Part shown: positions 1-64,000 of the stretch, piece after piece
Layout: each line of letters starts with the position of its first letter
How positions within the stretch are numbered: the first letter of the stretch is position 1
NCBI GenBank assembly: GCA_050173015.1
Contig: JBFXLE010000003.1
Span: forward strand, 128,001 to 192,000
Source: Calditrichaceae bacterium
GTDB lineage: Bacteria > Calditrichota > Calditrichia > Calditrichales > JBFXGD01
Direction of reading: 5' to 3'
DNA length: 64,000 nucleotides
The notes under the pieces: model-generated
The model's input: only the letters and a program-made list of their open reading frames with translations
The model's database searches: none
Told to the model about the DNA's origin: nothing
Translations under genes and position numbers: made by a program

Positions 1-1
1 C

Positions 2-1012
2 GCAGGATTCACGATACGACAAAATATTTTTCAGGGCGGTAAATTGATAGCCCAGTCAAAAGGGGCGAAAGCGGGTCTCAATGCTGCTGAGAATCAGTAT
101 GAAAGCCTGCAGCAGGATATAATTTACCGGGTCCAGGAGAGCTATTACCGGTATTTGCAGAAATTACGATTGGTTCAGGTGGCCGAAAAAGCGGTTGAGC
201 GCGCTAAGATAAGGGTTGATGAAGCAAACGCCCGTCACATCGCGGGGATAGCCACACGCTCGGACATTCTAAAATCAGAAGTAGATCTTTCCGATGCTGA
301 ACTTAAATTGATACAGGCTGACAATGCTGCTCTGACCGCCGGAGGGGTGTTAAATAACGTATTGGGTTATCCGGTACAAAACAAAATTCAGATTGTTGAT
401 GATCTTAGCAACACAATTGAAGATGAAATCCGGACTCCGGATGAATTAATCGGGAACGCCTTCAAAAACCGTCCGGAAATTCTCGGTATGACAAATCAGC
501 TAGAGGTCCAGAAATACAATATCCGTATATTTAAGAGTGAATACCTTCCATCGATCGCGGCCACGGCCAGTTATGACTGGTCAGGAGAAAGCGCATCGGA
601 CATGGAAGATTACTGGTTTGCAGGCGTCTCTCTGGAATTACCTCTATTTAACGGGTTCTCCACAAAAGCACGGGTCTCTGAGGGCAAGGCCGAACAAACC
701 GCGCTTGAATATGATTTAGAAAATCTCCGTCAGACCGTCGGACTTGAAGTGTGGAATGCCTATCTTCGTGTTCGTGAATCCAGACAAGCTATTGACAATA
801 CGGTCAAATTTCTGGAGAGAGCGAAAGAGAATCTTAATATCTCAGAAGGAGAATACCGGGAGGGAATCGGATCGATGCTTGAGGTTATCGACGCGCAGAC
901 CGTACTCATCTCCGCGGAAGAAAGTCACATTAATTCACTGGCAGATCATCAGATAGCACTGGCCAATCTTGATCTTGTAATCGGAATCAGCCGTTTTAAG
1001 GAGACACAATAA
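2..1012 (+). CDS. TolC-family outer membrane efflux protein (5' end lies outside the window)
   Basis: Frame is open from base 2; OEP-type helical repeats, beta segment LPSIAATASY...GVSLELPLFNG and C-terminal LEVIDAQ; stop overlaps the next start (TAATG). Confidence 0.9.
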   Translation, partial: AGFTIRQNIFQGGKLIAQSKGAKAGLNAAENQYESLQQDIIYRVQESYYRYLQKLRLVQVAEKAVERAKIRVDEANARHIAGIATRSDILKSEVDLSDAELKLIQADNAALTAGGVLNNVLGYPVQNKIQIVDDLSNTIEDEIRTPDELIGNAFKNRPEILGMTNQLEVQKYNIRIFKSEYLPSIAATASYDWSGESASDMEDYWFAGVSLELPLFNGFSTKARVSEGKAEQTALEYDLENLRQTVGLEVWNAYLRVRESRQAIDNTVKFLERAKENLNISEGEYREGIGSMLEVIDAQTVLISAEESHINSLADHQIALANLDLVIGISRFKETQ

Positions 1013-2088
1013 TGAAAAATAAAAAATTATATGTAACCGCCGCCGTGATCATCATTTTAATTGCGCTTTTCGGCATACTTTCCGGTCAGTTCGGTTCAGG
1101 AGATGATAATGATATTTCTGACCTGAAAACCAGTACCGTCAGCCGCCGCGATATAGGTTCTACGGTTCTGGCGACAGGAATTATCAAACCGATGGTCGGC
1201 GCTGAGGTACGTGTGGGATCGCGTGTTTCAGGTATCGTGCAAAATCTTCACGCCAATATCGGTGATGAAGTCACCAAAGGTCAGCTTATCGCCCAGCTGG
1301 ATCCTACCGAACTTCAGGCGAAATACAATCAGGCTAACGCGGCGCTGGATAACGCTAAAGCCACATTCGAATACGCCCGGGTGGATCTGAAGCGTCAAAA
1401 ATCACTTCTGGATCAGAAATTCATTTCTCAAAATCAGTACGATCTTGCAGAAAAAGCATTCGAGATAAACAAATCCCTGTTGGAACAAGCGGAAGCCAAC
1501 CTTGATTTTGCAAAGGTGCAATTGGAGTATACGCGAATCACAGCTCCTATCAGTGGTGTGATCGCGTCAGTGTCCACTCAGGAAGGCGAAACGGTCGCGG
1601 CCAGTTTTAATTCTCCCACATTTGTCACTATCATTAATCTGGACCGCCTTGAGGTTTGGACCTATGTGGATGAGACCGATATCGGTAGAATTCATGTCGG
1701 GCAGAAAGGCATGTTTTCTGTGGATACCTATTCTGACACTGATTTCGAAGGTACAGTAACGGCGATTTACCCCAAAGCTGAAATTCAGGATAATGTTGTT
1801 AATTACATTTCCACCGTTAAAATAAATGACAATAAAGAAAAAATTCTCCGGCCTGAAATGACCACCAATGTCACTATTTTTCTTGAAACCAGAGAAAACG
1901 TGCTCACCGTTCCAAACGCCGCTGTTCATCGTGAACGAGGCAAAAAATATGTGAATGTCCTGGAAAAAAATCTGCCGGTTAAACGATATGTCACTGTCGG
2001 ATGGAAATCAGGCAGCTACACGGAAATTACGGAAGGATTATCTGAAAACGAAAAAGTGATCGTCGGAAATTTCACCATTAAAAATTAA
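1012..2088 (+). CDS. MacA-like periplasmic adaptor (membrane fusion protein)
   Basis: N-terminal TM anchor, lipoyl half-motifs VGSRVSG and ITAPISG flanking a coiled hairpin, VDETDIG. Confidence 0.92.
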   Translation: MKNKKLYVTAAVIIILIALFGILSGQFGSGDDNDISDLKTSTVSRRDIGSTVLATGIIKPMVGAEVRVGSRVSGIVQNLHANIGDEVTKGQLIAQLDPTELQAKYNQANAALDNAKATFEYARVDLKRQKSLLDQKFISQNQYDLAEKAFEINKSLLEQAEANLDFAKVQLEYTRITAPISGVIASVSTQEGETVAASFNSPTFVTIINLDRLEVWTYVDETDIGRIHVGQKGMFSVDTYSDTDFEGTVTAIYPKAEIQDNVVNYISTVKINDNKEKILRPEMTTNVTIFLETRENVLTVPNAAVHRERGKKYVNVLEKNLPVKRYVTVGWKSGSYTEITEGLSENEKVIVGNFTIKN

Positions 2089-2141
2089 TATAACCGGATA
2101 TAAATAATACCGGCTATCGGAAAGATAGCATAGGAGATATT

Positions 2142-2879
2142 ATGATACGTATAGAAAACGTCTCTAAAATTTATCAAAAAAATGGAAGCGCCGAAGTTCA
2201 CGCCCTGCAGGATGTTTCCCTTGAAATCCAAAAGGGTGAATTTGTGGCCATCATCGGGCCATCCGGTTCCGGAAAGTCCACATTGATGAATATACTGGGA
2301 ATGCTCGACCGCCCCACCAGGGGATCATATTACCTGAAAGACCGCAAAGTTAGTGATCTCACTATTGACGAGCTGGCTAAAATCAGGAATCGGGAAATCG
2401 GTTTTGTTTTCCAGCAGTTCCATCTGTTAGCGCGCACAAGCGCGCTTGAAAATGTAGAACTGCCGCTTTTGTATTCCGATCGCCCGGATATGGGCAAGCT
2501 TGCCCAAAAATCGTTGGAAGCGGTCGGCCTTGGTTCGCGTATTCATCATATCCCAAGCGAACTGTCGGGCGGCCAGCAGCAAAGAGTAGTCATCGCGCGC
2601 GCGCTTGTTAATGATCCCGAAATCATTTTTGCGGATGAACCTACCGGAAATCTCGATTCACGCTCCGGTATAGAAATAATGTCCATCTTTCAGGAATTAA
2701 ACAAAAAAGGCCGGACAGTAATCGTCATCACGCATGATCAGAATATCGCCGAACACTCCCGACGCGTAATCCGCATCGCGGATGGCCGTATTACAGATGA
2801 TTATATTAATGAACATCCCAGACAAGCGGAGGTTGTTCAAACTGATTCCGGTGAGGAGGCCGCTCATGAAAACAAGTAG
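2142..2879 (+). CDS. ABC transporter ATP-binding protein (MacB/LolD type)
   Basis: Walker A GPSGSGKS, signature LSGGQQQR, Walker B region IFADEPTGNLD; SD AGGAG. Confidence 0.95.
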   Translation: MIRIENVSKIYQKNGSAEVHALQDVSLEIQKGEFVAIIGPSGSGKSTLMNILGMLDRPTRGSYYLKDRKVSDLTIDELAKIRNREIGFVFQQFHLLARTSALENVELPLLYSDRPDMGKLAQKSLEAVGLGSRIHHIPSELSGGQQQRVVIARALVNDPEIIFADEPTGNLDSRSGIEIMSIFQELNKKGRTVIVITHDQNIAEHSRRVIRIADGRITDDYINEHPRQAEVVQTDSGEEAAHENK

Positions 2880-4077
2880 GATCATTGCAAGCGGATTTCG
2901 TATTATGCGTCGTAATAAACTTCGGACGTTTTTTATGATGATTGGTATCATCGTGGGCATCACTTCTCTCACACTCATCTTCTCATTAAGCAAAGGAGCT
3001 GAGAAGATGATAATGAATCGTGTTGAAAAATTCGGATTAAACAGCATCCTTATACAATCCGGTGGAGGGCGCGAAGTCGGACTCTCAAAAGGCGGATTAA
3101 CCACCACACTCACACTGGACGATTTGAAAGCCATTCAAAATGAAATCCAAAATGTGGCAGAAATATCTCCTTTGCAGTTAATCACAGGACGTGATACAAA
3201 ATATATGGGTAAAACCGCTTCCGCCGTAGTAATAGGGGCAACGCCCGAATGGGAGGAAGTCTGGGACTGGAGTGTTACCGACGGTGAATTTATAGACCAG
3301 CACGACATGGCAACAACCGCCCGTGTCGCTTTGATCGGCCTGACCGCGGCGAGTGAACTGTTTGGCAGCAATGATCCAATCGGCGAACAGATTCATATCG
3401 GAAATGTTGCCTTTGAGATAAAGGGTGTATTGGAGTCAAAAGGGACCAGCCCGGGTGGTGGTGATATGGATAACCGGATCATGATCCCGCTCTCTACCAT
3501 GATGCGGAGAATGATGAATGTGGATTATATCGCCTCCGCCAAATTGTTGATTTACGACACCGATCAAATCGATGTTTCGATTGAAGATATAGGCATGATA
3601 TTGCGTGAAAGACATCATCTCGCGGACCAGGAACCGGATGATTTTAGACTGGTTGGCCCGACCCAGGTGATGGAGCTGGCAACCAAAATCGCGGGTACCT
3701 TCAATCTATTTCTTATTTTGGTTTCGGGATTATCTTTGATTGTAGGAGGTATTGTCGTGGCCAATCTGATGCTTATTTCCGTTAATGAGCGCAAAGGAGA
3801 AATCGGTCTTAGAAAAGCAATCGGAGCCCGTTCCCAGGACATTTTAACTCAATTTCTCGCCGAGACAACTGTAATTACGGTTATTGGCGGAATTATTGGC
3901 ATTATGCTCGGTTTGGCGGGAGCTGAAGTTCTTGATAAGCTAATCGCTCTTCCTGCTTCAATATCCTGGGAAGCGCTTGTTCTGGGTCTCCTGTTTTCAA
4001 GCATTGTAGGTATTGCTGCCGGTATGATGCCGGCCAGAAGAGCGGCAACACTCGATCCAATCGAATCGCTGCGCTAA
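2866..4077 (+). CDS. MacB/FtsX-family ABC permease 1
   Basis: Start reassigned to ATG 2866 after SD GAGGAGG; TM1, large periplasmic domain, ERKGEIGLRKAIGA, ends PARRAA..DPIESLR. Confidence 0.92.
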   Translation: MKTSRIIASGFRIMRRNKLRTFFMMIGIIVGITSLTLIFSLSKGAEKMIMNRVEKFGLNSILIQSGGGREVGLSKGGLTTTLTLDDLKAIQNEIQNVAEISPLQLITGRDTKYMGKTASAVVIGATPEWEEVWDWSVTDGEFIDQHDMATTARVALIGLTAASELFGSNDPIGEQIHIGNVAFEIKGVLESKGTSPGGGDMDNRIMIPLSTMMRRMMNVDYIASAKLLIYDTDQIDVSIEDIGMILRERHHLADQEPDDFRLVGPTQVMELATKIAGTFNLFLILVSGLSLIVGGIVVANLMLISVNERKGEIGLRKAIGARSQDILTQFLAETTVITVIGGIIGIMLGLAGAEVLDKLIALPASISWEALVLGLLFSSIVGIAAGMMPARRAATLDPIESLR

Positions 4078-4179
4078 TACGATTAAAGTAAACAAATATA
4101 TTCAATGGCATTATCGGGTCAGATAATTTTAAAACAGGCTTTTTGATTAAAATAAACTGCGAACTTAACCAGGTGTAGC

Positions 4180-5403
4180 ATGAAACTCTATCGGAATATT
4201 AAAATTTCGCGTAAAACACTGCTGGAACACAAATTCCGCACTATTCTTGCCCTTATTGGCATTACGATAGGTGTGGCCGCTGTGATCATCATGGTGGCCA
4301 TCGGAAACGGCGCTCAGAAAGAAGTACTCGATCGGATCCAGGAAATGGGCTCAAACCTGGTCACGGTAAACTCGGGACAAGTCAAATCATTTGCCGGAAG
4401 AAAGCGTCAAATTGGCAATGTAACAACACTTATCCCAAAAGATGCTGCTGCCGTCGCCCAGGAATGCCCTTCGGTTGCGTTAGTTGCCCCCTCTCAATCC
4501 AAAAAAATGAAGATAAAATATTCAAATTTCACCACTACGACGAATGTTCTCGGCACGACATCCGATTTTCTTACCATAAGAAACTTTACGGTATCAAACG
4601 GAGCCTTTTTTTCAGACGCGGACGATAAGGCCTCTCTCCGTGTCGCCGTGATAGGAAAGAGTATTCAGGATTATTTATTTGAAGGTGATGATCCGTTGGG
4701 AGAGATCATTCGCATCGGCAAGGTTCCATTCGAAGTCATTGGCGTACTGACAGAAAAAGGCGTCAATTCTGATGGCGTGGATGAAGACGATCAGATAATA
4801 ATTCCTTTAAATACGGCTCTCCGGCGAGTATTTAATCTCACATATATAAATACCATCTATGTACAGGTGAAAAACAAAGAATCGATGGATCCTGCGGTGC
4901 AGGAAATTGGCGAGCTTCTAAGAGAACGCCATCGTCTGATAAAGAAGGGAAAGTCTGATGATTTTACCATACAAAACCAGATCGATGTTATCGAAGCGGA
5001 AAAAGAAACGACTGACGCTTTTACGCTGCTTATAGCGGGCGTGGCCGGCATTTCACTTCTTGTTGGAGGAATTGGCATTCTTGCAATCATGCTGATCACC
5101 ATCAAAGAAAGAAAAGGTGAAATCGGTCTGAGAATGGCCATCGGGGCGCGTCCAAAAGAAATTTTGATTCAGTTTTTGGCCGAATCAGCTATGCTGGGAG
5201 TTACCGGTGGGCTTCTTGGAATATTAATTGGTGTAACAGGATCTTATAGTTTAGGAATTTTAACGGATTGGGCGACTGAAATTTCAGTCCTTTCTATTAT
5301 TATTTCCATTGGATTTTCACTTTCTGTTGGATTGTTTTTTGGTGTCTATCCCGCAAGAAAGGCCTCTCTGATGGATCCCATTGACGCTTTGAGGAGTGAA
5401 TAA
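4180..5403 (+). CDS. MacB/FtsX-family ABC permease 2
   Basis: Same architecture as permease 1; ERKGEIGLRMAIGA, ends PARKAS.MDPIDALRSE. Confidence 0.92.
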   Translation: MKLYRNIKISRKTLLEHKFRTILALIGITIGVAAVIIMVAIGNGAQKEVLDRIQEMGSNLVTVNSGQVKSFAGRKRQIGNVTTLIPKDAAAVAQECPSVALVAPSQSKKMKIKYSNFTTTTNVLGTTSDFLTIRNFTVSNGAFFSDADDKASLRVAVIGKSIQDYLFEGDDPLGEIIRIGKVPFEVIGVLTEKGVNSDGVDEDDQIIIPLNTALRRVFNLTYINTIYVQVKNKESMDPAVQEIGELLRERHRLIKKGKSDDFTIQNQIDVIEAEKETTDAFTLLIAGVAGISLLVGGIGILAIMLITIKERKGEIGLRMAIGARPKEILIQFLAESAMLGVTGGLLGILIGVTGSYSLGILTDWATEISVLSIIISIGFSLSVGLFFGVYPARKASLMDPIDALRSE

Positions 5404-5412
5404 TAATTATCT

Positions 5413-5442
5413 GCGGGAAGATATCTTATCTTCCCGTTTTTT
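5413..5442 (+). terminator. Intrinsic terminator of the efflux operon
   Basis: CGGGAAGATA-tct-TATCTTCCCG followed by a T-run. Confidence 0.8.
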
Positions 5443-5548
5443 AAAAAAAACAACTAACTATTACTTGATATCCTCTAAAATAATTTTGAACAGTATTTGA
5501 TTTCTATTAAATTAATTTTTTGACATCCAAAGAATATAAGGAGTCTCC

Positions 5549-6034
5549 TTGAAAGAGTTAATAATTAACATGGATGAATTAGCTTTTGTTTTACATCGCG
5601 GTCACGACATTGAAATGGAATGTTATCTTAACACCAAGTCCGGTGACATCATCAGCATCCCGACGAATGACAGCATCATAAGCAACATATTGGATCTTGA
5701 AGATGATGTATCCGTCCTGAATAAAAGCGGCCTCGTGGAAATGATGCTTCCCGATCGTGGAGATTTGTTGTATATTCCAAACAATTTCTCGCAGATAATA
5801 TTTGAATTGATGTCAGATTTTACAAAACTGATCGAAAACGATCATGCGGAAATCCATGACATGTTGTGGGCTGCCATACAAAAAGGGGGCGGTTATGAAG
5901 AATATCACCGCATCATCAAATCCAGACCCGGGATATTGAACCAGTTCATTCTTTTCAGAGATAAAAAATTTGAGGAAAACGCGGTTATCTGGCTCAATGA
6001 ACAAAAAATCAAACCGCTTAGCCAAATTTTATGA
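5549..6034 (+). CDS. Hypothetical protein, UPF0158-like
   Basis: TTG start after AAGGAG; YLNTKSGDI and C-terminal WL motif recall UPF0158. Confidence 0.55.
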   Translation: MKELIINMDELAFVLHRGHDIEMECYLNTKSGDIISIPTNDSIISNILDLEDDVSVLNKSGLVEMMLPDRGDLLYIPNNFSQIIFELMSDFTKLIENDHAEIHDMLWAAIQKGGGYEEYHRIIKSRPGILNQFILFRDKKFEENAVIWLNEQKIKPLSQIL

Positions 6035-6135
6035 GCTCATTTGTGGGCAATCTCTCATCGACGGTCAAAGAAGATGTTTGACGGATCATAGCATTGTTAT
6101 AAAACGGATTATTAATCATTCAAGCGGGGATATTT

Positions 6136-7155
6136 TTGGTTTTATTTAATCTAATGGTTTTCACAGCCGGTTTATTTTTATTATATCTTGGGGCTGAAAT
6201 GCTTGTCCGGAGCGCGTCCAGGCTTGCCTTGCTATTCAATATCAAGCCGATCATCGTCGGTTTGACAGTGGTTGCGTTTGGCACATCGTCTCCTGAATTT
6301 ATAGTCAGTTTTATCGCGGCTTATTCCGGGAAAATAGATGTTTCCATTGGAAACATTGTTGGCAGCAATATAGCAAATATTGCCCTTGTTTTGGGGTGTT
6401 CGGTTTTATTAAAACCAATACTAAAATTAGAGAGCGATCTTAAGAAGGAATTATACTGGGTAACCATTGTATCCTTTCTATTCTGGATTTTCAGCCTAAA
6501 TTTTGAAATAAGCCGAATTGAGGGATTTGTTTTGTTCACTCTGCTTATTGTATTCACAGTTACGTTGATCAGAGAGAGTATGAAGATCCGTTCTGAAAAC
6601 GGTTCATCGATTCCCACTGCTGTTCTTCATGAGACAGAAAAAGAGCTTGTGGTATCCACCGGAAGAAAAATAGTGGATGACCTCAGTCCGCGTGTTAAAA
6701 AACTTATTTTTCTGACCATTTCCATCCTCGGTATCGTTGTTTTATCATTTGGCTCTAATTTGACTATCGAATCGGCGGTAATCATTGCTGAATATTTCGG
6801 AATAAGTCAAATTGTGATCGGACTAACCCTTGTCGCGTTTGGCACTTCCCTTCCCGAACTGGCAACGGCAATTGTCAGCGTGATTAAGAAGGAAAATGAC
6901 ATTCTATTAGGTAACATCCTGGGGAGTAATCTGTTTAATATGCTTGGGGTCGCCGGGGTGGTCGCGATGATATATCCACTGCCTATGAATAATCAAATCG
7001 TTTATTTTAACTTTCCTGTCATGCTCCTGTTAACTCTGATCCTGTTATTCTATTTGCTGATCAAAGAGCGGTTGAATCGTATTACGGGAGTCTTGTTTTT
7101 GGTATTGTATATTGTATTTTTATATTTTGTGATCAATAATCCCATGGCCATTTAA
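6136..7155 (+). CDS. Calcium/sodium antiporter (CaCA family, YrbG-like)
   Basis: Two alpha-repeats GTSSPE...GNIVGSN and GTSLPE...GNILGSN; about 10 TM segments. Confidence 0.93.
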   Translation: MVLFNLMVFTAGLFLLYLGAEMLVRSASRLALLFNIKPIIVGLTVVAFGTSSPEFIVSFIAAYSGKIDVSIGNIVGSNIANIALVLGCSVLLKPILKLESDLKKELYWVTIVSFLFWIFSLNFEISRIEGFVLFTLLIVFTVTLIRESMKIRSENGSSIPTAVLHETEKELVVSTGRKIVDDLSPRVKKLIFLTISILGIVVLSFGSNLTIESAVIIAEYFGISQIVIGLTLVAFGTSLPELATAIVSVIKKENDILLGNILGSNLFNMLGVAGVVAMIYPLPMNNQIVYFNFPVMLLLTLILLFYLLIKERLNRITGVLFLVLYIVFLYFVINNPMAI

Positions 7156-7261
7156 AAAGTTGTTAGTTACAAAATGATTTTATTATATTAAAGTTTACCA
7201 ATTTGGAAACAAATCTGTCACAATAAATTTTAACATAATTTGTCTAAACTAGGAAATCATC

Positions 7262-9052
7262 ATGATCAAATTAACTATTCCGGAAGCTTTGTTGAATACT
7301 GTGGAAAAATTTAGTGATCGTCCCGGTCTTTTTTATAAACTTAACGGGCAATACCGGGAAATTAAATGGGGTGAAGTTCATCGGAAAGTTAATCAACTCG
7401 CATCATTCTTGTTAAAACAAGGGTTTCAGCGCGGTCAGCATGTGGCAATCCTTTCAGATACCCGTTATGAGTGGGCGATAGCCGATCTCGCGAGTCAGGC
7501 AATCGGCCTGGTTACCATACCTGTCTACCCGACTCTCAGGGAAGAACAAATCCAAAATATTATAATTCATTCGGAAGCCGGAGGTATTTTTGTATCCGAT
7601 GAATGGCAATTAGAAAAGATCAGGAAAATACGAAGTAATCTTCCGGACTTATTCCCGATTATCATATTTGATAAACCGGCAGAAGACTCAAACGATGTAA
7701 CTTCTCTTTCTGACGCGCTTGAAATTGGCGGCAATCACTCCGGGGATAAAGATATTTTGCGGGAAAATGTAAAATCCACAAAGCCCGATGATCTTGCCAG
7801 CATCATTTATACATCAGGCACTACAGGTGATCCCAAGGGGGTAATGCTCACCCACGATAACTTCATGTTTAATGTGCAAAGCTGCACGAATGTTGTGCCG
7901 GTTAATGAGCAGGACCTGTTTCTTTCATTTCTTCCTCTTAGCCATGTACTCGAGAGAATGGCTGGTTATTATCTTCCTCTCTATATTGGAGCTTCAATCG
8001 CATACGCTGAAAGCATAGATACTGTTGCTCAAAATATGGCAGAAATGAAACCGACAGTGATGATATCTGTGCCGCGGCTGTATGAAAAAATGAATGCAAA
8101 AATTATCGAGACCGTTGAGTCGGGCAGCTCAATCAAAAGAAAATTGTTCTATTGGGCGTTAAAAAAAGGGGAGGTATATTTTACGCGCCATTTAAATCAT
8201 GTATCGATACCTCTCGCCTGTAAAATTAAATTCAGTTTAGCCGATAAACTCGTTTTGTCAAAAATTCGCGAAAAAACAGGAGGCCGGCTCGGCTGTTTTA
8301 TTTCCGGCGGCGCGCCTCTGCAAAAAGAGACAGGTGAATTTTTTAAGAATATCGGAATTATTATACTCGAAGGTTTCGGATTAACAGAGACCAGTCCGGT
8401 TACAAACCTGAATCCTCCTGAAAAAATTAAATTCGGAACCGTTGGACCGGTTATACCGGGAGTCGATGTAAAAATAGCAGACGATGGAGAAATTTTGACA
8501 AAAAGCCGCAGTCTGATGAAGGGGTATTATAAGAACGAATCCGCTACAAGAGAAGCGATCGACTCTAAGGGATGGTTCCACACGGGAGATATTGGATTTC
8601 TTGATGAAGACGGTTATCTGAAAATTACGGACAGAAAGAAAAATATTTTAGTCACATCCGGTGGAAAAAACATCTATCCTCAACCGATTGAACAAAAGCT
8701 GAAGGATTCTGTCTATATCGCCGAGGCCGTCCTAATTGGTGATAAAAGAAATTATGTAACAGCGCTGCTCCTACCCGAGAAGGAGCAGTTGACCAAATTT
8801 GCTGTGAATGAAAATATTCAGTTGTCTGACATAAGTGAATTGATCCATCATCCGAAAATCATTGAATTATTTGATAAAATCGTCAGCGAAAGCATGGCTA
8901 ATTACGCCAGATACGAACAGGTCAAAAAATATACTGTGCTACCTGTTGAATTTTCAATTGATACCGGTGAATACACACCGACGTTGAAGATTAAGCGTAA
9001 AGTGATTGAAGAAAAGTTTATTGATGAAATTAATTCTATGTATGAAGGTTAG
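7262..9052 (+). CDS. Long-chain fatty acid--CoA ligase
   Basis: AMP-binding YTSGTTGDPKG, GFGLTET, GWFHTGDIG, PTLKIKR. Confidence 0.93.
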   Translation: MIKLTIPEALLNTVEKFSDRPGLFYKLNGQYREIKWGEVHRKVNQLASFLLKQGFQRGQHVAILSDTRYEWAIADLASQAIGLVTIPVYPTLREEQIQNIIIHSEAGGIFVSDEWQLEKIRKIRSNLPDLFPIIIFDKPAEDSNDVTSLSDALEIGGNHSGDKDILRENVKSTKPDDLASIIYTSGTTGDPKGVMLTHDNFMFNVQSCTNVVPVNEQDLFLSFLPLSHVLERMAGYYLPLYIGASIAYAESIDTVAQNMAEMKPTVMISVPRLYEKMNAKIIETVESGSSIKRKLFYWALKKGEVYFTRHLNHVSIPLACKIKFSLADKLVLSKIREKTGGRLGCFISGGAPLQKETGEFFKNIGIIILEGFGLTETSPVTNLNPPEKIKFGTVGPVIPGVDVKIADDGEILTKSRSLMKGYYKNESATREAIDSKGWFHTGDIGFLDEDGYLKITDRKKNILVTSGGKNIYPQPIEQKLKDSVYIAEAVLIGDKRNYVTALLLPEKEQLTKFAVNENIQLSDISELIHHPKIIELFDKIVSESMANYARYEQVKKYTVLPVEFSIDTGEYTPTLKIKRKVIEEKFIDEINSMYEG

Positions 9053-9672
9053 AATATCTGTTTGTAAATCCATTTAACCGGGACAATGCGGGAAACATGA
9101 TTTTTATAGTCAGCGTAACGACTGCCAAACTCGGTGAGAAGCCTGCGCTCCTCAAAAATGGAACCGATATAAAAATACAGGATTAACCACAATAGAATCA
9201 GAAATTTGAAGATTGTCATGGCTGGTTCCAACAAAAATATCATTATCGAAAACAAATACAGCGGATGCCTGGATACCGCGTACATACCAGAGGTATTCAG
9301 GCGGTATCGCTCATCCGTAACAGCGGATTTTTCTCCTGTAAGATAGCGTTTCATTTGCGCGATACCCAGAAATTCCTGAGTATTAAAATCTCTTAATGTT
9401 AAAAGAATTCCACCCACCGCCAGAAGCTGAACAAGACGGAAGAGATACTCGCCCACACCTTCCATTTGCCATAACATCTCCGATGGTTTGGGTACAAAAT
9501 ACCATAATATAATAAAAAGCGTTGTCTGCAAAATATTGAAGGTAATACGGTATAAGCCGTAATACTCCGGAAATTTCTTTCGGAACCATCTTTTTACCCG
9601 TGTCCCGGCGAAAAGGCTGTGAATCATTGAATAAAATAAAAATATTAGTATCGTTGTAATAATCCGGTTCAT
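9049..9672 (-). CDS. Membrane protein of the isoprenylcysteine carboxyl methyltransferase / nurim-like family
   Basis: TM helices, GMYAVSRHPLY and EERRL..FG..Y..Y motifs; start set at ATG 9672 (track gives TTG 9681). Confidence 0.75.
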   Translation of the reverse strand: MNRIITTILIFLFYSMIHSLFAGTRVKRWFRKKFPEYYGLYRITFNILQTTLFIILWYFVPKPSEMLWQMEGVGEYLFRLVQLLAVGGILLTLRDFNTQEFLGIAQMKRYLTGEKSAVTDERYRLNTSGMYAVSRHPLYLFSIMIFLLEPAMTIFKFLILLWLILYFYIGSIFEERRLLTEFGSRYADYKNHVSRIVPVKWIYKQIF

Positions 9673-9823
9673 TGCACCCAAATTTTATTAGTGAATTATC
9701 ATTATATTTTCGATGCGCCATGGCTGTCATAGATACAATATCGGCATATCAAATTATTTCTTTCCGATAATAGGCTGTATCTCGTATATTTGTATAAATA
9801 AATTTTCCGAAAAACAATTCAAT

Positions 9824-10810
9824 ATGAAGAAGATAATAGGTATTACTCTCGGAGATCCGGCGGGCATTGGTCCGGAGATTGTTATAAAGGCGATTAGCCG
9901 CCATACCGAAATTTATGACAGGTGTTGTCCGGTTATCTACGGTGACCCGAACATTTTGAAATTTTACGGCAATTTACTCAGAATCAAGACAAGGATTGTT
10001 GAAATTGATGATCCCAATCAGCTCTCCGACGCCAAATCTGATGAAATATACTGCCTACCTGTATCCCGATCCAAAAACAAGATAATACACGGAAAAGTCG
10101 ATGGAAAATATGGCTTAATGGCTTACAATTATGTCTGTAAGGCGATCGATGACGCCCTTGAAGAAAAGCTTAGCGCGATCGTGACGGCACCGATTAATAA
10201 AGAAGCGTTTAAACTGGGTCGCGTCCCTTTTCTTGATCATACCGCGATATTGTCAAACAAAACAAACAGTCGGAATACCATGACACTGTTTGTAACGGGA
10301 AATTTACGAATATTCTTCTATTCCCGACATATCGCTTTCAGAGAAATCGCGGATTCGCTCAACAAATCAGACATAATTGAAGCGCTCCGGCAATGCCATA
10401 AGTATCTTGAAAAAATTGGAATCAAAAATCCTGAAATTGCGGTGGCCGCCTTAAATCCACATTCCGGTGAAAACGGTATGTTTGGAAGTGAAGAAATAGA
10501 TATATTAATTCCTGCCATCAAAACTCTTCGGAAATCCGGATTAAAAGTTGATGGTCCTGTCTCAGCCGATTCCGTTTTTCATCAGGCGGCGGAGGGTAGT
10601 TATGACGCCGTTCTTGCCTTGTACCACGATCAGGGTCATATTGCCGCAAAAACCTATGATTTTCACCGAACCGTCAGCCTCACACTCGGTCTTCCGTTTT
10701 TACGTACCTCTGTCGATCATGGCACGGCTATGGACATTGCGGGTAAAAATATGGCCAATGAAACCAGTATGGTTGAGGCCATCGATGCCGCGATCCGGTA
10801 TTCATGGTAA
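9824..10810 (+). CDS. pdxA: PdxA-family dehydrogenase (4-hydroxythreonine-4-phosphate dehydrogenase or PdxA2)
   Basis: GDPAGIGPE, TAPINK, LNPHSGE, YHDQGH, RTSVDHGTA; start reassigned to ATG 9824. Confidence 0.88.
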   Translation: MKKIIGITLGDPAGIGPEIVIKAISRHTEIYDRCCPVIYGDPNILKFYGNLLRIKTRIVEIDDPNQLSDAKSDEIYCLPVSRSKNKIIHGKVDGKYGLMAYNYVCKAIDDALEEKLSAIVTAPINKEAFKLGRVPFLDHTAILSNKTNSRNTMTLFVTGNLRIFFYSRHIAFREIADSLNKSDIIEALRQCHKYLEKIGIKNPEIAVAALNPHSGENGMFGSEEIDILIPAIKTLRKSGLKVDGPVSADSVFHQAAEGSYDAVLALYHDQGHIAAKTYDFHRTVSLTLGLPFLRTSVDHGTAMDIAGKNMANETSMVEAIDAAIRYSW

Positions 10811-11045
10811 ACTAAGAGTTTCACACAGAATCAGTCTGTTAATCAAATGTCGATATTGTAATGAAGTCAGGTTGAGTTTTTATTAAAAATTGAGTATTCT
10901 TTCATCAATGTTTATTCAAAAATAATTTAATAATGATTAAAATATGATGTGCTATTTAAAGAGAAGCAGTTTTCAACCGGAAATGACGGTAATCTAATAA
11001 GAACAAATTATCATAAACCCTAAATCTGAAAAACAAGGTTTTTAA

Positions 11046-14000
11046 ATGCGGAATAAATTTTATCCTGACCACGCCATACATAAACATTTAGAAAAACGAA
11101 TTCTCATTTTGGATGGCGCGATGGGTACCATGATTCAGCAATACAGACTTAAAGAGGCTGATTTTCGCGGTACCAGATTCAAGGATCATCCGATTGAGTT
11201 AAAAGGGAATAATGACTTACTTTCCCTTACTCAGCCCCGGATTATTGAAGAAATACATCACGCTTATCTTCAGGCCGGCGCGGACATCATCGAAACAAAT
11301 ACTTTCAATGCCAATGGAATTTCCATGCAGGATTACCGGCTGACCGATTTGATTTATGAGTTAAACCTGGAATCAGCCGTGATAGCCAGACAAGCCGCAA
11401 ACGCGTTCACAAATTCTGAACCATTGAAACCGCGATTCGTGGCCGGTGCCATCGGACCCACCAACCGAACTCTTTCCATGTCTCCCAAGGTGAATGACCC
11501 TGCCTTCAGAGCCGTTACCTTCGATGAGATGGTTCAGGCATATTATGATCAGGTCCGGGGATTGGTGGACGGCGGGGTTGATTTGCTTCTTATTGAAACG
11601 ATATTCGATACTTTGAACGCAAAAGCCGCCATTTATGCCGTCGAAAAATATGCTGAAAAAATTGACAAAAAAATCCCGCTAATGCTGTCAGTTACCATTG
11701 TCGATATGAGCAACCGGACACTTTCAGGGCAGACCCTTGAAGCATTCTGGATTTCGGTCAAACACGCCGATCTGTTGAGTGTCGGAATTAATTGCGCCCT
11801 CGGGCCTAAACAGATGCGTCCTCATATAGAAGAGATTTCAAGGATGGCCCCCATTTATACAAGTGTATACCCAAACGCGGGGCTCCCGAATGAATTCGGC
11901 GGATACGATGAAAGCCCGTCACAAATGGCTGAAGTTCTTTCCGAATTCGCGAAGAGCGGATTTATCAACATCGCCGGAGGCTGCTGCGGAACAACTCCCG
12001 ATCATATCCACGCCTTCGCCGAGGCACTGAATAGAATACCACCGAGAAAAATTCCGGTTGTGGAGACGCGCAGCAAATTTAGCGGCCTCGAACCTTTCAC
12101 CATTCTTCCCACATCCAATTTTGTAAATATCGGTGAACGCTGCAATGTGACCGGGTCGCGTCGTTTTGCAAGACTTATTAAGGACGGTGAATATGAAACA
12201 GCCCTGGATATCGCGCGGAGTCAGGTCGAAAACGGGGCCCAAATCCTTGATATTAATATGGATGATGCTCTTCTTGATTCCGAATCGGGTATGACGCATT
12301 TTCTGAATCTGATTTCCTCCGAACCGGATATCGCGAAAGTCCCTTTAATGCTGGATTCTTCCAAATGGTCTGTAATCACGGCTGGGTTGAAATGTGTCCA
12401 GGGTAAATGCATTGTAAACTCTATCAGTCTTAAAGAGGGAGAAAAGACATTTCTCGAGCACGCCCAAACAGCAAGGAAGTTTGGCGCGGCGGTCGTCGTC
12501 ATGGCGTTTGATGAGAGCGGACAGGCGGAAACAGTTCAACGAAAAGTTGATATCTGTAAGCGCGCGTATAAAATTCTGACAGAACAGGTAAATTTTGATC
12601 CGCGTGATATCATTTTCGATCCGAATATTTTCGCGGTTGCGACCGGAATAGAATCCCATAACGACTATGCCCTTAATTATCTCGAAGCGGTACGTCAGAT
12701 CAAAGCCGAAATTCCGCATATTCTTGTCAGCGGCGGGTTAAGCAATCTTTCCTTTTCTTTTCGCGGAAATGACGCTGTCAGGGAAATTATGCATTCATCA
12801 TTTCTTTATCACGCCATACAGGCCGGAATGGATATGGGAATTGTGAATGCCGGACAGATTACCGTATATGAAGAAATACCAAAGAAAGATCTTGACCTGA
12901 TTGAAGATGTTTTGTTTAACAGACGTCCTGACGCCACGGACAGACTGATTCATTTTGCTGAAAATGTCATTAAAAAGGATAAGACCGCCCAAATCGAATC
13001 TTTATGGCGTAAGGAATCCGTTGAAGAGCGTCTTAAGCACGCTCTGATCAGAGGTATCGTGGAATTTATTGATCATGACACAGATGAAGCCATGAAAAAA
13101 TATGGTGATCCATTGCTTGTCATTGAAGGTCCGCTAATGGATGGTATGAATACGGTGGGAGATCTTTTCGGATCAGGAAAAATGTTTCTGCCTCAGGTGG
13201 TTAAGAGTGCCAGGGTGATGAAAAAATCGGTCGCGTATCTTACACCGTTTCTCGATGCGAATAAATCCAAAGCAAAAATTAAAAACGCCGGAAAGATCCT
13301 GCTGGCCACCGTTAAGGGAGACGTTCATGATATCGGAAAAAATATAGTTGGCGTCGTTCTCGGCTGCAACAATTATGAAATTATAGATCTTGGTGTGATG
13401 GCGCCGGTTGAAAAAATTCTTGAGAGCGCGGTTGAACACGAGGTTGATATCATCGGTTTAAGCGGATTGATAACCCCATCACTTGACGAGATGGTTCATG
13501 TCGCCGGGGAAATGCAGCGCCTGGGATTCAAAATCCCCCTTCTTATCGGCGGCGCGACAACATCCAAAAAGCATACCGCGGTTAAGATTGACGAGGCCTA
13601 CACTTCCGCTGTCATGTATGTCCCGGACGCGTCAAAAGCGGTTGGTGTTGTCAGTAATCTGCTCAATGATCATCAAAAAAACACATTTGTTCAGACAACA
13701 AAAACTGAATATGGTTCCATACGCGATAACTACCGGAAACAAAGTCTAAAGTCAGTTTTATTGCCCATCAGTGACGCCAGGGCAAACAAACTGCACACCG
13801 AATGGAATAAAATCAATATTGCCCGGCCGGACTTTTTGGGAAATCGTGTCTTTGATAACTATTCGCTTGAAGATATCAGAAAACGAATTGACTGGACACC
13901 ATTTTTTACAGTATGGGAAATGAAAGGCCGATACCCGGATATCCTTTCTGATGAAAAAACCGGCTCAGAAGCAAAAAAACTTTTTGATGACGCCAATAAC

Positions 14001-14732
14001 CTGTTGAACAGAATCATTGAAGATAAATTGCTTACCGCCAGAGCCGTTATCGGATTATACCCTGCTCAAAGCGTCGGAGATGATATAGAAATCTATTCCG
14101 ACGAAAAACGAAATAAAAGTATCGCCGTTGTCCATACCCTGAGACAACAAATGCAAAAAAATAATTTAAGACCCAACTTATCACTGTCAGATTTTATCGC
14201 GCCCGCTGATAGCGCGGTTAGCGATTATATCGGTTTTTTTGCTGTAACCGCCGGAATTGGCATTGAAAAATTGATCCGTCAATTTGAAGCTGAGCATGAT
14301 GATTATAGCATGATTCTTACCAAAGCTCTCGCTGACCGTCTCGCTGAAGCCTTCGCGGAACTAATGCATGAGCGTACACGGAAAGAGTTCTGGGGATACG
14401 ACCCAAACGAGAATCTTTCCAATGATAAAATAATTCAGGAAGCTTACACCGGGATACGACCCGCGCCGGGATATCCCGCATGCCCGGACCATACTGAGAA
14501 GAGAATTTTATTTGATCTCCTGAATGTCACGGAAAATATTGGCGTCGCTTTAACAGATCATTTTGCCATGAGTCCGGCCGCCTCCGTCAGCGGGTATTAT
14601 TTCTCACATCCTGAGTCAGAATATTTTGGAATCGGTAAGCTTGCAAAGGATCAGGTAACGGAATACGCCCGGCGCAAAGGCATGAGTATACAAACTGTTG
14701 AAAAATGGTTGTCACCCAATTTATCCTATTAG
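11046..14732 (+). CDS. metH: Cobalamin-dependent methionine synthase
   Basis: [17 protein letters not shown]12 motif DVHDIGKN...SGL, reactivation domain RPAPGYP; 1228 aa. Confidence 0.98.
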
Positions 14733-14776
14733 ATAAAACAAAATAAATAAAAATGTCTTATTCGGGGTAGTTCAAA

Positions 14777-15481
14777 ATGGCTGGAAAAAATCAACTGACA
14801 ATCGAATACATCTTTAGTTTTGAAGACGGACGTAAAGCGACTTTTTTGATAAAGTTAGATTCGGGCACACTTCGATATGTTTCAGAAAAGAATGATCATC
14901 CCCCTGACTGGGCGCGGCTGGAATTTGAACAATGCCCGAATTGCACTCTCAGAAATGAAGAGACGCCTTATTGCCCCGTCGCAAAAAACCTGAATCATAT
15001 CATTCCGTCATTTTCTGAAGTTAAATCGTTTGATACCGTCCTTGTTCTGGTTAAAACGGATGAACGCAATTTTGCCAAAAAGACAAGTATTCAACGTGGT
15101 CTCAGTTCGATGTTGGGGATTTATATGGTGACTACAGGCTGCCCGATTCTGTCGAAACTGAAACCGATGGTCAGACACCATTTACCGTTTGCCACAGTTG
15201 AAGAAACCATTTTCCGGTCAGCCAGCACATATCTTCTTGGACAATATTTTAAATATAAAAAGGGACAAATCGCCGACCTTGATCTTGCCGGTCTTGCCAA
15301 AATATATGAAGAAATTCAAACGGTTAACATCGCGCTCGCTGACAGGTTGAGAGCAATCCCGGCAAAAGACGCGAACGTCAACGCTTTGGTGGTTCTGGAT
15401 GTGTTCGCCAAAGAAATGCCCTATTCGGTGGAATCCAGTCTCAAAGACCTTGAATACCTGTTTTCTGATGAAATAGAATAG
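14777..15481 (+). CDS. Conserved hypothetical Cys-motif protein (DUF6901-like)
   Basis: W..L.F.QCPNC...CP and GCP, HLPFA motifs; family name recalled, not searched. Confidence 0.55.
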   Translation: MAGKNQLTIEYIFSFEDGRKATFLIKLDSGTLRYVSEKNDHPPDWARLEFEQCPNCTLRNEETPYCPVAKNLNHIIPSFSEVKSFDTVLVLVKTDERNFAKKTSIQRGLSSMLGIYMVTTGCPILSKLKPMVRHHLPFATVEETIFRSASTYLLGQYFKYKKGQIADLDLAGLAKIYEEIQTVNIALADRLRAIPAKDANVNALVVLDVFAKEMPYSVESSLKDLEYLFSDEIE

Positions 15482-15542
15482 TGTTCCGTGATGTTAACAG
15501 ATCTTGATTTCAATACAATTTAAATATTGGAGGTATGAATCA

Positions 15543-17237
15543 ATGACCAGTAATAAATTTATTTTTACCATTTTGCTTGGAGTTATGATGATCTCAGTTT
15601 CCTGCTCTGAAAAACATGAATATCCTTTATCGGAAGAAGGCTTTAATAATTACACCATCAACTTTGAGAAAAAGCTGGCTCCCCTTGAGAACAGGAATAA
15701 TCTTGCCGAATGGAATGCGTATATCACCGGGCAGGATAAATATTTTAAAGAAGCGGATGAGGCATCGCTACAAATTGACGCTCTGTATCAAAACCGGAAA
15801 CACTTTGCGTATATCAAAGAACTGAAAGAAAAAAATCTTGTAAAAGATGAATTATTAAAACGCCAACTGGATGTTCTCTACTATTCCTTTCTCAAGAAGC
15901 AGGGAAATCCCGAACTGAATAAGGAGATAACCGAACTTACCAGTGAAATTTCTCAGAAATTTATCAACTTCCGGGCTGAATATGACGGAAAAACAGTGAC
16001 GGATAATCAAATAACTGAACTGCTTAAATCCGAGAAAAATTTACAAAAGCGTGAAGGCGCGTGGCGCGCTCAGAAAGAAGCAGGGAAATTAATCGCCGCT
16101 GATCTTCAGAAGCTGGTCAAATTGAGAAACAAAATGGCGGCGGAGCTCGGATTCAGCAATTATTATGAATTGGCGCTGATGAGTAAAGAGCAAGACCCCG
16201 CGGATGTAAAACATACTTTCGAAGAACTTGCCGCTTTAACGGACGAACCATTCAGAGCCGTTCACGACGAGGTCGAGACGGTTCTCAGCAAAAGGTTCGG
16301 CATCGCTAAAGATGAATTGCGTCCGTGGCATTATGAAGATTTATTTTCACAGGAAGCTCCTGCCATCTATCAGGTAAATCTTGATACTTATTTTAAAAAT
16401 GTAGATATGCCGTCGCTCGCGGAAAATTATTACCGGAGTTTTGGCATGGATATTAAACCCATTCTGGCGGCCAGTGATCTATATGAAAAAGAAGGAAAAA
16501 ATCAGCATGCGTTCTCTTTTTGCATGGATCGGGGTCAGGACATCCGCGTACTTCTCAATATTGTCCCCAACCAGCGCTGGATGGACACCATGATGCATGA
16601 ATCCGGACACGCGGTATTTGATAAATATATAAATACGGAACTGCCATATTTGCTCCGTACTCCCGCCCACTCATTTACCACTGAAGGAATCGCCATGTTT
16701 TTCGGCGGTATGGCATCCAATCCGTTATGGATGAAGCAGGCGCTAAACATGAATGAAAATGAAATCGGTAAAATCAGAGAGACTATAAAACAGAGTGACC
16801 GCCTGGCGAAAATGATGTTCGCCCGCTGGTCTCTGGTCATGAAATTTTTTGAAGAGAAGATGTACGCTGACCCCGACCAGGACTTAAATAAATTATGGTG
16901 GGATCTTGTCGAACGTTATCAGTACATCACGCGGCCGGAGAACCTAAACGGAGGCGAATGGGCCTCAAAAGTTCACCTGATCGGTTATCCCGCGTATTAC
17001 CATAACTATCTATTGGGTGAGCTATTCGCCGCGCAGATAAAGCATACGGTGGCCGAAGAAGCATACGACCATGTTGATCCATCAGAAGTGACTTTCTGGG
17101 ATAATCCAAAGGCCGGGCAATTACTCAAGGATAAAGTTTTCATGCCGGGAAACCGCTGGTATTGGAATGAAATGATACAAAACGCGACCGGGGAAAAACT
17201 GACGGCAAAATATTTTGTCGCTACCTATATCGAATAA
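15543..17237 (+). CDS. Lipoprotein zinc metallopeptidase (M2/M3 gluzincin type)
   Basis: SD GGAGG before ATG 15543; lipobox-like VSC; HESGH, TEGIA, HL...PAYYHNY. Confidence 0.85.
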   Translation: MTSNKFIFTILLGVMMISVSCSEKHEYPLSEEGFNNYTINFEKKLAPLENRNNLAEWNAYITGQDKYFKEADEASLQIDALYQNRKHFAYIKELKEKNLVKDELLKRQLDVLYYSFLKKQGNPELNKEITELTSEISQKFINFRAEYDGKTVTDNQITELLKSEKNLQKREGAWRAQKEAGKLIAADLQKLVKLRNKMAAELGFSNYYELALMSKEQDPADVKHTFEELAALTDEPFRAVHDEVETVLSKRFGIAKDELRPWHYEDLFSQEAPAIYQVNLDTYFKNVDMPSLAENYYRSFGMDIKPILAASDLYEKEGKNQHAFSFCMDRGQDIRVLLNIVPNQRWMDTMMHESGHAVFDKYINTELPYLLRTPAHSFTTEGIAMFFGGMASNPLWMKQALNMNENEIGKIRETIKQSDRLAKMMFARWSLVMKFFEEKMYADPDQDLNKLWWDLVERYQYITRPENLNGGEWASKVHLIGYPAYYHNYLLGELFAAQIKHTVAEEAYDHVDPSEVTFWDNPKAGQLLKDKVFMPGNRWYWNEMIQNATGEKLTAKYFVATYIE

Positions 17238-17266
17238 CCGGCGATCATTTTAGAAATTACAGAATG

Positions 17267-17950
17267 TTAATAATCAGGTCGTTGATGGTATGGTATCGGG
17301 TCATCAGATCCGGCAATGCGGAATCCGCGAAGTCTTAACGCGCAACTGTCACAGACACCGCAGGCCTTATCTTCACTCTTATAGCAAGACCAGGTTTTAT
17401 CGAGAGGGGCTTTCAATTCAAGCCCCTTTTTCACAATTTCCCATTTTTTCAGGTCGATAATCGGGGTCATTATCTCAATATTCGTTTCCGGTTTTGTTCC
17501 CATCCGGATAACCTGATTAAATGCCTGAAAAAAATTGAGACGGCAATCGGGATAACCCGATGAATCTTCTTCCACCGCGCCTATAAAAATTTTCGTGGCT
17601 CCTGATACTTCAGCATAACTCGTTGCTATGGACAGTATATTCGCGTTACGAAATGGAACATAGGTAGAGGGAATTTGATCTGATTCAATATTGGCTTCGC
17701 TGACTTCCATATTCATATCGGTTAGACTTGATCCGCCGATTTGATTAAAAAATGCCGCGTCAACGAGAAGACGGTCCTTCACTCCAAAAAAATCCGCTAT
17801 TTCCTTAAAAGCCCTCAGTTCACGTTTTTCGGTTCTCTGACCGTAATTCAGATGCAGGAATGCGAGTTCATAGTTCAAATTGGCAATCGCGGCGGTCACA
17901 CAACTATCAAGCCCTCCCGAGACAAGAACAACTGCTTTCCCGCTTTTCAT
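17267..17950 (-). CDS. queC: 7-cyano-7-deazaguanine synthase
   Basis: SGGLDS, YVPFRN, YPDCR, WSCY...CGVCDSC. Confidence 0.96.
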
Positions 17951-18306
17951 CGATTTTCGTCCTGTTGCTCATTATCATGCACAGCCACAACAGTCGAATA
18001 TATGCCTCCGCGTATTGTAAATTCACCCGTTACCTTCATAAACCGGGGTTCGCAGGCCTTGACCATATCATCCAGAATTTCATTGATCACAGACTCGTAA
18101 AATATTCCTTTGTTTCTAAAATCGAGAAAATAATATTTTAATGATTTTAATTCGATACATATTTTATCCGGAATATATTCGATTGTGATGGTCCCAAAAT
18201 CCGGTAAGCCTGTTTTTGGACAAACAGATGTAAATTCTTCGTTAACATGGGTGATATAATAATCTCTGTTTGGAAATTGATTTTCAAATACTTCTATCTC
18301 TGCCAA
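17947..18306 (-). CDS. queF: preQ0 reductase (unimodular QueF)
   Basis: [15 protein letters not shown], QueF motif [14 protein letters not shown] start with SD AAGGAG. Confidence 0.93.
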
Positions 18307-18351
18307 TTTTATCTCCTTCTCGTTTCAAGTCACTTGATGATGAGTAAGTTC

Positions 18352-19023
18352 TCAGACTCCCCTTTTATCAGGACTCCAGATATATTTGTGAATTTGCAGT
18401 TGAAACCGGATATCAAGCCGGTCCGCGAGTATCCATTCAGCCATTTCATTTAAACTGATTTCACCAAAAACGGGCGACATTAAAACAGTGCATTTATCTG
18501 ATAACTCAAATTTGGAAATGATTTCCTTTGCCCAGTCATAATCATTCCTGTCTCCGATGACAAATTTCACCTGATCATTGATCGTCAGACTGCTGATATT
18601 TTCCCATCGGTTTTTCTCCGATTCCCCGCTGGATGGACATTTGATATCCATAATTCGTTTCACCCTTGAATCAATAGGGCTTATATCCAGATGTCCCGCT
18701 GTTTCTATCAGAACTTCAAACCCATCATCACAAAGCATCTTCATTAAAGGCAGAACATTTTCCTGGATTAACGGCTCACCTCCGGTAATTTCCACAAGAT
18801 TACAGTCAAATTTACGGATTTCATTCAGTATTTCGGGAAAAGAATAATTACTGCCTTCATAAAACGCATACTCGGTATCACAATAACTACAGCGTAGATT
18901 ACAATAAGTTAAACGAACAAATACGCATGGCAAACCAGAAAATGTTGATTCACCCTGAATGCTGTAAAATATTTCATTTATTTTCAGAGTTAACGCGTCA
19001 TCGGTACTGTTTTTATTTTTCAC
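18352..19023 (-). CDS. queE: 7-carboxy-7-deazaguanine synthase (radical SAM)
   Basis: EIFYSIQGE, CNLRCSYCDT, TGGEP, QIHK; start placed at GTG 19023 overlapping the queD end (uncertain). Confidence 0.92.
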   Translation of the reverse strand: MKNKNSTDDALTLKINEIFYSIQGESTFSGLPCVFVRLTYCNLRCSYCDTEYAFYEGSNYSFPEILNEIRKFDCNLVEITGGEPLIQENVLPLMKMLCDDGFEVLIETAGHLDISPIDSRVKRIMDIKCPSSGESEKNRWENISSLTINDQVKFVIGDRNDYDWAKEIISKFELSDKCTVLMSPVFGEISLNEMAEWILADRLDIRFQLQIHKYIWSPDKRGV

Positions 19024-19381
19024 TGTATTCAACGAGGTATTTCTCCGTCTCCCACAGACTGATCTTTGCCATATGTATGCCTTCAGGCAGCAATCGATCA
19101 ATTTCTTCAAAAAAGTATTTTGCCACGTTTTCAGCGGTAGGATTTATCTTGTCAAAAGGAGCGATCTCATTAAAATTTTGATGATCGTAACGACCTGCTA
19201 CTTTCCACGTGATATCTTTCAGATCTTTAAAGTCGATAGCCATACCGATTTCGTTAAGAACACTCGCAGTTACATCGACTTTTAATTTCCAATTGTGCCC
19301 ATGCAGCCGGGCGCAGGGCCCTTCGTAACCGCGAATAAGATGTGCCGCGGATATATTTGTTTGAATTGATAAACGATACAT
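19013..19381 (-). CDS. queD: 6-carboxytetrahydropterin synthase
   Basis: AAH...CARLHGHNW, PTAEN, WET. Confidence 0.94.
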   Translation of the reverse strand: MYRLSIQTNISAAHLIRGYEGPCARLHGHNWKLKVDVTASVLNEIGMAIDFKDLKDITWKVAGRYDHQNFNEIAPFDKINPTAENVAKYFFEEIDRLLPEGIHMAKISLWETEKYLVEYSEK

Positions 19382-19470
19382 TTCTAAATTTTACTTCCTT
19401 TTTGTCATTATTCCTGTTTATTCAAATTGTCAAATTTGAAGGTGGAATATAATAAAATTTCTCCGGTAGA

Positions 19471-20142
19471 TCAAAAACTTCGGACTTGCCCATGATTAAG
19501 ATAGGAATGGATCAAATCCCCCACTTCTAAAAAATTTTCAGCGATATGATGCGCTTCTTTAAGATGAACTTCATTTAAAGTCGTTTTTACTGCGATGACC
19601 GTCATCTCAGCTCTTATGGCTCCACGGATGCCTAATGGCGCGTTTTCTACCACAATGCATTCTTCCGGGCTTAAATTCAGTAATTCCGCGCCCTTCAAAA
19701 AAGGATCAGGAAAGGGTTTTCCATGGTCAACATCATCAACGGATACAAGAATATCAAAATACCCGTTTAAATTTTCCTTCACAATTTTTTCAACCCGACT
19801 CCTTGACCCTCCTGTAACAATGCCCGTCGGAACCTTCAAAGATTTCAGTTTTTTGATCATTTCAATAAAATTATCGTAAAATTCAATGGTCATGATTTTA
19901 TTATAATAATTTACTTTCCATTCCATAATTTCGGAAAGCGCTTTATCATCCATACCATGTTTTTTCCCAAGAATACCGGCTATGGTTTCAATTCCCTGGC
20001 CTTCCAGAACAAAAAATTCATCCGGAGACAGATGAATTCCTTTTTCGGAAAAAGCTTTCTGCCATGCGTCAAAATGCTGTTCCATGCTTTTTACCACAAC
20101 ACCGTCAAAATCGAAAAGTACACCCTTCTTTATCAAAACCAC
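19471..20142 (-). CDS. HAD-family phosphatase (beta-phosphoglucomutase-like)
   Basis: FDFDGVV, GKPFPD, VVENAPLG. Confidence 0.88.
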   Translation of the reverse strand: MVLIKKGVLFDFDGVVVKSMEQHFDAWQKAFSEKGIHLSPDEFFVLEGQGIETIAGILGKKHGMDDKALSEIMEWKVNYYNKIMTIEFYDNFIEMIKKLKSLKVPTGIVTGGSRSRVEKIVKENLNGYFDILVSVDDVDHGKPFPDPFLKGAELLNLSPEECIVVENAPLGIRGAIRAEMTVIAVKTTLNEVHLKEAHHIAENFLEVGDLIHSYLNHGQVRSF

Positions 20143-20319
20143 TCCTTCATTTTATAATGCTAAGCCATTGCATTATTTCTAAATATTTTATCCCAATTTA
20201 CAGCGCGTAAATATCACACGCTATTCCCTAATATAACTCACGAATAGCCAAAAATAAATTTTAGTATCTTTTAATCTGATAATATCTGAAGCCTTTGGGA
20301 GGGGATTCTGATTATTGAA

Positions 20320-21237
20320 TCAATTTTTTCGTTTCTGCCGGTAACGCGCGAACAACTGGCGGTCCAGTTTTTCCATATAGTGTTCCTGTTCAAGAACCAG
20401 ATCCGTTTCTTTTCGTCTGAACAATCGGCCATATTCCGCGACAAAGAGACAACGCATAAAATGACGATAGCGTTCATGTGGATAATATTTAACCTGTAAA
20501 ATACGTTCATTTCGTTCTTTATGTCGCATCACGATAAAAAAGTTCGGTTCATCTCTGAATATAAGTAGATCCTTAAACCATGATTCAAATACGGTCAACC
20601 AGGCGCTGATCTTTTTGTTTTTACGAATAGTAAATAAATCCTGGTAGATTGATTTTATTTGCGGTTCAAAAAAATCATCCTCAGTAAAATTTTCCGCGTT
20701 TAAAAAAAGATTTTGAGTAAGATAAATCATTGCTGAACGCGGATCATTTTTTGAATAATATGCCAGGCCCAGATAGCTTTTTGCCAGCATATCTTCAACA
20801 TTATCGGTGACGGCGCGATTAAGGCGCGGAATCGCTGAATCAGAATCATTGGAGAGATATTCAAATATACCGGATGGGAGTGTGTATTCTTTTTTTGCCT
20901 GTTCCTGAAAACGTTCCTGATAAATTTTCGTGAGCAGTTTTTCCAACAGCGCCAAAGCGGCTTTACCAATACGTTCAGACTGGTATCTTCCCCTTAGTCT
21001 TAACCAGACTTCAAACAAACCGGATAAATCATATATATCTGCGAAGGATTCTTCTTCCAAACTGAATATTATTTCATTGACAAACTTCCGCAGCTCCTCA
21101 TTTTCACCTTTATTTAAATAGAGCCTCCAATTTGTGATGGCTTCATCGATCTCAAAGTTGAGAAACAGCGCTTCCGCTTCCTTTAGAAGATATTCCGGTC
21201 CATCAATAGAAAAAAATTCTGACATAGCTGTTCTCAA
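20320..21237 (-). CDS. Hypothetical helical/TPR-like protein
   Basis: 305-aa ORF overlapping the GGDEF gene stop; TPR-like segment AKSYLGLAYYSKND...A. Confidence 0.6.
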   Translation of the reverse strand: MRTAMSEFFSIDGPEYLLKEAEALFLNFEIDEAITNWRLYLNKGENEELRKFVNEIIFSLEEESFADIYDLSGLFEVWLRLRGRYQSERIGKAALALLEKLLTKIYQERFQEQAKKEYTLPSGIFEYLSNDSDSAIPRLNRAVTDNVEDMLAKSYLGLAYYSKNDPRSAMIYLTQNLFLNAENFTEDDFFEPQIKSIYQDLFTIRKNKKISAWLTVFESWFKDLLIFRDEPNFFIVMRHKERNERILQVKYYPHERYRHFMRCLFVAEYGRLFRRKETDLVLEQEHYMEKLDRQLFARYRQKRKN

Positions 21238-22202
21238 CGATTAATTACAACAACCCGGTTGCGTCCGGAATTTTTTGCTTTATAAAGCGCTTCATCCACC
21301 TCATCAACCATTTCATCCAGACCTTCATAATCACCGGTTTCCACAACTCCCGCGCTGAAAGTCACCATTATTTCAAATCCATTCGAAGAAATAACCGTCG
21401 ATCGCACTTCATCCAGTATCCGGTCCACAAATTTGCTCATTTCTTTTAGACCGGTATTTGAAGAAATAAGCATAAATTCTTCACCGCCATACCTAAAAGC
21501 ATAATCAGTCTCATGCCTTAGATTTTTATTCAGAATCTCCGCAAATTTTATTAAAACCTCATCACCCGATTGATGGCCATAGGTATCGTTCACCTTCTTA
21601 AAATGATCGATATCCAAAAGAGCCATGGAAAATTCAATTCCACGCTCCGTATATCTCTGCCAGAGTTTTTTTAATATCATGTCACAAGAACGGCGGTTCA
21701 TCAAGTCCGTCAGTGAATCAGTACCCGCTTCCGTGCGGTACTTATTATTATCATCGATCAGATCTTCAGTGAATTTTGTCAATGCCTGTATTTTGTCGTT
21801 GGTGCTGCTTAGCTCCTGAAATCTTCTGTATGCTTTTCTCAAATAAGTTGCTATTTCATATTCATGATAAGGCAGCGTTAAAAAATAATCGATATGAGCT
21901 TTATTGATTGCCTGATGATAGATTTCCGTGTCCACCGAACAACTCATCATAAATCTCTGCACAAGATGATTGGCGCGCATAATGGATTTTAAAAAGTCGA
22001 TACCCTTTTTATCGTCATCACCAATGATGGCTATAGCGATACTGGCATCATTCACCCGAGGATTGTTTCGGATTCTGGCAAAGATATCTGCTTCCAGAAC
22101 TTCTATGCCCCATTCCAAAAGTTTATTTTTTAATTCCTCATAATATTGATTTTCGGTCTTGAAAAGAATAATACATTGAGGCAGTGTTTTTACAAGCGTC
22201 AT
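21234..22202 (-). CDS. Diguanylate cyclase with degenerate receiver-like N-terminus
   Basis: DSLTDLMNRR, DIDHFKKVNDTYGH, RYGGEEF, LYKAKNSGRN. Confidence 0.9.
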   Translation of the reverse strand: MTLVKTLPQCIILFKTENQYYEELKNKLLEWGIEVLEADIFARIRNNPRVNDASIAIAIIGDDDKKGIDFLKSIMRANHLVQRFMMSCSVDTEIYHQAINKAHIDYFLTLPYHEYEIATYLRKAYRRFQELSSTNDKIQALTKFTEDLIDDNNKYRTEAGTDSLTDLMNRRSCDMILKKLWQRYTERGIEFSMALLDIDHFKKVNDTYGHQSGDEVLIKFAEILNKNLRHETDYAFRYGGEEFMLISSNTGLKEMSKFVDRILDEVRSTVISSNGFEIMVTFSAGVVETGDYEGLDEMVDEVDEALYKAKNSGRNRVVVINR

Positions 22203-22262
22203 TCTATTCTCTCAGGAATAAGATTTTATAAAAATTCTAAATCAGCCAAACGACAAGGAATG

Positions 22263-23891
<1,629 letters not shown>

Positions 23892-24638
23892 TTATTGTTT
23901 TTTCATTATCAATTTATTAACCCGCAGAAGATCTTCCGGAGTATCTACACTATGGGATTCATATTCTGTTTCTACCGTAAAAATTCTGTAACCGTTCTCA
24001 AGAACGCGAAGTTGTTCCAGACGTTCCGCTTTTTCCAAAGGACTTTCCCGCAACCCTGTAATTATTTTCAGAAATTCTTTCCGGTACGCATAGATACCGA
24101 TATGTTTATAATATTCATGACCGGCAAGCCAGTTTTCCTGCTTTTTTTCATCTCTGAGAAAAGGTATTACCGAACGAGTAAAATAAAGGGCGAAATGATG
24201 CTTATCCCTTACCACTCTCACTAAATTTGGATTAATCAGTTCATCGTTAGAAAGTATTTTCTTTATTGGTGTAGCCATCCTAATCTGATTATCATTGAAA
24301 ACATCCACCATTTTATCCAGCAGAACCGGTGAAATAAACGGCTCATCCCCCTGAAGGTTAATAATTACATCCACATTTTCCGTCTCGGTAGCAGCGGCAA
24401 CACGATCCGTACCCGATGGCAGGCCGGGATCTGTTAACACAGCTACTCCGCCGAATTTTTCGACAACAGATATAATATCAGGATGATCAGTGGCTACGAT
24501 CACACGGTCAATTTTTTTCGCCGCTGAAGCCCTTTCATAAACCCATTGGATCATTGGTTTTCCACCGATCAAAGCAAGAGGCTTCCCCGGGAGTCTGTTT
24601 GACGCGAATCGCGCGGGTATGACACAAATAGTTTTCAC
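23892..24638 (-). CDS. kdsB: 3-deoxy-manno-octulosonate cytidylyltransferase
   Basis: IPARFASNRLPGKPL, SGTDR, QGDEP, HIGIY, EQLR. Confidence 0.96.
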   Translation of the reverse strand: MKTICVIPARFASNRLPGKPLALIGGKPMIQWVYERASAAKKIDRVIVATDHPDIISVVEKFGGVAVLTDPGLPSGTDRVAAATETENVDVIINLQGDEPFISPVLLDKMVDVFNDNQIRMATPIKKILSNDELINPNLVRVVRDKHHFALYFTRSVIPFLRDEKKQENWLAGHEYYKHIGIYAYRKEFLKIITGLRESPLEKAERLEQLRVLENGYRIFTVETEYESHSVDTPEDLLRVNKLIMKKQ

Positions 24639-24925
24639 TTACTCACTACTTTCGGTACTCTGAAAAATTTATCTGTTTTGGCTGGTGCATTTTCCAGGGC
24701 TTTATCCTGCGACAGGGATTTTCCCAAAACATCTTCACGAAATACATTTGTAATATCCTGGCTGTGTGAAAGCGGTTCCACATTTTCAGTGTCCAGTTCA
24801 TCCAATTTTTCCACATAATCCAAAATCTGATTTATTTGTCCCGTGAACTTTTGTTTTTCATCTTCCGTTAAAGTCAGTCTTGCAAGATGAGCAATCTTTT
24901 CAACTTCCTGTGACGATACCGACAC
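24635..24925 (-). CDS. gatC: Asp/Glu-tRNA amidotransferase subunit C
   Basis: IAHLARL, ILDYVEKL.ELDT, FRED, F.VPKV. Confidence 0.93.
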   Translation of the reverse strand: MSVSSQEVEKIAHLARLTLTEDEKQKFTGQINQILDYVEKLDELDTENVEPLSHSQDITNVFREDVLGKSLSQDKALENAPAKTDKFFRVPKVVSK

Positions 24926-24933
24926 ATTGCCTC

Positions 24934-25338
24934 CTAATACTCTATTTTATATAATAAATTTAAACTGTTTTTTGTCCCTTTAAAGATTTTGGCGCTCTCG
25001 CCTTTTAAAAACAACCCCCTTGTGAGACGGTACTCCATACTGAGACTGTAATCATCTCTATTCATGGACAAAGATCGTTGAAAATTGAGATAAAGCCTGT
25101 CATCAAGATCTTTCCTTTTTAGAGAGACGTTTTTCTCCTTTACAGAAAAAACACCAAGCTTTTTCACAAATATCCTGACCCCGTCAAGATGATACTTTTG
25201 AAGCAATGAATCTATCTGAACGTCCTTTAAGATCCCTCGCGACTTTCTTGCCGATGTATCCTGAGCATTCCCCTCAACAGCGATACTAAGAAAAATCACC
25301 AACACGCATATTATTTTAAAAAGCCTGACCAAAGCCAA
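24934..25338 (-). CDS. Small secreted protein resembling the C-terminal beta-strands of TamB
   Basis: Likely TTG start at 25338 after GGGAG; signal peptide ending EGNA-QD; C-terminus DDRLYLNF...MEYRLTRGLFLKGES...LNLLYKIEY. Confidence 0.55.
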   Translation of the reverse strand: MALVRLFKIICVLVIFLSIAVEGNAQDTSARKSRGILKDVQIDSLLQKYHLDGVRIFVKKLGVFSVKEKNVSLKRKDLDDRLYLNFQRSLSMNRDDYSLSMEYRLTRGLFLKGESAKIFKGTKNSLNLLYKIEY

Positions 25339-26899
25339 AGTGTAATCTCCCGGGGCTGTTTTGATCAAAATCGGTTATTCTGACTCCGTAATCCAAACGA
25401 AATAATCCAAATCGTGAATGAACTCTCAACCCTAACCCCGTTGTATATTTTAAAGTATTTAATTTAATCATTTCTTCAGCAAGCCACAAATTTCCTGTAT
25501 CCATAAATAGCACAATATTTGTATTATAACTCAGATAATACCGCATTTCAATATTATCCACAAATGAGTAATATCCACCCTGCGCCGAACCGTCATCGTT
25601 CTTGGGTCCTACCGAGCTTTCCGAGTACCCTCTGAGACTTGTGGAACCTCCAAGGTACAATCGCATGTAGGATGGAAGCTCCTCCTGATTCCCGTAAAAG
25701 AACTGTCCGCTCACGGAGATTCTATTCGCCAGAACAAATTGACTGCCAATTAATAAATAACAACTTTGTTTTAAATCCACCTGACCATAGGTATTATCTC
25801 CCCCGAATACGGTGAAGGCATTTTTAAAACGGATTTCAAGATTCTGACCTTCGTATGGATCTAAATAATTATCACGGCTGTCATATGTATAAATTATATC
25901 GAGGCCCCGGTTTTCTTCCCTTCCGATATAATCTCTGAAAGTTTTATCATTTTCATCAAATTCAACCTCAAACAGGTTGTTTTTTTCAAATACTATATTA
26001 TATGAGATTTGACTTAGATCATTTATGAGATGGTGGAATCCAATGATCGATCTATATCTCTCGAATCCAAAATTAACTCCCTTTGGCCTGTCAGTGAGGT
26101 AAGAAATTGACCAGTCAAATCTGAGTTTGTAGGAATATAAAGCCGGATCGACGTATTTTCCGGTTATTTCCCCCTTTTTAAAATAAAGCCCGCCGGCATA
26201 ATCAAGGGCATGCAGCGCGGAAAAATTAAGCTGCTTTCCATAACCGTCAAAATTGCGATTCCCCCAACCGATAAAATTACGCCACCCGTCTTCCGTATCT
26301 ATTCCCGTACCCAGGTCAGTGTAAAATTTCTTTCTTTCTTTTACCGATACCTTCACGGATATGACCTGCTGTTCATGGTCATATCGATCAACTAAAACTT
26401 CAACATCATCAAAAAGGCCGTTTTTCATGAGCGCTACCTGGCTCGATAGAATTGATTTTTTTGTAAATGGACTGCCACTTTTAAATTTTAACCGGCCAAA
26501 AATGAATTCTTTGTTTACATGCTTATTGCCTTCAACGGTGATATTGCCAAATCTGAACAATTCACCTTTATCGATACTAAATACTACTCTCAAAGGGCTC
26601 TTATCTCCGGTTTTTATCAATTCGTATTCACAAATTGTTTCCAGAAAGCCTTCATCTTCATAGTATTCTTCTATTCTTCGGCAGTCTTCAATTAGAACTT
26701 CTTCTTTTAAATTGTCGCTAAACCTGCTTTTCAGAAGCGGGATAAGTTCTATCCGGTTAACATTTTCATCCCCGGCGAATAAGATCATTTTTTGACCATT
26801 CGATTCCTGAGCAATAAGTAATTTGAAGGAAAATACAATGACCAGGATGCAAAGCAGTGATTGCCTATTTACCATTGGTTTTTGGGATAATAGTGACAT
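25316..26899 (-). CDS. Omp85 (BamA/TamA) family outer membrane protein with about two POTRA domains
   Basis: Signal peptide, POTRA-like YYEDEGF and ITVEGN...L..NGLF, loop-6 motif GGSTSLRGY, C-terminal HFGFGQAF. Confidence 0.9.
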   Translation of the reverse strand: MSLLSQKPMVNRQSLLCILVIVFSFKLLIAQESNGQKMILFAGDENVNRIELIPLLKSRFSDNLKEEVLIEDCRRIEEYYEDEGFLETICEYELIKTGDKSPLRVVFSIDKGELFRFGNITVEGNKHVNKEFIFGRLKFKSGSPFTKKSILSSQVALMKNGLFDDVEVLVDRYDHEQQVISVKVSVKERKKFYTDLGTGIDTEDGWRNFIGWGNRNFDGYGKQLNFSALHALDYAGGLYFKKGEITGKYVDPALYSYKLRFDWSISYLTDRPKGVNFGFERYRSIIGFHHLINDLSQISYNIVFEKNNLFEVEFDENDKTFRDYIGREENRGLDIIYTYDSRDNYLDPYEGQNLEIRFKNAFTVFGGDNTYGQVDLKQSCYLLIGSQFVLANRISVSGQFFYGNQEELPSYMRLYLGGSTSLRGYSESSVGPKNDDGSAQGGYYSFVDNIEMRYYLSYNTNIVLFMDTGNLWLAEEMIKLNTLKYTTGLGLRVHSRFGLFRLDYGVRITDFDQNSPGRLHFGFGQAF

Positions 26900-26910
26900 C
26901 GATTTATCAT

Positions 26911-27912
26911 CTAAAATATTGATTGATTAAAAACTGATGAATATTCTTTAACCTGCTTGATGACATCATCCGCGTCCTGTCCTTCCAGAAAGTATGGCTG
27001 CCAGAGCCGAATTCCTATCGGCATAATCTGGGCGTGGTACTTTCCTTTTTTTGCAGGACTTATTAAAACTTTTAATACGGCTGATGTTTCGAAGGTTCGC
27101 GAATTGCCGCCAAAAATAAAATTCCCGAGAGAGTAAGCGATTACTTTTCCCTTGTACAATTCCACGCCCTGAAGCACGTGCGGATGATGACCGACAATCA
27201 GATCCGCGCCATAGTCAATGGATTTTCTCGCATAATATTTCTCACTTTCTTCGGGGTAATTCGCTTTTTCCAACCCCCAGTGAAAGTTGATGATAATATA
27301 ATCCACCTGATCCCTGATCTTTGCTATATCCTCTTTAATGTAAGCCAGATTACGCATAGCGGTCCCTGCATTTGTTTCTGTAGCGGGATGCGAATCACTA
27401 TGTGGTCCGGTACCGTAATAGGCGAGATAAGCCAGTTTTAATCCCCGAATATCAAATATAACCGGCTGTCTCGCTTCGGCGAGATTTCTACCCGCGCCAA
27501 CATGTTTTATCCCGACCGAATCCAATAATCCGATTGTATCAAAAATACCCGTATCCCCGTAATCGTACATATGATTATTGGCCAATGTAACAATATCAAC
27601 ACCTGATTCTTTTAACATTCCGGCATATTTAGGTAAAGCGCGGAATGTAAACTGCTTTTCAACCGGGTTGCCTCTAACCGTAAACGGACTCTCAAGATTG
27701 ATCATAAAAATATCAGCTTCACTCAAAGCCGTCAATTTGTTAAAAGGATAATCAAGCCTGTCGCCAACATGCTGCTCAAAATGATTTACAAGAGATACAT
27801 CACCTGTAAAATATAACACAATTTCACTGCTGTCAGTCTCATTTACCTGTGAAAAGACCGGGTTAAATAGAATACAAAGAACAGACATTGCCCAAAAAAG
27901 AAAATTCAACAT
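26911..27912 (-). CDS. CapA/PgsA-family metallophosphoesterase, exported
   Basis: Signal peptide, GDV, NLE, LANNH..DYG, HWG.E, GHHPHV, YSLGNF. Confidence 0.9.
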   Translation of the reverse strand: MLNFLFWAMSVLCILFNPVFSQVNETDSSEIVLYFTGDVSLVNHFEQHVGDRLDYPFNKLTALSEADIFMINLESPFTVRGNPVEKQFTFRALPKYAGMLKESGVDIVTLANNHMYDYGDTGIFDTIGLLDSVGIKHVGAGRNLAEARQPVIFDIRGLKLAYLAYYGTGPHSDSHPATETNAGTAMRNLAYIKEDIAKIRDQVDYIIINFHWGLEKANYPEESEKYYARKSIDYGADLIVGHHPHVLQGVELYKGKVIAYSLGNFIFGGNSRTFETSAVLKVLISPAKKGKYHAQIMPIGIRLWQPYFLEGQDADDVIKQVKEYSSVFNQSIF

Positions 27913-28265
27913 ATATATCTCCGGTACATTTTAAAGACACTCCCTTTTTCAAAATTCCAGATACGATACCACTATCGGCCTGCTGAATCAATAAATCGAT
28001 TTCTTCATTTAAATTATTTCAGCTGTAGTTTCTTATTGTATTTCATTTAATATGAGAAAAAACAATCAATACATCTGATTATTTCTCTCGATTCACCCGT
28101 AAAACTTTTTTTTAATTCACATTGGTAAATATAATTGAAAAATTAACTTTATTTGCATAAAGAAATAAATTTATCAGCATTTATAACCGGGTTATATGAC
28201 CTTTTGGAGGAAAAGTTCTAACAAGTTGAAAAATAATATCTAATTAAACAAAGGCAGATCGTCGC

Positions 28266-28478
28266 TTAGACATCTTCAAGAAGGTATCCGGCTGATGCAA
28301 CAGCCTCTTTGGCGGCTTCAACATTAAATACAAGCTCATCAGCCTCAAGATAGGCCATTCCGTCATCCAGATCGACATCCGCTCTAATTATGCCTTTTAC
28401 TCCTCTAAGCGCATCCGATACGGTTTTAACACAGTGATGACAAGTCATGCCTTTTACTTTAAAATTTATCTCTTTCAT
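28266..28478 (-). CDS. Heavy-metal (copper) chaperone, CopZ-like
   Basis: GMTCHHC motif, C-terminal AGY; 70 aa. Confidence 0.9.
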   Translation of the reverse strand: MKEINFKVKGMTCHHCVKTVSDALRGVKGIIRADVDLDDGMAYLEADELVFNVEAAKEAVASAGYLLEDV

Positions 28479-28496
28479 ACGCTTTATCCTTATAAC

Positions 28497-28526
28497 AAAA
28501 AAACCGCCTGAAGGGCGGTTTTTTTT
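28497..28526. terminator. Bidirectional-type intrinsic terminator after the M23 gene
   Basis: A-run, AACCGCC-tgaag-GGCGGTT, T-run. Confidence 0.85.
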
Positions 28527-28530
28527 AAGA

Positions 28531-29481
28531 TTAATTTATCTCTTTTTTGACAACTCTTTCATTCAAAATCATATCATCAAAGTAATACGTCATCGGGTTA
28601 AGATGTTTTCCGTTATGCCTTACTTCATAATGGAGATGCGGCGCGGTTGAAATTCCGGTATTGCCCACTTCACCAATTTTATCTCCCCGTTTTACCTTCT
28701 GTCCTGATCGCACTACTATTTTATTTAAATGCCCATAGCCCGTTTCGAATCCGTAATGATGATCAATCATCACCATATTCCCATAACCGCCATTCATTCC
28801 CGCGAACCGTATGACACCGTCCGCTGAAGCATAAACCGGTGTACCCTTTGGAGCGGAGAAATCAAGTCCGTCGTGATGACGGTAAACCCGGTTAATCGGG
28901 TGAAGACGCATACCGAATTTACTTGAGATAACCGAATGCAAAACCGGTTTGAGTGAAGGCATAAATTGAAGTGAGTCCTGCTTTTTCTGGAACGTACTCA
29001 TTAATTCTCTATAACTATCCAATTCAAGCTGAACACCTCTCTCCAGTTTTGCCAGCTCTGCAAATTGGGTGCTTAGTTCAACATTTTCATCGAAACCGGA
29101 TATTTCATCACCAAAATCATAATCAAAATTGGAACCACCTATACCAACGTTTCTGATATCGGCATTAATTTCATCAAGTCCTATAACGATTCTAAGTTCA
29201 TCATCATTTTTGACGATTTGATCCATTGTATTATTTATTTTACCAATTTTATCTTTCATTTCCCCTAATCGCGCTTGCAACACGGCATTAGTGCGTTCTA
29301 ACCGGTTGATTCTGGAGTTATGACTAAAATCTATTAAGAAGTCTAATCCAAACTTTCCGGCAACAACGAAGGTAACTAAAAAGATAGAAATGTAAACTGT
29401 AAGCTTCAGACGAGATATTTTGATTTCTTTTACTTTTGCTTGATCTCGCGATACAAAAATCAGACGCGATTCATCTCTCAT
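28531..29481 (-). CDS. M23-family peptidase with N-terminal TM and coiled coil
   Basis: HDGLDF, YGHL, STAPHLHYEV. Confidence 0.92.
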   Translation of the reverse strand: MRDESRLIFVSRDQAKVKEIKISRLKLTVYISIFLVTFVVAGKFGLDFLIDFSHNSRINRLERTNAVLQARLGEMKDKIGKINNTMDQIVKNDDELRIVIGLDEINADIRNVGIGGSNFDYDFGDEISGFDENVELSTQFAELAKLERGVQLELDSYRELMSTFQKKQDSLQFMPSLKPVLHSVISSKFGMRLHPINRVYRHHDGLDFSAPKGTPVYASADGVIRFAGMNGGYGNMVMIDHHYGFETGYGHLNKIVVRSGQKVKRGDKIGEVGNTGISTAPHLHYEVRHNGKHLNPMTYYFDDMILNERVVKKEIN

Positions 29482-29572
29482 ACACCTATTGCCCCTAGGA
29501 GAATATTATATCAATAGTTTAACTACATTTATCACTATCGACCAAGTAACCGTGTTTTAAAGTTAAAAATAT

Positions 29573-29603
29573 AAAAAAAAAACTCCGCAATCAAGCGGAG
29601 TTT
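29573..29603 (-). terminator. Intrinsic terminator after the sigma factor gene
   Basis: AAACTCCGC-aatcaa-GCGGAGTTT preceded by an A-run (U-tract on the minus strand). Confidence 0.8.
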
Positions 29604-29630
29604 AATAAATCTTGTTATTTTTATCGCAAA

Positions 29631-30476
29631 TTAACCCAGATAATACCTTAATACCTTACTGCGGGAGCTATGTCTAAGCCTTCTAAGAGCTTTTTCCTTA
29701 ATCTGGCGGACTCTTTCACGGGTTAACTTAAATTTTACACCTATTTCTTCCAGTGTGTGTGGTTTTTCACCATCCAAACCAAAATATAGTTTTAAAATTT
29801 TAGCTTCCCTCGCGCTAAGTGTCGAAAGAATATAATTGACTTCTTCTTTCAGTGATTCGCCCATAACCTCCGAATCGGGTTCCGGATCCTGCTGATTTTG
29901 AATAATATCTATCAGCCGGCTGTCGCTGTTTTTCTGTAATGGTGAATCCATTGATACCGATCGTGTAGCCATCTTTATCGTATCTGTGATATCCCCGCTG
30001 TCAACTTCCAGAACATTGGCAATCTCTTCCGGGGTGGGTTCTCTTTCATATTCCTGCTCCAACATGCTGTAAACTTTACCGATTTTCGTGAGCGTTCCCA
30101 CCCTGTTTAATGGGAGACGCACCAGACGCGATTGTTCAGCAATCGCCTGGAGTATCGATTGTTTAATCCACCATACCGCATAAGAAATAAATTTGAACCC
30201 TCTCGTCTCATCAAAACGGTAAGCGGCCTTCATCAACCCCAGATTACCTTCATTGATTAGATCTTCCAGAGATAAACCGTAATTTTGGTAGGACTTGGCG
30301 ACGCTTACTACAAATCTCAGATTCGCGCTTACTAATCTCTTCAAAGCGCGTTGATCGTTTTGTTTAATTCTCTGCGCGAGATCAATTTCCTCTTCGGGGG
30401 TCAGCAATTGAACTCCACCGATCTCTCTTAAATAGTTTTCCAGAGATTGATTCTTACTTATGAAAAAGTCGCTCAC
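29631..30476 (-). CDS. RpoD/SigA-family sigma factor, short Bacteroidota-like form lacking region 1.1
   Basis: [49 protein letters not shown]; 281 aa; GTG start. Confidence 0.93.
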
Positions 30477-30611
30477 CTAAATTACTCCAATATTTTAAAT
30501 TCGTTTTTATATAATTCTGATATATTTTGTTAATTTAAAAAAACTTATACGTTCGCCTAATACTAATTAAATTACGCAGATATTGCAAACGTAATTTATT
30601 CAGTCATTATT

Positions 30612-30932
30612 TCAATCACTCTTCTTGTTAACATTCGTTTTTTTAATGTTTTTTAGTTGATCCTGATACTTCTTTAAATCTAATTCCAGCACCCTAATCT
30701 CCTCTATGAGTCTGCTCATTTCTTCATCAGGAGCGGCGGTGGGGTTGTTTTCCTCAACCACTTTATGGTAAAGTCTTCCCCCCAATTCAATCAATTTCTC
30801 TTCGATCTCTTTCCGGATTCCAAGTATATCAATCTTTACTCTTCCGATTCGAGTATACTCGGCAGTCAGATCACTGGCTGATTGAAATCCTTCAATCAGT
30901 CCTTTTTTCAAATTTTCCCATAAACTTATCAT
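30612..30932 (-). CDS. Hypothetical coiled-coil protein
   Basis: 106 aa; start overlaps the upstream vertex gene stop (ATGA...); amphipathic N-terminus, ELGGRLY. Confidence 0.7.
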   Translation of the reverse strand: MISLWENLKKGLIEGFQSASDLTAEYTRIGRVKIDILGIRKEIEEKLIELGGRLYHKVVEENNPTAAPDEEMSRLIEEIRVLELDLKKYQDQLKNIKKTNVNKKSD

Positions 30933-31195
30933 TCTAGTTCTATCTTATCAACAATTCCGACTATAGAGGCATCCGACAATGCCGGTTTTTTTCTTAACGG
31001 AATTACCGCTTCGTAGGCGGTGATGAAATAAACAGTTTCCCCTACTCCGGCGCCAACTGTATCAACCGCGATGATCGGGCTTCCTGTATCCTGCCTATAA
31101 ATATCTATCGGCTGAATTATTTGCAACTTCAGCCCTTCAAGATTTTTATCTTTCTGAGTGGCCCAGATTGTACCAATTATACGCGCTAATTCCAT
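30929..31195 (-). CDS. EutN/CcmL-family microcompartment vertex protein (divergent copy)
   Basis: IIGTIWATQK, AVDTVGAGVGE, DASIVGIVD. Confidence 0.92.
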   Translation of the reverse strand: MELARIIGTIWATQKDKNLEGLKLQIIQPIDIYRQDTGSPIIAVDTVGAGVGETVYFITAYEAVIPLRKKPALSDASIVGIVDKIELE

Positions 31196-31197
31196 AA

Positions 31198-31470
31198 TTA
31201 ATGTTCTGTTAAATCCAGTTTATCAATGATGCCGGAAATCACCGCGTCAACAGGTTTCCCTTCAGTTAAGGCAGACTGACGGGCGGAACTTCCGGTAGTG
31301 ATGAGAACTATCTCGCCGGCTCCCGCTCCAACGCTGTCCGCCGCGACCACATAAGTGTTCTTTAAAGAAAAATCCAATTCCACGTGGCGGACAATTAACA
31401 ATTTTAATCCGACCAGTTTCTCGTCTTTCCGGGTAGCCCAGATTGTTCCTACAACTTTTCCGAGTATCAC
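31198..31470 (-). CDS. EutN/CcmL-family microcompartment vertex protein
   Basis: VVGTIWATRK, AADSVGAGAGE, GSSAR, DAVISGIID. Confidence 0.95.
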   Translation of the reverse strand: MILGKVVGTIWATRKDEKLVGLKLLIVRHVELDFSLKNTYVVAADSVGAGAGEIVLITTGSSARQSALTEGKPVDAVISGIIDKLDLTEH

Positions 31471-31484
31471 GCTATCCCCTGTCT

Positions 31485-32654
31485 CTAAATAATTTTATCA
31501 AGAAAACTTTTTCCAAATCCGGTTGACTCAACATTAAAATATTCCGCAAGAGTGGCTTGAAGATCAGCAAAGGATTCTCTAACTCCTATGTTCTGATCTT
31601 TTTTTAACGCCGGTCCAAATGCCACGACAGGAACATATTCCCGTGAATGATCCGTGCTTGTTGACGTCGGGTCATTCCCATGATCCGCTGTAAAAACTAC
31701 CAGATCATTTTCCTTTAATCCGGATTGAAAATCAGGCAACCAGGAATCAAACTCCTGCAATGCGCCATAAAATCCGCGCGGATTATTTCTATGTCCCCAA
31801 AGCATATCAAAATCGACCAGATTTGCCATTATTAAACCGGATCCTGTTTCTTTCATTTCATCCAGAATCGCCGCCATCCCCTCCGAATTTATCTTTGTGT
31901 TGATGCTTTTGGCGATGCCTGCTCTTGCATAAAGATCATTTATCTTACCAATCCCGACAGTAGGGATGCCTGCCTCTGTAAATATTTGATGCAATGTTTT
32001 CGAAAACGGTTCAAGAGAAAAATCTTTTCTATATTTGGTGCGGGCAAAATCATTTGCGCTCTTACCGGTAAAGGGTCTGGCAATCACTCTTGCCACAGCA
32101 TGATCACCGGTGAGCATATCTCTCGCGATCTGACACAACTCATACAATTTTTCAAGCGGGATAACCGAATCATGTGCCGCTATCTGAAAAACCGAATCGG
32201 CGGAAGTGTATACAATCGGCTTACCTGTCTTAATATGTTCTTCGCCAAGCTCCTTGATAATTTCAGTACCTGACGCGGGAAAGTTTCCAAGTATTTCGAG
32301 ACCGGTCAAGTTCGTGAATTTATCAATGACGTCTGCTGGAAACCCGTTCGGATAGGTTGGAAACGGCTCATCAAGGATCAATCCCGCCAGCTCCCAATGT
32401 CCTGTCGTTGAGTCTTTGCCGGGAGAGATTTCCGCCATTTTCCCGTAATTACCGGTAGCATCCAAATCCGATCGCAGTCCTTTTATTGGAAAAATTTTGC
32501 CCAATCCCAGTTTTTCAAGGTTCGGTAATTGTAATCCGCCAACACTGTCGGCAAGGTTGCTTAATGTATTGCTTCCTTCATCGCCATAACTTCCCGCGTC
32601 TGGAAGCTCACCGATACCCACCCCGTCAAGAATAATTACAATCGCCCGTTTCAT
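31485..32654 (-). CDS. deoB: Phosphopentomutase
   Basis: LDGVGIG, GKDSTTGHWE, YTSADSVFQ, RVIARPF, DFDMLWGHR, TADHGNDP, DHSRE. Confidence 0.96.
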   Translation of the reverse strand: MKRAIVIILDGVGIGELPDAGSYGDEGSNTLSNLADSVGGLQLPNLEKLGLGKIFPIKGLRSDLDATGNYGKMAEISPGKDSTTGHWELAGLILDEPFPTYPNGFPADVIDKFTNLTGLEILGNFPASGTEIIKELGEEHIKTGKPIVYTSADSVFQIAAHDSVIPLEKLYELCQIARDMLTGDHAVARVIARPFTGKSANDFARTKYRKDFSLEPFSKTLHQIFTEAGIPTVGIGKINDLYARAGIAKSINTKINSEGMAAILDEMKETGSGLIMANLVDFDMLWGHRNNPRGFYGALQEFDSWLPDFQSGLKENDLVVFTADHGNDPTSTSTDHSREYVPVVAFGPALKKDQNIGVRESFADLQATLAEYFNVESTGFGKSFLDKII

Positions 32655-32824
32655 CCATACTCCAGTTGTGTGTCAATTCCGGTCCTGTTCAAATCCCGTT
32701 ATATTTATATTGTGGTTATAAAGTTTATTCAAGCCGCCATGATCACAATTATTTAATTTTATAAAAAACATAAAGTTTCAACTATATCTCATAATCTTGA
32801 ATACTTGCAACGAGAACAAATATT

Positions 32825-33751
32825 TTATTTTAAAATATGACTGAATCTGGCTTTAGATTTTGTCCAAATGCCTTGTTTACTATGTACCAGGTCAATAATC
32901 TCGGGTAATCTTTTCTCCGCTTCAACTATTCCCTGAGCGATCAGATGATCTATCTGTTCGAAAGCGCTCCAGGTTATATTTCCGATTTTAGGAGAAATAA
33001 CCAGATCAGCTTCTTTCAGGGTCAATTCATTTATTTTACGAGACGCCGCCATATTCGACCGAATGATAATATCAATCACATTGTCGAATCCGTTATCCGC
33101 GTAAGTTGAGAGTGAAACATCCAGTGCAATTACTATGTCGGCCCCTAATTCTCTTGCCGCGTCTATCGGGAAATTGGCGCTGACTGATCCATCGACAAGC
33201 AAATACCCGTTGTATTCAACAGGCGGCAGGAACCCCGGAATAGCTGAACTCGCCTGTATCGCCTTCCTGATTTTGCCCGATTTAAAAACGATATCCTTTC
33301 CGGATTTTAAATCAAGCGCCGCGCAGGCAAAGGGAATTTTTGTATTTTCTATTAATTCATCTGCCACAAGAGCATCTAACGCAATCTCCAGACGCTCCGC
33401 TTTCATCAGACTTACCCGGTGAGCCGCGATATTGATAATCAGCCGTCGTTTAATTTCACGGCTTACCTGATGAAGGATATCTTCAGGTTCATATCCTGGC
33501 TGCTGACGAAAAAAATTATCATCAAGTGAACGAAATTTATCACCTTTTATGAATTTAGCGAACTTTTCTTTAACGAAACTCGCGTCGGGCGTCTGAGCAT
33601 ATGTGGCACCAACGATGGCGCCCATACTCGTTCCTACAATAATATCGATAGGAATTCCACGATCCTGAAGGACTTTTAGGATACCTATGTGTGCCAGCCC
33701 CCTTGCTCCGCCACCACCCAGGACCAGGCCAATTTTTATTTTCCGGCCCAT
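32825..33751 (-). CDS. Patatin-like phospholipase
   Basis: GGGARG, GTSMG nucleophile motif, LVDGS. Confidence 0.92.
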   Translation of the reverse strand: MGRKIKIGLVLGGGGARGLAHIGILKVLQDRGIPIDIIVGTSMGAIVGATYAQTPDASFVKEKFAKFIKGDKFRSLDDNFFRQQPGYEPEDILHQVSREIKRRLIINIAAHRVSLMKAERLEIALDALVADELIENTKIPFACAALDLKSGKDIVFKSGKIRKAIQASSAIPGFLPPVEYNGYLLVDGSVSANFPIDAARELGADIVIALDVSLSTYADNGFDNVIDIIIRSNMAASRKINELTLKEADLVISPKIGNITWSAFEQIDHLIAQGIVEAEKRLPEIIDLVHSKQGIWTKSKARFSHILK

Positions 33752-34089
33752 AAAAACAATCTCATTCCGTAATAATATTACCAGGCTTAATCATTCAGTG
33801 AACAATGTCGTAATTCTGTAAAATTTAGCAAACAAAGTTAATAAAATTATATTCTTTTTTCTACTTTTCTTTGATGAAAAAGAAGTATTGCAATATTTTA
33901 TCCCGACTTTTTGTTATTTTATTCAAATTGAACGCAAGTCGCGCAATTTATAAATACTCTCTTTTGCCTGAATTTGGCTCTCCGGATCCCCTGATTACCC
34001 TGAACTCATTTTCATCAAATATGGTAATCTTTTAATCGTTATAATTATCGTTCAGACAATATACCATCAGGAAAGAACAAATTCATACA

Positions 34090-34992
34090 TTATAGTTTTT
34101 TTTCAAATTTTATAAATCTTCGATCCACTTTTGCCTGGACATGGGATTCATAAAATGATGTTTCCGTGACATCCGGAATCACGGCCTGATTCATCTCCCA
34201 CTCTTTCATATCCTGTAAGCATCGTTTTAAAAGCACCACATCTAAATCAATGCCCCGCATTTCCGGGATCACTCCCGCGGGCCCAAACCATCCGCTGCCG
34301 AAATTATTGGTATTATGAGCGGCAAATCCTGTAATTGCGTTCCCCTTTCGCGCAATATGCATGCTGACCGGGTAGGAAAAATAAACTCTTTCGCCCTCAT
34401 TCATCCATTCTTTAAAATATTTCGCAAGAAAACCCATAATTTGATCACGCTGTTCGTAAGTGACTCTGCTAAAAAAGAAATTTAGTTTATTAAAATCCTG
34501 CTCTTCCGAGGATGTATCAAAATCCCGCTCCTTTAGAGGAACAACCAAATTCATTGATTCCGCAATCGTCCTAAATCCGAGACTCCTGGCAAAATCCATC
34601 GCTTCAGTGTAGCGGGAATCTATTCCGGGTAAATAATAATTGTCGGGAATAGTTGCAATTTTTACACTTTTCGCGCCGGAATTTATAAATTCTGCTTCCA
34701 GTGTCTGATAGAGTTGTCTGGCAATCCCTTTATGCCGGTGTGTATCAGAAACCGCGAATAATTTCAGAAACGCGATTCTCTCACCTTCGGTTTCTCTGAT
34801 CAGGCCCTGCATGAATCCCGCGAGTGAATCACCTTCCCAACAGGTAAGAACCAGCGCCGGATCAAAATCCGGGTCTTCGAGTATTTTTTCCCGGAGAAGC
34901 GGTTCGGAAAAGGTATCAAAGTTTAGATTTTCTAACAGTAGTTTTTGGATAGAGTTAATATATTCTTCTTTAAATATCCTGATCTCACGCAT
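34090..34992 (-). CDS. Tandem-domain GNAT acetyltransferase
   Basis: V...HRHKGIA and FGPAGV.PEMRG.. acetyl-CoA binding motifs. Confidence 0.8.
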   Translation of the reverse strand: MREIRIFKEEYINSIQKLLLENLNFDTFSEPLLREKILEDPDFDPALVLTCWEGDSLAGFMQGLIRETEGERIAFLKLFAVSDTHRHKGIARQLYQTLEAEFINSGAKSVKIATIPDNYYLPGIDSRYTEAMDFARSLGFRTIAESMNLVVPLKERDFDTSSEEQDFNKLNFFFSRVTYEQRDQIMGFLAKYFKEWMNEGERVYFSYPVSMHIARKGNAITGFAAHNTNNFGSGWFGPAGVIPEMRGIDLDVVLLKRCLQDMKEWEMNQAVIPDVTETSFYESHVQAKVDRRFIKFEKKL

Positions 34993-35024
34993 TACTTACC
35001 TCGTAATCTATGTACGCAAGACGG

Positions 35025-35053
35025 AATATACGAAGCGATCAAATGACGTTCAA
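35025..35053 (-). promoter_or_regulatory. Predicted housekeeping promoter of the GNAT gene
   Basis: TTGAAC-N17-TATATT on the minus strand. Confidence 0.55.
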
Positions 35054-35121
35054 AGAAAAATAATCGACGGGAATGGTGTCCGGCACATCTTTAAAATTGT
35101 CATAATCTTAAAATTCATTTT

Positions 35122-35667
35122 TCACTGACGGAAAAACTTTTGGGAATAATATCTGTCAAAAAACATATAAAACACCAAAACAATAATTGAAAAAAGAAAG
35201 ATAAAAACCGGAGCGCCGGCGGATAAATTCCTAATCGATTCAGGGATTACAATTTTAGGAAGCCGGTCTTTGAGCAGACTGATGCCATCAATTTTTTTGC
35301 CAATGGTTTCGTTTAAATGATATAAATCGGATTCCCGGTCTGTGAATAACGAAGGTGACTGACCGGAAAAGGCAATGGAGATTGCAATAACGGCAAGAAG
35401 TAAAAGCGAGACATAAGTGATCCAGTCCCGTTTTGTGACGCTTTTGCGGGACGCCTCTAAAATTCTTGATTCAACGCCCTGAAAGAGGTTTTTATTAACC
35501 GGAACCGGGCGTATTTTTTTTAGCATCTGATGCACTCCGACAGACTGCCCAATCATCTCCTGACAGGACGCACACCCTTCAATATGCAGCATTCTGTCAG
35601 ATCCCAATGAATCCCGGCCTTCCAGAAGATATATTTCTAACTCAGATCCGGATATATGCCTGTTCAA
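35122..35667 (-). CDS. Zinc-binding anti-sigma factor (ZAS) with two TM helices
   Basis: HIEGCASC (HxxxCxxC); overlaps the ECF sigma stop; two hydrophobic segments. Confidence 0.82.
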   Translation of the reverse strand: MNRHISGSELEIYLLEGRDSLGSDRMLHIEGCASCQEMIGQSVGVHQMLKKIRPVPVNKNLFQGVESRILEASRKSVTKRDWITYVSLLLLAVIAISIAFSGQSPSLFTDRESDLYHLNETIGKKIDGISLLKDRLPKIVIPESIRNLSAGAPVFIFLFSIIVLVFYMFFDRYYSQKFFRQ

Positions 35668-36272
35668 ATTAGCTCCTCTTTGGAAAAATTACTTAAGAGT
35701 ATTTCCCGCATCCGATTCCGCCCCCGGAAAAGATGCGTTTTTATGGTATTTTGAGGGGTCTCCAATACCCCGGCAATTTCAGAGACACTAAACTCATTAA
35801 GATAATACATCGAAACCACCAAACCCTGTAAAGAAGGTAAACGGTCAATGGCAGCCCACAAAATTGTTTGTAAATTGCGATTATCAAGATCGGGTTCAAT
35901 TTGACCGGCGTCCTGGGTAGTCCAGAGCGTCATCAACTCTGTACTATCCTCCTTATGGTCACCGTGAGAAAAATAATTTTTTCTAATATCACCTGCCGTC
36001 TGCACCACCTGCTTTTTCCGGAGATAATTCAGACAACTGTTATATACAATTTTATACAGCCAGGTCGTAAATTTACCTCGGCCTTCGTACGTTTGAATGT
36101 TATAATATGCTTTTACAAAAACATCCTGCGTCAACTCTTCGGCGACTTCTTTTTTGCGTACCATTTGCATGGCGATGGTGAAGACATAGTCCTGATGCAT
36201 TTGCATGAGAGACTTTAACGCCTTCATATCACCCTTTTTAAGCTGATCGATTAACTCTGTTTCTGTCATCAC
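35664..36272 (-). CDS. ECF sigma factor
   Basis: AEELTQDVF, FTTWLYKI, region 4 SVSEIA...NTIKTHLFRGR. Confidence 0.93.
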   Translation of the reverse strand: MMTETELIDQLKKGDMKALKSLMQMHQDYVFTIAMQMVRKKEVAEELTQDVFVKAYYNIQTYEGRGKFTTWLYKIVYNSCLNYLRKKQVVQTAGDIRKNYFSHGDHKEDSTELMTLWTTQDAGQIEPDLDNRNLQTILWAAIDRLPSLQGLVVSMYYLNEFSVSEIAGVLETPQNTIKTHLFRGRNRMREILLSNFSKEELI

Positions 36273-36280
36273 ACCTACTT

Positions 36281-36308
36281 AGACAGGTTAAAGATTAAAA
36301 GGGTTTCA
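36281..36308 (-). promoter_or_regulatory. ECF-type promoter of the sigma/anti-sigma operon
   Basis: TGAAACC-N14-CCTGTCT ending 8 nt before the GTG start. Confidence 0.7.
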
Positions 36309-36324
36309 AAAAAAACAATAAAAT

Positions 36325-36352
36325 TGAAACCATTCCGCGTAATCTCCTGTCT
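36325..36352 (+). promoter_or_regulatory. ECF-type promoter of the divergent membrane-protein gene
   Basis: TGAAACC-N14-CCTGTCT, same boxes and spacing as the minus-strand copy. Confidence 0.7.
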
Positions 36353-36382
36353 TATAGTACAAAACCAAACAGGAGGAAATCA

Positions 36383-36730
36383 ATGCTAGCGGAAATATTA
36401 ATCCCAATCACTTTTTTCATCGCGGTTTCTATAGTCATTTATCAATACTTTCATGGCCGGCATCTTGAAAAAATGAAAATAATTGAAAAAGGAGTAGGAG
36501 GAGATGAGCTAAAGCATCTCCTTGGTCACTACAAAAAAAGCGCGAACAATTTAAATCTTGTAAAATTCGGAATCATTTTAATTGGTATCGGATTAGCCAT
36601 ACTGATTGGGAATTTTATGCCTGAAGATTCGAATGAACAAGTCACATTAAGCCTTATATTTCTATTCCCCGGGATAGGTCTGCTGATTTTTTATCATTTT
36701 TTCCAGAAAAACCAGAAAGATGTCCAATAG
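36383..36730 (+). CDS. Small three-TM membrane protein (DUF6249-like)
   Basis: SD AGGAGG; TM, RHLEKMKIIEKG, two further TMs. Confidence 0.75.
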   Translation: MLAEILIPITFFIAVSIVIYQYFHGRHLEKMKIIEKGVGGDELKHLLGHYKKSANNLNLVKFGIILIGIGLAILIGNFMPEDSNEQVTLSLIFLFPGIGLLIFYHFFQKNQKDVQ

Positions 36731-36741
36731 TATCACCCGAC

Positions 36742-36770
36742 ACAGCCGGTCCTGTCATCTGACCGGCTGT
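36742..36770. terminator. Hairpin between convergent genes
   Basis: Perfect 10-bp stem ACAGCCGGTC/GACCGGCTGT; weak U-tracts. Confidence 0.6.
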
Positions 36771-36787
36771 TCATCTTAAAAATCCGA

Positions 36788-38938
36788 TCAATTAGTGATC
36801 AGTTTTTTTAACTCTTCTGTTGAAAAAACCGGCAGGCTGCATGTGTAATTTTGACAAACATACGCTGTTACTTTTCCATTGATGGGTTCTTTGCCCTGAA
36901 GCAGTGAATTTGTCATCACGGAATGTCCCTTACCGGGAGTGATGATCATCAGCACTTTATTGGGAACGTATGATTGATTGATTACATCCAGGTAGGGACC
37001 AATTTCCATCTCCTGAGGCCGCGCGATCAATATTTCCTTCGGTTTCTTAATATAAAAATCAAGCGCGTTTAAATAGCTTGCGTAACCATAGGGATTTACC
37101 GGAAACTCTCCTCCGTATTTCTTAAATATGTTCTCACATATTTTCATCAGATCATTATCTTCAGTGAGAGAAAATATCCTCAGATTATTTAACAGCATAA
37201 TCCCGGTTCCGGAAGGAATCGACTGATCGGTTTCATCCTTTAGTCTCTTGAAAAGTTCTTCCTGCTCATTTGATGTGTAATAATATCCTCCGTTTTCCGG
37301 ATCCAGAAAATTCTTGTTTACATACTGGGTTAACTCAAAAGCCCATTTTAAATAATCATCATTAAAAAGAGCCTCATATGCATCGAGGAGTCCCCTGATC
37401 AGATTGGCGTAATCATCAAGATAACCACTGTATTTCGCTATGCCATTTTTATATGTCCGCAGCAAGCGCTTGTTTTTATATAATTTTTTTTTCATAAAAT
37501 CGATGTTTTTTTCGATGATTATTCGGTATGAGTCCTTTCTTTCTGTCTGATAGGCCCGCGCGTACGCCGATAACATCAATCCATTCCATGAGGTAAGGAT
37601 TTTATCGTCTAATGCAGGTCTGACGCGATTTTCACGATCGTTTAAAAGGACTATTTTTCCTTCGGCAATAATATTCTTTATTTCATCCGCGGTCTTCTTG
37701 TATTTTTTTCCCAGAGTATCAATATCACCCGAAATATGCAAAATATTGGTCCCTTCAAAATTACCTTTTTCTGTAACACTATAAAAAGAGCAGAAGATTT
37801 CACCATTTTCATTTCCGAGCGACTTCAGGACCTCATCCTTTGTCCATACATAGAATTTTCCCTCTACACCTTCGCTGTCAGCATCCAGACTGCTGTAAAA
37901 TCCGCCGTCATCAGCATAAAGTTCTCTGGAGACGAACTCGAGGACATTAAACGCCACATTCTTATAAAAATCATCACCCGTAAGCAGATATGTATCCAAA
38001 TAGAGAGGCGCCAGCTGCGCGTTATCATAAAGCATTTTTTCAAAATGCGGAACAAGCCAGCGCTCATCAACCGAATATCGGGCAAATCCTCCGCCGATCT
38101 GATCATAAATTCCGCCGTTTGCCATATTCCTAAGCGTAAATGTCACCATATCTAGATAATCTTTATCCCGGTCAGTTTTATATTTTCTCAAGAAAAGATT
38201 TAAAGCCTGAACGGCCGGAAATTTTGGGGCATGACCGATACCGCCGAAATTCGGCTCATAATATTGTTTCAACCCATTTAGAGCCTGATCAAACACTTCA
38301 GGTCCCGGAAGTTCGTCCCCCTGAACTTCTTTCATGGAATGATCAAACGCATCATGCACCTGTTGTATGCTCTTGTCAAGTTTATCTTTTTCATTGTGAT
38401 AAAACTCAGCCACCGACTTTATCAATCTTTTAAATCCCGGTCTGCCATATCGGTCGTCCGGCGGAAAATAGGTGCCTCCGTAAAATGGTTTCTGTTCGGG
38501 TGTCAAAAAAACACTCATCGGCCAGCCGCCACTGCCTGTATACATTTGTACATATGCCATGTAAATCTGATCAATATCCGGCCTTTCCTCACGGTCAACT
38601 TTAATATTTATGAATAATTCATTCATAATCTTTGCGGTCCCTTCATCTTCAAAAGATTCCCTTTCCATCACATGACACCAGTGACAGGCCGCGTAACCGA
38701 TACTCAGGAAAATTGGTTTGTCCTTTTCCTTCGCCAGTCTCAGTGCTTCCTCCCCCCAGGGATACCAGTTTACCGGGTTGTGCGCGTGTTGTAAAAGGTA
38801 TGGGCTTGTTTCGTTGATTAACTGGTTTGTAAATTGATGCATTGGAGTACCCTCAGATTTATTTTTATCCGGACCACAGGCTATGATTAATAGAATAATC
38901 GGCAACATATGATTCAACAACTTGTTCATATCCACCAT
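36788..38938 (-). CDS. Thioredoxin-domain YyaL/SSP411-family protein
   Basis: [48 protein letters not shown]; start ambiguous (38938, 38929 or 38842). Confidence 0.93.
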
Positions 38939-39019
38939 TTTGTTATTTATTGATTAATACGCAATACTTGAGGCGGGTATTTCCATAAACATATCGTCAA
39001 ACGAGGTAATAAAGATAGA

Positions 39020-39058
39020 GGAATGAAATCCTGATTTTTTTTCAGGAATAATCATTCC
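39020..39058. other. Imperfect inverted repeat downstream of the peroxiredoxin gene
   Basis: GGAATGA..TCCTGA-T7-TCAGGA....TCATTCC. Confidence 0.45.
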
Positions 39059-39116
39059 CCGCTAAAATATTACTGTGAAGTAACTTTAAAAAATGGGTGT
39101 AGTAACACCGACAGAA

Positions 39117-39833
39117 CTACAAATCTTCTTTGGGATTCCAATGTTTCCAGACCTGCCCGACAAGATCAGGACCTGGTTTAAGCGTTTTTTTACCCGGCTG
39201 CCACCCTGCGGGACAAACTTCGGCCCCTTTTGTATTCCTGACATGCTGAAATGCCTGGATCTGCCGGATGGTTTCCCTGATATCACGGCCAACCGGAGGA
39301 GTCATCACTTCCATAGCCTGAATAACTCCGTCGGGATCTATGATGAAACGTCCCCGGAGTTCGACTCCGGCAGATTCATCATAAACTCCGTAAACTTTCC
39401 CGAGATTACCCGGTCCGTCCGATACCATATGAAACGGGATATCGTGACCAACCATCTTTGAGAGCTCCTGATCATTCCACGTTTTATGTACAAAAATACT
39501 ATCCACGCTTACTGAAATAACTTCCACTCCCAATTTTTGTAAATCCACATATTTTTCAGCGACCGCTGAAACTTCAGTCGCTCAGACAAAGGTAAAATCC
39601 CCGGGGTAAAAACAAAGTACAACCCAGCGCCCGAGAAGATTTGAAAGTTTAATTTCAGTAAATTTTCCCTTAAAATACGCCGGTGCCTCAAAATCCGGCG
39701 CGAGGGAACCAACTTTTGCTGTTATCATAGAATTCTCCTTCTGTTCATAACGGTTGTCTGTCGACTCCTTGTTCTCCGGTGCACCGACCACAGTTCCTAT
39801 AGGCCGGGCACAACCAATTTTGCTTTCGGCCAT
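39117..39833 (-). CDS. prxU: Selenocysteine-containing peroxiredoxin (AhpC/Prx1 type), read through in-frame UGA at 39582-39584
   Basis: Track ORFs 39582..39833 and 39117..39548 share one frame; joined sequence [14 protein letters not shown] matches the Prx motif FTFVCPTE; resolving EVCPAGW; 238 aa. Confidence 0.9.
39554..39571 (-). promoter_or_regulatory. Bacterial SECIS-like hairpin
   Basis: UUUCAGC-GGUC-GCUGAAA begins 10 nt after the UGA; apical loop starts with G. Confidence 0.8.
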
Positions 39834-40063
39834 ATTTAATCTCCTTTAATAATTAATACTACCTACACCCGCTTTAATGTAATCAGATAAACCGGGTATC
39901 GAAAGAGATATTTAATTTCCTGATTCAGCCCTTTACATCTAATTGTTGGATGGCGTTTTTAATTTTGGAATTTGAGACCCTCAGGTTTAAATTAGGCTAA
40001 ACTATTGATTAGGCAGCATCATCTTAATATAAGTCACACTATCAGGATAAAGATAAATCCGCT

Positions 40064-41230
40064 ATGGGAATTGTTTCGCTGATCGTAATACTGCTATTAT
40101 TGCTTTTGACCTATCTCGCCGGATTAGCCATTCTAAGCAACGGTTTAAATCAACTCGGGATAAAAGAAAGAACGGATAGAAAACCTCGGGTAAGTGTTAT
40201 CATCTCAGCAAGGAATGAAGAGACGAATCTTTCTGATGGACTAAAATATCTTTCTATGCAGTCATATCCAAAAGACTTGATTGAGTTTATTATCGTAAAC
40301 GACCGCTCGACGGACAAAACGGAAGAGATCATTAACAGATACCGCGCTGATGATCCCCGGTTCAGACTAATTACGATTAAAGACCGGATTCCCGGATTCG
40401 CGCCAAAAAAGAGAGCCATTGACACAGCCATAAAATCCGCAAAAGGAGAAATTATTCTGCTGACCGATGCGGATGGCCGACCCGGTTCAAGATGGGTAGA
40501 GACGATGATCTCCTACTTTACCGATGATACCGATATGGTTCTTGGCTACGCGCCGTACACATCTTCAGACTCAGGTTCGTCCACTCAAAAAATGCTCGCG
40601 ATCGAATATCTGTCCCATGCCGTAATTGCCGCGTCAACCACAGGGTTAGGCTATCCAGTAACATGTGTTGGAACAAATATGGCATATCGAAAAGAATTAT
40701 ATAATGATATCGGCGGATTTGGGGAATTTGAACCGTATATCTCAGGAGATGATGATCTTTTCCTGACACGGGTCAGAGAAGCCGGAAAATATAGAGTCCG
40801 TTACGCGCCCGGTAAAACAGCTCATGTTTACAATGATCCACCTAAAACGTGGAGTTCATTCTTTCATCAGCGGATGCGTTACGCCAGCAAGGGATTTGAT
40901 TATCCCATTAAGGTCACTCTCGGCTTGATCACTCTCTTCACCTTTAATTTGATGATTTTTACAGGTATTATATCATATTTTTTAAGTCCGCTGTTTTTTA
41001 AAACCGCTCTTGTCGTGTATGTGGTAAAAACTCTTTCAGAGTTTCTGTTTATGAAAAAAGCCGCGCGCGTATTGAACGACATGCGCAATCTTGATGTTTT
41101 TTTCCTTGCCGCGCTGTTGCATATCCCTTACGTCATTTTCTTTGGGATTGCCGGGCAGTTTAAACAATTTAGATGGGCCGAAGCGGGTGTGGAAAACGCG
41201 CTGCAAACCGATTCCACACAAAGCGCCTGA
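40064..41230 (+). CDS. GT2-family membrane glycosyltransferase
   Basis: ISARNEE, NDRSTD, TDAD, GDDD, QRMRY; N- and C-terminal TMs. Confidence 0.9.
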   Translation: MGIVSLIVILLLLLLTYLAGLAILSNGLNQLGIKERTDRKPRVSVIISARNEETNLSDGLKYLSMQSYPKDLIEFIIVNDRSTDKTEEIINRYRADDPRFRLITIKDRIPGFAPKKRAIDTAIKSAKGEIILLTDADGRPGSRWVETMISYFTDDTDMVLGYAPYTSSDSGSSTQKMLAIEYLSHAVIAASTTGLGYPVTCVGTNMAYRKELYNDIGGFGEFEPYISGDDDLFLTRVREAGKYRVRYAPGKTAHVYNDPPKTWSSFFHQRMRYASKGFDYPIKVTLGLITLFTFNLMIFTGIISYFLSPLFFKTALVVYVVKTLSEFLFMKKAARVLNDMRNLDVFFLAALLHIPYVIFFGIAGQFKQFRWAEAGVENALQTDSTQSA

Positions 41231-41264
41231 ATCCTGTCATTAAAATTTCAAAACTTACCGTAGA

Positions 41265-42401
41265 ATGATGGATGCAAATTTGATAACAGAGTTATGCCTG
41301 GTTTTAGGGATCACTTATTTTTTCACCGCGCTTTACCTGATGAGTCAAAAATCTCCGGAAAAAACTGAACAAAGTAATCTTCCTGAGATTTCGGTTCTGG
41401 TAGCGATGAGAGATGAAGAAAAGAACATTTCCTCTTGCCTTCAGTCACTTGCCGGACAAAACTACCCCACTCATCTTTTCAGGGTAATCATAATCGACGA
41501 CCGTTCAGCGGACAATTCGGCCGCGATTGCCGAAGAGTTTGTCAAAAGCAATGAGAATTTTCAGTTGATCCATATCCGGGAAGATTTGCATGGATTATAT
41601 GGGAAGATGAATGCTCTTTCCCAGGCATTGGAGCAAGTTGATTCCGAAATTGTTCTAATTACGGATGCCGATTGTATCGTACCTAAGTCATGGATAAGGA
41701 CCTACGCTTCATATTTTAATCCAAATACCGGGATGACCGGCGGATTAACAACCCTGGTTCCTCTGGAATTTATGAGTATACAAGAGGATTCTGTGCCTCT
41801 GTTCGCTAAAATTCAGGCCATAGACTGGCTATTTTTGCAATCCATTGCCTCGGGTACGAGCAATGCCGGAAAACCTGTGACAATTTTAGGAAACAATTTT
41901 GGATTCAGAATGGCGGCATATCACGAGACCGGCGGATTCAAAAAACTGGGATTTTCTATCACAGAAGATTTCGCGCTGATGAAGGCAATTGAAAAAACAG
42001 GTAACTGGAAAATAAAGCATACACAGGATATCGATAATACCGTATTCAGTTCACCAGTTAAAACACTAAAGGATTTTTATCATCAAAGACAGAGATGGAT
42101 CTCCGGTGGAAAGTCTTCCCGGCCCTGGGGATATTTCCTGATGGCGCAATCGTTGCTGGCTCATATCTCTATAATTCTTGTATTTTCATTTTCACAATGG
42201 AATGCCGGCGCAGGGGCGGGAATAGGGCTTATTTTAGGGATTGATTATTTATTGATAAAACAGCAGACAAGACGATTGAATATTAAATATCTAAACCGAT
42301 ATTTTATCCACTTTGAGATATTTTATATTTTGTACACTGTTATATTTGGAGTACTTTTTTTTCTTCCCACAAAAATTATCTGGAAGAATCGTACCTATTA
42401 A
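41265..42401 (+). CDS. GT2-family membrane glycosyltransferase
   Basis: AMRDEE, DDRS.D, TDADC, TED, QRQRW. Confidence 0.9.
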   Translation: MMDANLITELCLVLGITYFFTALYLMSQKSPEKTEQSNLPEISVLVAMRDEEKNISSCLQSLAGQNYPTHLFRVIIIDDRSADNSAAIAEEFVKSNENFQLIHIREDLHGLYGKMNALSQALEQVDSEIVLITDADCIVPKSWIRTYASYFNPNTGMTGGLTTLVPLEFMSIQEDSVPLFAKIQAIDWLFLQSIASGTSNAGKPVTILGNNFGFRMAAYHETGGFKKLGFSITEDFALMKAIEKTGNWKIKHTQDIDNTVFSSPVKTLKDFYHQRQRWISGGKSSRPWGYFLMAQSLLAHISIILVFSFSQWNAGAGAGIGLILGIDYLLIKQQTRRLNIKYLNRYFIHFEIFYILYTVIFGVLFFLPTKIIWKNRTY

Positions 42402-42404
42402 AAT

Positions 42405-42435
42405 AAAAAAAAGGAGCGTGACGCTCCTTTTTTTT
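42405..42435. terminator. Bidirectional intrinsic terminator
   Basis: A8-GGAGCGT-g-ACGCTCC-T8 between convergent operons. Confidence 0.9.
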
Positions 42436-43183
42436 ATTCTATCAGTTTATCTCTTTCCAGATTCCACTGGACCCAGCTGTTTTTCGCGTCATCCGCAATA
42501 TCAAACTCTGATTTCTGAAAAGTACCGTCCGGTTTTACCCTTATCTGCTGCTGGGCTTTAATAATCTCGAACCATTCCTCCATTGTCACCTGTTTTGGTC
42601 CCTGTATCTGTTCAGGACCTTTGATTTGCTGAGGCGGCCCAGGCTTCTTTTGAGGTTCAACAGTACCCATTTGCCAACCGGGAGAACCAACACCCACGCT
42701 TCCTTCGTAAACTTTTACAAGTGTTGTTGAATCGGCTTCAGCATCCATTCTGTAAATGGTGCCTCTGATCGCCACAACCGCAGAGGGCCCTCTTAACTTC
42801 CATTTGTCAGAAGACTTGGTAAGCTTCTTTACATTCGCCCAAAGTTTTCCTATTGAAAGTTCCGACTGAACATTTTTTTCTTTATCAGTGATGCTGGCTT
42901 TTTCAATGGTGTAAATACTCTGTTCATCAATTCTGATAATGCTCCCGTCCTTAAATTTAATCTCGCAGCGTGACTGGGGTTGTGTTTTAACTTTGTCCCC
43001 TTCAAACAGATTCATATTGAACGCTGCTTTGGACATCTGTTTTTCGCCCTTCTTAAGAACAAGAACGTTGCCAAGCGGGAAACTGATCTTTGCCACGCCT
43101 TCCTTGTTCTGGAAAGTATAAGAACTTAGTATAATTGCCATACCAAGCGCTATAACTATAAGGGATGATAATTTATATTTCAT
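42434..43183 (-). CDS. FecR-domain exported protein
   Basis: Signal/TM, GDKVKT...SRCEI.F.DGS.IRI, AVVAIRGT, VKVYEGSV. Confidence 0.8.
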   Translation of the reverse strand: MKYKLSSLIVIALGMAIILSSYTFQNKEGVAKISFPLGNVLVLKKGEKQMSKAAFNMNLFEGDKVKTQPQSRCEIKFKDGSIIRIDEQSIYTIEKASITDKEKNVQSELSIGKLWANVKKLTKSSDKWKLRGPSAVVAIRGTIYRMDAEADSTTLVKVYEGSVGVGSPGWQMGTVEPQKKPGPPQQIKGPEQIQGPKQVTMEEWFEIIKAQQQIRVKPDGTFQKSEFDIADDAKNSWVQWNLERDKLIE

Positions 43184-43197
43184 ACTTGCCCCCGGTT

Positions 43198-44112
43198 CTA
43201 TTTTACCCTCACCAAATCACCGGTTTCGAAACCACCACCGCCTTTAACTATTGCTTTGGCTGCTTTTCCACCCGCCACATCACTCACAATTTGAATTTGT
43301 CCGATTTTTTGTTCTTCCGAGCCCAGGGACAGCCCTGTATCCGGATCAATCAGATCTTCACCGGGACGAAAAACCCAGAATACCATGCCACTCTTTACTC
43401 CACTCTGCGAGCCTGGTTTCATAAATACGGTTCCGTCGTCATTCGCCTTAATAATTTTTCCCTGCCATGGGATGGATTGCATACCCTTGGTAATTATCTC
43501 GACACATTCATTGACTGATTTTCTTGCGGCTTTTCCAAGAATTGTATTATCCCAGGTAGAAGAATTATGGAAATCAATACCTTCCACACTGACATTATCC
43601 AGACTGGTCGTCGATTCTTCACCAACCGCCTGTTTTGACGTGATTATCTCACCGGTTGTGGTGTTAACAAGCCTGATATCCACTACTGACCGGGCTGAAT
43701 TTTTTTCCACACCCAGGCGGAATCCGCTTAGCTTACTTAACCCGCCGCCAACCTTATTCTCTTTCGTTCCAAATTCACTCACGCTGCCGGTTATCATTAA
43801 TTCCACACCAAGAAGCTGACCGACTTTAGCAGCTGACTGCTCCGTAACCGCTCCGCTCATTCCAAGTCCCTGCTCCTTCAAAATCTCGTCCAGCTCCGCC
43901 CGTTCAATCACCATAAATTTATTGCTTTCGACAAGAGCAGTAACAAGCATATCCGACAATCCGCTGCCGATATCATGTCCATACCGCGCTTTGTCTTCAA
44001 AATTAAAAACAGCCACTCGTTTTTTTAATCCCGCAAGGTCCTGCGCATCCGCAAAGGACACAAGCGATATAAAAACAAATAAACCCACAAATACTTTTAA
44101 TGTGCCTCTCAT
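43198..44112 (-). CDS. CsgG/HfaB-like exported protein with FlgT-C-like beta domain
   Basis: Signal peptide ADA-QD; KKRVAVFNF, F.VIERAELDEILKEQ, GSVSEFG, VDIRLVNTTTGEI; C-terminal LIDPDTGLSLG...GDLV. Confidence 0.8.
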   Translation of the reverse strand: MRGTLKVFVGLFVFISLVSFADAQDLAGLKKRVAVFNFEDKARYGHDIGSGLSDMLVTALVESNKFMVIERAELDEILKEQGLGMSGAVTEQSAAKVGQLLGVELMITGSVSEFGTKENKVGGGLSKLSGFRLGVEKNSARSVVDIRLVNTTTGEIITSKQAVGEESTTSLDNVSVEGIDFHNSSTWDNTILGKAARKSVNECVEIITKGMQSIPWQGKIIKANDDGTVFMKPGSQSGVKSGMVFWVFRPGEDLIDPDTGLSLGSEEQKIGQIQIVSDVAGGKAAKAIVKGGGGFETGDLVRVK

Positions 44113-45335
44113 CTAAGACCTCCACTCTGATTAACCCCTCCATCACCGGTTAGAATTTTAGCGGTGACTTTGTTTTGTGTCACAGATATGATTTCAAGAT
44201 TAAGCCCCTCAATCGTCTTGTTCGATAATTCAGCGGCAACGGTCTCTGCTTTTTGAGTAATTTCAATATCAAATAATGCCGTTCCGGATTCAAAGCTTCT
44301 CTGATACACTTTTTTAAGTCCGCGAACATAATACGGGAGGCTGTTTTTTAAGGTATTCAACTGGCTGAAATTACTAATATTCAATATTTGTAACTGAATC
44401 TGTCTCGTTTCAAACTGATTTTTCTGAAATTTTTCGACAATTTTATTTTTTAATTCGACAGCTGCCTGTTTCGCGGCTTTTTCCAAAGCAAGCGTGCTAC
44501 CCGTTAAATCATCAATATGCGCGTTAACTCCACGGGCGCTGCTCGTTGCAATTACAACAGCGTCATCCGCCCTTACCGCGCGTAAGGTCAAATTAGCATT
44601 GCAGGATTTCATTCCCGACGACTGCATAACCGGGGGTTGTGTCACAGTAGTTCTGGCGGTTCCGATTATTAAAATTTCCGCGCCGCTTCGTTTGGCGATA
44701 TTGGCGGCGGCTTGAGAATCTCCGGTCATTGCCGCGCTTAATGCATCCTTTGCAACATTCGACTTTGCGGTAGCGGCATCTACAAATGGGAATCCATAGG
44801 ACATTAATTCATTCATCAAAGCCGTTTCGGTGGTGTTCAAATCCGTTGAGATCCATCCGCGATACTGGCCGATATTTTCTTCATCAACCACTACCATCAA
44901 TCGAGGCATTCCCTCACTTTTCAAAACCGTTAATATTCCCTGCAGGTCATTTTTTAGATTCCCGGCCTTAACCACAGCCCGCACCGTTACTTCGAGAGAA
45001 TTATCCGGTCGCTGATTGGTCCCTATCACATCATAGGTTTGCACATAACCGGTTGTCCGTGAGTAGATGTTATCTTCAAGTGTCATAAAGTTTTCTGTGA
45101 CCGTGTTCGCGTCAATAATCGTACCGACCACCTGTTCAACTGCTTTTCGTAGCGCGTCATTTACACCGTCTTCCTTTGCTTTAACCATATCACCGCTCAG
45201 AATTGCGCCGAATCCGGTCGCTACTACCGTTTTGGTTTCATCCGGCGATTGTCCGGCCGCGCTACCGGGATATTGCGATAAAGCCAGGCTTGTAATCGAA
45301 AACACCAAAAAAACAATCGTAAAAATTTTTTTCAT
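44109..45335 (-). CDS. Exported protein with FlgT N-terminal (LPP20-like) domain
   Basis: Start reassigned to ATG 45335 (signal peptide ending ALS-QY); ATG.G...AKED...DALRKAVEQVVG...GYV. Confidence 0.65.
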   Translation of the reverse strand: MKKIFTIVFLVFSITSLALSQYPGSAAGQSPDETKTVVATGFGAILSGDMVKAKEDGVNDALRKAVEQVVGTIIDANTVTENFMTLEDNIYSRTTGYVQTYDVIGTNQRPDNSLEVTVRAVVKAGNLKNDLQGILTVLKSEGMPRLMVVVDEENIGQYRGWISTDLNTTETALMNELMSYGFPFVDAATAKSNVAKDALSAAMTGDSQAAANIAKRSGAEILIIGTARTTVTQPPVMQSSGMKSCNANLTLRAVRADDAVVIATSSARGVNAHIDDLTGSTLALEKAAKQAAVELKNKIVEKFQKNQFETRQIQLQILNISNFSQLNTLKNSLPYYVRGLKKVYQRSFESGTALFDIEITQKAETVAAELSNKTIEGLNLEIISVTQNKVTAKILTGDGGVNQSGGLR

Positions 45336-45389
45336 ATCGCTAATCCATTTCAATTTATTTAAACGGGGAGGCAATTCCCTCCCCTGAAT

Positions 45390-46556
45390 TTAAAACTTGG
45401 ATTTCAAATTTCTTATGATGTTAAGCGACTCAGCACCTGATACGACCTGGAGGGGTTTAAAGGTACCATCTTCAAATCCCGGCATAATTCCCCGTGTTGA
45501 TACAACCATGACCGAGTTAAATACCGGGGATGTATTCAGAACATCCGCGAATGGGGACATTTCTCCGAAAAATTGTGTCTCCATTTTGGAATCATCCCAT
45601 GCTTTTACAAGAAAATGCTCTATCAATCTGGCAAATTCAGCACGATTTACTTTTTCATTAGGACGGAATGTTCCATCCGGGTATTTATCTATGATCCCCA
45701 ATTGAAGACTTTTATCTATAAATGATTTTGCCCAATAATCTTCCGCAACATCAGTCGCGGCCCATTCAGGGGCGCCTGGTGCTGCTTCGCGTTTACCCAT
45801 CATTGTCTGCCCGGGGGCCTGGAAACCGATTTTTTGCTGTGATGGTGATTTCCGGAAGATTTTTTCAACGGGTAATTCGGTTACAAACAGAATGGCCACA
45901 TCTGCGCGGGTAATTTCTTTTTGAGCCGCTATTTTTCTTAATTCCGGTGACTGCCCGGCGACCGCGGCCTGATATTCCGCCAATTCCTTAATTGCCTTGC
46001 TTGCCCGGGTATCCGTATTGTCTATTTCCAGGATTTTCTGGAATGAAGTTTGCGCTTCGATATATTTGCCCCATTGTTTATAGGCAACACCCATCCAGTA
46101 ATAAGCATCTTTTTTTACGCCCTTTTTGTCTTTGACGGATTTTGATCCGTTTACATCATCCACCGCGTCTTTTAACTCATCCACCGCGTCTTCGAATTTA
46201 TTCTGAGCAATGTAAAGACGCCCTTTTGCCACTTTTGCCGGTATCCAATCACCGTCCTTGCTCAGAGACTCCTTTATCAGAATCTCTGCGCCGGCGAGAT
46301 CACCCTTTTCCAATTTCACGATTCCAAGACCTTCATATGCCGGAGCGAAATTTGCTTTTAAGCCTTTAGCGAGATTAAACTCACGTTCCGCATTACTTAG
46401 GTCATTACTATTTAAAAATTTCACACCCTGATTATAATGATATTCGGGAGTATCCAGAATAGATTCCGCTTTTCTCTCCTTAGGAGCGGCACACCCCTGA
46501 AAAATAAAAACAGAAGCAACAATTAACACGAATATTTTTATCATAGCGTTTCGCAT
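45390..46556 (-). CDS. TPR-repeat lipoprotein with C-terminal SLH domains
   Basis: Lipobox FQGC; about four TPRs; SLH motifs ITRADVA, DV..DYWA...YPDGTFRPNEKVNRAEFA, FADV...GFEDGTFKP. Confidence 0.85.
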   Translation of the reverse strand: MRNAMIKIFVLIVASVFIFQGCAAPKERKAESILDTPEYHYNQGVKFLNSNDLSNAEREFNLAKGLKANFAPAYEGLGIVKLEKGDLAGAEILIKESLSKDGDWIPAKVAKGRLYIAQNKFEDAVDELKDAVDDVNGSKSVKDKKGVKKDAYYWMGVAYKQWGKYIEAQTSFQKILEIDNTDTRASKAIKELAEYQAAVAGQSPELRKIAAQKEITRADVAILFVTELPVEKIFRKSPSQQKIGFQAPGQTMMGKREAAPGAPEWAATDVAEDYWAKSFIDKSLQLGIIDKYPDGTFRPNEKVNRAEFARLIEHFLVKAWDDSKMETQFFGEMSPFADVLNTSPVFNSVMVVSTRGIMPGFEDGTFKPLQVVSGAESLNIIRNLKSKF

Positions 46557-46569
46557 GTTCTTTCTCCTG

Positions 46570-47406
46570 TTAATCTAAAATGATCATTACTTTGCACTGT
46601 TCCATAAAATTTAGATTTTTTGCTGCTGCCATTATATTTGCGGCGTCGCTATTGCTAATCACCACATCAGCCTTATTTGATCCTGATACTTTGAGGCCTT
46701 TAACAATCACAGGATTATTGGTAACTCTTTCATTGGTTTTCGCCCGATTCAGATCTTTATCATAACCTACAACACCAATCTGCACGGCATAATCACGGCT
46801 TACGTATCCGGTACCATAAACTTCATTACCGGTTTCATCCACGATTTTCGGCGCCATTGCCGGCCGGAGCCCTAAACCCCTGGCATCGATAATCAGCCCT
46901 GTATATACCGCGTTCTGATATGTCGGTTGAGGCTGAGCGGCATTGTACATCATGTTTGGATTCACACCGCCAATCTGCTGAGGCAACAGAGCGTCCAGTA
47001 ATATTCCGCTGATGGGGATTTCAACATCGACTTCCACACTTCCGTCGCTGAGATATCTCGTGTCAACTTTTCTAAAATTCTTGACTACGCCGCTGACTTT
47101 CGAAGTAATGACATCACTTTCAACCATAGCATTTCTTACGATTGTTTCTGATGTCAGATTCATACCTTTTACAGTTTCCAGCAATTGACGCAGCGCATCC
47201 ATTTCCCCGGCTCTAATTGCGCCAGCACGCTGGGCTGCCAAAGGAACATTGGGATTGGGAGCGCCAATACCGGTCGCGCGAATAACCTGATCCTGCCAAT
47301 TAACTGTACCGGCATTGGGAACCTGCTGATAGATCTGCGCATTCAACACCAAAAATGAGAATAAAACAGTTATCACGATTCCCAATAAATAATAAGACCT
47401 TCTCAT
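46570..47406 (-). CDS. LPP20-like exported protein
   Basis: ATG 47406 after GGAGG; signal peptide ending LNA-Q; VNW...ATGIG...A.RA...DALRQLLE; C-domain YTGLIIDARG. Confidence 0.65.
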   Translation of the reverse strand: MRRSYYLLGIVITVLFSFLVLNAQIYQQVPNAGTVNWQDQVIRATGIGAPNPNVPLAAQRAGAIRAGEMDALRQLLETVKGMNLTSETIVRNAMVESDVITSKVSGVVKNFRKVDTRYLSDGSVEVDVEIPISGILLDALLPQQIGGVNPNMMYNAAQPQPTYQNAVYTGLIIDARGLGLRPAMAPKIVDETGNEVYGTGYVSRDYAVQIGVVGYDKDLNRAKTNERVTNNPVIVKGLKVSGSNKADVVISNSDAANIMAAAKNLNFMEQCKVMIILD

Positions 47407-47625
47407 GAAATCCTCCATACATTAATTTATGTGCAAAATTAGAGACGGTTCAAATGAAGATGAGTTCAATTAAAAGAATTGGTGTGCTTGAGTCTGTGAT
47501 AAAAGTCACCAGGCACGCTGCTATTTGGCTCTTTTTCAGTTAAATTGTGTCTCATGAACCGGAACACTTTCTATATATGAAAAAGCCTATCTATCTGACT
47601 TTAGAACATTTATCACAATGGAAAG

Positions 47626-47697
<72 letters not shown>

Positions 47698-47709
47698 CAT
47701 AATTTATTA

Positions 47710-47738
47710 AATTTAGATGATCACCCAATTCATGTCAA
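47710..47738 (-). promoter_or_regulatory. Predicted promoter of tRNA-Gly
   Basis: TTGACA-N17-TAAATT, 12 nt upstream of the tRNA 5' end. Confidence 0.7.
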
Positions 47739-47768
47739 GTAATTAAAATGATTGATTTTAGGATGATC

Positions 47769-49010
47769 CTACAGATTCTGCATACAAACATGAGCAAAAA
47801 CCTTGGTATCATTAACAAGATTTTCGATGACACAATATTCATTAGGCTGATGCGCGAGATCATCTATTGTGGACCAAACCGCCACATTGAATCCGGCGCG
47901 TCTAAAAATAGCGGCAACCGTACCGCCGCCGATACCCATCGCTTTCGCGTCCGTATTGTAAACATCTTTAACCGCCTTTTTTAATGCCATTACCACCGGT
48001 GCGTCAACCGGCGTCGCGGGCGCGGCCTGTTCTTTTTGTTCAGTCGATATCTCAATCTTCACATTGAATTTCTTCTCAATGCCATCACAGATATCTTTAA
48101 CCCGGGCCAACACATCTTCAATTGAGTATTCCGGAATTATCCGGCAGTCAAGATAAAAAACATCATCACCGGGAATCGTATTGATGTTTGGCACATTTGA
48201 TTCCTTTTTTGTCGGCTCAAAGGTACTGATGGGCGGGTCAAATACCGGATCTGACGCGCCGAACAACTGATGCAGCTGATCAAGTTCCACAACAAGATTG
48301 GAAGCTGCCTTGAAGGCATTGATGCCCTTCTCAGGCATACTGGCATGCACCTGTCTGCCTCGTGTTTTAAATTTGATCCATAAAATTGATTTTTCTGCCA
48401 CTTCTATCATACTTGAATCGGACTCCCCGGCATCGGGTACGATAAAAATATCTTCTTTTTTAAACAGATCCGAATGATTTTCAATCATAAATTCAAGGCC
48501 GAACCGGCTTCCCGTCTCCTCGTCTGAGACTAATAAAATCGCAAGATTATTTTCAGGCTGGATGCCTTCATCTGTAAAGGCCTTTGCAGTCATAATCGCA
48601 CTAACGAGGCCCTGGTTATTGTCTTCAGTCCCGCGACCGTATATTTTCCCATTTTTGATCACCGCTTCAAAAGGATTCGTATCCCATTTGGATCGATCAC
48701 CTTCCGGCACCACATCCAAATGAGCCATAATCCAGACAGTTCGATTCCTGTTCTTTCCCGGTATCCTCGCGACCAGATTGGGGCGCAGTCCTCCCGGAAC
48801 AGAAGGATCCGGCGCCGGATATTCCTCGATCTCTTTAATTCCAATTGCCTTTAAATAATCTTTTATAAATTCCGCTTTTTCACTCTCTCCGCTTCCATCA
48901 TTTAAAGGTCCCAATGATTTAATCGGAATAATATTTTTCATCAATTCAATGGCTTCCGTCCCAAGGTCATCAATCTGGCGGTTAAGTTTTGCTAAATTCT
49001 CGTTTGACAT
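47769..49010 (-). CDS. M20-family metallohydrolase (ArgE/DapE-like)
   Basis: AHLDVVP, GRGTEDN, DEETGS, HAS.P, GGGT, AHQPNE. Confidence 0.9.
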   Translation of the reverse strand: MSNENLAKLNRQIDDLGTEAIELMKNIIPIKSLGPLNDGSGESEKAEFIKDYLKAIGIKEIEEYPAPDPSVPGGLRPNLVARIPGKNRNRTVWIMAHLDVVPEGDRSKWDTNPFEAVIKNGKIYGRGTEDNNQGLVSAIMTAKAFTDEGIQPENNLAILLVSDEETGSRFGLEFMIENHSDLFKKEDIFIVPDAGESDSSMIEVAEKSILWIKFKTRGRQVHASMPEKGINAFKAASNLVVELDQLHQLFGASDPVFDPPISTFEPTKKESNVPNINTIPGDDVFYLDCRIIPEYSIEDVLARVKDICDGIEKKFNVKIEISTEQKEQAAPATPVDAPVVMALKKAVKDVYNTDAKAMGIGGGTVAAIFRRAGFNVAVWSTIDDLAHQPNEYCVIENLVNDTKVFAHVCMQNL

Positions 49011-49099
49011 ATCTATTCCCTTCGCGATGGGGGAGTTAAACCCAATTTATTTTGTGTATGTTTTCTAATATAATCCCATGATCGATACAGAGCAATCAT

Positions 49100-50272
49100 T
49101 TATCCGTTTGTAATCTGGAATCCGGTCGCCTCCGGTATGATGATTTTTTGCAGTATTTGCGTAAAATATCGGTCAGTCATTCCCGCTATGAAATCCCGTA
49201 CCTTTAGTTCCGCTGATTGGTTATTAAGATATTTTTCAGATTTTGAATTTAGAAAGTGCTGAAAAATTTCGCTGTCGCGGTCTTTTTTATTCAGTGAATC
49301 CAGATAGTAGTTAAATAAAAATTCAAATCCGCGTTTGATGCGCTCATGATTCACTTTGAGTTTTGATTGTCTGTAGATATTCTCATAATTAAATTCCTTA
49401 AGCTTAAACAGAGCTGTTGAAATTTTAGGACTAAAGCTCACATATTTCTTTTCATAACTGGTAACCACCACATCGTTCACAAGAGTTTCAATAATCTGGC
49501 CGTTATAAGATCCTAAAACCGATCTCAGATCATCCGGAAGATCATCACGTTTTATTAAGCCTATACGGATGGCATCTTCGATGTCCTGACCAATATACGC
49601 GATCGTATCCGTCAGACGAACCACACATCCCTCAAGTGTTGCCGGCATCATATCCGTAATTTCGCCCTGTTCCATTTTGAGAATATATTCTGTTAAATCT
49701 TTTTCTGATTTTGACAGATTCGGTTCAAGCCCCTGGTTATGTACCTCACCATTGTGTGAAAGGATTCCGTCTCTGGCTTGAAAGGTTAAATTTAACCCTT
49801 GTCCCTTCTTCGCTATCCTATCTACAACTCTCAGACTTTGGATATTATGATGAAACTGACCAATTCCATGTTTTATACTGACCTTGCTAAGAAATTTTTC
49901 CCCGTCATGGCCGAAAGGAGGATGTCCCAAATCGTGCCCGAGTGCAATTGCGTCAATTAAATCTGTGTTTAATGAAAGGAACCGTCCAATCGTCTTGGAA
50001 ATCTGAGCGACGCTTAATGTATGTAAGCTTCGGCTAGTGAGTTGTTCATCAAGCATCGATGCAAAATATATAACCTGTGTTTTTCCCGTATAGCGGCGGA
50101 ATGCTCCGCTGTAAATAATCCGGTCTCTGTCCAACGCGTAAGGCGGGCGGGAATGAATATCCCTTTCAGGATGGTTCCGGATTGCCTGCGCGTTTTGCGT
50201 TGCATATCGTGAAAGTAAAGTCGATTCTTCCTGATCAATTTTTGATGCGATGTCCTGGAGTTTTATTGCCAT
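49100..50272 (-). CDS. HD-domain dNTP triphosphohydrolase (dGTPase-like)
   Basis: DRDRI..S.AFRR...KTQV, ALGHDLGHPPFGH.GE, D.IAY, DFIAGMTD. Confidence 0.9.
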   Translation of the reverse strand: MAIKLQDIASKIDQEESTLLSRYATQNAQAIRNHPERDIHSRPPYALDRDRIIYSGAFRRYTGKTQVIYFASMLDEQLTSRSLHTLSVAQISKTIGRFLSLNTDLIDAIALGHDLGHPPFGHDGEKFLSKVSIKHGIGQFHHNIQSLRVVDRIAKKGQGLNLTFQARDGILSHNGEVHNQGLEPNLSKSEKDLTEYILKMEQGEITDMMPATLEGCVVRLTDTIAYIGQDIEDAIRIGLIKRDDLPDDLRSVLGSYNGQIIETLVNDVVVTSYEKKYVSFSPKISTALFKLKEFNYENIYRQSKLKVNHERIKRGFEFLFNYYLDSLNKKDRDSEIFQHFLNSKSEKYLNNQSAELKVRDFIAGMTDRYFTQILQKIIIPEATGFQITNG

Positions 50273-50284
50273 GTTTTATCCAAC

Positions 50285-50731
50285 TTAGTCTAATGATCTT
50301 ATCTTTTTTGTAACTAAAGAAACCGGGCCAAAAGTTCTTTCATAGCGTTGGATAAATTCTTGAGGAATCTGTATGGGGGTCCCGGTTAAATCCGTCGCGA
50401 CCCATGACGCAATCGCGCTTGCTACCGGCGACTTAGATGAATCCTTAAAAATATTTTGTCTGAATGTAGCGGAACTTCTACCCCGACGTTCCCACTCCAC
50501 AGTGATCGTCAGATGATCACCCATTAACACCTGTTGTTTATATTCAATCTCGATTTTTATAATCGGCAGTAAAAATCCATCCGCTTTTAGTGAATCGAGT
50601 GTGTATCCCAATTCATTGAGCAGTTCAACCCGTCCATATTCAAGATAGTTCAAAAAAGTTGCGTTGTTCACATGCCCATACATATCGCATTCATAGCTCC
50701 GTACCTTTAGAGAAGTCTGAAAAACCGCCAT
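50285..50731 (-). CDS. Acyl-CoA thioesterase (4HBT/YbgC family)
   Basis: ECDMYGHVNNA.FL.Y.E.GR. Confidence 0.9.
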   Translation of the reverse strand: MAVFQTSLKVRSYECDMYGHVNNATFLNYLEYGRVELLNELGYTLDSLKADGFLLPIIKIEIEYKQQVLMGDHLTITVEWERRGRSSATFRQNIFKDSSKSPVASAIASWVATDLTGTPIQIPQEFIQRYERTFGPVSLVTKKIRSLD

Positions 50732-50802
50732 TGTAGCCTCATTTATAAATCATGTACTAAGATATAAGTTAACCATCAATCCGTCACAAAATCAACCCGC
50801 AT

Positions 50803-50835
50803 AAAAGAAAAAGCCGGAATCATTTGCGTTCCGGC
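50803..50835 (-). terminator. Probable terminator after glnA
   Basis: GCCGGAA/TTCCGGC stem with an A-rich tract on the distal side. Confidence 0.6.
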
Positions 50836-50848
50836 ATTTTCATTTGAA

Positions 50849-52171
50849 TTAATAATATGATAAATAGCGGTCAACTTCCCATTGATGAACCTGTGTGATG
50901 TATTCCTGCCACTCTGCCCTTTTTGCCGCTATAAAATGATTAAATACATGTTCTCCAAGCGCTTCTTTTATGAGCGTGTCTTTTTCCATTAATTCCACTG
51001 CTTCAAAAAGATTCGCTGGTAATTCCTTTATCTGTAACCGCTGTTTTTCACGACTGCTCATCGTAAAGATATTTTTATTCACGGGGTCTTTGGCCTTAAT
51101 ATTATTCTTAATCCCGTCGAGTCCGGATTTTAACATCACGGCAAGGGCAAGATAGGGATTACATGCAGGATCCGGCATACGCAATTCAATTCTTGTACTC
51201 TTGCCTCTTTTTGCGGGAACACGAACCAGAGGGCTGCGGTTTTTTTCTGACCAGGCTACATTCACAGGAGCTTCATAACCGGGTACCAACCGCTTGTAGG
51301 AATTGACGGTAGGGTTTGTGATGGCGGAAAAATTGCGCGCGTGTTTCAATATTCCTCCTATGTACTGCATCGCGATCTGGCTTAACTGATATTTTTCATT
51401 TGGATCATAAAACAGGTTCGTATCACCTTTAAATAAAGACTGATGAACATGCATTCCCGACCCGTTGATCCCAAAAACAGGTTTGGGCATAAAAGTGGCA
51501 TGTAAACCATGAGCAAACGCAACACGGCGTACCACCCACCTGAAGGTTGAGATGTTATCCGCTGTTTTTAAAGCTTCCTCATATTTGAAGTCAATTTCAT
51601 GCTGTCCATGAGCGACCTCATGGTGGGCAGCTTCTATCTCAAATCCCAACTTAATCAGAATATTTATCATATCCCGTCTGGCATCTTCACCGAGATCAAT
51701 AGGGGCAAGATCAAAATATCCTGCAGAATCGTGAGTAATTGTACTTGCGATACCGTTGGTATTTTTCTGAAACAAGAAAAATTCCGGTTCCGGACCGGCC
51801 ACCATGGTAAAACCCATCTGTTCGGCTTCTGCGATAACGCGTTTTAAAATATATCTTGGGTCACCGGCAAACGGCTCATGATCTGTTGAATAAATATCAC
51901 AAATCATGCGCGCTACCTTGCCTTTTCCGTTATCCCAGGGAAGGATGACAAATGTGTCAAAATCCGGTTTTAAAAGCTGATCTGACTCCTCGATCCTGGC
52001 AAATCCCTCAATGGATGAACCATCAAACATAATCTCACCATCAAGCGCTTTTTCAAACTGACTTCGTGGCAGCTCAACATTTTTATTAGCGCCCATAATA
52101 TCTGTAAACTGTAACCGGAGAAACGCAACATCGTTTTCCTTCACTAATTTAAGAATTTCTTGCCTGGTCAT
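50849..52171 (-). CDS. glnA: Glutamine synthetase type I
   Basis: FDGSSI.G, GPEPEFF, HHEVA.GQHE, FMPKP, NGSGMH.H, NSYKRLVPGYEAP, RIELR. Confidence 0.97.
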   Translation of the reverse strand: MTRQEILKLVKENDVAFLRLQFTDIMGANKNVELPRSQFEKALDGEIMFDGSSIEGFARIEESDQLLKPDFDTFVILPWDNGKGKVARMICDIYSTDHEPFAGDPRYILKRVIAEAEQMGFTMVAGPEPEFFLFQKNTNGIASTITHDSAGYFDLAPIDLGEDARRDMINILIKLGFEIEAAHHEVAHGQHEIDFKYEEALKTADNISTFRWVVRRVAFAHGLHATFMPKPVFGINGSGMHVHQSLFKGDTNLFYDPNEKYQLSQIAMQYIGGILKHARNFSAITNPTVNSYKRLVPGYEAPVNVAWSEKNRSPLVRVPAKRGKSTRIELRMPDPACNPYLALAVMLKSGLDGIKNNIKAKDPVNKNIFTMSSREKQRLQIKELPANLFEAVELMEKDTLIKEALGEHVFNHFIAAKRAEWQEYITQVHQWEVDRYLSYY

Positions 52172-52186
52172 TCTACCCCTCCTTGT

Positions 52187-53077
52187 TTATTGCTTTTTTG
52201 AACATACGTTTAACGCTTTTGGTAAAATCTTTATCTTCAATTCTGATAGACTCTTTTTAGGTTCTCCATCCACGTGGTACAAACCGCTTTTTCCGGAACG
52301 TATTATTTTTAGTTCAGTTGTCTGAAATCTGCTGTATGTGGAAAGTGTATCTATTTTATTGTTGAATAAAGTTCCGATTTTTAGCAATCCCTCAATAAAA
52401 GGAATTTTTTCGATAATACACACGTCTAGTAACCCGTCCTCAAGATCCGCTCCGGGCGCGATGACCGCGCCATTGCCATATTGTGGAGAATTTGCGATTG
52501 TAATCAATAGCGGTCGTACAATACTTGTTTGTTCATTACTGATGATCCTAAATTCTTCAAACTGATATTTAAAATATTCTTTCACACCGATATAGAAATA
52601 TGGAAGAGGACCTCGAAGACCAAATTCCTGAAACCGGGCGCCGATCTGCGCGTCAAATCCGACACCGGCCACGCCAAAAAAATAATCGTCCGCAATGCGC
52701 CCGACATCAATACTCCTGGGGTGGGAGTTCATTATAAAGGAAATCGCCTTTCCGGTATCAAGAGGAATTCCCAGAGATCTGGCGAATCCATTTCCCGATC
52801 CCGTGGGTATAACCCCGAATATTGTCTCACTGTTTACAAGACCTCCCGCAACTTCATTCATTGTCCCGTCGCCACCGACCGAAACCACATAGTCAATACC
52901 CTCGCTCACAGCCTCCCTGGCGATGACTCTTCCATGCCCGGGACCTTCAGTAAAAATCATTCGGTACCGATGTGAGGTTTGATGCTGAAAATGCTGTTTA
53001 ATAAGATTTTTAATCTCATCGGATTTATTTTTTTTGCCTGAACGGGGATTAACTATAAACCAGTACTCCATAAGCAT
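52187..53077 (-). CDS. Diacylglycerol/lipid kinase (YegS family)
   Basis: NPRSG, GGDGT..EV, PTGSGN, DGE. Confidence 0.92.
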   Translation of the reverse strand: MLMEYWFIVNPRSGKKNKSDEIKNLIKQHFQHQTSHRYRMIFTEGPGHGRVIAREAVSEGIDYVVSVGGDGTMNEVAGGLVNSETIFGVIPTGSGNGFARSLGIPLDTGKAISFIMNSHPRSIDVGRIADDYFFGVAGVGFDAQIGARFQEFGLRGPLPYFYIGVKEYFKYQFEEFRIISNEQTSIVRPLLITIANSPQYGNGAVIAPGADLEDGLLDVCIIEKIPFIEGLLKIGTLFNNKIDTLSTYSRFQTTELKIIRSGKSGLYHVDGEPKKSLSELKIKILPKALNVCSKKQ

Positions 53078-53116
53078 CCTTTCCCGATCACCATGATTTA
53101 ATTTCTTAAAGGGTGC

Positions 53117-53145
53117 AATATACGAGTACCATTTAATCTCCGCAA
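53117..53145 (-). promoter_or_regulatory. Predicted promoter of the lipid kinase-glnA unit
   Basis: TTGCGG-N17-TATATT. Confidence 0.5.
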
Positions 53146-53386
53146 TAATTATTATGGTGCTGATCTATTTTTTTCACATTTTGTGACATTTTGCATTTTC
53201 ACAATCCGGTATTATGAATACAATTTTGCGTATTGTGACCATATTATAGCATTTTTGACACTATTATACACTCATCCCGATCAATGTGTCTGTCATTTTT
53301 GAATATAGATACGGAAATTATTAAGAAATATACAAAGATTGATATATGCATTTAGGGTTTCTGGAAAATATCAGCGGAAAATTTAG

Positions 53387-53420
53387 AAAAAAAAAGGCAA
53401 CCATATGGTTGCCCTTTTTT
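53387..53420. terminator. Intrinsic terminator after tonB
   Basis: A-run, GGCAACC-atat-GGTTGCC, T-run. Confidence 0.88.
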
Positions 53421-54048
53421 ATTTGAGTTTGAACTGGAAAGGAATGTTCATTTTAACTTTTACAAATTTATCCCTTTGCTTAGCGGGTTTGAAGGTACAC
53501 TTCTTTGCCGCTTCCAAAGCTGCCTCGTCTAACATAGGTATCGATTTAAAAACTCTCGCATCCTGAACTATACCTGTTTTGCTGATGGTCACAGTAATGA
53601 CTACAATTCCTTCAATACCGGCTTTACGGGCCAAATCAGGAAACTGAGGTGTCTCTTTGTGAACCAGCACCGGTTTCTCAGAAACGGCGAAGAATTCGTA
53701 AACTTCATCTTCTTCAGGTGGAGGAGGAGGAGGTAACTCTTCAAATCGTTCAAAATTAACCTCTGTTTCTGCAATTGTTACATCGTCCAGCAAATCTTCA
53801 TCTTCAGATTCCACAGGTATAGATGGTCTTGATGGGGGAGGTGGTTTCTGGACCTGCTGTGTTTTAGGAATTTCGATCGTTTCGATGATAATATCCGGTT
53901 GTTCCGGAAGAGTCATCCCGGTTTCGAATTTCTTAAATGCATAAAATACCAATATCAGTATTAACAATGATATTGCAATTGCGGCTTCCAGGGCTTTTCT
54001 ATATTTTAGTCTCAAGTCAGCTTCAGGATTTTTTTTCAATGCCTTCAT
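53419..54048 (-). CDS. tonB: Energy transducer TonB
   Basis: N-terminal TM, Pro-rich linker, C-domain FPDLARKAGIEG...FKPA. Confidence 0.92.
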   Translation of the reverse strand: MKALKKNPEADLRLKYRKALEAAIAISLLILILVFYAFKKFETGMTLPEQPDIIIETIEIPKTQQVQKPPPPSRPSIPVESEDEDLLDDVTIAETEVNFERFEELPPPPPPEEDEVYEFFAVSEKPVLVHKETPQFPDLARKAGIEGIVVITVTISKTGIVQDARVFKSIPMLDEAALEAAKKCTFKPAKQRDKFVKVKMNIPFQFKLK

Positions 54049-54465
54049 TTAAAATACTCCTGGTATTGCTGAATAATTAATTCGAAGTGCACTTGCTTTC
54101 CTTAGTTCCTGATGCACTTTATTTACAATTCCCATATTGGCCGTTTTATCAATTTTCAACGCGACGATAAGTTGAGGATCAGTTACTAATTTTTGATATA
54201 CGACATTACGCAAATCATTAACTTTTTTAATTGCTACGTCATCACAAATTATCTGGCTGTCTCTATCCAGCCAAATTGTGGCAACATGGCGTTTCGATCC
54301 TTCGATTTTCTTAATTTTTACGGCATCAGGAAGCTGTACTTTCAAGCCCGAATATTGCTTAAAAACAGTCGCGACCATAAAAAATATCAAAAGCATGAAG
54401 ATGATATCCGGCATGGATGCCGTCGGGATCGCAACATTTATCTTACTTTTTTTCGAAAATTTCAT
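54049..54465 (-). CDS. exbD: ExbD/TolR-family protein
   Basis: SMPDIIFMLLIFFMV. Confidence 0.9.
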   Translation of the reverse strand: MKFSKKSKINVAIPTASMPDIIFMLLIFFMVATVFKQYSGLKVQLPDAVKIKKIEGSKRHVATIWLDRDSQIICDDVAIKKVNDLRNVVYQKLVTDPQLIVALKIDKTANMGIVNKVHQELRKASALRINYSAIPGVF

Positions 54466-54483
54466 AATATACAGCCTCTAGTG

Positions 54484-54891
54484 TTAATCTTCTTCTGGTT
54501 CAGCCAGTGATATACGTTTTGCTTCCGCCTTTTTTAGTTGATCTAAAACTTTGATATAAGTTTCGTATCTTGTTTCTTTATCCGTTTTCACAGAAACGAT
54601 CAACAACTCATTTTCATAAATCTTCTCTTTTACCGCCCGCGCGACATCAGAGAGTTCAATGAGCTCGTTATCCAACAAAATTTGTCCCTGTGCATTCACA
54701 AGCAGATTGGTTAGATTCTTCTTTGGAACTTTAATTTCGATATCACCCGGAGCGGGAAGTACCAAATCCAAACCTTTTTCCGTATCAATGGATGTTGTTA
54801 CCAGGAAGAAAATCAACAACAGGAAAACGATGTCAGACAAGGATGCTGACGGAATTTCAACGTTTTTATCTCGTTTTTTACCGAGTAACAT
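54484..54891 (-). CDS. exbD: ExbD/TolR-family protein
   Basis: SLSDIVFLLLIFFLV. Confidence 0.9.
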   Translation of the reverse strand: MLLGKKRDKNVEIPSASLSDIVFLLLIFFLVTTSIDTEKGLDLVLPAPGDIEIKVPKKNLTNLLVNAQGQILLDNELIELSDVARAVKEKIYENELLIVSVKTDKETRYETYIKVLDQLKKAEAKRISLAEPEED

Positions 54892-54916
54892 ATTTCTTCC
54901 TCAATTAACAGGGTAA

Positions 54917-55534
54917 TTATTTATTGGAATCTTGCATTTCAATTAATGCATCCATTAGCTCGACGGAACTTTCTTCCATATCAATGATCAATTTATCAAT
55001 TCTGGATGTGAAGAAGTTGTAAAACACCTGAATGATCATAGCGACAACCAAACCAAAAAGCGTGGTCAACAAAGCCTGAGAAATACCACCCGCTACGATA
55101 GCAGGAGAAATATCATTAGCTTTCTTAATAGCGTCAAAAGCGCCAACCATACCGGCTACTGTTCCGGTAAATCCTAACATCGGTGCCAGAACGATAACCG
55201 TTGTCAACACAACCATACCTCTTTCAAGAAATGCCATTTCGATAGATCCAGCGTTTGTGATTGCTTTCTCCACATGCGACAATCCTTTATCGGCTCTTGA
55301 AAGACCCGCATGTAATATTGAAGCGACCGGGCCAGTTGTTTTTTCACATTCCGCGGCAGCGCCTTCAATGCCACCTTCCTGTAATGCCGCATGTAACCTG
55401 GTCAAAAATTTTCTAGTATTTACAGATGCCCGTGTTAAAGTCCATAAGCGTTCCAATGAATAAGCCAGCCCAATGATCAACAGACCAAGGATCGGCCACA
55501 TGAATATCCCACCGGCTAAAAAAAGCTCTACCAT
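54917..55534 (-). CDS. exbB: MotA/TolQ/ExbB proton channel protein
   Basis: GG.FMWPI, APMLGFTGTV.GM..AF, GISQALLTT. Confidence 0.92.
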   Translation of the reverse strand: MVELFLAGGIFMWPILGLLIIGLAYSLERLWTLTRASVNTRKFLTRLHAALQEGGIEGAAAECEKTTGPVASILHAGLSRADKGLSHVEKAITNAGSIEMAFLERGMVVLTTVIVLAPMLGFTGTVAGMVGAFDAIKKANDISPAIVAGGISQALLTTLFGLVVAMIIQVFYNFFTSRIDKLIIDMEESSVELMDALIEMQDSNK

Positions 55535-55605
55535 ACCAATAACTCCTAATTATATTTTTCGTTGTACTTATTTAACCACGATTTCCAAACCATAGAATGT
55601 TTTCA

Positions 55606-55634
55606 AGTATAATATTTTTAACTTTTAAAGTCAA
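55606..55634 (-). promoter_or_regulatory. Predicted promoter of exbB-exbD-exbD-tonB
   Basis: TTGACT-N17-TATACT. Confidence 0.65.
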
Positions 55635-55635
55635 T

Positions 55636-57282
55636 TTATTTTTGATTCTGCGGGCTTTGACCTAACTGTGCCAATTTTATTGATTCAGGGAATAATTTCA
55701 CTGCTGTCTGAAATTGATTATCATATTGAGAGAAAACCTGCCAATAACTGCTCACCCCCCAATAAGTCCTGGCAATCTCGGCTTTTAGCCGGATTTTCAG
55801 GAATTCCTCATCATTTTGAAATTCATCACCACTAAACTTAATATTCTTCTTCTCCGCGGCGGAACGAAGGGCTAACAGGAGATCCGGATCGACCTTAAAG
55901 TCCTTCAGAAAATCAGCATACCGGTCTTTCCAATGAGTATTGTGATTTGAAAAATGTGTGGCGACTTCAAAAAAGATTCGTTTTTGTAAAAATTTCTGAG
56001 TCATCTTCGGGGATTTCGAATAACTTTTATAAACGACTATCGTATCAGGCGTGATTCCCCCGCCGCCAAACACGCTCCTTCCCCCTTTGGTTGTGTACAC
56101 CGGTCTTTCTTTAACACTGTCATCGGTTACGGATTTTGTTGAATCGAGCCTCTCGTCATCATAGTTAAGGTCCGTGTAATATTCTCCGATATTTTTATCC
56201 TTATAAGGCCTTTGGATCAGTCTGCCGCTCGGAGTATAATACTTTGACACCGTCAATCTGAGTTTTGAGTCATCATTTAACACAAATTCATTCTGGACAA
56301 GCCCTTTTCCAAAACTATTTGTTCCCACAATAAGCCCGCGGTCGTAATCCTGAATAGCTCCCGCAACAATTTCCGATGCGCTTGCTGATCCATGGTCTAT
56401 CAAGATCACCAGTGGATAATCCCGTTTTATCGAACTCCCAAAATCATCGGTAAAATATTCCTCATCATATCTTGGAAGCCTCCCTTTCGTGTACACTACA
56501 AGATCATGGCCATCAATAAATTTGCCGACGATCTCGACCGCCTGGCGCAGATACCCTCCGCCATTTCCCCTTAGGTCTAAAAGAAGTCTCTTCATACCCT
56601 GTTTTTCAAGAGTAATAAGAGCTGTCTCCACCTCATCGGCCGTGGTACTCGCAAAACGATTCAGCCAGATATAACCGGTGATTTCATCTGCCATAAAATA
56701 TGTATTGACTGTAAAAATCGGTATTTCATCTCTGATCAGCGTAAATTCAATCGGTTCATCAAATCCCTCTCGGGCTACCGTTACTTTTACCGGTGTCCCC
56801 TTGGGGCCTTTCAGCTTGGCTGGCACTTCGGTTGAATTGATACCGTAGGCGCTTACATTGTCTATCATTATAATTCGGTCACCGGCCATCAACCCGGCTT
56901 CTTCGGAAGGAGAACCCGGAATAACAGAGATCACCGTGAGATAGCTTTCAATAACGTCATAATGGATTCCTATGCCTTCATAGCGACCCTGAAAATTTTC
57001 TTCATTCTGTCTTGCTTCTTCAGCTGTGAAATATACCGAATGCGGATCAAGTGTTTCCAGCATGCCTTTTATGGCGCCATTCATCGATTTATTCCAATCC
57101 ACATCATCTACATAATAATTTTGGACATATCCCAGCACTTCATTAATCTTCTGAACATTCTGTTTCTTCGCGGAAATTTCATCCCCATCCGCGAACAAAT
57201 ATCCGTCATACTGCCAGGCAACAAATGTCAGCAGGGCCAACAACAGAAAAAGCAGGGGAAATATTGATTTGTTCCGTGGCAT
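55636..57282 (-). CDS. S41-family C-terminal processing protease
   Basis: LDPHS, PDZ domain, DLRGNGGG, SASASEIVAG, FGKG. Confidence 0.94.
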   Translation of the reverse strand: MPRNKSIFPLLFLLLALLTFVAWQYDGYLFADGDEISAKKQNVQKINEVLGYVQNYYVDDVDWNKSMNGAIKGMLETLDPHSVYFTAEEARQNEENFQGRYEGIGIHYDVIESYLTVISVIPGSPSEEAGLMAGDRIIMIDNVSAYGINSTEVPAKLKGPKGTPVKVTVAREGFDEPIEFTLIRDEIPIFTVNTYFMADEITGYIWLNRFASTTADEVETALITLEKQGMKRLLLDLRGNGGGYLRQAVEIVGKFIDGHDLVVYTKGRLPRYDEEYFTDDFGSSIKRDYPLVILIDHGSASASEIVAGAIQDYDRGLIVGTNSFGKGLVQNEFVLNDDSKLRLTVSKYYTPSGRLIQRPYKDKNIGEYYTDLNYDDERLDSTKSVTDDSVKERPVYTTKGGRSVFGGGGITPDTIVVYKSYSKSPKMTQKFLQKRIFFEVATHFSNHNTHWKDRYADFLKDFKVDPDLLLALRSAAEKKNIKFSGDEFQNDEEFLKIRLKAEIARTYWGVSSYWQVFSQYDNQFQTAVKLFPESIKLAQLGQSPQNQK

Positions 57283-57294
57283 GACCACCTCGTT

Positions 57295-59436
57295 CTAAAT
57301 TGTTTCTACACGATGATTGATTTTAACCGACCACTCATCTGAGAACTCCGTTTTCCACATCAACAATACAGATGAACTTTGATATACACGTTCAAATCCG
57401 GCTTCTGAAAGAGAAATTGTTTCAACTGGCATCCGCCAAATTTTGGCTTTTTTATCTGATTTAAGCTGAATATCGATTTTCATATATTCATCCTTCAAAC
57501 CTATAAAATCGATGTCGTTGATTTCTGCCATTGAATCCAGATAAGGATTTTCAGGTTTTCCGGCGACCAAATAGTAATAGCGGTCATCGGCGTGACCGGC
57601 CTGCAGCCCGAAATTGAATTCAACGCCAAAGTCCAGTGATAATTTTTCTTTTCCCGGATTTTTTATTTTGTACTCCGCGACAATCTCCGAACCGGTGTTA
57701 TAGATAGTCACTCTTTTTTCCAGAATCAGATTCACCGGTTTATCGTTCAATCTGACAAAACCGCTTCTCTCAAAATCAAGAGTGACATAATCCTTATTTT
57801 TCACTTTATGCTTCAGAGTATAAGGCTCTAAGACAAAATCACCCAATTCATCATATTTTGAGTTGAAAAAATCATTAATCGTTGAATCAGGATTGATGAA
57901 ATGATCGATAAATGATTTACGTTCATACCAGTCATAATTTAAGTACTTCTCAAGGCCGGCTTCTTTCGCCAACACAAGATCATGGATACTTGCCGTGCCT
58001 TCTGTACCATTTGGCTGATTTTCACCAACAATCCTGGCGTCTTTCAATTTATAATGATAGCCTTCTTTTCTGCGCGTCATCGTGTCCAGCAGGTTTTTGG
58101 CAGCCGGTTTATAATCATACTCAAACATAGCCGCGCCGGCCATGGGTTTAAAATAAACGTTATGAACCGGTGTTTCAACCAAAACTTCATCCCGGCCATC
58201 AAGATCGAAGTCATAAACTTCCAAAACCGGGTAATCGGGCGGCTGAAATTTGTCCAGAATTTTTTCCGCGTTGATCAGGCTGTTATAAATCGCGTGACGA
58301 AGATGACTTAGATACAGTCCACCGAACACACCGTGCCAATAGGGACAGTTACACTGGCCCGCCCAAAGCTGATCAAATGCCGGTGATAGTCGCGCCTGAT
58401 TTTTATCAGCAACTGTCCATAGTTTTTGACTAACCCGAAGCATTTTTTTATGCATATTATTTACTTCAGGATATTTTGTCATAAAATTCCGCCAGAATCC
58501 GCCCCTTACAAATATACCGTATCTGTCGAATAAATTTTTCTCCTTCAACTCATGTTCAAATACTTCAAAATCATTAAAGGTTTTTGGAAATAATGACCAG
58601 TGCATCATCTCTGAATAAGAGGCCGTAGGCAAAAATATTTTATTTTTCGGCTGAACCCGTTCAAACACCTCGTCGAAATGGAGCATCTCGATCCAGTTCA
58701 TATTCTCCTCAACGGCGGTAAAAAATTTTTCCAGCCAGCCATTTTCATAAACATGACGATACGTTTCCGGCCACACGCCAAACTTTTCACCGTCGTCCGC
58801 GAAAACAATCACATTTTTTCCATCTTCGGTAGCCATATCCCTCAAATATGAAATAGTGGCTTGTGGATCCTGAAACGGGATGGTGTATCGCAGATGTTTA
58901 CTAATGGGAAAAAGAAAGACTTTGTTCCCCAAATCTTCCGTAATAAAGTATCCGGTAAGTTCATCTTCTGTCAGACCCGCATATTTAAAATGCGTATCAT
59001 CCACGACAGAGTAACTGATCCCGGCTTCTGAAAGGGTTGTCGGCAAAGTTGGCTCCCATACGCGCTCAGCCATCCACATACCCGTTGCATCATATCCGAA
59101 AAGATCTTTAACGCGGTTGGTTAATTTTTTTATCTGGCCTTTACGATCATTTGGGGGAATAACCGATATTATCGGCTCGTAATAACCGCCACTCATAATT
59201 TCCAGCTGACCCGCCCCGGTCATCTCTTTTATCATATCCAGCAATTCGGGATGATGGATTTCTATCCAATCCAGCAAAATACCCGTAAAATGTATTGAAA
59301 TTCTAATTTTAGGATGTCTTTGGAGTACTTCGAGAAATGGCAGATACGATTTCTGATAAGCTTCCTCGAAAACAAAATCAAAATTACCAATCGGCTGATG
59401 ATTGTGTATCCCCAGCACAAATTTAACTTTTTTCAT
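57295..59436 (-). CDS. GH57 alpha-amylase / 4-alpha-glucanotransferase
   Basis: HNHQP, W.AERVW, DDGEKFG, CNCPYWHG.FGG. Confidence 0.93.
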   Translation of the reverse strand: MKKVKFVLGIHNHQPIGNFDFVFEEAYQKSYLPFLEVLQRHPKIRISIHFTGILLDWIEIHHPELLDMIKEMTGAGQLEIMSGGYYEPIISVIPPNDRKGQIKKLTNRVKDLFGYDATGMWMAERVWEPTLPTTLSEAGISYSVVDDTHFKYAGLTEDELTGYFITEDLGNKVFLFPISKHLRYTIPFQDPQATISYLRDMATEDGKNVIVFADDGEKFGVWPETYRHVYENGWLEKFFTAVEENMNWIEMLHFDEVFERVQPKNKIFLPTASYSEMMHWSLFPKTFNDFEVFEHELKEKNLFDRYGIFVRGGFWRNFMTKYPEVNNMHKKMLRVSQKLWTVADKNQARLSPAFDQLWAGQCNCPYWHGVFGGLYLSHLRHAIYNSLINAEKILDKFQPPDYPVLEVYDFDLDGRDEVLVETPVHNVYFKPMAGAAMFEYDYKPAAKNLLDTMTRRKEGYHYKLKDARIVGENQPNGTEGTASIHDLVLAKEAGLEKYLNYDWYERKSFIDHFINPDSTINDFFNSKYDELGDFVLEPYTLKHKVKNKDYVTLDFERSGFVRLNDKPVNLILEKRVTIYNTGSEIVAEYKIKNPGKEKLSLDFGVEFNFGLQAGHADDRYYYLVAGKPENPYLDSMAEINDIDFIGLKDEYMKIDIQLKSDKKAKIWRMPVETISLSEAGFERVYQSSSVLLMWKTEFSDEWSVKINHRVETI

Positions 59437-59461
59437 CAAAACCACCTGTAAACTACATTGA

Positions 59462-60310
59462 TCATAAAAATTTTAGGGTTAACATTTTATATATCAGTTT
59501 TGCCGCGAAAAAATCAGGATGAATGACGCCGGCCTTCGGACTAAGTTCAACCACATCAAATCCAACCACATTTTTTTGTTTAAACACATGTGTCAAAAAT
59601 TCCACCGTTTCGTACCACAAAAATCCGCCCGGCTCCGGAGTCCCTGTTGACGGCATGATAGATGGATCAAAATAATCCACATCTATTGTAATGAATACAT
59701 TTTCATTTAAGCGGTCAATAATATCATCACTCAGACCGCTTTTCCGCAGTGAATGAGCATAAAATGTATTTATTTTATTTTCCTTTATAAATTGCGCTTC
59801 TTCGATGCACTGCGAGCGAATACCCACCTGAACGATATCCTTATTCAGGTCATAAATCCTCCGCATAACGCTGGCGTGCGAATAAGGTGTTCCTTCATAG
59901 GACTCTCTCAGATCAGAATGCGCATCAAACTGCAATACACTTAGATGATCATACTTTTCGTGAAACGCGCGATAGATGGGGTAACTTACTGAATGTTCAC
60001 CTCCCAGGCCGACGGGAAACTTGCCATCTGCAAGTACACGCCTGAATTCTCTGGTGATGGTATCAAAATCATCTTCCGGGTTATTCCTAAAATGGAGAGC
60101 CGGTGCTGTGTGCACACCAGACCTATACATCTCACGATCATATTCTTCATCATATAGTTCAACGTATGCGGAAGCATCAATAATCGCCTGAGGGCCTAGT
60201 TTTGTGCCTTGCCCGTAACTTGTGGTATGCTCAAACGGCACCGGGATCACAACTGCGCGGGCCGAATTATAATCAATATACGGTGATTCTATACCCAAAA
60301 AATCTTTCAT
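59462..60310 (-). CDS. speB: Agmatinase
   Basis: GGEHS, DAHSD, SHA, DVD, TGTPEPGG; adjacent to arginine decarboxylase. Confidence 0.9.
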   Translation of the reverse strand: MKDFLGIESPYIDYNSARAVVIPVPFEHTTSYGQGTKLGPQAIIDASAYVELYDEEYDREMYRSGVHTAPALHFRNNPEDDFDTITREFRRVLADGKFPVGLGGEHSVSYPIYRAFHEKYDHLSVLQFDAHSDLRESYEGTPYSHASVMRRIYDLNKDIVQVGIRSQCIEEAQFIKENKINTFYAHSLRKSGLSDDIIDRLNENVFITIDVDYFDPSIMPSTGTPEPGGFLWYETVEFLTHVFKQKNVVGFDVVELSPKAGVIHPDFFAAKLIYKMLTLKFL

Positions 60311-60340
60311 CTAAAACATTCCCTCGGTTTCTTCAAAATT

Positions 60341-60383
60341 AAAAAAAATCCCGGTTAGGCGGAATGCCTATGGATCCGGGATT
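60341..60383 (-). terminator. Terminator-like hairpin between arginine decarboxylase and agmatinase
   Basis: AAUCCCGG...CCGGGAUU stem capped by UAGGC/GCCUA, followed by a U-run. Confidence 0.7.
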
Positions 60384-60445
60384 GTAGATTCAATAAGCGA
60401 TGCAATTTAACTATATCCCCAAAAGATGCTTCACGAACCGGTTAT

Positions 60446-60991
60446 TTAGGGAAGCAAAACAGCCGCGGTAAATACGGTCGTCCATAAACCATTTTCATCA
60501 CCATGCGAGCATTGCGTCATGTTCGATGTCTGCACAATCTTGTCTGAAATTTGCCAGATTTGTCTTTTTTCGTCCCAACTTGCTTCGGGATCAAATTCCA
60601 CTCCCAAAATCGTCGCCAGCATCTCTGCCGCCAGATCTTCCGCATAATCACCGGCCTTTTTTTCCACTTCACCAAAACTATGATGTTCACTAAGATATCC
60701 GTACGCGGTGACATCTTTCGGTATAGCTACTCCGATTGAAGCGGCAAGAAGCCGATTAGGCTCATTTGTCGCGTTTCTGCTGTAAACAGCGTGTACAATC
60801 TGCCCGGCGGTCATTTCTTTTAATCCTTCTTCCCGCTCGATTATTTCACAACCTGCCGGATAAATACTCGAAACAGCGACCAGGTTAAATGGCGCGAGAC
60901 CTGCATTTCTTAAAGCCATTTCAAAACTAGTTAATTGCTCCCGGCTTTTGCCGACCCCCTTCGTAAAGAAAATTTTTCTTGGAATATACAA
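60446..60991 (-). CDS. Pyruvoyl-dependent arginine decarboxylase
   Basis: SFEMALR.AG...NLV.VSSI.P (Ser-Ser cleavage site), YGYLSEHH; TTG start after GAGG. Confidence 0.9.
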   Translation of the reverse strand: MYIPRKIFFTKGVGKSREQLTSFEMALRNAGLAPFNLVAVSSIYPAGCEIIEREEGLKEMTAGQIVHAVYSRNATNEPNRLLAASIGVAIPKDVTAYGYLSEHHSFGEVEKKAGDYAEDLAAEMLATILGVEFDPEASWDEKRQIWQISDKIVQTSNMTQCSHGDENGLWTTVFTAAVLLP

Positions 60992-61023
60992 TTTACCTCT
61001 CCGAATTAAAGTGGTTAAGTTAG

Positions 61024-61935
61024 TTAAATTATTTTATGGTCATCTTCATCCCAGCCGCGGATGATTTTTCTGTTCTTTATTTTGACGATTATGATAGCCA
61101 GAACAAAAAGGATTCCTATTATGACCCAAAATACATTGTCAAAGTTCAAAATAACTAACCAACGCAATCTATCATAAATATCCTGATACCACATAATTTC
61201 AAAATCTATCTGATCGTATCCAATCGTCGCGAGAAAAGCATCATTTACGGAACTATACATACCCAAATTTTGCAGCAGTTCCTGAATTTTTATCTCACCA
61301 AACTGCGAGATAAAATACTGTACCGCAGAGTAGGCTTCCGCATACGCTAATCTTGCCTTGGGTTTTCTAAAATTAAAGAGCGAATCAAGCGCGCTCAAAG
61401 GCAGAATACTTTTGCTCTGCAGCGCGTTTGCCAGCATGACCTTCTCATCCAGACCAAATTCCGCGCGGCTAATATATTCCGCGATTCCCTCATTCAGCCA
61501 GACCGGTATCTGTTCATCATTCAATCTCTGAGCGATGAACATGTGCGCCAATTCATGCATCAATACCTGCGGAGAACGCTTGATCTGTTCCGCATCATCG
61601 AGCTTCATCACAATCAAGCGCCGTCTGATGTGAGCAACTGCCTGAGCCCATTCGGGAACGGCATCTTCGGTAGCGGCTCTGAATGCTTTGTCAGAACACG
61701 CGATGCAAATTGTGATCACACTTCCGGGCTTATACCCAAAAAATTTTTCAAGCTCTGTTATTTTTGGCGAAACCTTCTCAAGTAGCATCCGGACAAGAAC
61801 GCTGTCACCCACTTCATATATAAAATGATAGCGGCCATATTCTATTCTCTTGTTCTCAGAAGCCTGAAAGGTTTCCACATCCAGGATCATCATTAACAGA
61901 GCTGCGAATATAAATATTTTCACCAGTTTGAACAA
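61024..61935 (-). CDS. Peptidase MA-like zinc metalloprotease with C-terminal TM
   Basis: Signal peptide, HELAH, PVWLNEGIAEY, AY. Confidence 0.8.
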   Translation of the reverse strand: MFKLVKIFIFAALLMMILDVETFQASENKRIEYGRYHFIYEVGDSVLVRMLLEKVSPKITELEKFFGYKPGSVITICIACSDKAFRAATEDAVPEWAQAVAHIRRRLIVMKLDDAEQIKRSPQVLMHELAHMFIAQRLNDEQIPVWLNEGIAEYISRAEFGLDEKVMLANALQSKSILPLSALDSLFNFRKPKARLAYAEAYSAVQYFISQFGEIKIQELLQNLGMYSSVNDAFLATIGYDQIDFEIMWYQDIYDRLRWLVILNFDNVFWVIIGILFVLAIIIVKIKNRKIIRGWDEDDHKII

Positions 61936-61967
61936 GTTAATTCTTATATTCGTATGACATTTTTTGA

Positions 61968-63263
61968 TCAGATTACCACTTTTTTATAGGTGACCTTTTC
62001 ATCAACTCTCTGGAATAACGCAAAACCCGCCACAAAAAACAACAAAACAGAAAGAACCGCTATTCTCTGACTTCCTGTGGTGGTGGAAATGATACCAAAG
62101 AGCAGTGGACCCAGAATAGACGAAAATTTCCCCGTCAACGCGTAGAATCCATAAAATTCCGCTTCCATTCCTTCAGGGATCAGAATACCCATCAGTGCCC
62201 GGCTGGCTGACTGTGATGAACCCATGGCTATACCCGCGATCAATCCAACCGCATAAAATGAGAGTTGATCATAGGAGAAAAATGCGCCGACAGAGACCCC
62301 CATCCACATAAATAATGTGAGATTGATGGTCTTCTTGGGACCAAGTTTATCTGTAAGAAAGCCAAATACATAGGCACCTGAAATTGCCGAGAATTGAATT
62401 ATCGCAAAAAATGTTATTATTTCAACCATCGAAAATCCGAGTGTATCTTTCGCAAAAATCCCGCCAAAGTAAATAACAGTATTAACCCCGTCTATATAGA
62501 TAAAATAGGCAATTAAAAACTTTACAATCTCCGGAAATTCCCTGATCATCTTTAGAGTTTTACGGAATCTTTTATAACCTTCCTTTACATAGCTGTTTAC
62601 CTGAACCGATATATTGTATTTTTTTTCGGTAACCATAAAATAAAACGGTGTGGAAAACACAAGAAAAAAAAGCCCGGCCCAGAGAAATGTCGGCCGCATA
62701 AGTGATAAATCATCCGCGACAAATGCCATGTTTGCATAAGGCAGCGCGATAAGCAGAGACAATAAAGAACCGATATATCCGAAGGCAAATCCGTAACCGG
62801 ATATTTTTCCGATATTGTCTGGTTTTGAGATCTGTGGTAAGAATCCGTTATAAAAAACAATGGCGCCTTCAAAACCGATATTTCCGACGACAAAAAGAAA
62901 TAGCCCCTGCCAAACCATTCCAGGCTCAAGAAAAGTCAGCATAATGGTGCTGGCGATACAAAACATGGAATAAACAAATAAAAAATATTTTTTCCGGCTG
63001 TTAAAATCGGCGATCGCCCCAAGCAATGGCGAACTTACAGCAACTATAAACATCGAAATAGCGCCGCCAAGCCCCCAGTATAAATCTCCCGGATTCCGCT
63101 CTATACCAAAAAAAGATATTGTTTGCCCCGAAACAATATACTGTTTGAAATATACCGCATATACTACCGTCACAACGATAACGCTGAAAGAAGTATTTGC
63201 AAAATCGTACAGTGTCCATGCAAATATTTCTTTTTTATCCTTTTTTTTCTGATCGCGGGACAA
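61968..63263 (-). CDS. MFS transporter (UMF1/Atg22-like)
   Basis: AWTLYDFAN, P.LGAIAD, SG.G...GY.G, SQSASR; about 12 TMs. Confidence 0.9.
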   Translation of the reverse strand: MSRDQKKKDKKEIFAWTLYDFANTSFSVIVVTVVYAVYFKQYIVSGQTISFFGIERNPGDLYWGLGGAISMFIVAVSSPLLGAIADFNSRKKYFLFVYSMFCIASTIMLTFLEPGMVWQGLFLFVVGNIGFEGAIVFYNGFLPQISKPDNIGKISGYGFAFGYIGSLLSLLIALPYANMAFVADDLSLMRPTFLWAGLFFLVFSTPFYFMVTEKKYNISVQVNSYVKEGYKRFRKTLKMIREFPEIVKFLIAYFIYIDGVNTVIYFGGIFAKDTLGFSMVEIITFFAIIQFSAISGAYVFGFLTDKLGPKKTINLTLFMWMGVSVGAFFSYDQLSFYAVGLIAGIAMGSSQSASRALMGILIPEGMEAEFYGFYALTGKFSSILGPLLFGIISTTTGSQRIAVLSVLLFFVAGFALFQRVDEKVTYKKVVI

Positions 63264-63305
63264 AGTGTTTATTTTAGTTCTCCCTGAAATTATTGAATAT
63301 TATAC

Positions 63306-63339
63306 AAAAAAAAACCTTCTCTTATCAATAGAGAAGGTT
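63306..63339 (-). terminator. Intrinsic terminator after the MglA-like gene
   Basis: AACCTTCTCT/AGAGAAGGTT stem with U-tract on the minus strand. Confidence 0.8.
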
Positions 63340-63379
63340 ATTGAAATCATTTGCGCATCAGAGAATCGGGACGCTGATC

Positions 63380-63964
63380 TTAGAGTTGTGTCTGTACGTT
63401 CTGAACAACCAGATTAATCACAGATTTCAGAGTATTGAAAACACCGTCGCCTTTTACCGCAACCCCCTCGAAATGAGGCACCCCAAAAAAATTAAGTCTT
63501 TTTTGCAAAACTTCCACAGACTCCACGCCCGGCAAGTCACGTTTATTATATTGTATTACCCATGGAAAATTCTCAAGTGTCTGCCCGTCCTGTTTGATAT
63601 TGCTTTCAAGATCCAGCAGCGTCTCAATATTGGCTTCCATCCGATGCGGTTGTGAATCGGCAACGAATACGATTCCGTCAACTCCATTTAGAATTACTTT
63701 ACGGCTCGAAGCGTAATAAACCTGTCCCGGAACAGTGTATAAGTTGAATTTAGGTTTTTTGCCTTTGATCCGACCGACTTCGATCTGCATAAAATCAAAG
63801 AATATGGTACGATCTTCTTTCGTTTTCAATGACACAAGCTCCCCGGTAAGCGACGGATCGAGCTTCGTGTGAATATACTCAAGATTCGTTGTTTTGCCGC
63901 TCATTCCCGGACCGTAATAGACGATTTTTAGATTTATTTCCTGTAAAGCCCAATTTATAAACAT
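63380..63964 (-). CDS. mglA: MglA-family small Ras-like GTPase
   Basis: KIVYYGPGMSGKTTN, DRTIFFD, YTVPGQV, FVADS, NKRD. Confidence 0.88.
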   Translation of the reverse strand: MFINWALQEINLKIVYYGPGMSGKTTNLEYIHTKLDPSLTGELVSLKTKEDRTIFFDFMQIEVGRIKGKKPKFNLYTVPGQVYYASSRKVILNGVDGIVFVADSQPHRMEANIETLLDLESNIKQDGQTLENFPWVIQYNKRDLPGVESVEVLQKRLNFFGVPHFEGVAVKGDGVFNTLKSVINLVVQNVQTQL

Positions 63965-64000
63965 TCTCCATCCTCGCGACTTTTAACCGTTTATGCCCTA

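Follow-up and report, generated by a model that had tools for sequence, protein, structure and literature searches.

A small, putatively exported protein resembling the TamB C-terminal domain is encoded beside Omp85-family genes in two bacterial phyla

In the window analyzed here, a 64,000-nucleotide stretch of a Calditrichaceae bacterium contig (JBFXLE010000003.1), two overlapping genes on the minus strand encode an Omp85-family outer-membrane protein of 527 residues (25316..26899) and a small, putatively exported protein of 134 residues (24934..25338) that resembles TamB's C-terminal domain. We consider it probable that the pair forms a bridge-less module in which the small protein acts as a TamB-C-terminal–like hybrid-barrel partner of the Omp85. 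A sequence-only reading of this DNA had described an Omp85 with about two POTRA domains and a GQAF end, overlapped by an ORF of about 134 residues, and the ORF list, Pfam and an AlphaFold (AF2) model bear out this description: all of the motifs it quoted are present, the small ORF ends in KIEY and the overlap is 23 nt. Its further proposal, that the pair is a TamA–TamB system reduced to the docking segment, stands only in part. The small protein matches the extreme TamB C terminus and contains no bridge region, but this is not a reduced system, as the genome keeps two complete TamB genes, which a search for a full tamB recovered.

The small gene could start at a TTG at 25338 or, in an alternative ORF of 144 residues (24934..25368, minus strand), at a TTG at 25368, with overlaps of 23 and 53 nt with the Omp85 gene, respectively. 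From the sequence, TTG 25338 is the more likely start, because a Shine-Dalgarno–like GGGAG (25351-25347, minus strand) lies 8 nt before it, within the 3′ end of the Omp85 gene, and because gene callers report the 134-residue form (P0001, P0003). In addition, in the more distant ortholog from G004 an internal ATG aligns with the position of TTG 25338. This arrangement suggests that translation of the two genes may be coupled. The small protein consists of a hydrophobic putative signal peptide ending in A-Q, a conserved helical stretch, six amphipathic β strands and the terminal KIEY. In the family, an A-Q that hardly varies comes right after the hydrophobic N terminus, consistent with export and signal-peptide cleavage. 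The AF2 model contains a signal helix, helices at residues 39-48 and 52-61 (pLDDT 37-53 in the helical part) and six strands between residues 63 and 130; strands 3-6 show hydrophobic/polar alternation in the sequence and the final residue is a tyrosine. The signal peptide and β-strands that had been read from the sequence thus reappear as the hydrophobic start, the A-Q and the six modeled strands, with cleavage itself a prediction.

The small gene is a conserved gene under purifying selection and not a chance ORF, because it is present in other genomes and its dN/dS is 0.09-0.13 (G000 versus G001; 0.09 for the Omp85 gene). Of 86 Calditrichota genomes, 6 carry it, as do all 19 of those searched in a second phylum, named Ca. 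Edwardsbacteria. The protein family, drawn from these two phyla, comprises 28 unannotated clusters, every record being labeled hypothetical. An exhaustive profile search of 1.84 billion representatives (E ≤ 0.001) returned 12 small proteins of 75-174 residues and one false positive. Searches with a three-row alignment gave no locus among genome contigs and one 1,017-base contig among metagenome contigs.

A short gene that carries only a tail motif could be a decaying, functionless remnant of a deleted tamB, or the product of an assembly deletion, and in three relatives (G002, G008 and G018) a similar Omp85 gene is indeed followed by a full TamB of 1289-1315 residues. This explanation is refuted, and we assign it next to no probability. 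The short gene recurs across both phyla, shows the selection noted above and comes with a ribosome-binding site and a signal peptide of its own; the junction of the pair is spanned, with zero indels or joints, by contigs of runs X5, X6 and X7, which stem from three other studies; the partner Omp85 belongs to an old, separate clade (SH-aLRT 100); and G073, G078 and G079 each carry three full TamBs besides the small gene. A full-length tamB at this locus in relatives, with only this genome truncated, had been named by the sequence-only reading as refuting its own proposal; relatives do not hold one there. Its view that the gene is no simple remnant was therefore well founded: the gene is conserved, always linked to an Omp85, and its short pairing recurs in two phyla.

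The larger protein of the pair is an Omp85 that begins with a signal peptide and ends in GQAF. Pfam Omp85 (PF01103) matches residues 216-527 at 3.9e-36 (125.6 bits against a 24-bit cutoff), and Pfam places two POTRA stretches in the protein. The AF2 model (pLDDT 84.5) has POTRA units at residues 37-110 and 116-188, both with a β-α-α-β-β order, followed by 16 strands, so that the protein has the 16-strand barrel with at least one POTRA domain that defines the superfamily. Foldseek searches with this model placed TamA first (8us2_A, 6.3e-30, and 4c00), then BamA, with E values of 1e-25 to 6e-30. The protein had been taken as TamA-like on sequence, but the class assignment did not hold. Against the NCBIfam TamA equivalog (NF047950) it scores 115 bits, far under the 625-bit cutoff, it has two POTRA domains rather than three and its neighbor is a 134-residue protein, not a full-length TamB. 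Against the BamA equivalog (TIGR03303) it scores 171.4 bits, under the 297.15-bit cutoff, and has two POTRA domains rather than five. In the tree, the two-POTRA Omp85s form a clade of their own (SH-aLRT 100), apart from three clades of TamB-linked Omp85s; the 527-residue protein is a member of an old, separate clade and is not a TamA. The tree does not settle the sister group of this clade among the Omp85 clades (support 88), so we make no claim that the pair arose from one particular TamA–TamB operon.

The two genes of the pair travel together. Among the 86 Calditrichota genomes, a profile of the two-POTRA Omp85 scores 680-763 bits in exactly the six small-gene carriers and at best 229 bits elsewhere; both the small gene and this Omp85 clade are found in 6 genomes and neither in 80. 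Wherever the flank of the small gene is assembled, its neighbor is an Omp85-family gene, of which there are three architectures. The Omp85 gene lies directly upstream of the small gene in G000, G001, G004, G073, G078 and G079. It does so as well in one genome of the second phylum (G086), where the Omp85 has three POTRA domains. In the other 18 of the 19 genomes of that phylum, the gene directly after the small gene encodes a protein of 950-1027 residues that combines Peptidase_MA_2, PD40 and an Omp85 barrel.

The four genes described next, around the pair in the window, are all on the minus strand. A gene for a PGA_cap (CapA-like) protein of 333 residues (26911..27912; Pfam PGA_cap, 2.2e-75) ends 11 nt before the Omp85 start; no PGA_cap gene was seen beside the pair in G073. 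Eight nucleotides 3′ of the small gene lies gatC (24635..24925, 96 residues; Pfam GatC, 2.4e-27), followed by a kdsB-like CMP-Kdo synthetase gene (23892..24638, 248 residues; Pfam CTP_transf_3, 7.5e-60), the kdsB name being our reading of the family. The genomes G001, G004 and G073 likewise have a kdsB-like gene downstream of their pair, and a metagenome contig (L047) has the order small gene, gatC and kdsB as in the window. A pyrG-like CTP synthase gene (22263..23873, 536 residues; named by reading its sequence) is the last of the tight same-strand run that holds the pair.

The likeness of the small protein to TamB rests on several comparisons that agree. Pfam TamB (PF04357/DUF490) matches it with 17.4 bits (144-residue form) or 17.7 bits (134-residue form), under the cutoff of 22.4, over positions 325-381 of 381. 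The same Pfam family recurs in the small-protein family at E ≤ 1, in 9 of 13 members at first and later in 15 of 20 (best 1.4e-5), and lies at the C-terminal end of the Pfam model in both members for which the match was displayed (the window protein and L073). The scan covered 24,736 Pfam models, many outer-membrane barrel families included, and no family other than TamB matched more than one member. Alignment of the family profile by hhalign with 7 TamB C termini of its own phylum gave a probability of 79.7% (E 1.5e-5), and with 27 such C termini 87.1% (E 4e-6, 95 columns). With a 20-member alignment of the small family the values were 85.7%, E 5.5e-6 and a score of 39.0, compared with 0.2%, E 0.3 and a score of 12.1 for a reversed-template control. 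In addition, the small-family HMM aligns, over its positions 42-132, with the C-terminal ~100 residues of a single TamB (18.9 bits). Collectively, these data suggest a weak but consistent and specific resemblance to the last 60-100 residues of TamB. An HMM comparison with TamB, which the sequence-only reading had called for, gave a mixed outcome: the Pfam end is matched by 15 of 20 members and hhalign gives 86-87%, but the window protein falls under the cutoff and E. coli TamB was not reached among PDB sequences.

The resemblance could instead be convergent, arising from generic amphipathic strands and an aromatic end, with the small protein an unrelated accessory or regulatory Omp85 factor that binds elsewhere, for example at the POTRA domains; we regard this as unlikely. 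Amphipathic strands that end in an aromatic residue are, to our knowledge, shared by all outer-membrane β-barrel proteins, and all of the sequence signals are weak. The Pfam match of this protein is sub-threshold, no full-length TamB appeared among the matches of the exhaustive search (1.84 billion representatives, E ≤ 0.001), and PDB sequence searches with the small-family profiles (E ≤ 10) gave no TamB, one returning no hits and the other seven unrelated ones (E 0.17-1.5). Nor did phmmer or BLASTP find a significant match between the small protein and the genome's own two TamBs. Fold searches with the small-protein model were likewise generic: neither Foldseek nor VIA returned a TamB chain, VIA reached best Z values of 7.5 in the wide search and 7.3 in a second look, a commonly reached level, and the matches were up-and-down sheets and segments of transmembrane barrels. 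Against convergence stand the recurrence of TamB alone in 15 of 20 members among all Pfam models, with the match at the model end in the two members displayed, the fall from 39.0 to 12.1 on template reversal, and an element count equal to that of the domain at TamB's C terminus. The available parts of PMC12800296 and PMC13119328 describe this domain as composed of two helices and six strands, of which strand 6 pairs with TamA strand 1; the AF2 model of the small protein has two helices (of low pLDDT), six strands and a terminal tyrosine, as in the definition given in PMC12800296. The other hallmarks of TamB, an N-terminal inner-membrane anchor, a β-taco and a length above 1000 residues, are not those of this 134-residue protein. 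One ESM Atlas match offers a lead, a cluster of a 137-residue "TamB C-terminal domain-containing protein," mostly from Pseudomonadota (TM 0.61), which may consist of fragments. The Atlas also hints at Bacteroidota clusters, and any of these could be either fragments or further tails that stand alone.

A different possibility is that the small protein is a dedicated substrate, a mini outer-membrane protein that forms a homo-oligomeric six-strand barrel, with the neighboring Omp85 only its insertase. Six strands alone cannot close a barrel, the aromatic C terminus would fit a β-signal readable by any Omp85, and the best Foldseek match to the small-protein model in the PDB, not significant at E ≤ 0.001, is the Hia trimeric autotransporter anchor (E 0.026), and VIA returned segments of transmembrane barrels. 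We nevertheless find this quite improbable. Among the family matches the TamB C terminus alone recurs, a permanent partner rather than a substrate in the accessible portions of PMC12800296 and PMC13119328, and a strict one-to-one linkage with three Omp85 architectures is more typical of subunits.

Prediction of a complex between the Omp85 and the small protein gave a score of 0.56 (runs of 0.56, 0.59 and 0.55), a weak pass for which no contacts were reported, compared with 0.00 for the best of three controls; contact agreement between runs was at least 68% and the partner pLDDT at least 55. Of 157 solved complexes 116 attained the pass mark, as did 2 of 215 mismatched pairs; only 18 of the 157, together with both passing mismatches, did so at 0.60 or less, counts that are rough because our own alignments were used. 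The pass may reflect likeness to the solved TamAB complex.

In the bridge-less module that we favor, the overlapping genes would yield a two-subunit outer-membrane module. One subunit would be the Omp85-family barrel with two POTRA domains and the other a Sec-exported protein of ~108 residues after cleavage, equivalent to the Omp85-docking domain at the TamB C terminus. After crossing the periplasm, the small protein would be recognized at its last strand by the cognate barrel's strand 1 and would persist there as a partner in a hybrid barrel, in the way that the TamB C terminus does with TamA. Since there is no bridge, lipid would not be carried from the inner membrane, and we propose that the small protein is a subunit that holds or modulates the gate of an Omp85 acting in outer-membrane biogenesis. 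Both the docking at strand 1 and this functional role are inferred. More tentatively, as a serious possibility that falls somewhat short of probable, the free-standing exported TamB tail could be an "Omp85 docking module" that serves at least three kinds of Omp85: those with two POTRA domains, those with three, and the fusion of peptidase, propeller and barrel. In that case, forming a hybrid barrel would itself be a function, such as to prime or hold the gate or to make a heteromeric pore; it could be separated from the bridging of lipid and might predate the joining of bridge and tail in TamB.

Two structural studies from 2026 (PMC12800296 and PMC13119328) conflict, in their available parts, on whether the TamA–TamB hybrid barrel is one of two states or the only functional one. 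They also disagree about the barrel's contribution apart from the anchoring of a lipid bridge. Our literature searches turned up no account of a TamB tail that stands alone; the supplements of PMC13119328 (Table S1, DUF490 lengths) and of PMC4494059, which lay outside the search, could list short proteins. As far as the accessible text of these surveys goes, Heinz et al. 2015 (PMC4494059) discarded sequences under 200 residues and the 2026 preprint (PMC13119328) reported only length classes of at least 1250 residues, and because of these limits the earlier surveys could not detect the small family. With a natural system of tail and Omp85, docking and the opening of the gate could be examined in the absence of the 1000-residue bridge, as could the question whether the tail plays a part by itself. 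Such a role, if confirmed, would give an annotation to a conserved component of the envelope in two little-known phyla.

In the chloroplast TOC complex, Toc75 makes up a hybrid barrel together with the membrane domain of Toc90/Toc159. As proposed for the pair, another protein, encoded by its own gene, there supplies the strands that keep an Omp85-family barrel open; however, that partner is much larger and unrelated, the complex belongs to eukaryotes and no sequence link was seen here, a Chlamydomonas TOC chain giving only a generic VIA match (Z 6.6) to the small-protein model. The closest likeness is to TamA–TamB of E. coli, in which an Omp85 barrel gene likewise adjoins a gene for amphipathic strands ending in an aromatic β-signal. 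The small protein matches the last ~57 Pfam TamB positions, and two helices and six strands are common to it and the TamB C terminus (in the portion of PMC12800296 available), the DUF490 region of which has been proposed as an "Omp85-docking domain" (preprint PMC13119328, in part). In contrast to TamB, the small protein lacks the inner-membrane anchor, chorein-like N terminus and β-taco and has its own cleavable-looking signal peptide; its 134 residues compare with the 1250-1700 of the length classes given for bacterial DUF490 proteins in the available part of PMC13119328. The partner Omp85 has two POTRA domains, not three, and is no TamA by NCBIfam or tree. The module is also additional to full TamBs, which all host genomes examined retain; in this genome each of the two TamB genes lies beside its own Omp85, and a split TamB with its bridge encoded elsewhere found no support, AsmA (PF05170) giving one sub-threshold match, to a 611-residue frame on contig C28. 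Finally, a TamB–BamA arrangement is described in non-proteobacterial diderms such as Borrelia (Heinz et al. 2015, PMC4494059, in the part available). This genome has it as well, contig C2 carrying a gene for a 1384-residue TamB, then a 777-residue BamA and skp/lpxD-like genes. The TamB there is full length, whereas the small protein is a separate gene family with other Omp85 paralogues; the arrangement on contig C2 indicates that TamB tails can serve different Omp85 partners.

The small gene is real and conserved. It lies on the minus strand, overlapping the 3′ end of an Omp85 gene, and has two possible TTG starts, at 25368 (144 aa) and at 25338 (134 aa), with its stop side at 24934. The TTG at 25338 has GGGAG 8 nt upstream, and the 134-aa form that begins there is the one found in the protein databases (clusters P0001 and P0003). 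The gene sits in a minus-strand run of PGA_cap, Omp85, small gene, gatC, kdsB-like and pyrG-like genes, with no gap or overlap between neighbors exceeding 23 nt. The Omp85–small gene pair recurs in a congeneric genome at 83% identity and, at 47%, in a different family of the order. Between G000, the source genome of the window, and its relative G001, the small gene has a dN/dS of 0.086–0.127 and the Omp85 one of 0.091. Contigs of other public sequencing runs also cross the junction: record 3 of X5 corresponds to 24843–25825, records 7–9 of X6 tile 24600–26444 and record 11 of X7 corresponds to 25256–25607, with no insertions, deletions or joints seen in any of them. X1 extends over the full stretch, is near-identical and could be where the window came from; X2 was left out of the junction check because it, too, could be the window's origin. 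Collectively, these data uphold the sequence-only reading in its description of an ORF of about 134 aa overlapping the Omp85 gene and, because the gene is kept in relatives at low dN/dS, in its view that this is not a simple gene remnant; the assembly deletion that it proposed to check for is absent from the X5, X6 and X7 contigs. The explanation that the small gene is a remnant or an assembly artefact is thus refuted, and we give it a negligible probability.

Other features of this part of the window were named by reading their translations. Two adjoining minus-strand ORFs at 30929–31470 (88 and 90 aa) resemble EutN/CcmL-type microcompartment vertex proteins and are followed by a phosphopentomutase-like ORF (31485–32654, minus strand). 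A 70-aa heavy-metal-associated, CopZ-like ORF with an MTCHHC motif lies at 28266–28478 (minus strand), and an M23-type peptidase-like ORF at 28531–29481 (minus strand); a similar M23-like ORF is found near the Omp85–small gene pair in genomes G073 and G078. The 322-aa ORF at 21234–22202 (minus strand) combines an N-terminal receiver-like half with a C-terminal GGDEF-type half carrying a GGEEF motif and, judged by these features, is probably a diguanylate cyclase. From ~19.5 kb onward, the long ORFs lie on the minus strand. The GC skew changes sign at about 16000–18000, where the cumulative skew peaks, from slightly positive before ~17 kb to −0.1 to −0.2 after, a change that may simply reflect coding-strand bias.

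The Omp85 itself (25316–26899, minus strand) is a 527-aa protein with a C-terminal GQAF. In it, Pfam detects two stretches of POTRA sequence together with an Omp85 barrel (3.9e-36); an AlphaFold model from an 18-row alignment (pLDDT 84.5) has 16 strands preceded by two POTRA units, in agreement with the two or so POTRA domains first read from the sequence. Foldseek searches with this model place TamA structures at the top (8us2_A at 6.3e-30, then 4c00), with BamA close behind. By the NCBIfam equivalogs, the protein is neither BamA (171.4 vs. a cut-off of 297.15) nor TamA (115 vs. 625), falling far under both cut-offs. In a quick maximum-likelihood tree of 37 Omp85 proteins, which left out P0032 and the other paralogues of G000, the 11 two-POTRA proteins form a single clade (SH-aLRT 100), separate from three TamB-linked clades and from BamA; the tree singles out no one group as its sister.

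The search for a full tamB in the same genome found two, both outside the window: a 1352-aa TamB followed by a 629-aa Omp85 on contig C8 (G000:C8:86285–92245), and a 1384-aa TamB followed by a 777-aa BamA and then skp/lpxD-like genes on contig C2 (G000:C2:149989–156478). In the sample drawn from the order and class, all 41 genomes have at least one TamB match and most have two. G073, G078 and G079 each contain three full TamBs in addition to the small gene, and G086, from another phylum, has one. The gene order around the third TamB of some relatives varies, with Omp85 then TamB in G002, G008 and G018, and TamB then Omp85 in G010, G025 and G073. The proposal that the pair is a TAM reduced to its docking segment does not hold: the genome keeps two full TamBs and the 527-aa Omp85 belongs to a separate clade. 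The pair is not a reduced TAM.

A profile built from five close sequences, run exhaustively against the full set of 1.84 billion representatives (E ≤ 0.001), matched 13 proteins, 12 of them small (75–174 aa) and none a full-length TamB; the remaining match, the 721-aa TPR protein P0013, is regarded as a false positive. The 13-row family alignment A2 excludes P0013, P0003 (a near copy of L012), P0010 (truncated, 75 aa) and P0014 (diverging past about residue 55). With its profile, the small gene was found in 6 of 86 Calditrichota genomes (G000, G001, G004, G073, G078 and G079). Two distant members led, by way of a MAG contig, to G086, and the gene is present in 19 of 19 genomes of that phylum, Candidatus Edwardsbacteria. 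The 20-row alignment A7, made from A2 by dropping P0002 and P0008 and adding L073 and sequences from 8 of the other 18 genomes in G086's phylum, was used in a word-seeded search that returned 28 clusters (89–144 aa) from Calditrichaceae or Candidatus Edwardsbacteria. Every source-given name among them is "hypothetical protein," and none of the 28 carries a precomputed Pfam domain.

The short pair sought in other genomes proved to be present in relatives, including all six Calditrichota carriers, in each of which the small gene immediately follows the gene for an Omp85 of 515–547 aa. The two-POTRA Omp85 profile scores 680–763 bits in exactly these six genomes and never exceeds 229 bits in the rest of the 86. 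The assembly of metagenome contig L047 lacks the upstream side; downstream, its gatC and kdsB-like genes agree with those of the window. In G086 the small gene is preceded by a 603-aa, three-POTRA Omp85. In the other 18 genomes of its phylum, the next gene after the small one, in the same orientation, encodes a protein that is 950–1027 aa where complete (L087:3522–6398, plus strand, with equivalents in L088, L090–L093 and L096) and that matches a profile made from three full-length copies. Pfam scans of two copies show Peptidase_MA_2, PD40 repeats and, at the C terminus, an Omp85 barrel, and detect no POTRA. The small gene of these Candidatus Edwardsbacteria loci follows an apt-like gene, named by reading.

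Likeness to the TamB C terminus, the other claim of the sequence-only reading, stands in part. The small protein matches positions 325–381 of the 381-position Pfam TamB model (E 0.0022–0.0028, 17.4–17.7 bits), and hhalign aligns the family with seven Calditrichota TamB C termini at 79.7% probability (E 1.5e-5, 59 columns) and with 27, these seven and 20 picked from genome TamB matches, at 87.1% (E 4e-6, 95 columns, mact 0.1). With A7 the values are 85.7% and E 5.5e-6, compared with 0.2% and E 0.3 for a reversed template control. The best single tails are of the G010/G025/G035 type. However, the Pfam match is under the 22.4-bit cut-off, and neither PDB sequence searches with family profiles nor the exhaustive search reached a TamB. 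Scanned singly, 9 of 13 and 15 of 20 family members match Pfam TamB at E ≤ 1 (best 1.4e-5), and any other Pfam family is matched by at most one member. Pairwise comparison with G000's own TamBs gave nothing significant, and fold searches with the small-protein model returned nothing beyond barrel segments and sheets of a generic kind. That the protein is instead an unrelated accessory factor of Omp85 whose strands are convergent, we consider unlikely. The nearest structural neighbors in the ESM Atlas are clusters of short proteins whose labels give them a TamB C-terminal domain and nothing else, one of 137 aa, mostly from Pseudomonadota, and one of 217 aa from Bacteroidota (44% with PF04357). 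These may be either additional free-standing tails or fragments from contig ends.

The most likely account, which we hold with moderate confidence, is that the small protein is a bridge-less partner of the Omp85, docking like a TamB tail. Complex prediction for the two proteins scored 0.56 (runs of 0.56, 0.59 and 0.55; best of three controls, 0.00), with contact agreement between runs of at least 68% and partner pLDDT of at least 55, and was graded as weak support; the output named no individual contacts. Of 157 solved complexes 116 attained the mark, as did 2 of 215 mismatched pairs, but scores of 0.60 or below account for only 18 of the 157 along with both passing mismatches; these counts are only rough for this pair because author-built alignments were used. 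As TamAB is already solved, the pass may reflect likeness to that complex. That the small protein instead forms a homo-oligomeric barrel and is merely a substrate of the Omp85 seems quite improbable to us. No description of a free-standing TamB tail was found in the literature searched; the survey of Heinz et al. dropped sequences shorter than 200 aa (PMC4494059).

The small-protein AF2 model (13 rows, mean pLDDT 67.6) contains an N-terminal helix, two short low-confidence helices and six strands with pLDDT 74–88; in the sequence, strands 3–6 show hydrophobic/polar alternation and the last residue is Y. According to the TamAB cryo-EM paper, the TamB C-terminal domain comprises two helices and six strands, with strand 6 paired with TamA strand 1 and strands 3–5 in the lumen (PMC12800296). 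A preprint describes a stable hybrid barrel in which six strands of TamB are embedded in the membrane, and names DUF490 an Omp85-docking domain (PMC13119328). Like the TamB C-terminal domain, the small-protein model has two helices, here of low confidence, and six strands.

Follow-up and report, generated by a model that had tools for sequence, protein, structure and literature searches.

An in-frame UGA very probably encodes the peroxidatic selenocysteine of an intact PrxU peroxiredoxin in an uncultured Calditrichaceae genome

Analysis of a 64,000-nt stretch of a Calditrichaceae genome (hereafter the window) identified, with high confidence, an intact gene for PrxU, a peroxiredoxin (Prx) of the AhpC/Prx1 type in which selenocysteine (Sec) replaces the peroxidatic cysteine. 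The Sec reading of the in-frame TGA is supported by the Sec machinery of the genome, by conservation of the TGA among relatives, by an otherwise ordinary genetic code and by independent assemblies. The gene is a new member, in an uncultured Calditrichaceae host, of an already catalogued selenoprotein family.

On the minus strand of the window, two open reading frames called under translation table 11, 39582..39833 (83 aa) and 39117..39548 (143 aa), lie in a common frame. The original prediction had taken them for a single frame interrupted solely by the TGA at 39582-39584, and translation agrees with it: when TGA is read as Sec (U), 39117..39833 (-) yields 238 residues, of which U84 is the only departure from table 11. 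This long form of prxU thus spans 238 codons including Sec84 and ends at a TAG stop (39117-39119). Its ATG (39831-39833) stands 7 nt downstream of a Shine-Dalgarno AGGAG that can be read off the sequence at 39841..39845 (-). In the translation with TGA as U, Sec84 has the context PGDFTFV-U-ATE, the conserved TGA supplying the peroxidatic residue of the motif P77-xxx-T81-xx-U84. The placement of the TGA at the catalytic Cys of a FTFVCxTE motif, part of the same prediction, is borne out by alignment with solved 2-Cys Prx, on whose peroxidatic position U84 falls. Gene callers had been expected to split such a gene, and the public collections contain both pieces: the 83-aa N-terminal piece is a stand-alone protein entry (sources NCBI, Logan), and a 136-aa C-terminal piece, 99% identical, is held separately (P0099). 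The further description of the gene as hidden is accurate for the annotation of this genome and not for the family, which has a curated NCBI model; the relatives P0085 and P0110 are named "thioredoxin-dependent peroxiredoxin" by NCBI. The present reading corrects the annotation of this genome, where an active-site selenoenzyme had been stored as two fragments.

Assignment to a peroxiredoxin of the Sec-containing PrxU type, as had been proposed, follows from the UGA at the peroxidatic position and from a match to the NCBIfam equivalog model NF040737 (peroxi_PrxU) with a score of 401.4 bits (cut-off 270), which covers positions 2-232 of the 233-position model and residues 6-235 of the protein. 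A search of the genome with the same model finds prxU at 395 bits with one TGA. The next match is the NCBIfam model for AhpC, which scores below its own cut-off. Pfam domains on the protein are AhpC-TSA (residues 41-173), Redoxin, and 1-cysPrx_C (residues 194-229). The closest solved chains are the typical 2-Cys Prx 5zte, 1we0 and 1qmv (E = 4e-47 to 2e-45, residues 38-228), in alignments that span both the Sec position and the C-terminal VCPAGW; by this similarity the predicted fold and dimer are settled. Because its peroxidatic residue is encoded by TGA and is not Cys, PrxU is filed apart from the typical 2-Cys Prx as a Sec variant. An AF2 monomer built from a 96-sequence alignment has a mean pLDDT of 83.7, with 159 of 238 residues at 90 or above, mostly above 90 in the Prx domain and below 50 in residues 1-35. 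Arg160 and Arg162 are both invariant in the 96-sequence alignment.

The machinery for Sec insertion, which had been predicted to lie elsewhere in the genome, was found in full above curated cut-offs. Within the assembly examined (54 contigs, 97.5% complete), tRNA-Sec (selC) scores 69.2 bits and is called tRNA-SeC with anticodon tca by ARAGORN; selA scores 516 bits and selB 362 bits; and the two copies of selD score 405 and 371 bits. The lower-scoring copy itself contains an in-frame TGA that encodes Sec in the motif C-A-G-U-A-S-K. Together, PrxU and this Sec-containing SelD indicate that the Sec trait is clearly in use in this Calditrichaceae genome. A literature search on selenoproteins of Calditrichota found nothing relevant.

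A frame that table 11 breaks, and whose pieces the public collection stores separately, could also be read as a pseudogene, that is, a Prx gene that a nonsense mutation has disabled, leaving the two open reading frames as decaying remnants. The distribution of the TGA argues against this. Of 41 related genomes (the present one, G000, included), 24 have a PrxU match above the cut-off, and all 24 genes have exactly one in-frame TGA, at the identical codon. Among 80 loci from genome contigs across phyla, the codon is TGA in 79; these loci have labels of Calditrichota, KSB1, Marinimicrobia, Chloroflexota, Zixibacteria, Ignavibacteria, Acidobacteriota, Gemmatimonadota, Beta-/Gammaproteobacteria and Desulfobacterota/Deltaproteobacteria. 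The exception (L130) has TGC, so that the alignment presents what is recognizable as a classical Sec/Cys pair. Selection on the protein continues past the TGA, with 57 invariant columns downstream of it in 96 sequences, and the Sec machinery is complete. The hairpin that follows the TGA also covaries among orthologues, as described below. A decaying gene is consequently very improbable as an account of the broken frame. An error of sequencing or assembly, with TGT or TGC as the true codon of an ordinary Cys Prx, is given still less credence. We found nothing in its favor, apart from the TGC locus, which shows that the family has a Cys form. Against it stand contigs from other studies: those of run X2 span the entire stretch, differ at a single site (39615) and keep the TGA, although they are near-identical to the window, may share its source and hence may not be independent, while a contig of run X3 (record 5) covers 39508-39587 without differences and likewise keeps the TGA. 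The codon check used contigs; of the other runs, X6 covers the TGA by short pieces of relatives only, and X7 stops short of it. A search for TGT or TGC at this position, the observation that might have spoken against Sec, returned TGA only in the X2 and X3 contigs. The TGA is also shared by the same-genus genome G001 (L040) and by the 89%-identical locus L052.

Reassignment of TGA to tryptophan or another standard residue would equally keep the frame open, and this is how public databases have often treated the family: 7 of the 12 public sequences fetched, from metagenomic relatives, have W at the Sec position through reading of TGA as Trp (P0004, P0010, P0011, P0013, P0047, P0071 and P0093). 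In this organism, however, TGA is an ordinary stop. It ends 10 of the 46 open reading frames of at least 200 aa in the window, and frames of this length under table 11 cover 52,326 of the 64,000 bases. The score of the tRNA with anticodon tca marks it as tRNA-Sec, a Trp at the peroxidatic position would be catalytically dead, and the sole family member without TGA has Cys. We accordingly leave reassignment almost no probability, and the Sec reading is retained in what follows.

The RNA 3' of the UGA consists of GCGACUGAAG (10 nt) followed by UUUCAGC GGUC GCUGAAA, which forms a hairpin at 39554..39571 (-) with a perfect 7-bp stem and a 4-nt GGUC loop (39561-39564) that begins 17 nt after the UGA. 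Sequence and folding show that the hairpin had been described exactly, including its distance of 10 nt from the UGA and its coordinates. Folded alone, the single sequence does no better than chance (z = -1.56, with 15 of 200 shuffles folding equally well), so evidence for the hairpin beyond chance comes from the comparison of orthologues. We aligned 54 nt, reaching from 6 nt ahead of the UGA to 45 nt past it, for the window and 97 other distinct orthologues without gaps, leaving out the window's own locus (L037) and a truncated duplicate (L114) that diverges 15 nt after its TGA. Across these 98 sequences covariation in the hairpin scores 0.359. Shuffles score 0.133, none of 500 reaching the observed value, and partners slid by 1-3 columns score 0.035-0.112; these shuffle tests are inflated by the relatedness of the sequences. 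For the hairpin together with the pair that flanks the loop, pairing holds in 88.3% of cells (76.4% in shuffles), and cells changed on both sides number 124 (36 in shuffles). Such both-side changes occur in 3 of the 7 stem pairs and in the loop-flanking pair and thus constitute compensatory changes. The clearest view is offered by pair columns 24/33, which are occupied by AU (47), GC (43), CG (6) or UA (2) and are unpaired in none of the 98 sequences; these columns are the third positions of a Ser (UCN) and an Ala (GCN) codon, both synonymous. The loop-flanking pair, formed by the first and last loop letters and again at third codon positions, is GC in 77 sequences, AU in 20 and CG in 1, so that the loop always reads x-G-U-y (GGUC 77, AGUU 20, CGUG 1). 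The two outer stem pairs are weaker, being unpaired in 28 and 36 of the 98 sequences, and on an uncounted reading of the alignment the sequences in which they are broken seem to adopt a shifted register with a bulged U. Since the stem overlaps the conserved codons S-A-V-A, selection on the protein accounts for some of its conservation, and the argument for the hairpin rests on covariation at synonymous sites.

The consensus model of bacterial SECIS elements, as given in an excerpt of PMC13188914, calls for an upper stem of 4-16 bp capped by a loop of 3-9 nt, a G at loop position 1 or 2, a distance of 16-37 nt from the UGA to the apical loop, and an MFE of -7.5 kcal/mol or lower. With its 4-nt loop on a 7-bp stem, early G, 17-nt distance and -8.0 kcal/mol for the hairpin alone, the present element lies within all four constraints. 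Its interpretation as a SECIS element thus holds up on two counts, the fit to the published bacterial model (in that excerpt) and the covariation in 98 sequences. When the UGA and the following 45 nt are folded together, 96 of the 98 sequences reach -7.5 kcal/mol or lower, the MFE structure often being a competing helix, and only 52 of the 98 MFE folds hold the four core pairs of the hairpin. A scan of 39300-39900 against Rfam at E up to 10 returned no matching family and two chance snoRNA matches (E about 8).

The competing helix, GCGACUG with CGGUCGC, is preferred by the thermodynamic MFE in the window and in many relatives, and it raises the question of whether the functional SECIS might be this helix, which starts right after the UGA, rather than the hairpin with the GGUC loop. 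Its GCGAC/GUCGC pairing, accompanied by a small inner helix, had been pointed out as an alternative. The pairing does exist in the sequence and does belong to the MFE fold of the UGA plus 45 nt (-11.9 kcal/mol in the window) and to that of many relatives, with 84.4% of cells paired among the 98 sequences, yet comparative support failed to appear: its score for covariation, 0.049, is reached by 264 of 500 shuffles, which score 0.050. Of its pairs, columns 10/32 do not pair in 22 of the 98 sequences and columns 12/30 in 30, and its loop starts 7 nt after the UGA, outside the range of 16-37 nt, and lacks a G at position 1 or 2. Conserved Ala-Thr and Ala-Val-Ala codons are enough to explain the pairing, which we take to be a probable by-product of these codons. 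A functional role for this helix is therefore improbable, if slightly less so than a pseudogene, and we regard the hairpin with the GGUC loop as the SECIS element. As such it makes a clean teaching case of an RNA structure built from codons, with covarying synonymous sites under at least eight phylum-level labels.

In the proposed mechanism, the hairpin lying 10 nt past the UGA would recruit SelB loaded with Sec-tRNA(Sec), and the ribosome would then insert Sec84 in place of termination. The Sec84 selenolate, held in the P77-xxx-T81-xx-U84 pocket with Arg160 or Arg162, would reduce H2O2 or organic hydroperoxides and itself become a selenenic acid, which a thiol would resolve to a selenenylsulfide; a thioredoxin-type reductant would then recycle the enzyme. 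Peroxidase chemistry and thioredoxin dependence are inferred here from homology to the well-studied Prx1/AhpC enzymes. Cys207 (39213..39215, -), the canonical resolving Cys in E-V-C-P-A-G-W, aligns with the VCPAGW of 5zte, and its presence in this protein makes a textbook intersubunit selenenylsulfide possible. Gene neighborhoods elsewhere fit a role in peroxide stress and a link to Sec: prxU is followed immediately by selA in 5 loci (L097, L105, L106, L109 and L110), and neighbors include FUR-family (L070, L071, L080) and LysR-type (L074-L077, L089, L091) genes, a catalase (L084), KatG (L082) and rubrerythrin (L094). No universal partner emerged from the Pfam matches of 144 flanking open reading frames at 76 loci, and no conserved reductant gene adjoins prxU. 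The DUF255/thioredoxin-domain gene downstream in the window (36788-38938) adjoins prxU in only four of 108 loci searched (L040, L052, L117 and L122).

Several further features of the family concern cysteines other than the peroxidatic position. The N-terminal arm of the protein contains Cys8 (TGT, 39810..39812, -) in the motif G-C-A-R-P-I-G, which across the PrxU family reads G-C-A-R-P-T-G and whose core C-x-R-P is also present in the Firmicutes entry P0085. We counted this column in 108 unfiltered stop-to-stop rows, the 96-sequence set having been chosen by Cys motif, and found Cys in 105; the misses are L039, which has no extension, L073, and the artefact L114. Because the motif is conserved across the family, the 35-residue stretch that precedes the Prx domain is not explained by an over-extended reading frame. 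Cys8 is encoded by TGT in 51 genes and TGC in 47, and all synonymous codons are used at the conserved arm residues, a freedom of codon choice that points to selection on the protein. The spacer from Cys8 to the domain varies in sequence and keeps a length of 30-34 residues in 95 of 98 genes. The AF2 monomer gives no docking site for the arm, its residues 1-35 all falling below pLDDT 50. A second position, Cys74 of the LCFYPGDF strand (39612..39614, -), is Cys in 108 of 108 rows, where the ordinary Cys Prx of related genomes (L048-L051) have Phe. The resolving position 207, by comparison, is C in 51 of the 108 rows, T in 45, M in 6, A in 3 and L in 1, and was not found in 2.

Translation may also begin within the gene. 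At the start of the Prx domain, the window has an internal AGGAG (39735-39739) separated by a 6-nt spacer from the ATG of Met36 (39726-39728), the whole spanning 39726..39739 (-). The domain starts with ATG in 93 of 99 genes; among the other six, five have GTG and one has an ATG slightly further on. All 97 genes examined have a strict GGAG or GAGG 5-18 nt upstream of this internal start, compared with 8.7% of the 14-nt windows taken from within those genes, and GGAG or GAGG likewise precedes the long-form start in 88 of 98 distinct genes. In the window the internal site uses AAG-GAG, where the genome prefers AAA and GAA by about 3:1. Gene callers have chosen the short form in P0047, P0071 and P0089. 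The PrxU of Eubacterium acidaminophilum, as purified in 2001, is reportedly about 22 kDa (203 aa), a size that matches the short form begun at the internal ATG and not the 238-aa long form. From these patterns we infer two translation starts, giving candidate isoforms of 238 and 203 residues, and an N-terminal arm that may act as a tethered thiol. It is a tentative suggestion, and one we consider rather doubtful, that the protein exists as two isoforms with and without the arm and that Cys8, possibly by way of Cys74, resolves or protects the selenenic acid of Sec84. A literature search found nothing in print on the N-terminal Cys arm, on Cys74 or on dual starts of PrxU, the founding 2001 report lying outside its reach, and the family-wide observations (the Cys8 arm, Cys74, the half-kept resolving Cys and the internal start) may be new. 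If true, resolution through Cys8 and Cys74 would be a mechanism not described for any peroxiredoxin class. Should these side observations be upheld, they would point towards two isoforms and a catalytic cycle not yet described for a selenoenzyme that is widespread in bacteria, and could outweigh the PrxU finding itself.

Among known systems, the nearest is PrxU of Eubacterium acidaminophilum. Peroxiredoxins with a TxxU motif are counted among the experimentally known prokaryotic selenoproteins in excerpts of PMC9312934 and PMC13188914, which cite Sohling et al. 2001, and the Sec-containing PrxU of this species is attributed to the same report (Sohling et al. 2001, Biol Chem 382:979) in the reference lists of PMC9312934, PMC8533274 and PMC7231847. 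Judged through NF040737, the two share a match over the whole model, Sec at the peroxidatic position of TxxU and the AhpC/TSA fold; they differ in that the present gene belongs to a new host lineage represented by an uncultured Calditrichaceae genome. The Prx-like thiol:disulfide oxidoreductase selenoproteins (PF00578) share with PrxU the Pfam superfamily, the decoding machinery and a history of mis-annotation through splitting at the TGA. Their motif is UxxC, however, and they are predicted to be secreted, whereas PrxU has TxxU, no signal peptide and the C-terminal domain of 2-Cys Prx. With the typical 2-Cys Prx (AhpC, human Prx2 and plant BAS1; 1we0, 1qmv and 5zte) the protein has in common the PxxxTxx[C/U] pocket, the Arg of RGRF and, in this particular PrxU, the C-terminal VCPAGW resolving Cys. 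It departs from them in having Sec for the peroxidatic Cys, a Cys at position 74 where they have Phe, an N-terminal arm of 35 residues that bears a conserved Cys and lies outside the coverage of every solved chain, and a resolving Cys that about half of the PrxU family can do without. The RNA element, finally, can be set beside the fdhF-type SECIS of E. coli, in which, according to an excerpt of PMC8659212, the hairpin lies 11 nt from the UGA, G23 and U24 are in the loop, and SelB needs the bulged U17. Both elements place a hairpin just 3' of the UGA (10 against 11 nt) with G and U in the apical loop. The stem in the window is perfect and lacks the bulged U17, a bulge that is not part of the consensus model, although by an uncounted reading of the alignment the codons of many orthologues would give a matching bulged U. 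The PrxU element, for its part, is composed wholly of S-A-V-A-E codons.

The PrxU family carries a disordered N-terminal arm ahead of its peroxiredoxin domain, which in the gene under study comprises residues 1-35 (window positions 39729-39833, reverse strand). This arm holds a conserved motif, G-C-A-R-P-T-G, whose cysteine is found in 105 of the 108 stop-to-stop translations of the family, and its spacer up to the domain measures 30-34 residues in 95 of 98 genes. Selection on the cysteine motif acts at the protein level. An internal AGGAG followed by ATG (39726-39739, reverse strand) lies exactly at the start of the domain. Throughout the family a start codon with upstream GGAG or GAGG is found at such an internal site (97/97 genes, against a background of 8.7%), which suggests that this is a second translation start, from which a 203-residue short isoform may be produced.

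A gene for a 716-residue protein with a Thioredox_DsbH/DUF255 domain and a C-H-W-C motif (36788-38938, reverse strand) follows prxU in the same orientation after a gap of 178 nt. Among the 108 loci searched, this pairing recurs only in two from close relatives (L040 and L052) and two from Desulfobacterota (L117 and L122). Locus L088 has two prxU genes in tandem (3001-3708 and 4084-4791). In L114 a truncated extra copy spanning codons 1-89 (1541-1807) stands just ahead of a second partial copy (about 1870-2340), an arrangement suggestive of either an assembly artefact or recent duplication. Related genomes further contain a second group of peroxiredoxin genes at 11 places (e.g. L046 on G035:C251 and L047 on G008:C257), each with one in-frame TGA at the motif that holds Sec in PrxU (here FTFV-U-PTE). 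These score 212-231 bits, under the PrxU cut-off of 270 bits, and no copy in that range was found in the window's own genome. The N-terminus is hydrophobic and signal-peptide-like in both copies read (n = 2).

The window's genome has two selD genes, located at C2:247845-248780 (reverse strand; 1384-2448 of fetched locus L020) and C27:38679-39602 (forward strand; 328-2541 of L019). One copy is itself a predicted selenoprotein, with U within C-A-G-U-A-S-K, and the other sits inside an ORF of 737 residues, a length from which it is probably fused to a further domain. In Thiobacillus, Thiocapsa and Thauera-type records (L097, L105, L106, L109 and L110), selA lies immediately 3' of prxU on the same strand, which in those lineages places a selenoprotein gene in physical linkage with the gene for Sec synthase. 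Public entries place W at the Sec position in 7 of 12 fetched homologues (P0004, P0010, P0011, P0013, P0047, P0071 and P0093), so gene callers have taken the TGA as Trp; PrxU is systematically mis-annotated in metagenome protein sets.

No solved peroxiredoxin covers the N-terminal arm. Within the domain, the canonical resolving cysteine of typical 2-Cys peroxiredoxins, Cys207 (39213-39215, reverse strand), is retained in only 51/108 translations and replaced by Thr in 45. Cys74 (39612-39614, reverse strand) is invariant (108/108) and specific to PrxU, since ordinary AhpC proteins of related genomes have Phe at the matching position.
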